Source: an uncultured virus (IMG/VR IMGVR_UViG_3300030117_006168) (lineage: Duplodnaviria > Heunggongvirae > Uroviricota > Caudoviricetes). Taken from it: 20,000 nucleotides of DNA. How positions within the stretch are numbered: position 1 is the stretch's first letter; each line of letters opens with the position of its first letter. Below are positions 1 to 20,000 of this stretch, one piece after another. The notes beneath the pieces are model-generated. The model had not been told where the DNA came from and searched no databases. It saw only the letters and a program-made list of their open reading frames with translations. The stretch is taken from IMG/VR virus record IMGVR_UViG_3300030117_006168; one strand, given 5' to 3'. Made by a program: the position numbers and the translations under genes.

Positions 1-1
1 A

Positions 2-922
2 CATTGTCATCGCCAGTATTCAGGTAAAGAAAAACATACAAATAGTTTTTTAACAATATCAACATGGCAATCTGTTTATAAAAATGATAAAGAATATTTT
101 AAACAATTTGATTTTGTGATCGGTGATGAAGCACATCAGTTTAAAGCTAAATCACTTACAACAATATTATCAAATTGTATTAACTCTAAATACAGGATAG
201 GAACAACAGGCACCTTAGATGGTACTCAAACACATAGATTGGTTTTAGAAGGACTCTTTGGCCCTGTTTATAAAGCTACAACAACATCAGAACTTATAGA
301 GAAAGGACAACTTGCTGATTTTAGAATAAAATGTTTAATTCTAAAATATGACGAATCAATAAGACAACAGGCAAGAAAATGGGACTACAATTCAGAAATA
401 GATTATATTGTTAAAAGTGAGGCAAGAAATAATTTTATTCGTAATCTAGCTTTATCTTTGAAAGGTAATACATTAATTTTATATCAGTATGTAGAGAAAC
501 ATGGTAAAAACTTGTATGACCATATTCAAAGTAAAGTGGGTAAAAGAAAAACATTTTTTGTCTTTGGTGGGACAGATACGGAAATTAGGGAATCTGTTCG
601 ATCAATTCTTGAAAATGAAAAAGATGCAATAGTTGTGGCTAGTTATGGTACTTTCAGCACAGGTATTAATATTCGTAATCTACACAATATAATATTTGCA
701 AGCCCATCAAAATCTAGAATAAGAAATTTACAATCAATAGGAAGAGGACTTCGTAAGAGTGAAACAAAAGAAAAAGCCACCTTATTTGATATAGCAGATG
801 ATTTTCGTATAGGCAAATTTGCCAATTATACGTTGAAACATTTTATAGAAAGGTGTAAAATATATGATGAAGAAAAATTCGCCTACAAATTTTATAACAT
901 AGAGTTGAAAAATGGAAAATAA
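2..922 (+). CDS. uvsW: UvsW-like SF2 DNA helicase (5'-truncated by window edge)
   Basis: Frame is open from base 2 (..ISTWQS..VIGDEAH). Contains the DEAH motif, GTTGT (motif III), STGINI and LQSIGRGLR (motif VI). T4-like synteny upstream of gp55. Confidence 0.95.
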   Translation, partial: HCHRQYSGKEKHTNSFLTISTWQSVYKNDKEYFKQFDFVIGDEAHQFKAKSLTTILSNCINSKYRIGTTGTLDGTQTHRLVLEGLFGPVYKATTTSELIEKGQLADFRIKCLILKYDESIRQQARKWDYNSEIDYIVKSEARNNFIRNLALSLKGNTLILYQYVEKHGKNLYDHIQSKVGKRKTFFVFGGTDTEIRESVRSILENEKDAIVVASYGTFSTGINIRNLHNIIFASPSKSRIRNLQSIGRGLRKSETKEKATLFDIADDFRIGKFANYTLKHFIERCKIYDEEKFAYKFYNIELKNGK

Positions 923-1364
923 AGAAATCAAAATCGTAAGATTAAAGTCTGGAGAAGATGTAATAGCCACTTTCACAGAAAATAAAAAAGAAAAAAAAGT
1001 GACACTAGAAAGTCCAATGCACATAATCTTCAAAAGATCACCCACATTAGAATCAAATAGGCCAATGATGTATATGTATCCTTGGGTGCCAGTTGAAATG
1101 GTAGAAAAAGATATAGCATTTATAGATTCTGTAAATGTTTTAACTACATTTCAACCAAAAGGTGAGATGATAGAATATTATGAAAACGTAATCATTGATG
1201 CAAAAGAAAGAGCTAAAAAACTAGGTAATCAAAAAGTGTTTGAAGAGGAAATAGAATATGAAGATTATGATGATGATGTTGATCCTGCCAAACCCTTTTT
1301 AGACGAAATAGAAGAAATCAAAAAGGCTTTAAAAGAAAGAAGAACAAAAAAATTGGTGCATTAA
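912..1364 (+). CDS. Conserved T4-like phage protein, probable Sm-like fold with acidic/basic C-terminal tail
   Basis: IVRLKSGEDVIA...LESPMHI...YPWVP pattern is typical of the small gene following uvsW in environmental T4-like phages. Overlaps the uvsW stop. Confidence 0.7.
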   Translation: MENKEIKIVRLKSGEDVIATFTENKKEKKVTLESPMHIIFKRSPTLESNRPMMYMYPWVPVEMVEKDIAFIDSVNVLTTFQPKGEMIEYYENVIIDAKERAKKLGNQKVFEEEIEYEDYDDDVDPAKPFLDEIEEIKKALKERRTKKLVH

Positions 1365-2038
1365 TGGATATGGATTATAAAGATGTAATTGTGAAAAAAC
1401 CTTGGGGTCAAGAATACCTTTGTTATAATAATAATGAGATTGCCATTTGGCTTTTACATATAAAAAAAGGAGAAAAAACTTCTTTACATTGTCACCCAAA
1501 TAAAAATACTGGTTTTGTTGTTCTTGATGGTCAAACAAAATTATCATTTATAAGAGGTGGTGTTGACATATATGGATTGAATAAAATTAATATATTTCGT
1601 TCAAGATTCCACTCTACATATGCTGTAACAGATTCTTTTATTTTTGAAATTGAAACGCCTGAAGATAAAGAAGATTTAATAAGATTAGAAGATTCTTATG
1701 GTAGAGAAGATAAACCATATGAAAGTTCAAGTCACCATCTACCTAAAAATGATGCTTGTATATGGATAGATGAAGCATCTATTAGTCCTAGTGAATTAGA
1801 GTTATGTGGTTGTAAAATAAGTCACTTACAAATTATAGATAAAAAACAGTTACTAAATAAAAAAGAAGAGGAAGTATTTGTTATAACAAATGGTGGTTTA
1901 GTTGTAGATGATAAAGGAAAAAGACAAAAAATATTATGGCCAGGTGATACCATTGATGGTCAAACATTAGATAGACTAACGAGAGCTTTTAAATTGGATT
2001 ATTACACAACTGTATTACATATAACAAAAAATGTTTGA
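1364..2038 (+). CDS. Cupin protein resembling the type II mannose-6-phosphate isomerase C-terminal domain, with C-terminal extension
   Basis: KPWG..., TSLHCHPNK, FHS and EIETP..EDLIRLEDSYGR parallel the ManC/PMI cupin pattern RPWG..SLQxH..EDDIVRxEDxYGR. Confidence 0.75.
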   Translation: MDMDYKDVIVKKPWGQEYLCYNNNEIAIWLLHIKKGEKTSLHCHPNKNTGFVVLDGQTKLSFIRGGVDIYGLNKINIFRSRFHSTYAVTDSFIFEIETPEDKEDLIRLEDSYGREDKPYESSSHHLPKNDACIWIDEASISPSELELCGCKISHLQIIDKKQLLNKKEEEVFVITNGGLVVDDKGKRQKILWPGDTIDGQTLDRLTRAFKLDYYTTVLHITKNV

Positions 2039-2489
2039 ATATAATTGCAAAATCGTAAGAGTAGTAGATGGCGACACAGTAGATGTCGATATTGACTTGG
2101 GTTTCGGTCTTTGGATTCACAAAGAACGAATACGTCTGTATGGTATAGATACACCAGAGTCCAGAACTAGAGATTTAGTAGAAAAGAAATATGGACTTTT
2201 TGCAAAAAAGTTTGTTGAAAAATATATGCCCGTAGATAGCATACAGATATTAAGAACACAAAAAGATAGGTCTGGTAAATTTGGCCGTGTTTTAGGTGAA
2301 TTTGTATTAGAACAACCAATTTCTGATTTATTAGGGCTTAAAAAAATAGACACTCTGAATAAATTAATGATTAATCATCATGTAGCTGTTGAATATCATG
2401 GTCAATCAAAAGAATTAATAGAAGAAGAACATATAAAAAATAGGGAATTAGTACACAAAATATGGGGAATGATTGAAGAGGAAAAATGA
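2031..2489 (+). CDS. Thermonuclease (SNase-like) family nuclease
   Basis: VRVVDGDTVDVDIDLGF, RIRLYGIDTPESRT and GKFGRVLG motifs. No signal peptide. Confidence 0.9.
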   Translation: MFEYNCKIVRVVDGDTVDVDIDLGFGLWIHKERIRLYGIDTPESRTRDLVEKKYGLFAKKFVEKYMPVDSIQILRTQKDRSGKFGRVLGEFVLEQPISDLLGLKKIDTLNKLMINHHVAVEYHGQSKELIEEEHIKNRELVHKIWGMIEEEK

Positions 2490-2534
2490 TACACTTATTT
2501 GATTTAAATAAAACATTATGGAATTGGAAATTAT

Positions 2535-4046
2535 ATGCAACCTGATATTTTATTTGTACACCCAAACGCATCTGAAAAAATTTATCAAGGATTATCATCT
2601 AAAAACTCTGCCATAGAACCACCTATTTGGGCCGCTATGTTGGCAAAAAGTGTTTTGTCACTAGGTTATAGAGCTGAGTTACTTGATGCTGAAGTAGAAG
2701 GTTTAGACTACACAGAAACAGCAAAAAGAATTTTTTCCTATAAACCAAGAATAGTTTGTTTTGTTGTTTACGGTCAGCAACCTAGTGCATCATCTCAAAA
2801 CATGGAAGGTGCTACAGAGGTAGCCAGATTATTTAAACTTTTTGAACCTGAAGGCTTTGTACTATTTGTCGGTGGCCACGTTTCAGCTTTACCAAGTGAA
2901 ACTTTACAAAAACACACTTTCATAGATGCAGTTTGTCAAAATGAAGGTGTTTACACTATACATAATTTATTAAAAACAAATTTATCAACAGATCATTTAA
3001 AAGACGTTGATGGTTTATGTTATAGATTAGATAATATAATTTTAACTAATAAACCATCACCAATTGTACCTAAAAGTGATTTAGAAACTGTGTTACCTGG
3101 AATGGCATGGGAGTTATTACCATCTTTAAAAAAATATAGAACAGCTGGTTGGCACTCTTGGTCGAATAACACAGAGAAACAACCTTTTGCAGCTTTATAT
3201 ACAAGTCTTGGTTGTCCTTATAGGTGTTCATTTTGTATGATAAACATCATTAATAGAACAAAACCTGGATTTAATATAACAAGTGAAGATAGTAATATAT
3301 TTCGTTGGTGGTCTCCAGAATTTATTATAAAACAATTTGATTACATTGCAGAACAAGGTGTAAAAAACGTAAAAATAGCTGATGAGTTATTTGTTTTAAA
3401 CCCTAATCACTTTATGAAAATATGTGATTTAATTATTGAAAGAGGGTATGATTTTAATATTTGGGCTTATTCAAGAGTCGATACTTGTAAACCAAAATAC
3501 TTAGAAAAATTAAAACAGGCAGGTGTTAATTGGTTAGGTCTTGGTATAGAAAATCCTAATAATGTGTTAAGAAAAGAAATACATAAAGGTGGTTTTAAAG
3601 ATGTAAAAGTTTTAGATTTAATTAATACAATTCGTGAGGCTGGTATAAATGTGGGCGGTAATTATATATTTGGATTACCTTATGATACACATGAAACAAT
3701 GCAAGATACTTTAGATTTTGCTTTAGATAATCCAACAGAGATGGCTAATTTTTATTCTGCTATGGCCTATCCAGGAAGTCCACTATATAAAGAGGCGGTA
3801 AAAAATAAAATTGATCTACCAGAAACATACTCAGGTTATAGTCAACATTCTTATGAAACACATAACTTAGCAAATGATCATTTGAAGGCATCTGAAATTT
3901 TAGAGTTTAGAGATTATTCTTGGGATACTTATCATTCACATCCAGGATATTTAAGTCTGATGCGATATAAGTTTGGTCAAAAAGCTGTAGATGAATTAAA
4001 TAGCACAAAGAAAGTTAAATTGAAACGTAAATTATTAGGAGACTAA
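2535..4046 (+). CDS. Cobalamin-binding radical SAM enzyme (class B methyltransferase-like)
   Basis: N-terminal Rossmann-like B12-binding region (EPP.., FVGGHVSALP, EG) followed by TSLGCPYRCSFC (CxxxCxxC), IADELF, LGIEN, YIFGLP and YPGSPLY. Confidence 0.9.
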   Translation: MQPDILFVHPNASEKIYQGLSSKNSAIEPPIWAAMLAKSVLSLGYRAELLDAEVEGLDYTETAKRIFSYKPRIVCFVVYGQQPSASSQNMEGATEVARLFKLFEPEGFVLFVGGHVSALPSETLQKHTFIDAVCQNEGVYTIHNLLKTNLSTDHLKDVDGLCYRLDNIILTNKPSPIVPKSDLETVLPGMAWELLPSLKKYRTAGWHSWSNNTEKQPFAALYTSLGCPYRCSFCMINIINRTKPGFNITSEDSNIFRWWSPEFIIKQFDYIAEQGVKNVKIADELFVLNPNHFMKICDLIIERGYDFNIWAYSRVDTCKPKYLEKLKQAGVNWLGLGIENPNNVLRKEIHKGGFKDVKVLDLINTIREAGINVGGNYIFGLPYDTHETMQDTLDFALDNPTEMANFYSAMAYPGSPLYKEAVKNKIDLPETYSGYSQHSYETHNLANDHLKASEILEFRDYSWDTYHSHPGYLSLMRYKFGQKAVDELNSTKKVKLKRKLLGD

Positions 4047-4047
4047 T

Positions 4048-4581
4048 ATGATGAAGCCAAAGGCATTAATTATAACATGGGAAAGCTTTCAAGATCAAGA
4101 AGTTGTTTATCCTTATTATAGATTAAAAGAAGAAACAGATGATGTAAAGATCATATCTAATGTAAAAGGTAGATTTCATGGTATTATGGGTGTAAATATG
4201 TTCTCTCATGATACACTAGATAATTTACCAATTTATTCAGATTATGACTTTTTAGTTTTACCTGGAGGTGTTAAGTCGTTAGAAAAACTAAGACAAGAAG
4301 AAAATGTTTTAGAGTTTATTCGTCAATGGGATGTAGATGGTAAATTGATAGCTTCAACTTGTCATGGTGCTCAGTTAATGATATCCGCTGAAATTACAGA
4401 GGGTAGAGAAATAAGTGGTTATTATAGTATTAGAGATGATATAAACAATTCTGGTGCAATATACGTTGATGCACCTGCCGTTATTGATGATAATATTGTA
4501 TCTTCACCACACTATGATTATATGGGTGATTGGATGAAAGCTGCAATTACATTATATTATGCAAATTCTGAGAGAGGGTAA
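4048..4581 (+). CDS. DJ-1/PfpI family protein (class I glutamine amidotransferase-like fold)
   Basis: FQDQEVVYP, YDFLVLPGG, nucleophile elbow STCHGAQ, and VIDDNIVSS. Confidence 0.9.
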   Translation: MMKPKALIITWESFQDQEVVYPYYRLKEETDDVKIISNVKGRFHGIMGVNMFSHDTLDNLPIYSDYDFLVLPGGVKSLEKLRQEENVLEFIRQWDVDGKLIASTCHGAQLMISAEITEGREISGYYSIRDDINNSGAIYVDAPAVIDDNIVSSPHYDYMGDWMKAAITLYYANSERG

Positions 4582-4587
4582 ATTATA

Positions 4588-5562
4588 ATGATAATAACTA
4601 AAACACCTTATAGACTTTCTTTGTTTGGTGGTGGCACAGATTACTCTGATTGGTACGCTTATAATAAATCAAAGATTATATCAGCTGCAATAGATCATCA
4701 TTGTTTTTTAAGTGTGAAAGACTTACCACCTTATTTTAGTTATAAGTATAGAATATCTTATTCAAGATTAGAAGCTGTAAATTCAATTGATGACATAGAT
4801 CACCCATCTGTAAGAAATTGTTTAAAACATTTAGATATAGAACAAAGTTTGACAATTACACATGATGGTGAAATGCCGGCAAAATCTGGTGTAGGCTCTA
4901 GTTCTGCTTTTACTGTTGGTTTATTAAATGCTTTATTTCATAAAAAAGGTTTTGATCTTACACCAAGAGATTTAGCTGAAAAAGCAATTTTTGTAGAACA
5001 AGTATTAAATCATGAAAGTGTTGGTATTCAAGATCAAATTACAGCTGCATATGGTGGTATAAATTTAATTACAGCAGGTTTAGGTAATGATTGGGAAGTA
5101 GAGCCAGTCAAAATATCAGATGAATATCTAAAAGAAATGGAAGATCATATACTTTTAGGTTTTTCTGGTAAGAGTAGAATTGCAGAAGTACAGGCAAGAA
5201 AACAAGTAGAAAGAATTGGTAAAAATAAAAATTATTTAAATGAAATATCAGATGTAGCAAATGTGGGTATACGATATATTATAAATGAAGAAGAAATAGA
5301 AAAAGTGGCTAGTATGTTAAAAGCCACATGGAATTTTAAAAAACATTTAACAGATGATTTGACGAATAAAAAATTAGATTATATATTTGACCTATCAGAA
5401 GAGAATGGGTCATTAGGTGGAAAATTAATGGGTGCTGGAGGTGGTGGTTTTTTTGTATTTGTTGTGCCGCCAGAAAAACAAGAAAAATTTAAACAAGCAC
5501 TCAGATGTATAAAAGTTTGGGTGCCTTTCAAGCTTAGTAAAGGAGGAAGTCAAGTCATATGA
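4588..5562 (+). CDS. GHMP kinase, HddA-like (D-glycero-D-manno-heptose-7-phosphate kinase family)
   Basis: TPYRLSLFGGGTD, PAKSGVGSSSAF, GIQDQ..AAYGG and GGKLMGAGGGGF. Confidence 0.9.
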   Translation: MIITKTPYRLSLFGGGTDYSDWYAYNKSKIISAAIDHHCFLSVKDLPPYFSYKYRISYSRLEAVNSIDDIDHPSVRNCLKHLDIEQSLTITHDGEMPAKSGVGSSSAFTVGLLNALFHKKGFDLTPRDLAEKAIFVEQVLNHESVGIQDQITAAYGGINLITAGLGNDWEVEPVKISDEYLKEMEDHILLGFSGKSRIAEVQARKQVERIGKNKNYLNEISDVANVGIRYIINEEEIEKVASMLKATWNFKKHLTDDLTNKKLDYIFDLSEENGSLGGKLMGAGGGGFFVFVVPPEKQEKFKQALRCIKVWVPFKLSKGGSQVI

Positions 5563-5741
5563 CCGCTCAAGAACTGTACAGAGATGTTTTATTACAAGAG
5601 GCTAAAAGAATTAGAGAATTTATTAGTAAAAATAAATTAGAATTAGGCACCAATAAATTAATAATCACGGCAAATGTTCTAGAAGAAAGAGCTGAACAGC
5701 TTTTAAATGAGATTACTTCAAACGGAACACCGCTATCATAA
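5559..5741 (+). CDS. Small hypothetical protein (60 aa)
   Basis: ATGA overlap with the kinase stop and an upstream AGGAGG. Helical composition. Confidence 0.6.
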   Translation: MTAQELYRDVLLQEAKRIREFISKNKLELGTNKLIITANVLEERAEQLLNEITSNGTPLS

Positions 5742-5763
5742 CAGTTTGTCAACCCTTTGTCAA
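5735..5763 (-). promoter_or_regulatory. Antisense sigma70-type promoter
   Basis: Minus strand reads TTGACA (5763-5758), 17 nt, then TATGAT (5740-5735), with the TGn extended -10. Confidence 0.7.
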
Positions 5764-5771
5764 GGAATATA

Positions 5772-6371
5772 ATGCACAATTACCAAGAAAATTTTGAAAA
5801 AAAAGGATATGTTTTTGTAAAAGATTTTATACCTAAAGATGTTGCAAAATATTTATTTGAGTATTTAAAATATTCAAGTCATGCTTTGGTTTTGTCAAGA
5901 CAGGCAGTTGGTGGAGATGAACAAGTTCCAGATTCTTTTGCACCAAGACATGGTGATATGGCCTTTCAGGCATTAATGAAACAAATGCGACCTACAATGG
6001 AGATTATTACCGGGTTGGACTTGTGTCCTACTTACACTTATGTTAGACTATATCGTGAAGGTAATATTTTAAAGAAACATAAAGATAGACCTTCATGTGA
6101 AGTATCAGTAACAGTAAAATTATCGGATACAAAAAAAGGTGATTACAATTGGCCCATTTATATGGATGGTACTGAATGTATTTTAGAAGATGGTGATGCA
6201 GTAATTTATCGAGGATGTGATTATGAGCATTGGCGTGAACCCTGTGAAGGTGGTAAAAATTATCGTTTAGGTCAAGCTTTCTTACACTACATTGATAAAA
6301 GTGGCCCTTATTATCCTCAATATGCTTATGATCAAAAACCATATGCCAAATTATTTGAAAGTGAATTATGA
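5772..6371 (+). CDS. 2OG-Fe(II) oxygenase superfamily protein
   Basis: PTYTYVRLY..G..LKKHKDRPSCEVS (HxD), GDAVIYRG..EHWRE and QAFLHY. ATG at 5772 with AAGGA RBS at 5762-5766. Confidence 0.85.
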   Translation: MHNYQENFEKKGYVFVKDFIPKDVAKYLFEYLKYSSHALVLSRQAVGGDEQVPDSFAPRHGDMAFQALMKQMRPTMEIITGLDLCPTYTYVRLYREGNILKKHKDRPSCEVSVTVKLSDTKKGDYNWPIYMDGTECILEDGDAVIYRGCDYEHWREPCEGGKNYRLGQAFLHYIDKSGPYYPQYAYDQKPYAKLFESEL

Positions 6372-6886
6372 GTAAAGAATCAAAACATTACGTTAAAAAT
6401 GCAGACTTTTTAGAAGCTTTAATAAAATATAAAGAAGCTTGTGAGATTGCTAAAGAAGAAAACAAAGAAGAACCTCCTATACCAAATTATATTGGTGAAT
6501 GTTTTTTTAAGATAGCTGAACATCTATCAAGAAAACCTAACTTCATATCATATTCATTTCGTGATGAAATGATTTCAGATGGTATAGAAAATTGCCTAAT
6601 GTATTTTCGTAATTTTAATCCAGAGAAAAGTAAAAACCCATTTGCATATTTTACTCAAATAATTTATTATGCCTTTTTAAGAAGAATTACGAAAGAGAAA
6701 AAACAATTATATGTAAAATACAAGGCAACAGAACAAATGGGTATAATAGAAGAACATGAAGTATTGCCTGATGGAAGCTTGAAACCTTTTGAACTCTATG
6801 ATAATATAGCAGAGTTTATTCAAAACTTTGAAGAAAGCAAAAAGAAAAAGCAAGAAAAGAAAAAAGGCCTTGAAAAATTTTTATGA
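6368..6886 (+). CDS. gp55: T4-like late transcription sigma factor gp55
   Basis: HYVKNADFL, YIGECFFKIAEHLS.KPNF..Y..RDEMISDGIENC and NPFAYFTQIIYYAFLRRI.KEKKQ. Confidence 0.96.
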   Translation: MSKESKHYVKNADFLEALIKYKEACEIAKEENKEEPPIPNYIGECFFKIAEHLSRKPNFISYSFRDEMISDGIENCLMYFRNFNPEKSKNPFAYFTQIIYYAFLRRITKEKKQLYVKYKATEQMGIIEEHEVLPDGSLKPFELYDNIAEFIQNFEESKKKKQEKKKGLEKFL

Positions 6887-7959
6887 AGCTTTGTATATTA
6901 GGTGATACCCATTTTGGTGCGAGAGGTGACTCGGTAGATTTTCATAACTTTTTTGAAAAGTTTTATGAAAACACTTTCTTTCCATATCTAATAGAAAATA
7001 ATATTGATACAGTATTTCAGCTAGGCGATCTTTTTGATCGTAGAAAATATATTAATTTTAATTCACTATATCTGTGTCGTAAATATTTTTTTGATAAACT
7101 AAGAGATAATAATATAAAGATGTACACTCTTTTAGGTAATCATGATATATCATATAAAAATACTTTAAAGGTAAATTCATCAGAGCTTCTTCTAAAAGAG
7201 TATAAAAATATAACTGTATATAATGATTATGCTCAGGTAGAATTTGATGGTATGAAAGTTGATGTTATACCTTGGATTTGTAAAGAGAATGAAAAACAAA
7301 TATTTGAGTCTATGAAAACAAGCTCTTCAGATATATGTTTTGGTCATTTTGATATAGATGGTTTTGAAATGTATAGAGGTAATAAATGTTTGGGTGGTTT
7401 AAATAGAAATAAATTTGACAAGTATGATATGGTTTTAACAGGGCATTTTCATCATAGATCAAATGATGGCCAGATTTTTTATGTTGGCACACCTTGTGAA
7501 ATGATGTGGTCAGATTATAATGATACAAAAGGTTTTCATATACTAGATACTGAAACGAGAGAAATGGAATTTATTGCCAACCCATATCAAATGTTTCATA
7601 GAATAAGATATGATGATTCTCAAACAAACTTTGATCATTGGAAAAAATTTAACTATAACAAAACAAAAGATTCTTATGTAAAGGTTGTTGTTTTAAATAA
7701 ACAAAATCCATTTCTTTTTGATACAGTTATAGATAATTTTTATAAAGCTGAGGTTGCTGATATACAAATTGTTGAGGATTTTAGTGATATGAATTTTGGA
7801 GTTGATAAAGATATTATAAATCAGGCAGAAGATACTATAACAATTTTGTCAAAATATATTGATGATAATTCTAATGGTCTGGTTGAGGATCCAAATAAAT
7901 TAAAAAATTTAATGAAAGAGCTTTACGTTGATGCTATGAATGAGGAGCGTACAGAATGA
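6883..7959 (+). CDS. gp47: Recombination endonuclease subunit gp47 (Mre11/SbcD-like)
   Basis: Metallophosphoesterase motifs GDTHFG, LGDLFD, GNHD, FGH and GHFH. Follows gp55. Confidence 0.95.
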   Translation: MKLCILGDTHFGARGDSVDFHNFFEKFYENTFFPYLIENNIDTVFQLGDLFDRRKYINFNSLYLCRKYFFDKLRDNNIKMYTLLGNHDISYKNTLKVNSSELLLKEYKNITVYNDYAQVEFDGMKVDVIPWICKENEKQIFESMKTSSSDICFGHFDIDGFEMYRGNKCLGGLNRNKFDKYDMVLTGHFHHRSNDGQIFYVGTPCEMMWSDYNDTKGFHILDTETREMEFIANPYQMFHRIRYDDSQTNFDHWKKFNYNKTKDSYVKVVVLNKQNPFLFDTVIDNFYKAEVADIQIVEDFSDMNFGVDKDIINQAEDTITILSKYIDDNSNGLVEDPNKLKNLMKELYVDAMNEERTE

Positions 7960-8675
7960 GTCATAGTTATAAAAGTTTATATAACTTTCCAACCGAAAGA
8001 TTAAGAAAATTTTATACTTATTGTTATTGGTCTGGAGGTTTTAATAAAGATGAAATGAAAAAGCTTCTTGCTCAGATGAATGAGTATAAACTTGAAAGAG
8101 GTAATACCATTCAATTAAATTCAAAAAATAAAGCAAATACAACAAATACAACTGCAAAATATATAAGTGATGGTAATACAGTTATACAAAAAACACCAAC
8201 AGCTAGTCAAAGTCCAAACGAGGGTGTAAGAAAATCTGATGTTGCGTTTATATATAGAGATGAAAAAACAGCTTGGATTTTTGAAAGATTAAATTTTATA
8301 ATAGAATCTTTAAATACCCAGTTTTATAATTTTGATGTAAATGGTTATGAGATGATGCAATATACTGTTTATCACGATTATGAAAAAGGTAAATATGATT
8401 TTCATCAAGATACAATTATGGGTCATGCTTTACCTGATGATATGTATGAAACTAGAAAATTATCGGTTACATTTTTATTGAGTGAACCTGGTGTAGACTT
8501 TGAAGGTGGTGAGTTTCAAATTAATACTGGTGAAGAAAGAAACTCTGAATCAATAGTAATGAAAAAAGGTGATGTAATTGTGTTTCCATCATTTTTAATA
8601 CATAGAGTGAAACCAGTTACAAAAGGTACTAGAAAATCAATCGTTGTTTGGGTCGTAGGGCCAAAATTCAGATGA
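7956..8675 (+). CDS. 2OG-Fe(II) oxygenase (prolyl-4-hydroxylase/PKHD-like)
   Basis: RKSDV, QYTVY, YDFHQD (HxD), RKLS, FEGGEF and FPSFLIHRVKPVTKGTRKSIVVW. ATGA overlaps at both ends. Confidence 0.9.
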   Translation: MSHSYKSLYNFPTERLRKFYTYCYWSGGFNKDEMKKLLAQMNEYKLERGNTIQLNSKNKANTTNTTAKYISDGNTVIQKTPTASQSPNEGVRKSDVAFIYRDEKTAWIFERLNFIIESLNTQFYNFDVNGYEMMQYTVYHDYEKGKYDFHQDTIMGHALPDDMYETRKLSVTFLLSEPGVDFEGGEFQINTGEERNSESIVMKKGDVIVFPSFLIHRVKPVTKGTRKSIVVWVVGPKFR

Positions 8676-10384
8676 TTATATTTCGTAAAATAAAATGGAA
8701 AAATTTATTATCAACAGGTAATTATTTTACAGAAATTAAGTTAGATAATAAAGACAGTTCTTTGATTGTAGGTGAAAACGGTTCAGGTAAATCAACTTTA
8801 CTTGATGCTTTATGTTTTGTTTTATTTAACAAGCCTTTTCGTAAAATTTCAAAACCACAAATTGTAAATTCAATTAATGGTAAAGATTGTGTTGTTGAGA
8901 TTCAATTTGATACAAATAATAAATCATATAAAGTTATTCGTGGTGCTAAACCTAATATTTTTGAAATATACCAAAATAATGAATTAGTAAATCAAGATGC
9001 AGCTGCTAAAGATTACCAAGATTTTCTAGAAAAGTTTATACTTAAATTAAACTATAAATCTTTCACACAAATTGTTATGTTAGGTTCGGCATCTTTCACA
9101 CCTTTTATGCAACTATCACCAAATGATAGAAGAGCAATCATAGAGGACTTATTAGATATTCGTGTTTTTTCTACAATGAACGGGTTACTAAAAAATAAAA
9201 TGTTAGAAAATAAAGATAATGTAGTAGATAAAAAACACTCAATAGAGTTAGATAATCAAAAACATGAAATGAAACTTGCCTACTTAAATACACTAAAGGA
9301 AGACAATCGTTTAAAAATTGAAAAATATAAAAATGAAAAACAAAACTGTGAATTTGATGTAGTTAATTACACCTCAATAATTGATACCGATACTAAAGCT
9401 GTAAATGCTTTACAAAGCTTTGTTGCTGATAGAACAAAGACAGAGGCAAGAATGAAAACAATTACTAAGTTAGAGTCTAAGTTAGAATCTCATATTACAA
9501 AATCTGGAGATGATATACAGTTTTTTCAAGAACATGATGATTGCCCAACTTGTAAACAGGCAATTGATCTTGAATTTAAGAATAAAACTCTTGACAATTT
9601 ATCTGATGGCCTAGTAAAATATAAAGATGGGTTAAAAGAATTAGAAACTAAATTTTTGGTAGAACAAAAAAAATTAAATGTAATACAAGAACATCAAAAA
9701 GAAATAGCTAATTTACAGATAATGATTGCTACAAATAATAACTTAATAAATTCTAAAAGAGATAGAATAACCGAAATTGAATCTGAAATAGAAAATATCA
9801 AGTCATCTAAGTCTAGTTCAAAAAAAGAAGAGCTAGACCTAAAGACACTAGAAAATTCATTAACTCAGAAAAAAGATGAATTAAAAAGTTTATTAGACGA
9901 TAAAGTTTATTATGAAGTTGCCTCAACATTGTTAAAAGATACAGGTATTAAAACAAAAATTATTAAACAATATTTACCAATTATTAATCAACTTACTAAT
10001 AAGTATTTATCTAGTTTAGATTTTTTTGTTAATTTTAATTTAGATGAAAGTTTTAAAGAAACAATTAAGTCAAGGCATAGAGATGACTTTTCATACTCTT
10101 CATTTAGTGAGGGTGAAAAACAAAGAATTGATATGGCTTTACTTTTGACTTGGCGTGCTGTTGCCAAAATAAAAAATTCAGCAAACACAAACTTGCTTAT
10201 TCTTGATGAAACATTTGACTCTTCATTAGATGCAAATGGTACTGAAGATTTGATGAAAATTTTACAATTACTAGAAGATGTTAATTTATTTGTAATTAGT
10301 CATAAAGGTGATGTATTACAAGATAAATTTATGAATGTAATTAAATTTAGAAAAGATCGTAATTTTTCAAGGATAGTAAATTAA
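8672..10384 (+). CDS. gp46: Recombination ATPase subunit gp46 (Rad50/SbcC-like)
   Basis: Walker A GENGSGKS, zinc hook CPTC within coiled coil, signature FSEGEK, Walker B LILDE and ISH. True start is probably ATG 8672. Confidence 0.96.
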   Translation: MIIFRKIKWKNLLSTGNYFTEIKLDNKDSSLIVGENGSGKSTLLDALCFVLFNKPFRKISKPQIVNSINGKDCVVEIQFDTNNKSYKVIRGAKPNIFEIYQNNELVNQDAAAKDYQDFLEKFILKLNYKSFTQIVMLGSASFTPFMQLSPNDRRAIIEDLLDIRVFSTMNGLLKNKMLENKDNVVDKKHSIELDNQKHEMKLAYLNTLKEDNRLKIEKYKNEKQNCEFDVVNYTSIIDTDTKAVNALQSFVADRTKTEARMKTITKLESKLESHITKSGDDIQFFQEHDDCPTCKQAIDLEFKNKTLDNLSDGLVKYKDGLKELETKFLVEQKKLNVIQEHQKEIANLQIMIATNNNLINSKRDRITEIESEIENIKSSKSSSKKEELDLKTLENSLTQKKDELKSLLDDKVYYEVASTLLKDTGIKTKIIKQYLPIINQLTNKYLSSLDFFVNFNLDESFKETIKSRHRDDFSYSSFSEGEKQRIDMALLLTWRAVAKIKNSANTNLLILDETFDSSLDANGTEDLMKILQLLEDVNLFVISHKGDVLQDKFMNVIKFRKDRNFSRIVN

Positions 10385-10587
10385 TGAAAAAAGAACCAGA
10401 GATATTTTTATCAGAGTTTTATTCAGATGATGGTAAGAAAATGGTGAGAATTTTTTACAAAGCTTTTGGTGGTGGAAATAGTTTTGTAGCTAAGTGTTAT
10501 GAAAAAAATTTCAAAGTGACAACACTATACGCTCATACAGAAGATGATATAGAAATGAACGCAGAGGATTGGGTTTTAGCCAGATGA
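10384..10587 (+). CDS. Small hypothetical protein
   Basis: TAATG coupling to gp46. Ends AEDWVL, a pattern I associate with small genes after gp46. Confidence 0.7.
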   Translation: MKKEPEIFLSEFYSDDGKKMVRIFYKAFGGGNSFVAKCYEKNFKVTTLYAHTEDDIEMNAEDWVLAR

Positions 10588-11210
10588 GTGAAATATTAAA
10601 AATTGATACAGGCACAGGTGGTTCAATTGATACAGCCAGAGGGTCTATTAAAAAAGACCCTAACATGGCTAAAGATAAACTTTTGCCTTTAGTAAATGAA
10701 AATCATGATATACTTAAATCTCCTATGCCAAAATTTGTTGGTGATTTAACTGATGAATTTTGGGACACTTTATTACACAGAATGTGGATAACAATGAAAC
10801 ATACAGGCGGTATAGGATTATCAGCAAACCAAGTTGGTATAAATGAAAGAATTTTTATTATGGGTAATGAAGAAATATGTATTGCCTGTATTAATCCTGA
10901 GGTAAAGGAACAATCAGAGGAACAAGAACTTATGGTAGAAGGTTGTCTATCTTATCCAGGATTGATGTTAAGCATAAGAAGGCCTAAGTGGGTTATTGGT
11001 AAATTTACCAATGCAAAAGGTGAAACCATAGAACAAAGATTTGAAGGCCTATCAGCTAGATGTTATTTACATGAGTTAGATCATATGAATGGTATTAGAA
11101 TGATTGATCATGTGAGTCCTTTTGCTCTCAAGAGAGCTCAAGATAAACAGGCGAAGTTGTTGAAAAAAGTCAGGAGAAAGAATAAAAATGACAAGAGAAC
11201 AAATAGTTAA
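10584..11210 (+). CDS. def: Peptide deformylase
   Basis: All three PDF motifs: GIGLSANQVG, EGCLS, HELDHMNG. ATG at 10584 overlaps the upstream stop. Confidence 0.95.
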   Translation: MSEILKIDTGTGGSIDTARGSIKKDPNMAKDKLLPLVNENHDILKSPMPKFVGDLTDEFWDTLLHRMWITMKHTGGIGLSANQVGINERIFIMGNEEICIACINPEVKEQSEEQELMVEGCLSYPGLMLSIRRPKWVIGKFTNAKGETIEQRFEGLSARCYLHELDHMNGIRMIDHVSPFALKRAQDKQAKLLKKVRRKNKNDKRTNS

Positions 11211-11430
11211 AACACTACAAAATCATCTTGTTTCTCAAATGGAGAAACATAGAATGAACGCTGAAATTATGATTAGTAATCCTATGGCAATACATGACCA
11301 TACATCATGGACAGAAGGTATAGAAAACGAATTAGCTAAAATGGCTGAGTATCATGATAAACATGAAATGATTTCAAAATTTTTTGATCATCATTTACAA
11401 CACGGACATAAACATCAAAGAGAAAAGTGA
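11188..11430 (+). CDS. Small helical phage protein with His-rich C-terminus
   Basis: RBS-like AGGAG upstream. Overlaps both neighbours. Tail DHHLQHGHKH. Confidence 0.75.
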   Translation: MTREQIVKTLQNHLVSQMEKHRMNAEIMISNPMAIHDHTSWTEGIENELAKMAEYHDKHEMISKFFDHHLQHGHKHQREK

Positions 11431-12710
11431 AAGTATATAAGTTTGACCCAAAAGATGATGTAGAAACACAATGGAAAAAGTGGAGTGAGTCTGACATAGA
11501 ATTTGATAATGTATCAGATGAAGAACTGAAAGAAAACATTGTGAAAGACCTTTCATATGTTTCACAAATGGATGTGAGAGAGTACACACTATATCAAAAA
11601 TATTGTGAAGTGAAACAAAGATACCCAACAATCACAGTAAATGATTTATGGGAGGGTGAACGCCAAGTATTAAAAGATGAGAAACAAAGAAAAGCTTTAG
11701 TAGAAGTAAAGAACAATATTTGGCAACCAAAAACAAATGAAGATTACCTAGAGTTAGAACCTGAAATGATTTACACAGGTAATAAAGAGGGTATGCCTGA
11801 AGTTTGGAATGCCATTAGAACATTTACATCTACAATGAGAAATAACTCTAATATAGGCCGTAATTTAGCTTATATTATTCGTGATAGAAAAACAAAAAAA
11901 TATCTAGGTGTCATCTGTATTACAGGTGATTTTATTGATCTTACACCAAGAGATAACTTTATTGGTTGGGATCGTAATTATAAAACAGAAAGTGGTATGT
12001 TAAATCATACAGCAATTGGTTCTACGATTGTACCATTACAACCTCTCGGTTTCAATTATGTTGGCGGTAAACTTCTAGCATTACTTTGTTTATCAGAGGA
12101 AATACAATCTCAATGGAAAAAAAATTATGGTGATAATTTAGTAAGTGTGACAACAACATCACTTTATGGTAAAACAAAAAAAGGTGGTCTATCACAATAT
12201 GATAATTTAAAATATTGGAAACCAATGGGCTTTACAAGCGGTTCTGTTTCATACGAACCAACAAAGAAAACGATATATCAAATTAGACATTGGTTGATGA
12301 AAAATCACCCACGAAAATATTTTGAATGGTATGTTGCCAAAAGACCAAATGGTCAACAATTGAAAAGAGATCATAGGCATAGATCGTATGCTTTCACATA
12401 TAGTAAATTAGGTAATATACCAAAAGAAATAATGAAATCTGATCATGCAAGAGGCGTTTACTTTTGCCCCTTATATGATAAAAGTTGTGCATACTTGAGA
12501 GGTGAAGCCAAGATAGAAGATTTGACAAAAGCATTTGATAATTCTACCGAAGCTTTATCTGAATTGTGGAAATATAAGTATGCAAAACCTAGAATCAAAC
12601 AATTGGTTAAAAAAGGTAGAGATTCAAAAGAAACTCTTTTTTATGATGATTTAATATACAAAACATGGGACGAGGTAAAAACTTCATATTTGCCCCAAAT
12701 TGGTAGATAA
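11427..12710 (+). CDS. DUF4338/DruA-like protein (possibly GNAT-related fold)
   Basis: IGRNLAYIIRD..TKKYLGVI, RDNFIGW, PLGFNYVGGKLLALL, TTTSLYG..SQY and W..MGFTSG match my recollection of DUF4338 motifs. GTGA overlap start. Confidence 0.7.
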   Translation: MKVYKFDPKDDVETQWKKWSESDIEFDNVSDEELKENIVKDLSYVSQMDVREYTLYQKYCEVKQRYPTITVNDLWEGERQVLKDEKQRKALVEVKNNIWQPKTNEDYLELEPEMIYTGNKEGMPEVWNAIRTFTSTMRNNSNIGRNLAYIIRDRKTKKYLGVICITGDFIDLTPRDNFIGWDRNYKTESGMLNHTAIGSTIVPLQPLGFNYVGGKLLALLCLSEEIQSQWKKNYGDNLVSVTTTSLYGKTKKGGLSQYDNLKYWKPMGFTSGSVSYEPTKKTIYQIRHWLMKNHPRKYFEWYVAKRPNGQQLKRDHRHRSYAFTYSKLGNIPKEIMKSDHARGVYFCPLYDKSCAYLRGEAKIEDLTKAFDNSTEALSELWKYKYAKPRIKQLVKKGRDSKETLFYDDLIYKTWDEVKTSYLPQIGR

Positions 12711-12713
12711 CTG

Positions 12714-12722
12714 TGTTATAGT
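12714..12722 (+). promoter_or_regulatory. Possible extended -10 promoter for the tRNA-like RNA
   Basis: TG-T-TATAGT ending 13 nt before the RNA 5' end. No well-spaced -35. Confidence 0.4.
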
Positions 12723-12735
12723 ATTTACAGAATAT

Positions 12736-12801
12736 GCGGTGGGTCGTAAGACAATCAGGCTCCAACCTGTAAGCGTGGTGTAACTCCACGACACCGCTCC
12801 A
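12736..12801 (+). tRNA. Non-canonical tRNA-Gly(TCC)-like RNA, 66 nt, encoded CCA
   Basis: Acceptor GCGGTG/CACCGC + T + CCA. Mini D-arm GTC-GTAA-GAC. Anticodon arm CAGG-CTCCAA-CCTG. T-arm CGTGG-TGTAACT-CCACG. GC-rich island in AT-rich DNA. Confidence 0.8.
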
Positions 12802-12802
12802 A

Positions 12803-12870
12803 TGTTGCAAAAATACAACAAAAATAGTGCTTGACAATTCGGGTTGGTGCTGATAGGATGGTATCATAAA
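12803..12870 (+). promoter_or_regulatory. Early sigma70-type promoter, copy 1, with upstream palindrome
   Basis: TGTTG-CAAAAATA-CAACA (12803-12820), then TTGACA (12831-12836), 17 nt, TAGGAT (12854-12859) with TGn. Confidence 0.85.
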
Positions 12871-12891
12871 GTAAATTATTTGGGAGTTTTA

Positions 12892-15237
12892 ATGTCAATA
12901 GTAGAACAAAAATCACAACTAGCAAAATTACTTGCTACAGAAAATGTTACTGTACAACATAAAAAAGTTGATACAGCGTCTTTCAATCCTATGACAAGAG
13001 TTCTTACTTGCCCTATCTGGAAAGATATGAGTCCAGAGCTTTATGATTTATTAATGAGTCATGAAGTTGGCCATGCTTTAAATACTCCAGCAGATGGCTG
13101 GCATGGCGCTGTATCTAATAAAGGCAAAAACTACAAAGGTTTTCTTAATGTTATTGAAGATGCTCGCATTGAGAAAAAAATCAAAAGAAAATATCCAGGT
13201 CTTGTAAAATCTTATGTTAAAGGTTTTAATGAGATTATGGGTATGAATCTATTTGGTATTCAAGATGTTGAAGAAATAAATGAATTACCTTTTATTGATA
13301 GAATCAATATTTTTACAAAGAGTTCTTACTCTATGCCTATTCAATTCTCTAATGAAGAGTTATCAATTATTGAAGAGATTAAAAATCTTGAATCATGGAA
13401 TGATGTTGTTGCTATGACTGATAGATTATGGGATCAGGCAGTAGAAGAAGAGAAAGAAACTTTTACTATGTTTGATTATACGGACGTAGAAGAAGATAAT
13501 GATGAAGATTCAGCTGGCAAAACTGAGCAAACTGGTTTTTTCCCTAATGATGATTCGGATAATGAGAATGAATCTGAAGAATCAGTAAGTCAATCTGAAG
13601 CTACAGAGGAAGATACTGAAGAAAATGAAGAAACTGAATCTGGTGCTGATGATTCAGCTGCTGAAGATGGCGGTGATGATGAAAAAGACTCAAATGTAGA
13701 TGCTGAGTCAGCTCATGGCGATGTTGATGGTGACGAAGTTTACGAACCATCTTGTGAAACTGATGAGTCATTTAGAAATAATGAAAATAAATTACTTGAT
13801 GGTAAAGCTGTAGAAAATGTTTATATTAATATACCAAAGCCAATATTAGATAAAATCTTAGAAGATCCTAAAGTAGTCAATAAAAGTATGACAGACCACT
13901 TCAAAGAGTTATCACAACGCAGTTTGATGTACTTTCAAAACCAGACTAATTACAGAACAAATATTGGTCCTGAAGAAGTTAAAAAACTTTTCAATCGTGG
14001 TCATGTTATGAATGAGTTTAAAAAGAAAAATGATCGTTTTATCTCATTGATGGCTAAAGACTTTGAAATGAAAAAAGCTGCCACAAAATATGCCAAGGCT
14101 AGATTATATACTTCTGGTGATATTGATATTAACAAAATTTACAAGTATAAGTTTGATGATCAAATTTTTCGTAAGTTGACAAAATTACCGAAAGGTAAAA
14201 ATCATGGTATGCTTCTTGTATTAGATTTATCTGGTTCTATGGATCGTAACATGGCTGGTTCAATTGAGCAGATTCTTATTCTTACTGCTTTTTGTAAGAA
14301 AGTTCAAATACCATTTAGAGTTTTTGGTTTCACTTCTACACCGCTTAATAGTGATGTAAAAGAATATGGTGATACTCCGACTCCTAAATGGCATTTAGCT
14401 GAGAACACTCTTGATCTTCATGACGATTGGGCGTTAAGAGAATTTATTAATTCAGATATGGGAGCAGCTGCCTATAAAGAGGCTTTTGAGAATTTACTGA
14501 TGGGTAAATCTGCTTGGAGTTATAACAAGCTTCATGTTAATTATCAGAATATTCCAAGAGCATTACATTTAAGTAGCACACCATTGAATGAATCTATCGT
14601 TGCTTTAGGTTCAATTGTACCAGAGTTTAGACAAAAACATAATTTAGATATTGTGAATACTATTTTTGTACATGATGGTGATGCTAATCATACTGGTGGT
14701 TATTATGACTGGGATGAGGAAAAAAATGATTGGCAATTTAATTACTTTGATCGAAATGAAAATGTAATTTTACAAGATATTAAGCTTCGCTGGGCATCAT
14801 TAGCTGTTTATCATGATAGAAATAATTGTATAACTAACGATTTATTAGAATGGTTTAAAGTTAAAACTGGTTCTCAAGTTTTTGGTTTCTTTGTTTCAAC
14901 TAAAATGAGTGATGCAATTAATTATAGATATGTACCGAAAAATGCTCTCAAAGATCGTAAGTTTTATGTTAATTGGGAAATAAAAGAAGAGGCTAAAAAA
15001 CTTGGGAGAAAGCAAAAGTTTTTAGAATCATATAATAGAGGCTTTGATCAGTTTTACATTTTGAATGATAGTAATAAGCTTACTACTGATGGTGAAGAGT
15101 TTGAGTTTGAGGTTGCTGATGAAAACAAGATTAGTACCAGAAGCCTTGCGAGTCAATTCACTAAAATGAATAAATCTAGAGAGGTCAATCGCATACTGGC
15201 AACGAAATTTGTAGAAAAAATTGCGGTAAAGTTGTAA
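12892..15237 (+). CDS. Metallopeptidase-like / acidic linker / VWA domain protein (phage 'CobT-like' partner of a MoxR ATPase)
   Basis: HEVGH (HExxH), NVIEDARIE, a long Asp/Glu-rich linker, MIDAS DLSGSM, TPLNE and VHDG. ATG 12892 follows GGGAG RBS; the ORF-track start at 12844 lies inside the promoter. Confidence 0.88.
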   Translation: MSIVEQKSQLAKLLATENVTVQHKKVDTASFNPMTRVLTCPIWKDMSPELYDLLMSHEVGHALNTPADGWHGAVSNKGKNYKGFLNVIEDARIEKKIKRKYPGLVKSYVKGFNEIMGMNLFGIQDVEEINELPFIDRINIFTKSSYSMPIQFSNEELSIIEEIKNLESWNDVVAMTDRLWDQAVEEEKETFTMFDYTDVEEDNDEDSAGKTEQTGFFPNDDSDNENESEESVSQSEATEEDTEENEETESGADDSAAEDGGDDEKDSNVDAESAHGDVDGDEVYEPSCETDESFRNNENKLLDGKAVENVYINIPKPILDKILEDPKVVNKSMTDHFKELSQRSLMYFQNQTNYRTNIGPEEVKKLFNRGHVMNEFKKKNDRFISLMAKDFEMKKAATKYAKARLYTSGDIDINKIYKYKFDDQIFRKLTKLPKGKNHGMLLVLDLSGSMDRNMAGSIEQILILTAFCKKVQIPFRVFGFTSTPLNSDVKEYGDTPTPKWHLAENTLDLHDDWALREFINSDMGAAAYKEAFENLLMGKSAWSYNKLHVNYQNIPRALHLSSTPLNESIVALGSIVPEFRQKHNLDIVNTIFVHDGDANHTGGYYDWDEEKNDWQFNYFDRNENVILQDIKLRWASLAVYHDRNNCITNDLLEWFKVKTGSQVFGFFVSTKMSDAINYRYVPKNALKDRKFYVNWEIKEEAKKLGRKQKFLESYNRGFDQFYILNDSNKLTTDGEEFEFEVADENKISTRSLASQFTKMNKSREVNRILATKFVEKIAVKL

Positions 15238-15294
15238 AAATGCAACATTATCGCTTGACAATTGGGGTTGGTGCTGATAGGATGGTACCATAAA
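15230..15294 (+). promoter_or_regulatory. Early sigma70-type promoter, copy 2, with upstream palindrome
   Basis: GTTG-TAAAAATG-CAAC (15231-15246), then TTGACA (15255-15260), 17 nt, TAGGAT (15278-15283). 15253-15294 matches 12829-12870 at 40/42 nt. Confidence 0.85.
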
Positions 15295-15320
15295 TTAACA
15301 AAACTTGGGAGTTTTATATT

Positions 15321-16487
15321 ATGAAAGCAGTTAGACAAACATTTATTGATGCAGTTACGAAGTTGGGTAAAGAAACAATTACTACAGCTGATATTAAAAA
15401 CATTATGGCTGATACAGGCATTGCTCATCCATACTGGTTTACGAATCAAAAAGACCTTAGAATTGGTCGTGGCGTTTATGACGCTTCAGAGTATGTTGCA
15501 AAGGTAGTTAAACTGCCTAAGACAAAAGCAACAATTACAAAAACACCAACAGCAGAGGCGAATGTAATTAACTCTGTTGTTACTTCTTTAGAAGTAGAAA
15601 GTTTGATACCTGAAAAGTATGCAAACTATGTTCCTTTCGGCATCTATAAAGATGTTGAAAGTATTATTAAATCCAAAAAGTTTTTTCCATGTTTTATTAC
15701 TGGTCAATCTGGTAATGGTAAAACAATGTCCGTTGAACAAGCTTGTGCGAGAAATAAACGTAAGTATGTTTGTATCTCAATGACACCTGAAACTGATGAA
15801 GGTGATCTTCTTGGTAATTATGTATTGATTAACGGTCAGATGGAATGGCGAGATGGTCCAGTCACGGTGGCAGCGAGGCAAGGTGCTGTGTTGTGTATAG
15901 ATGAAATTGATTATGGTGCGAATAATCTTGCTTCGTTGCAACGTGTCCTAGAGGGCAAGCCATTTCTACTTAAAAAGAAAGGTGAGATTGTAGAACCTGC
16001 TGAAGGCTTTACAATCTTTGCTACTGCTAATACAAAAGGCAAGGGCTCAGATGATGGTCGTTATATGTACACTAATGTATTGAACGAGGCATTTCTTGAG
16101 AGATTCCCTACAACTGAAGAGCAAGATTGGCCTTCAAGAAAAATTGAGATCAACATTCTCAAAAAAGAATTGAATGGTCAAGATGATGACTTTGCCGAGA
16201 AGCTTGTTATCTGGGCTGAAGTTATCCGTAAAACATTTGAACAAGGTGGTTGTGATGAAGTCATATCGACTAGACGATTGGTTCACATATCTAGAACTTT
16301 TGGTATATTCTCCGATAAGTTAAAGAGTATTGCTAAGTGTATTGCTCGTTTTGACGAGGACACCAAGGCTACTTTCTTAGACTTGTATACCAAAGTTGAT
16401 TCTGGTGCTGATGCTGACTCACTACTCACAGGCGATGAAACTCCCGAAACTCCCCAGCCTGAAGAGTTAGCTGATGTTTCATCATAA
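15321..16487 (+). CDS. MoxR-type AAA+ ATPase (phage 'CobS-like')
   Basis: Walker A GQSGNGKT, Walker B LCIDEID, ATANTKGKG, NEAFLERF and ISTRRL. Adjacent to the VWA gene. Confidence 0.92.
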   Translation: MKAVRQTFIDAVTKLGKETITTADIKNIMADTGIAHPYWFTNQKDLRIGRGVYDASEYVAKVVKLPKTKATITKTPTAEANVINSVVTSLEVESLIPEKYANYVPFGIYKDVESIIKSKKFFPCFITGQSGNGKTMSVEQACARNKRKYVCISMTPETDEGDLLGNYVLINGQMEWRDGPVTVAARQGAVLCIDEIDYGANNLASLQRVLEGKPFLLKKKGEIVEPAEGFTIFATANTKGKGSDDGRYMYTNVLNEAFLERFPTTEEQDWPSRKIEINILKKELNGQDDDFAEKLVIWAEVIRKTFEQGGCDEVISTRRLVHISRTFGIFSDKLKSIAKCIARFDEDTKATFLDLYTKVDSGADADSLLTGDETPETPQPEELADVSS

Positions 16488-16499
16488 CCACCGCCCTAA

Positions 16500-16539
16500 A
16501 AAGGGAAGAGCAACCCCTTTAAGTGTTGCTCATTTTTTT
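16500..16539 (+). terminator. Stem-loop plus U-tract (intrinsic terminator), alternatively an H-type pseudoknot
   Basis: GAGCAAC (16508-16514) pairs with GTTGCTC (16525-16531), followed by A-T7. Loop CCCTTT can pair with AAAGGG (16500-16505). Confidence 0.6.
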
Positions 16540-16552
16540 CATGGAGTTGTTT

Positions 16553-16825
16553 ATGTCAATTGAGAGCAAAATTGTAAAGTATCTTTCAAAGTCTGATGGA
16601 TACAATACGCTCACCGCTAATCAAATGCGTTCTAAATTTGGTGTGAAGAATCCATCTGCTATGGTGGATACGCTAAGAAAAAAAGGGTATGCAATATACC
16701 TTAATTCTAAAAAAGCGGCGAACGGTACCAAGGTTAGTTTTTATCGCCTAGGTAAACCAACCAGAGCAATGGTAGCTGCTGGTATCTTAGCACTAAGGCA
16801 ACATGGTGTTAATGCTTTTGCCTAA
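16553..16825 (+). CDS. Small basic winged helix-turn-helix DNA-binding protein
   Basis: GGAG RBS at 16543-16546. LTANQMRSKFGVKNPSAMVDTLRKKGYAIY followed by a beta-wing (..KVSFYRLG). Confidence 0.75.
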   Translation: MSIESKIVKYLSKSDGYNTLTANQMRSKFGVKNPSAMVDTLRKKGYAIYLNSKKAANGTKVSFYRLGKPTRAMVAAGILALRQHGVNAFA

Positions 16826-16842
16826 AATAGTTGTCTAATTTT

Positions 16843-16887
16843 AAATTAGGGCTAATAAATATATTATTATTAGTCCTAATTTTTTTT
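16843..16887 (+). terminator. 16-bp hairpin with U-tract; contains a T4-late-promoter-like AATAAATA
   Basis: AAATTAGGGCTAATAA (16843-16858) pairs with TTATTAGTCCTAATTT (16867-16882) with one G-U pair, running into a T tract. AATAAATA at 16854-16861. Confidence 0.7.
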
Positions 16888-16898
16888 ATGGAAACATT

Positions 16899-17714
16899 AT
16901 GGAAATACAAGTTAAAGTAGATGATTTGAAAAAACATAAATTATTCATTGCAACACCAATGTATGGTGGTATGGCACATGGTCTTTATATTAAATCATGT
17001 TTAGACCTTCAAGCACAAATGAACAAGTATGGGGTAGAAACCAAGTTTTCATTCCTTTTCAATGAATCATTAATTACAAGAGCGAGAAATTATTTAGTTG
17101 ATGAATTTTTAAGATCCGAATTTACGCATCTATTATTCATTGACTCTGACATACACTATAATCCACAAGATGTATTGGCCTTATTAGCAATGAATAAAGA
17201 AGTATCTGGTGGTCCTTATCCAAAAAAATCTATCAATTGGGGTAACATAGCTCATGCAGCTAGACAACATAAAGATATGGATCCAGGTGAGCTTGAGGCT
17301 TTAGTTGGGGAATATGTATTCAATGTAGTGAAAGGAACAGATCAATTCCAAGTTACTGAACCATTAGAAGTGATGGAGATCGGTACTGGTTTTATGTTAG
17401 TTCAACGTCAAGTATTTGACCAAATGAAAGATGCGTACCCACAAATACATTACAAACCAGATCATGTTGGACAAAAACATTTTGATGGTTCAAGATACAT
17501 TCATGCTTACTTTGATACTGTGATTGATAGTAAAGGTAGTATTACTGATGGTGGTTCAGATAGGTATCTAAGTGAAGATTATATGTTTTGTCAAATGTGG
17601 CGTAAGATAGGCGGTAAAATATTCTTATGTCCTTGGATGAAAACGCAACACATTGGTACTTACGCTTTCTCTGGTAATATGCCAGCTGTTGCACAATTTA
17701 CTGGTAAACTATGA
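16899..17714 (+). CDS. GT-A fold glycosyltransferase-like protein
   Basis: IATPMYGG, NESLITRARN, LLFIDSDI (DxD), GTGFMLV and LSEDYMFC. Confidence 0.8.
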   Translation: MEIQVKVDDLKKHKLFIATPMYGGMAHGLYIKSCLDLQAQMNKYGVETKFSFLFNESLITRARNYLVDEFLRSEFTHLLFIDSDIHYNPQDVLALLAMNKEVSGGPYPKKSINWGNIAHAARQHKDMDPGELEALVGEYVFNVVKGTDQFQVTEPLEVMEIGTGFMLVQRQVFDQMKDAYPQIHYKPDHVGQKHFDGSRYIHAYFDTVIDSKGSITDGGSDRYLSEDYMFCQMWRKIGGKIFLCPWMKTQHIGTYAFSGNMPAVAQFTGKL

Positions 17715-18004
17715 AACAAATAGAGTACAAATATAATGAAGATGAACTGATCAATGAATTACATTTATACATAGATCAAACATATGGGCAACACTATTCA
17801 AAAGATAAGTTTCAGGCGACTGAATTTATTATTGATAGTGGCCATGGTGAAGGATTCTGTATTGGTAACATTATGAAATATGCACAAAGGTACGGCAAAA
17901 AAGATGGCTATTGCCGAAAAGACCTTTTAAAAGTGTTACACTATGGAATAATAGCATTACATAATCATGATATAAAACGAGGTGATAATAATGAAGTTAA
18001 GTGA
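17711..18004 (+). CDS. DUF3310-like phage protein
   Basis: HY....QATEFI.....GFCIGNIMKYAQRYGKK....DLLK..HY pattern. Confidence 0.75.
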   Translation: MKQIEYKYNEDELINELHLYIDQTYGQHYSKDKFQATEFIIDSGHGEGFCIGNIMKYAQRYGKKDGYCRKDLLKVLHYGIIALHNHDIKRGDNNEVK

Positions 18005-18683
18005 TAAAACTTTAAATGTTTTAAAGAATTATGCAAACATCAATCAAGGTATATTTTTTAAGAAAGGTAAAGTTCTTAAAACTGTATCTTCTCATAAGAA
18101 TATTTTAGCAGAGGCCACAATTGGTGAAGATGTACCAACAGATTTTGGTGTTTATGATCTAAACAATTTTCTTTCAGTAGTTTCGTTACATAAAGATGAT
18201 CCATCATTTGAGTTTGACGATAAACACGTTATGATTGTTGGCATGAAAGGTCGATCAAAGATTAAGTATCGTTTTTGTGAACCAACAATGATTGTTCTAC
18301 CACCAGAAAAAGACTTTGTAATGCCAGCAGCTGAGATAAATTGTTTAATTACAAGTGAAGATTTCGATTGGATTTTAAAGGCGAGTTCTGTTTTAAGTTC
18401 TCCACATATTGCAATTCAATCTGATGGTATTACAGTTGATGTTGTTGCTTTTAACGGCCAAGATGATAGTTCACATACTGATTCATTACAGATTGATAAA
18501 GGTAATGGTAATCAGTATAAAATGATTTTTAAAACTGAAAACATTAGTAAAATTATGGGTGGTAATTATGAAGTGAGTATATCATCTAAGGGTGTTTCTC
18601 ATTTCAAAAACAAAGATGTACCATTACAGTATTGGATATCTACCGAAACGGGTAGTAAATTTAAGGAAAAAGATAATGGCTAA
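17991..18683 (+). CDS. gp45: Sliding clamp (DNA polymerase accessory protein) gp45
   Basis: MKLSDKTLNVLKNYANINQGI..., FGVYDLNNFL and C-terminal YWISTE. Lies upstream of gp44. Confidence 0.93.
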   Translation: MKLSDKTLNVLKNYANINQGIFFKKGKVLKTVSSHKNILAEATIGEDVPTDFGVYDLNNFLSVVSLHKDDPSFEFDDKHVMIVGMKGRSKIKYRFCEPTMIVLPPEKDFVMPAAEINCLITSEDFDWILKASSVLSSPHIAIQSDGITVDVVAFNGQDDSSHTDSLQIDKGNGNQYKMIFKTENISKIMGGNYEVSISSKGVSHFKNKDVPLQYWISTETGSKFKEKDNG

Positions 18684-18912
18684 TTTTGTCAAATTTAAAA
18701 ATTCATTCAAAGGTAATGTTACTGATGAAATATGGATTAATGTAGATAGAATATGTACTTTTTTTGCTACGTTGAAAACTGATGCAAATAATGAAATGAC
18801 AACAGTTACAACACTATACGCAGGTCAAGAGGGTTCTTGGGAAGTAGATGATTCTATTGAAGAGGTTTATAAAAAAATAGAACAAGTTACAAGTTCTAGA
18901 AAATCTATATGA
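18676..18912 (+). CDS. Small protein, FlbD/SwrD-like pattern
   Basis: ATG 18676 after AAGGA. IWINVDRI...T.L......V.DSIEEV.KKI resembles the FlbD family pattern. Confidence 0.6.
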   Translation: MANFVKFKNSFKGNVTDEIWINVDRICTFFATLKTDANNEMTTVTTLYAGQEGSWEVDDSIEEVYKKIEQVTSSRKSI

Positions 18913-18936
18913 TGATTTATTATGTGAGGAGTTCCG

Positions 18937-19869
18937 ATGGAACATTTATTATGGACAGAGAAGTATCGGCCAAAGGCCATAAAGGATTGCATATTACCTG
19001 ATAGACTTAAAAAACCTTTTCAAGAATATGTAAATCAATCTAACATACCAAACTTATTACTAAGCGGCGGTGCAGGTGTTGGTAAAACCACAGTTGCAAA
19101 AGCCATGTGTGATGAGATTGGTTGTGATTCACTCGTCATTAATGGTTCTGATGAATCAGGCATTGACACCTTCCGTGTTAAGATAAAAAACTATGCTTCA
19201 TCAATGAGTCTAGCTGGTGGTCGTAAGGTCATCATTATAGACGAAGCTGACTATCTTAATCCAAACTCAACTCAACCTGCTTTGCGTAATGCGATAGAAG
19301 AATTTGCGAGTAATTGTTCTTTTATATTTACTTGTAATTATAAGAATCGTATTATCGACCCTTTACATTCAAGGTGTGCTGTTGTAGATTTTACACTACG
19401 CAACGGTGAGAAAGCCAAAATGGCATCACAGTTTATGAAAAGAATTACCAATATACTTGGTGATGAAAAGATTGAATATGATGATAAGGTGATCGTAGAA
19501 CTTATTAAGAAACATTTTCCAGATTTTCGTAGAGTGATTAATGAGTTACAAAGATATTCAAACTTTGGTAAGATTGATATTGGTATTTTGGCTCAAATTG
19601 GTGATGTACCGATAGAAAAAGTTGTGACACTCATCCATGAAAAGAACTTTAAAGAGATTAGAAAATGGATCGCTACCAATGATGTTGATTCAAATACTTT
19701 GTTTCGTAAACTATATGATGTTCTATATGAAAAGTTAAAATCACATTCAATACCAAAAGCAGTTTTAATACTTGCTGATTATCAATACAAAGCTGCTTTT
19801 GTATCTGATCAAGAAATTAATACAGTTGCTTGTTTAACTGAATTGATGATGGAGTGTGACTTTGCATGA
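18937..19869 (+). CDS. gp44: Clamp loader large subunit gp44 (RFC-like AAA+)
   Basis: LWTEKYRP, GGAGVGKTT, IIDEAD, SRC motif and FPDFRR. GAGGAG RBS. Confidence 0.96.
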   Translation: MEHLLWTEKYRPKAIKDCILPDRLKKPFQEYVNQSNIPNLLLSGGAGVGKTTVAKAMCDEIGCDSLVINGSDESGIDTFRVKIKNYASSMSLAGGRKVIIIDEADYLNPNSTQPALRNAIEEFASNCSFIFTCNYKNRIIDPLHSRCAVVDFTLRNGEKAKMASQFMKRITNILGDEKIEYDDKVIVELIKKHFPDFRRVINELQRYSNFGKIDIGILAQIGDVPIEKVVTLIHEKNFKEIRKWIATNDVDSNTLFRKLYDVLYEKLKSHSIPKAVLILADYQYKAAFVSDQEINTVACLTELMMECDFA

Positions 19870-20000
19870 TAATCAAAATAAGATTATATCTTGGATTAGG
19901 CGAGATTATAAAGTAAATAGATTTCGTTTTATTGTAGAGTTTTCGGCATGGTTAATGAGCATTGGTTGTACAATTCTCATGGCAGCTACAGTACCAAACC
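19862..20000 (+). CDS. Putative small membrane protein (3'-truncated; not in ORF track)
   Basis: GGAG (19851-19854) then TTG 19862 opens a frame to the window end: (M)HDNQNKIISWIRRDYKVNRFRFIVEFSAWLMSIGCTILMAATVPN, which includes a hydrophobic helix. Confidence 0.6.
   Translation, partial: MHDNQNKIISWIRRDYKVNRFRFIVEFSAWLMSIGCTILMAATVPN

Follow-up and report, generated by a model that had tools for sequence, protein, structure and literature searches.

Why would a marine T4-like phage keep a DUF4338 gene and a shrunken tRNA-Gly-like gene side by side? This is the arrangement found in the window, the stretch of 20,000 nucleotides analysed here from an uncultured virus of the Caudoviricetes (IMG/VR record IMGVR_UViG_3300030117_006168). 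Our preferred answer, to which we give a probability of about 0.45, is that the small RNA is a putative carrier of glycine, dedicated to a Mom/Fem-like transferase acting on DNA.

The larger gene occupies 11427..12710 on the + strand, starts with GTG, stops with TAA at 12708-12710 and encodes 427 amino acids. Residues 116-359 match the Pfam family DruA/DUF4338 (PF14236; E 2.1e-17, 63.6 bits with a cut-off of 27), and the PADLOC profile DruA1 matches the protein at 3.4e-21. A GNAT core is predicted at 11739..12506 (+ strand; residues about 105-360). It contains an invariant loop, P203-x-Q205-P206-x-G208-x-N210-x-x-G213-G214-K215, and the stretch T243-T-S-L-Y-G248, both taken from the invariant columns of a 25-sequence protein alignment (A4). 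The protein ends in a conserved tail, ...YLPQIGR. Type I Druantia consists of druA together with druB, druC, druD and the helicase druE. In the window, PHROGs annotation of 24 ORFs returned T4-like replication, recombination and auxiliary genes, and none of the partners druB-E among them. The window locus is not a type I Druantia system: its protein falls in the same HMM family as DruA (PF14236 / PADLOC DruA1), but the gene lies by itself in a replication region of the phage, without druB-E. An earlier, sequence-only reading of this DNA had likewise described a DUF4338/DruA-like gene ending at 12710 with no other Druantia genes present.

The smaller gene, at 12736..12801 on the + strand, encodes a 66-nt RNA that looks tRNA-Gly-derived and non-decoding. 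The minimum free energy fold of these bases is a cloverleaf of -24.0 kcal/mol, all of it read on the + strand. It has an acceptor stem of 6 bp (to 7; 12736-12741 paired with 12792-12797), a D arm of 3 bp with the loop GUAA (12743-12752), a middle hairpin with a 4-bp stem and a 6-nt loop (12756-12769), a T arm of 5 bp with the 7-nt loop UGUAACU (12774-12790), and an encoded, invariant 3' tail of U73-CCA (12798-12801). The middle loop, CUCCAA (12760..12765), contains a CC that is invariant and stands where a tRNA has anticodon positions 35-36. Taken alone, the stability of the fold is moderately unusual (z = -2.49, equalled by 2 of 200 shuffles); the RNA stands out beyond chance because it is conserved across relatives. 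In an alignment of 25 distinct relatives that was fitted to the model, 90.5% of the cells are paired as opposed to 72.4% in shuffles, 11 of the 19 pairs show substitutions in both partners, and covariation scores 0.409 versus 0.100; none of 500 shuffles came up to 0.409. Slid controls gave pairing of 37-55%. RNAalifold, run independently on an alignment made with MAFFT, found 13 pairs, six of them with compensatory changes, and such changes occur among the relatives in all four helices. The G-U pairs are compatible with the + strand only, and the length across relatives is 63-69 nt.

A four-helix cloverleaf with an acceptor stem of 6 (to 7) bp, a T arm of 5 bp and an N73-CCA end has the architecture of a canonical tRNA, in which the stacked acceptor and T arm come to about 12 bp. 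By RF00005 and ARAGORN the element is not one. ARAGORN called 0 tRNAs in the 20-kb window, a search of Rfam at E<=10 gave no tRNA match on the element, and RF00005 at E<=0.01 found nothing in the nearest record, in which the same RNA is present. The sequence-only reading had placed a single tRNA-like element starting at 12736 outside any tRNA cluster, and the ARAGORN result agrees with this. A published description of the RNA was not found in the literature on DUF4338, on the tRNAs of phage HTVC008M and on Mom and cyanophage tRNAGly (supplements excluded). In our view it represents a new, well-supported family of phage RNAs of tRNA descent, which the usual tRNA finders overlook.

What the RNA has kept and what it has lost are both telling. 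An excerpt of PMC7826273 gives the determinants read by glycyl-tRNA synthetase (GlyRS) as G1-C72, C2-G71 (printed there as G70), U73, C35 and C36. In the RNA alignment G1 C2 G3 G4 and CCGC-UCCA are invariant in all 25 distinct sequences, so that the acceptor-end identity of tRNA-Gly (G1-C72, C2-G71, G3-C70, U73) is present in 25/25 and the acceptor end including CCA shows no variation. A three-hairpin fold was obtained for 45 distinct sequences, and every one of them has a CC inside the middle loop. The loop around it varies (for example CCCC, CCCA, GUCCA and UACCC) and is 3-6 nt in size, a geometry incompatible with a standard anticodon loop. There is no 7-nt anticodon loop with U33, no G18-G19 D loop and no T-Psi-C sequence. 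The molecule looks like the identity set of glycyl-tRNA synthetase with the decoding loop missing, in keeping with the earlier description of a non-canonical tRNA-Gly-like RNA. Some phages encode ordinary tRNA-Gly as well: the complete genome G009 has the RNA beside its enzyme gene and carries canonical tRNA-Gly(UCC) and tRNA-Gly(GCC) elsewhere, which argues that the RNA is not a decoding tRNA.

The coupling of RNA and enzyme gene that had been proposed from the window holds in part. Related loci were collected by a search based on alignment A4. Among close relatives (53 viral loci) the RNA is found in all 41 loci that hold the 3' flank, in 36 of them within about 60 nt of the enzyme stop codon and in the other five at 0.5-0.8 kb, behind an inserted ORF. 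Further viral loci at 57-95% identity carry it in 49 of 80 cases; in 26 of these 80 the flank is present and the RNA is absent within 3 kb. It was not found nearby in 33 of 37 loci from metagenome bins, and a broader covariance model (R2) applied to 65 loci returned as tRNA-like elements only the four already known. Four cyanophage isolates that were examined have no RNA adjacent to the enzyme gene, and the cultured relative Pelagibacter phage Mosig encodes the enzyme but lacks both the RNA and a tRNA-Gly. On the other side, a Gly-tRNA or Gly-tRNA-like gene adjoins the enzyme gene in three deep branches of the protein phylogeny, in a different genomic slot each time; the tree was made with FastTree and has SH-like support values only. 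These are the clade of the window, a cyanophage-type branch with the loci L169, L170 and L173 (the proteins of the latter two being 84% identical), and L148, whose tRNA-Gly is a member of a three-tRNA cluster. All linked cases are T4-like myoviruses, and the linked distant homologues score 31.2-92 bits on PF14236.

These counts bear directly on the reading that the RNA works independently of DUF4338, as a mark for RNase P/CCA processing, as a tRNA decoy or substitute against host defence, or as a mimic that titrates GlyRS. In the first of these roles it would be a tRNA-derived stable RNA comparable to the stable RNAs of T4. Adjacency would then come from inherited gene order and from the habit of tRNA genes of sitting between phage operons, which we consider unlikely, as we do the independent role itself. 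It would fit the many enzyme genes that have no RNA, Mosig being one, and the long contigs without an adjacent RNA, three of four of which have it 7, 12.6 and 46 kb away; several phages carry the RNA in or near tRNA clusters at this range of distances from the enzyme gene. That the RNA turned up elsewhere in three of these four contigs also counts in favour of the carrier reading. In Pelagibacter phage HTVC008M, too, the Gly-like tRNA lies 3.9 kb away, after cobS. Against it stands the recurrence of adjacency in the three branches, in different slots and on either side of the gene, always with glycine identity. In L169, moreover, gene and RNA form a two-part insert, a + strand cassette between the tail-tube and major-head genes on the - strand. 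A small control covered three cyanophages that lack a DUF4338 homologue; in these the RNA model gave only weak matches (21.9-26.5 bits, uninspected) or none.

The flanks of the RNA carry recognisable sequence features. An extended -10-like promoter element, TGtTATAGT, can be read at 12714..12722 (+ strand) and ends 13 nt before the first RNA base. In the relatives, a -10 hexamer with at most one mismatch ends 5-13 nt before G1 in 48 of 60 distinct upstream flanks, of which 21 have a TGn and 16 a -35 element. Most copies of the RNA thus have a predicted promoter of their own, which suits an RNA that acts independently. Directly after the RNA, at 12804..12819 (+ strand), the sequence contains the conserved inverted repeat GTTG-N8-CAAC, and 47 of 64 distinct flanks have GTTG-N6-10-CAAC within 90 nt downstream; a weak terminator and a protein-binding site are possibilities for it. 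In metatranscriptome assemblies from two studies, the only contigs at least 99% identical on a 901-nt stretch are short and centred on the RNA. These are assemblies and not reads, giving no ends, strand or level and leaving uncovered parts without meaning, so the contigs are a weak hint that the RNA is expressed.

The AlphaFold2 model of the window protein is of high confidence (pLDDT 96, pTM 0.93). VIA-align found 31 representative chains at Z>=8, with matches spanning model residues 105-371, and the best 50 rows listed are nearly all GNAT-type acyltransferases. The top match among solved structures is Mom of phage Mu (8bv8_B; Z 10.0, rmsd 3.9, 172 of 202 residues aligned), with a lead that is within the tie margin, since SpeG follows at Z 9.4 and ordinary acetyltransferases at 9.0-9.3. 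FemA (1lrz_A) is in mid-rank with Z 8.2 over 147 aligned residues, level with generic GNATs. Foldseek on the model gave probabilities up to 1.00 with a best E-value of only 1.5e-2, and a BFVD entry for Mom came at rank 18 with E 3.2e-2. The model thus has a GNAT core, and a passage of PMC10853773 calls DUF4338 a GNAT. The relation to GNATs stated in the sequence-only reading is therefore borne out; in the structure comparison that it had proposed, the GNAT fold and the first place of Mom came through, and a clear separation of Mom or FemA from other GNATs did not.

By sequence the window protein does not belong to the Mom family. The family profile PF25680 gave no match to it at E<=1, while Mu Mom itself scores 253 bits, and the hhalign probability was 0.7% for Mu Mom and 0.1% for a 39-sequence profile of the Mom family. 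The alignment to the Mom profile covers a stretch of 13 columns only, RGVY[FL], is nonsignificant and was not counted. A sequence search of the PDB with profile A4 returned a sole row, a spurious RNase H at E 0.71.

In an alternative of the same weight, the RNA, or glycyl-tRNA-Gly in general, would be the target of the enzyme, which would use acyl-CoA on the glycyl amino group or on a base such as the invariant C's. The toxins TacT and AtaT acylate the amino group of aminoacyl-tRNA, and TmcA acylates a base. TacT is cited as a GNAT targeting Gly-tRNAGly in a passage of PMC13219725. Ordinary CoA-using GNATs lie within 1 Z unit of Mom, and the linkage data fit such an enzyme equally well. The invariant loop Q205-x-x-G208-x-N210...G213-G214-K215 sits at the CoA-binding position of GNATs, which we take to be the pyrophosphate site of the enzymes that use acetyl-CoA, and because of this acyl-CoA is a possible donor for the DUF4338 enzyme. 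All the same, we think it improbable that the RNA is a substrate of this kind. It is hard to see what a toxin-like acetylase would gain from a dedicated RNA that does not decode, and the conservation of this RNA is focused on the acceptor end and the GlyRS determinants, as would be expected of a carrier. The purposes that could be imagined for an acylated RNA, the tuning of translation or a signalling or priming role, seem unlikely in the same degree.

The genes with which the enzyme is associated argue against translation as the target. Among 25 long homologues, seven have an N-terminal ParB_N domain (six above the Pfam cut-off) and one has a domain of the UDG superfamily. The DUF4338 gene is located in phage replication modules. 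Together, fusions and placement point to DNA rather than translation as the target. The sequence-only reading had favoured anti-restriction as the motive, and this is weakened in a SAR11 host, since an excerpt of PMC7029224 counts a single genome with a restriction-modification system among more than 100 of SAR11.

With the putative glycyl carrier as the preferred reading, the events may be pictured as follows. An RNA of 63-69 nt, descended from tRNA-Gly, would be made from a promoter of its own and then cut back to the G1...U73-CCA end, having kept the features read by GlyRS (G1-C72, C2-G71, G3-C70, U73 and the two C's in the middle loop). The GlyRS of the host would charge it with glycine, and the glycyl-RNA would be kept out of translation. 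The neighbouring DUF4338 GNAT would then take the glycyl group off the CCA end and pass it to an acceptor, for which a base of the phage's double-stranded DNA is the likeliest candidate; Mu Mom carries out such a transfer with the Gly-tRNAGly of its host. With a carrier of its own, the phage could feed the reaction and would not have to compete for the host pool of decoding tRNA-Gly. Of the interpretation first drawn from the window, the GNAT fold, the glycine identity and the linkage (in three branches) have stood.

Three known systems come close to this picture. According to passages of PMC13219725, Mom takes its glycine from Gly-tRNAGly, as the sequence-only reading had stated, attaches it to adenine in DNA and accepts all isoacceptors; recognition of the acceptor end is speculation by its authors. 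Both are phage enzymes with a GNAT fold, and the acceptor end speculated to be Mom's recognition site is the invariant part of the window RNA. The window protein has no detectable sequence relationship to Mom, however, and has twice its length, with additional segments at both termini; Mom has the essential residues R111, S124 and R151 and an HTH-like insertion. Mu has no tRNA of its own, whereas the window phage brings a dedicated, shrunken, putative carrier. In Staphylococcus aureus, the non-proteinogenic tRNA-Gly species that serve as donors for FmhB, FemA and FemB also retain the GlyRS determinants (excerpt of PMC7826273). There too a tRNA of glycine identity serves a GNAT-fold aminoacyl transferase and not the ribosome, a role that is putative for the window RNA. 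The excerpt describes the staphylococcal species as full-size, with a normal UCC anticodon loop, still capable of decoding and differing mainly in EF-Tu affinity, which is set by the first three T-stem pairs. The window RNA, in contrast, has a loop of 3-6 nt, a 3-bp D arm and no T-Psi-C, and is encoded by a virus. In a third case, passages of PMC3146451 report that ssrA genomic islands of Dehalococcoides contain a mom homologue with an embedded tRNA-Gly-like 'pseudo-tRNA'. Here as well a mobile element physically joins a Mom-type gene and a private tRNA-Gly-like gene, but its enzyme is a genuine homologue of Mom, with the RNA, of 76 bp, inside the enzyme's coding sequence, whereas the window has a DUF4338 enzyme and, as a separate and smaller gene with its own predicted promoter, the RNA.

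Among phages, a comparable RNA is found in HTVC008M, whose enzyme is 54% identical to that of the window and whose only tRNA-type gene is a Gly(ACC)-type tRNA. It shares the GCGG...CCGC-UCCA ends and has an odd T loop, AGCGUUA. It differs in having 74 nt and a 7-nt loop, in being called by ARAGORN and RF00005 (49.5 bits), and in its distance from the enzyme gene. This tRNA has no annotation in the HTVC008M record, and an excerpt of PMC7029224 lists the phage with 0 tRNAs.

A wider and rather doubtful proposal is that all DUF4338/DruA proteins are aminoacyl-tRNA-dependent modifiers of nucleic acids, with the minimal 63-69-nt phage RNA as a glycyl carrier for a glycine-derived DNA hypermodification. 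Its reach would be large, and we put it forward tentatively for the phage, giant-virus, ParB-fused, UDG-fused and transposon-borne forms and for DruA of type I Druantia. It is a speculative part of the same proposal that the carrier, an acceptor/T minihelix plus a hairpin presenting CC, would be the smallest natural GlyRS substrate, at work in marine T4-like phages. Equally tentative is the thought that the product would be a so far undescribed DNA hypermodification made at the replication fork. If all this were true, a widespread family with no known function, including the unexplained DruA of Druantia, would gain a testable activity that also covered the homologues in cyanophages, pelagiphages and giant viruses. 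The principle of Mom, a charged tRNA as donor for DNA modification, has recently been proven and would reach a second, much larger enzyme family. A private, non-decoding aminoacyl carrier that a virus has evolved and pared down to what a synthetase requires would offer a natural test of minimal tRNA identity. Modified DNA would be predicted in very abundant ocean phages, with effects on sequencing, on restriction-based methods and on phage-host ecology. Should the link to the enzyme fail, the family of tRNA-derived phage RNAs would still stand.

It is very improbable that the C-rich loop is an antisense seed that pairs with Shine-Dalgarno sequences and regulates the downstream gene, in the manner of the UCCC loops that staphylococcal regulatory RNAs carry. 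In its favour, the CC is invariant, and the window's CUCCAA could base-pair with a GGAG in the ribosome-binding site of the following gene. But only the CC is conserved, and the loops vary with no matching changes seen at the ribosome-binding sites downstream. An antisense seed would also leave unexplained why the acceptor stem, U73 and CCA are invariant, and the RNA is also found far from that gene.

Docking of the enzyme's C-terminal tail on the phage sliding clamp (window 17982-18683) scored 0.00, a result that bears neither way. The next gene downstream is annotated as 'peptidase' (phrog_459) and probably starts at ATG 12892; a promoter-like site of its own, TTGACA-17-TAGGAT, lies at 12831..12859 on the + strand, as a neighbouring feature outside the system discussed here.

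The window is a piece of a T4-like marine myovirus genome. Its 24 ORFs, annotated with PHROGs, include a helicase, a gp46/47-type nuclease, a late sigma factor, a sliding clamp, a clamp loader, a CobS/'peptidase' and several oxygenases, and the closest cultured relatives, the Pelagibacter phages Mosig and HTVC008M, align to part of the region only, with ~66-67% of nucleotides identical. The enzyme gene (11427-12710, + strand, GTG start) encodes 427 aa that match Pfam DruA/DUF4338 with 63.6 bits (cut-off 27) and PADLOC DruA1 at 3.4e-21. A tRNA-like RNA of 66 nt lies 25 bases past the stop codon (12736-12801, + strand). The sequence-only reading had pointed out this pair and the lack of other Druantia genes; the pair is confirmed now that the ORF, the cloverleaf fold and the relatives have all been examined, and no further Druantia gene is found among the 24 ORFs. 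The 'peptidase' gene (12844-15237) is listed with a TTG start at 12844 that overlaps a promoter-like site (12831-12859); judging by the sequence, the start is likely the ATG at 12892, after a GGGAG ribosome-binding site.

Neither ARAGORN, run on the whole window, nor Rfam, at E<=10 on 12736-12801, detects a tRNA. The minimum-free-energy fold of the latter stretch is a cloverleaf with a terminal U-CCA, and its energy by itself stands out only moderately (z -2.49; matched by 2 of 200 shuffles). RNAalifold, given a MAFFT alignment of 25 distinct sequences from relatives, predicts 13 pairs in the acceptor, D and T helices, 6 of which show compensatory changes. In a model-fitted alignment, which is biased towards the structure used for fitting, 90.5% of cells are paired, compared with 72.4% for shuffles; both partners change in 11 of 19 pairs; and none of 500 shuffles reaches the covariation score of 0.409 (against 0.100); sliding the partners by 1-3 columns leaves just 37-55% pairing. 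The RNA contains G-U pairs, so that the structure fits the + strand only. Invariant in the 25 sequences are G1 C2 G3 G4, a CC in the middle loop, an A in the T loop and the 3' CCGC-U-CCA. In a wider set, 45 of 58 distinct RNAs fold as a three-hairpin cloverleaf, and all 45 have the CC inside a middle loop of 3-6 nt (CCCC in 11, CCCA in 10, GUCCA in 5, CUCCAA in 4, and others).

Most copies of the RNA appear to have a promoter of their own. Of 60 distinct upstream flanks, 48 have a -10 hexamer, allowing one mismatch, whose end lies 5-13 nt 5' of G1, accompanied by an extended TGn in 21 of the 48 and by a -35 in 16; in the window the extended -10 element is TGtTATAGT (12714-12722). A 901-nt stretch was also compared with the metatranscriptome assemblies of two studies: contigs matching it at >=99% identity are all short, with the RNA at their centre (12594-12874, depth 20; 12627-12849, depth 2.4), a weak hint of expression, since they come without ends or strand information and DNA carry-over is possible. 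On the 3' side, 47 of 64 distinct flanks have a conserved inverted repeat GTTG-N6-10-CAAC (loci L003-L129; window 12804-12819), without a U-run and directly 5' of the next gene's -35. Some phages in which the adjacent RNA is missing have a small conserved hairpin, (G)CTGTGCGA-N-TGACGCA or TGCGTCCAGCGCA, in the same intergenic spot (L001 4588-4612, L002 4011-4035, and L105, L109, L114 and L115 directly past the DUF4338 stop). Some phages have two different RNA paralogues in tandem, head to tail with 3-6 nt between them, one with a UCCCC-type and the other with a UGUCCAA-type loop (L030 1361-1500; L031, L032 and L035 3842-3981; L050 3904-4043; L097 3705-3844; L104 3736-3879).

The invariant acceptor end corresponds to what PMC7826273 lists as glycylation determinants of tRNA-Gly, namely G1-C72, C2-G71 (printed there as G70) and U73, together with C35 and C36, whose place is occupied by the retained CC. 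The features needed for decoding are gone: there is no 7-nt loop containing U33, no GG in the D loop and no T-Psi-C sequence. An intermediate form is the sole tRNA-type gene of HTVC008M, a 74-nt Gly(ACC) between cobS and the S21 gene (KC465899.1 91140-91213; L061 341-414), which ends GCGG...CCGC-UCCA like the RNA, with the UCCA encoded, and has an aberrant T loop, AGCGUUA. It is unannotated in the record, and a table in PMC7029224 lists this phage with 0 tRNAs. Further intermediates are near-canonical tRNA-Gly(UCC) genes that adjoin distant enzyme homologues. The RNA is distinct from the tRNA-Gly with which these phages decode: the complete 214-kb G009 has, besides the RNA next to its enzyme gene, canonical tRNA-Gly(UCC) and tRNA-Gly(GCC) in a tRNA cluster, and in G005 all three are within one cluster. 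A non-decoding RNA family derived from tRNA-Gly is well supported.

A first search by protein in viral contigs gave 53 loci. Wherever DNA continues past the enzyme gene the RNA is present (41/41), in 36 loci within ~60 nt of the stop codon and in 5 at a distance of 0.5-0.8 kb, behind an opposite-strand ORF; the remaining 12 loci stop inside the gene or 26 nt past it. Such an extra stretch of 0.5-0.8 kb between gene and RNA, seen in some relatives (L018, L020, L022 and L024 ~3780-4320; L040 ~3780-4540; also L068, L091 and L103), suggests a mobile insert. In a second scan, of the best 80 of >600 viral loci (57-95% identity, some contigs also in the first set), the RNA was found in 49, 5 had no flank, and 26 had flank but no RNA within 3 kb. 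Three of four long contigs without an adjacent RNA have a tRNA-like copy 7, 12.6 or 46 kb off, detected with R2, a broader covariance model; no R2 copy was found in the fourth (36% complete). Among 37 metagenome-bin loci at 25-55% identity, 4 place the enzyme gene beside one for a Gly-tRNA or a Gly-tRNA-like RNA. In L170 a canonical tRNA-Gly(UCC) ends 14 nt 5' of the start codon, in L173 a tRNA-like RNA (loop CCCAA) is one ORF downstream, in L169 another (loop UGUCCAA), preceded by an extended -10 of its own, follows the gene after 48 nt, and in L148 tRNA-Ala, -Cys and -Gly(UCC) are directly upstream, the Gly gene being one of three tRNAs. Upstream of that tRNA cluster, ARAGORN calls a tmRNA-like gene on the phage-like contig (L148 1078-1526). 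By PHROGs these four are also T4-like phages, with the enzyme gene in differing slots: after DNA polymerase in L170 and L173 (proteins 84% identical), after polynucleotide kinase in L148, and in L169, together with the RNA, as a + strand insert between - strand tail-tube and major-head genes.

In a FastTree tree of 132 distinct complete proteins, with SH-like support only and several long branches, the linked cases, all T4-like myoviruses, are spread over three deep branches, one being the window clade, another the L169/L170/L173 group inside the cyanophage-type branch and the third L148. Within the window branch, clades of 16 and 6 proteins have no RNA nearby; in cyanophage isolates the homologue is flanked by gp44 and gp62, with no RNA next to it; and Mosig has the enzyme but neither the RNA nor a tRNA-Gly, its tRNAs being Pro, Arg and Leu. 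In a small control set, three cyanophages without a DUF4338 homologue (E<=1e-3), R2 gave weak matches of 21.9-26.5 bits or none. In Synechococcus phage S-SSM7 a solitary tRNA-Gly(UCC) (GU071098.1 151563-151633) lies 3.2 kb past the 3' end of the DUF4338 homologue, distant from the main tRNA cluster at 216.4-216.7 kb. A functional partnership between the RNA and the DUF4338 enzyme is probable.

An exhaustive profile-free search gives 907 relatives of the enzyme at E<=1e-3. That DUF4338 is GNAT-related, as the sequence-only reading proposed, is stated in PMC10853773 and agrees with the AlphaFold2 model (146 relatives as alignment; mean pLDDT 96, pTM 0.93), whose fold is GNAT, as its structural matches are dominated by GNATs. 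Foldseek against the PDB gives weak GNAT matches (best E 1.5e-2). VIA-align, run on 48,161 representative chains and then on the Foldseek top 1000, ranks phage Mu Mom first (8bv8_B; Z 10.0, rmsd 3.9 A, 172/202 residues, model residues 105-360), followed by ordinary GNATs (Z 9.4-9.0, ~140-150 aligned residues each). The proposed comparison with Mom, Fem and other GNATs thus bears out the fold and puts Mom at rank 1, but Mom's lead falls within the tie margin and FemA reaches 8.2. Membership of the Mom family was rejected: there is no PF25680 match, and hhalign finds no sequence link (probability 0.7% and 0.1%). Two DUF4338 homologues, in Synechococcus phage S-SCSM2R (PQ898602.1 133706-134827; L179 2234-3355) and S-CREM1, are labelled 'methylcarbamoylase mom' and 'iron-binding protein', which are annotation transfers without sequence-level support here. 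Across 25 full-length relatives, P203, Q205, P206, G208, G213-G214-K215, T243, Y258, W264, G343, W381 and R389 are among the invariant residues. An acyl-CoA donor is conceivable, since the Q-x-x-G-x-N...GGK loop lies at the site of pyrophosphate binding in CoA-using GNATs.

As target of the enzyme, DNA is favoured from context. A Pfam scan of 25 longer homologues finds an N-terminal ParB_N in 7 (6 above cut-off), a UDG-superfamily domain in 1 and DUF3102 in 1, the other 16 having DruA only, bar one sub-threshold Phosducin row; the gene is placed among replication genes in the phages examined; and PMC10853773 mentions a DndF fusion of DUF4338. PMC7029224 reports a restriction-modification system in only one of >100 SAR11 genomes, which makes protection from restriction a less likely purpose in SAR11 hosts.

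Precedents exist for such a use of glycyl-tRNA. Mom moves glycine from Gly-tRNAGly, as the sequence-only reading had said, to N6 of adenine in dsDNA, followed by an on-base rearrangement; it works with all tRNA-Gly isoacceptors, and the authors speculate that it recognises the acceptor end (PMC13219725). In Dehalococcoides islands a tRNA-Gly-like gene lies within a mom homologue (PMC3146451), and staphylococci reserve tRNA-Gly species for Fem transferases (PMC7826273). Unlike in these systems, the enzyme family here is DUF4338, and the putative carrier is virus-encoded and far more reduced. No published account of the RNA or of its DUF4338 link was found in the literature, supplements lying outside the search. 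That the RNA serves the enzyme as glycyl donor is plausible, with a probability of roughly 0.5; the full chain, in which the enzyme would pass the glycyl group on in modifying DNA, is tentative, at slightly under even odds. The RNA could instead be the enzyme's substrate, which the gene linkage would equally suit and the DNA-related context would not; we consider this unlikely. An independent tRNA-derived RNA, compatible with the loci where one gene occurs without the other nearby but not readily with an adjacency that recurs in three deep branches, is similarly improbable. An antisense regulator, a role that would leave the invariant acceptor end unexplained, is hardly credible.

The best matches to the enzyme in BFVD are uncharacterised giant-virus proteins (E 3e-19), with a Mom entry at rank 18 (E 3.2e-2). 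Full-length structural homologues occur in Faunusvirus, Yasminevirus and Dasosvirus (A0A3G4ZXG3, A0A5K0UAJ3, A0A3G4ZRA1; Foldseek E 3e-19 to 5e-9), two of them within proteins of >1100 aa. Conservation of the phage enzymes' C-termini follows the clades: the window branch has ...YL(P/K)Q(V/I)GR (window 12690-12707) and the cyanophage-type branch ...(I/L)D(I/L)IR. This tail could be a docking peptide; the adjacent DNA polymerases in L170 and L173 end ...LEDFF(R/G).

Follow-up and report, generated by a model that had tools for sequence, protein, structure and literature searches.

Two described systems come closest to the locus reported here. The non-proteogenic tRNA-Gly species NP1-NP3 of Staphylococcus aureus and S. 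epidermidis act as glycine donors for FmhB/FemA/FemB and are told apart by T-loop UGY in place of UUC and by weak EF-Tu-contacting pairs at 49-65, 50-64, and 51-63 (PMC7826273). Mom, a GNAT of phage Mu, requires Gly-tRNA-Gly as its donor and attaches the glycine to the N6 of adenine in double-stranded DNA (PMC13219725; PDB 8bv8). It appears to read the acceptor end of the tRNA and uses host tRNAs, with no phage tRNA named in the accessible sections of that report (PMC13219725). Viral tRNA mimicry is further represented by the tRNA-like structures (TLS-Val, -His, and -Tyr) of plant RNA viruses, which are aminoacylatable 3' genome ends; they belong in cis to RNA genomes and often contain pseudoknots, and none is known to be glycine-specific.

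The window analyzed here, a 20,000-nt stretch of DNA from an uncultured T4-like dsDNA ocean phage, holds an intergenic 66-nt RNA gene (Table 1) that resembles each of these systems in part. Like TLS elements, its product is a viral tRNA mimic that seems to keep synthetase identity with no capacity to decode; unlike them, it folds as a plain cloverleaf and is encoded by a gene of its own in a DNA phage, rather than occupying the 3' terminus of an RNA virus genome, the location that defines TLS elements. Truncated mitochondrial tRNAs and mascRNA likewise have reduced D arms, no G18G19/psi55C56 elbow, and a tRNA-like shape seen by RNase P and CCA enzymes, as would hold for the phage RNA; however, mitochondrial tRNAs, with their 7-nt loops, remain able to decode, and mascRNA, excised from a long nuclear transcript, has no synthetase identity set. 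The gene upstream of the RNA encodes, like mom, a phage GNAT, and Mom is the best solved structural match to its predicted model, but the protein belongs to Pfam DruA, has 427 aa against the 241 aa of Mom, and shows no detectable sequence similarity to it. NP1-NP3 and the phage RNA share glycine identity combined with traits that lower use in translation, including a UGY T loop and A-U or U-A, never G-C, at 51-63, and in both cases, as we propose for the phage, extra gene copies are dedicated to a GNAT-fold transferase (PMC7826273). The window element thus has the staphylococcal-type T loop and weak 51-63 pair, and it lacks the full size, the UCC anticodon loop, and the staphylococcal lineage with Fem partners.

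Table 1. Positions of the RNA gene, its flanking genes, and the associated signals in the window
Feature	Position	Strand	Basis or remark
DruA/DUF4338-like GNAT gene, 427 aa	11427..12710	+	Pfam DruA PF14236, E = 2.1e-17
Extended -10-like TGnTATAGT, candidate own promoter	12714..12722	+	Ends 13 nt before G1
Minimal tRNA-Gly-like RNA gene, 66 nt	12736..12801	+	Sequence, minimum-free-energy cloverleaf, R1 match, covariation
Hairpin TGTTG-N8-CAACA	12803..12820	+	Directly 3' of CCA; sole match in the 20-kb window
Sigma-70-type promoter TTGACA-N17-TAGGAT of downstream gene	12831..12859	+	10/12 matches, TG before -10
Downstream gene, 781 aa, annotated "peptidase" in HTVC008M	12892..15237	+	Context marker only

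Structure and conservation of the RNA

A sequence-only reading of the window had described a minimal tRNA mimic at this site, and its coordinates, sequence, and cloverleaf features proved exact. The 7-bp acceptor stem (GCGGUGG with ACACCGC) is built from G1-C72, C2-G71, G3-C70, G4-C69, U5-A68, and G6-C67, closes on a G7.A66 mismatch, and is followed on its 3' side by discriminator U73 and a CCA encoded in the DNA. The acceptor and D stems abut, with no 8-9 linker nucleotides and hence no U8. The D hairpin (GUC-GUAA-GAC) has 3 bp, the anticodon-like arm (UCAGG-CUCCAA-CCUGU) has a 5-bp stem and a 6-nt loop, and the T arm (CGUGG-UGUAACU-CCACG) has a 5-bp stem. This cloverleaf is both the minimum-free-energy and the centroid fold of 12736-12801. 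Its energy is -24.0 kcal/mol, compared with a mean of -17.2 over shuffled sequences (z = -2.49; 2/200 shuffles equal or better), the opposite strand gives z = -1.06, and its G+C content is 58% in a window of ~30-33%. These single-sequence statistics are modest, and it is the comparative data that place the structure beyond chance.

The R1 covariance model, for which the window element is the top match (90.3 bits), found at least 69 distinct relatives, 63-70 nt long, in contigs of uncultured T4-like (pelagimyophage-type) phages. These relatives come from two pooled locus samples with some contigs in common. Peptidase-anchored loci gave 46 matches in 42/82 loci, all on the plus strand and upstream of the peptidase gene; DruA-anchored loci, drawn as the best 80 of roughly 590 DruA-positive contigs, gave 77 matches in 68 of the 72 usable loci. 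In the 45 distinct rows of the model-made alignment, 93.4% of paired cells can pair, against 67.6% in shuffles, and both sides have changed compensatorily at 15 of the 20 base pairs. The alignment scores 0.639 for covariation, whereas shuffled alignments score 0.150 and slid ones 0.08-0.10. The element is therefore a member of a cloverleaf RNA family under purifying selection, as the earlier reading had held in preferring selection over decay. Two of its details fared less well. The 3-bp D hairpin stands, but its description as a GNRA hairpin does not extend to the family, as GUAA is confined to the nearest variant of the window and other relatives have GUAG, ACAG, GUUAG, CAA, or CGA; the alternative pairing of GTCGT with ACGAC is lost in relatives, where the D hairpin covaries instead.

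Conservation is strongest in the nucleotides that bacterial GlyRS is described as reading, namely, G1-C72, C2-G71, (G3-C70), U73, C35, and C36 (PMC9976931). The three pairs G1-C72, C2-G71, and G3-C70 are found in 45/45 rows, U73 and CCA in every row, and the loop CC in 69/69 sequences; judged by sequence, the family carries the bacterial glycine identity set that had been proposed for the single copy. Outside this set, G53-C61 closes the T stem in 44/44 rows, T loops mostly follow U-N-N-R-A-N-N with U54 and A58 kept, and a single non-Watson-Crick pair at 6-67 or 7-66 recurs in 58/69 sequences. Nor is the 6-nt loop of the window an assembly slip, a 1-nt error that had been raised as a concern. 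CTCCAA recurs in 6 sequence variants from 22 loci in two collections (with some contigs in both), and the two RNA-library contigs that span the element have no indels in it. A metagenome pattern scan with two 10-mers returned 66 loci, of which 22 held known variants again plus one new variant and the other 44 were G+C-rich chance matches.

The features used in decoding have been lost. Standard tools do not call the element a tRNA, as had been anticipated: ARAGORN found no tRNA gene in the whole window, nor, with default settings, in any of 11 relatives, Rfam gave no match for the element at gathering scores, and its tRNA model gave none in 12650-12900 at E <= 10. The same model (RF00005) does detect true tRNAs in related records. 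Relaxed ARAGORN thresholds gave inconsistent low-score calls on both strands, treated as noise, and the Rfam rows at E <= 10 were chance matches to snoRNA, miRNA, and lncRNA families. Canonical traits present are the 7-bp acceptor stem, the discriminator, the 5-bp T stem, and the 7-nt T loop; the canonical 7-nt anticodon loop with U33 and a purine at 37 is absent from the window element. None of the 69 distinct relatives keeps D-loop G18G19 or T-loop UUC. Their D loops measure 3-5 nt without GG, with one 8-nt exception, and their T loops begin UGU, UGC, UUU, or similar. The window element has UGU and its close kin UGC, but UGY is not universal, since 16/45 T loops read UUUAACU. Pair 51-63, U51-A63 in the window, is A-U or U-A in 62/69 sequences and G-C in 0/69. 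The most variable feature of the family is the length of the "anticodon" loop, which has 4 nt in 31 of the 69 sequences, 6 nt in 10, 7 nt in 13, 8 nt in 1, and 9 nt in 14; U33 is not conserved, and type-2 copies have G33.

Transcription unit and gene neighborhood

Most family members are predicted to have their own early-type sigma-70 promoter: TTGACA-N17-TATAAT occupies the same place in relatives as the candidate in the window and is complete in 45/72. The window candidate itself is weak (7/12), was not listed by a simple promoter scan, and lacks a good -35, since the upstream coding sequence extends into that region. A U precedes G1 in 79/79 distinct contexts (12735 in the window). Downstream, GTTG-N6-9-CAAC lies within 150 nt of the RNA in 64/82 distinct relatives. 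The hairpin is terminator-like in relatives, several of which have a long stem and a T run after the RNA, and has no following U run in the window. The promoter of the next gene, conserved in relatives, shows where the small-RNA unit ends. Contigs from the RNA libraries of two studies cover the element (281 nt, 12594-12874, depth 20; 228 nt, 12627-12849, depth 2.4); being mute on ends, strand, and level and open to DNA carry-over, they offer a weak hint of expression, and no meaning attaches to parts of the window that lack such contigs.

The upstream protein matches only PF14236 in Pfam, whereas Mu Mom matches PF25680 (Pfam Mom). DUF4338 has been described as a GNAT domain (PMC10853773). Mu Mom (8bv8) is the top solved match (Foldseek, VIA-align), first named in BFVD, to an AF2 model of the DruA-like protein (pLDDT 85.9), with a lead over generic GNATs of ~1 Z unit that the tool counts as a tie. 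At the sequence level, hhalign of the DruA-like alignment against Mu Mom detected no similarity (probability 0.1), and a PDB sequence search with the protein gave no match at E <= 1. One homologue, from a cyanophage, carries the annotation "methylcarbamoylase mom"; it aligns over 208 aa at 31.9% identity (E = 3e-16). A full-text search on DruA returned mostly Druantia and nothing on the DruA fold.

Among the DruA-anchored loci (the best 80 of ~590 contigs), the RNA lies just downstream of the DruA-like gene in 68/72, starting 22-72 nt past its stop codon in 65/68. All four elements of the order pdf, DruA-like gene, RNA, and peptidase gene are present in 63/80, and the RNA plus the peptidase gene in 66/80. 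This adjacency is largely one conserved gene order; therefore, the 68/72 should not be counted as 68 independent events. The 781-aa downstream protein has no Pfam family and is given no role in the proposed mechanism. Nine loci of the same sample carry tandem pairs of two different RNA copies.

Exceptions occur in both directions. Loci L121, L128, L263, and L285 have the DruA-like gene without the RNA, and L189 carries the RNA but lacks a DruA-like gene immediately upstream of it. R1 found no match over the whole genomes of the cultured relatives HTVC008M and Mosig, both with DruA-like genes; at the equivalent site, the two have in common a simple hairpin with no similarity to the element. Likewise, in the eight cyanomyophage loci inspected, the DruA-like gene is flanked by gp44 and gp62 and no tRNA is annotated next to it, and R1 gave no match on five of these genomes, so the enzyme-RNA link is clade-specific. 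At a single locus of the best 80 of ~590, L236, a canonical tRNA-Gly(UCC) occupies the slot of the mini-RNA. The sequence-only reading had named a canonical tRNA in relatives, beside a randomly degraded copy in the window, as the sign of decay; the first is found in L236, which is nested within the mini-RNA clade, but the window copy is not randomly degraded.

A proposed glycine carrier and its alternatives

We tentatively read the element as a non-ribosomal glycyl carrier for the neighboring Mom-like GNAT, on the strength of its sequence and of the analogies drawn above. It would be a stand-alone small-RNA gene derived from, or modeled on, tRNA-Gly and cut down to the needs of an aminoacyl carrier outside the ribosome. 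RNase P would trim the transcript at G1, and host GlyRS would then glycylate the RNA through G1-C72, C2-G71, G3-C70, U73, and, putatively, the loop CC even in 4-nt loops. Its 51-63 pair and its missing D/T elbow predict a poor EF-Tu ligand, and a loop of 4-9 nt without a fixed U33 should make it unable to decode; Gly-RNA would thus form a private pool of activated glycine. The weakest step is the consumer, most likely the upstream DruA/DUF4338 GNAT, which by analogy with phage Mu Mom may pass the glycyl group to DNA or another acceptor. A streamlined host has little tRNA-Gly to draw on, and such a carrier could leave that pool untouched. A bolder version, to which we give less credence, is a two-gene cassette in which an orthogonal virus-encoded aminoacyl carrier that escapes both EF-Tu and the ribosome (its shortest form has 63 nt and a 4-nt loop) and a Mom-like DruA-family GNAT would together bring about glycine-derived hypermodification of phage DNA or another macromolecule without draining host tRNA-Gly. 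Neither the RNA family nor any phage tRNA reserved for a Mom- or DruA-like enzyme is described in the open full text searched.

The same acceptor end could instead serve as bait. Charged or not, the RNA might act as a decoy or sponge for a host factor that recognizes the acceptor end of tRNA-Gly, such as a TacT/AtaT2-type GNAT toxin acetylating Gly-tRNA-Gly, an acceptor-end nuclease, a nucleotidyltransferase toxin, or GlyRS, so that the host's translating tRNA-Gly pool is protected or redirected. The invariant G71 and U73 are nucleotides that TacT needs (PMC9976931), the promoter is of early type, and because the RNA cannot decode, even an abundant decoy would leave translation undisturbed. 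Binders of the acceptor end have no need, however, of a loop CC kept in all 69 sequences, the canonical tRNA-Gly of L236 fits a supply role better, and the tight linkage to a GNAT gene goes unexplained. No toxin of the TacT/AtaT2 or acceptor-end kind is known from the hosts, and we regard a decoy as unlikely.

The linkage counts would equally suit an RNA that regulates or assists the DruA-like GNAT without donating glycine, by inhibiting, timing, or scaffolding it in an antitoxin-like manner or by being its substrate, e.g., as acetylated Gly-RNA. Some GNATs do take aminoacyl-tRNA as a substrate and not as a donor (PMC13219725). Yet the DruA-like genes of many phages work without the RNA, and a full GlyRS identity set is superfluous in a purely protein-binding RNA, which makes this role rather improbable. 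We think it slightly less probable again that the fold is mere punctuation, i.e., a cleavage signal for RNase P (and 3'-end processing), a stabilizer, or a terminator whose excised RNA has no job. The element does lie between two genes, the U at -1 is invariant, and the weak promoter in the window makes read-through from the upstream gene plausible. Against this, most relatives have a dedicated TTGACA-N17-TATAAT right upstream, RNase P requires neither the G1C2G3/U73 set nor the loop CC, the nine loci (best 80 of ~590) with two different tandem copies do not fit, and a plain hairpin suffices at this site in HTVC008M and Mosig.

An unusual decoding tRNA, whether frameshift-promoting, doublet-decoding, or anticodon-nuclease-resistant, is very improbable: some 7-nt loops can be read as UCC, CCC, or ACC anticodons, but the commonest loop has 4 nt in a range of 4-9, U33 is not conserved, D-loop GG and T-loop UUC are gone, and the Rfam tRNA model is silent. 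The anticodon-nuclease decoy and the frameshift tRNA floated in the sequence-only reading are disfavored likewise, because each needs a conserved loop geometry where length is the most variable feature. That the element is a decaying tRNA-Gly pseudogene, as the canonical tRNA-Gly(UCC) in the L236 slot might suggest, is hardly credible, as it is contradicted by the covariation, by the nested position of L236, and by identity nucleotides that stayed invariant while the proteins diverged to 35-41% identity.

Under the glycine-carrier reading, the family widens the known range of tRNAs that work outside translation. As of 2020, staphylococci were stated to be the sole known source of dedicated non-ribosomal tRNAs (PMC7826273); a large and abundant group of uncultured aquatic phages would carry a much more strongly reduced version. 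Since standard tRNA finders and Rfam miss the RNA, censuses of phage tRNAs by tRNAscan counts, such as that in PMC7029224, overlook the family. These RNAs also offer a natural experiment on what is kept of a tRNA without decoding, namely, the acceptor identity set, CCA, the T arm, and the loop CC. If chargeable, a 63-nt GlyRS substrate that avoids EF-Tu would be a potential orthogonal carrier. Finally, linkage to a Mom-like GNAT provides a testable route into the chemistry of DruA/DUF4338 and possibly to a new phage DNA modification; if the proposal is true, it would be the first hint at function for DruA/DUF4338 enzymes, those of Druantia defense and of transposases among them, namely, a dependence on aminoacyl-tRNA.

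The mini RNA as a family

The window belongs to a pelagimyophage-type T4-like phage, and its nearest cultured relatives are the Pelagibacter phages HTVC008M and Mosig (a 3.9-kb query matches them at 66-67% DNA identity along 37-40% of its length). Its genes include a gp46/47-like recombination nuclease, a peptide deformylase, a CobS-like AAA protein, the sliding clamp and the clamp loader. Window positions 2535-8675 code for a series of auxiliary enzymes, of which the radical SAM protein and the GHMP-family kinase could be part of a small-molecule or nucleotide-modification pathway. The mini RNA, a 66-nt minimal tRNA-Gly-like RNA, lies in a 181-nt gap with a plus-strand gene on each side, and its sequence matches exactly what the sequence-only reading had described, namely glycine identity elements set in a cloverleaf with reduced arms and altered loops.

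Features of the mini RNA and its surroundings in the window
Feature	Position	Strand	Description
B12-binding radical SAM protein	2535-4046		
GHMP-family kinase	4588-5562		
Metallophosphoesterase, gp47-like	6883-7959		
2OG-Fe(II) oxygenase	7956-8675		
DruA/DUF4338-family ORF	11427-12710	+	upstream of mini RNA; Pfam E = 2.1e-17
Candidate mini-RNA promoter	12714-12722		extended -10 only, TGnTATAGT; 7/12
Mini RNA, whole	12736-12801	+	66 nt
Mini RNA: acceptor helix			7 positions, GCGGUGG with ACACCGC, G7.A66 mismatch inside
Mini RNA: nucleotides 8-9			absent
Mini RNA: D hairpin			3 bp, GUC-GUAA-GAC
Mini RNA: anticodon-like stem			5 positions, U.U closing, 6-nt loop CUCCAA
Mini RNA: variable region			3 nt
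Mini RNA: T arm			perfect 5-bp stem, loop UGUAACU
Mini RNA: 3' end			U73, then encoded CCA
Hairpin after mini RNA	12803-12820		TGTTG-N8-CAACA, sole such motif in the 20-kb window
Promoter of peptidase gene	12831-12859		TTGACA-N17-TAGGAT
ORF annotated 'peptidase' in HTVC008M	12892-15237	+	downstream of mini RNA

MFE and centroid predictions agree on the cloverleaf (-24.0 kcal/mol; z = -2.49; equalled by 2 of 200 shuffles); for the opposite strand, folding is on a par with shuffles (z = -1.06). G+C content is 58%, against roughly 30-33% in the surrounding DNA. Over the window, ARAGORN reported no tRNA and Rfam no match at gathering scores; at E <= 10, the Rfam tRNA model was absent for the stretch carrying the mini RNA and for six relatives.

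Exact and gapped pattern scans located the mini RNA in viral contigs (24 loci) and in metagenomes, where 22 of 66 loci carried it and 44 were G+C-rich chance matches. The 13 distinct variants obtained (65-68 nt) include full replacement of the anticodon-like stem with compensation (e.g., CAGG/CCUG to UUAC/GUAA), T-stem pairs turned from C-G to U-A, and a variant with G7-C66. R1, a covariance model built from these variants, gave 46 matches in 42 of 82 loci, every one on the plus strand and upstream of the peptidase gene, in a first set that combined 80 loci reached through remote homologues of the downstream protein (35-41% identity) with the HTVC008M and Mosig regions. A second set of 80 loci, found via the upstream DruA-like GNAT protein (the best 80 of roughly 590), gave 77 matches. 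Together the two sets, which have contigs in common, hold 69 distinct mini-RNA sequences of 63-70 nt.

Pairs were counted in the first alignment produced by the model, which has 52 rows, 45 of them distinct. Among the distinct rows, 15 of 20 pairs vary on both sides and paired cells amount to 93.4% versus 67.6% in shuffles, in an alignment fitted to, and hence biased toward, the model structure and with kinship of the sequences inflating the shuffle test. Covariation extends over all four helices; its score is 0.639, compared with 0.150 after shuffling and 0.08-0.10 with partners slid by 1-3 columns. The sturdier evidence comes from these slid controls and from the variety of pair types, as many as six at one position. 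We read the mini RNA as a conserved RNA family, not a wreck. Two mechanical minus-strand ORFs run over it (12607-12867, 86 aa; 12755-12925, 56 aa); because the covariation is of the RNA type and the gene order is all plus-strand, they are probably not genes.

Glycine identity and loss of decoding

G1-C72, C2-G71 and G3-C70 occur in 45 of 45 rows, G53-C61 in 44 of 44, and U73 and CCA in all rows; all 69 sequences carry CC inside the anticodon-like loop. Judged by sequence, these invariant nucleotides coincide with the bacterial glycine determinants U73, G1-C72, C2-G71, C35 and C36, as set out in PMC9976931. Of the 69 sequences, 31 have a 4-nt anticodon-like loop (CCCA or CCCC); loops of 6, 7, 8 and 9 nt occur in 10, 13, 1 and 14, respectively. 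D loops measure 3-5 nt and lack GG, with a single 8-nt exception, and T loops retain U54, R57 and A58 and not UUC. Since a 4-nt loop can present no anticodon, the family as a whole is predicted not to decode. It is highly probable, in our judgment, that the mini RNA is a selected, non-decoding tRNA-Gly-like small RNA that retains the GlyRS identity set.

Position 51-63 is occupied by A-U or U-A in 62 of the 69 sequences, and no sequence has G-C there. A non-Watson-Crick pair, mostly G.A or A.G, sits at 6-67 or 7-66 in 58 of 69, its position moving between subgroups; this kept pair may serve as an EF-Tu antideterminant or an enzyme mark, or reflect adaptation of the junction. The closest concept is the staphylococcal non-proteogenic tRNA-Gly, described for Staphylococcus aureus in PMC7826273 as having weak first T-stem pairs (A49-U65, U50-A64, A51-U63) where the translating tRNA-Gly has G51-C63; weak pairs with a UGC or UGU T-loop triplet mark tRNA-Gly that escapes EF-Tu. 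The window mini RNA likewise has UGU and U51-A63, but it is far more reduced, virus-encoded and possibly served by a new enzymatic partner.

Gene-like features and genomic linkage

All 79 distinct contexts have U immediately before G1, and U at -1 is favourable for bacterial RNase P. A sigma-70 promoter (at least 9/12 matches, -10 ending 5-15 nt before G1) precedes 45 of 72 first copies, the remainder mostly having a good -10 alone. Within 150 nt downstream, 64 of 82 distinct cases carry a GTTG-N6-9-CAAC hairpin, sometimes in two or three consecutive copies and in several relatives as a long stem with a T run; the hairpin is likely a terminator or processing signal. The mini RNA looks like a gene of its own. 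Two short RNA-library contigs from two studies cover it without indels (12594-12874 and 12627-12849); such contigs can neither prove transcription nor show ends. In nine loci a second, different copy (type 2) follows 2-4 nt after the first (e.g., L138:1555-1623, L122:919-986, L187:1578-1646 and L171:930-998). Type 2 copies are 68-69 nt long in these tandems and 67-70 nt over all UGUCCA-loop copies, with a reduced D arm, the T loop UGCGAAU and a 7-nt loop, UGUCCAA or UGUCCAG, equivalent to a UCC anticodon with G at position 33. Type-2-like copies also stand alone in some loci (L118, L150).

Among the best 80 of roughly 590 DruA-anchored loci, the mini RNA was found in 68 of the 72 with enough downstream sequence, beginning 22-72 nt past the DruA-like stop codon in 65 and ~547 nt past it in three; the first set has it in 38 of 40 DruA-positive metagenomic loci. 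The order peptide deformylase, DruA-like, RNA, peptidase is complete in 63 of those best 80, and RNA and peptidase gene are both present in 66. This conserved order makes the adjacency mostly a single inherited arrangement. R1 found no mini RNA in the whole HTVC008M and Mosig genomes, though the DruA-like gene is present, and the same holds for four further loci (L121, L128, L263, L285) and five cyanomyophage genomes; at L189 the RNA is present but no DruA-like gene adjoins it. HTVC008M (L001:4014-4036) and Mosig (L002:4598-4620) have in the same intergenic place a common conserved hairpin, GCTGTGCGA-N-TGACGCA. In eight inspected cyanomyophage loci the DruA-like gene lies between the clamp-loader genes gp44 and gp62.

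In one relative, with flanks identical in kind, the slot holds a canonical, ARAGORN-certified tRNA-Gly(UCC) (L236:2493-2566) with a normal D loop, the loop CUUCCAA and the T loop TTCGATT. A FastTree of DruA-like proteins (midpoint root, local support values only) places this locus as sister to a 63-nt-RNA locus (support 100), deep within the mini-RNA clade, so that its tRNA is most simply a secondary replacement. The replacement suggests that the slot is required to provide an RNA able to accept glycine. HTVC008M also has an atypical tRNA-Gly-like gene between cobS and the S21 gene (L201:1501-1574, record 91140-91213; RF00005 49.5 bits, ARAGORN anticodon ACC, T loop AGCGUUA) with G1C2G3, U73 and encoded CCA; this gene may belong to a broader group of unusual phage tRNA-Gly genes. 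A pelagimyophage survey (PMC7029224) names tRNAscan-SE as its sole tRNA finder and gives HTVC008M 0 tRNAs.

The DruA-like protein and possible roles of the RNA

DUF4338 is a GNAT domain according to PMC10853773. The AF2 model of the window protein (pLDDT 85.9, pTM 0.82) has Mu Mom as its top solved Foldseek match in PDB (8bv8_A, E = 9.2e-3, probability 1.00) and 'Mom' as the first named match in BFVD (E = 3.4e-3). In structure, Mom outscores acetyl-CoA GNATs by roughly one Z unit, a margin that counts as a tie, and sequence profiles gave no connection between the two families; a cyanophage homologue (31.9% identity over 208 aa) is annotated 'methylcarbamoylase mom'. Further DruA-like GNAT proteins are found in 25 Synechococcus myophage records (L287-L294 among the cyanomyophage loci) and in the giant-virus metagenome bins Faunusvirus, Yasminevirus and Dasosvirus (BFVD E = 1e-17 to 2e-8).

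A decoy role toward factors binding the acceptor end of tRNA-Gly would account for acceptor conservation, TacT for example reading U73 and G71 (PMC9976931), but leaves the loop CC and the L236 replacement unexplained. The mini RNA is also possibly a regulator or substrate of the DruA-like GNAT. A pure RNase P punctuation signal would leave the identity set, the dedicated promoters and the tandem paralogues unaccounted for. Both an odd decoding tRNA and a pseudogene run counter to the observed loop lengths and covariation.

The mini-RNA family is absent from Rfam 15, and full-text searches (main texts outside subscription journals) brought up neither the family nor a phage tRNA reserved for a Mom- or DruA-like enzyme; the available text of the pelagimyophage survey (PMC7029224) and the Mom paper (PMC13219725) mentions neither. 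As the latter describes it, Mom moves glycine from Gly-tRNA-Gly to adenine N6 in dsDNA, uses all three E. coli isoacceptors and refuses Gly-tRNA-Ala, and drawing on the translation machinery is a potential cost. With moderate support, we infer that the mini RNA may be a glycyl donor for the DruA-like GNAT. The whole chain, from a non-decoding Gly-RNA through glycyl donation to this enzyme, is a tentative proposal that we hold to be plausible and somewhat short of probable.
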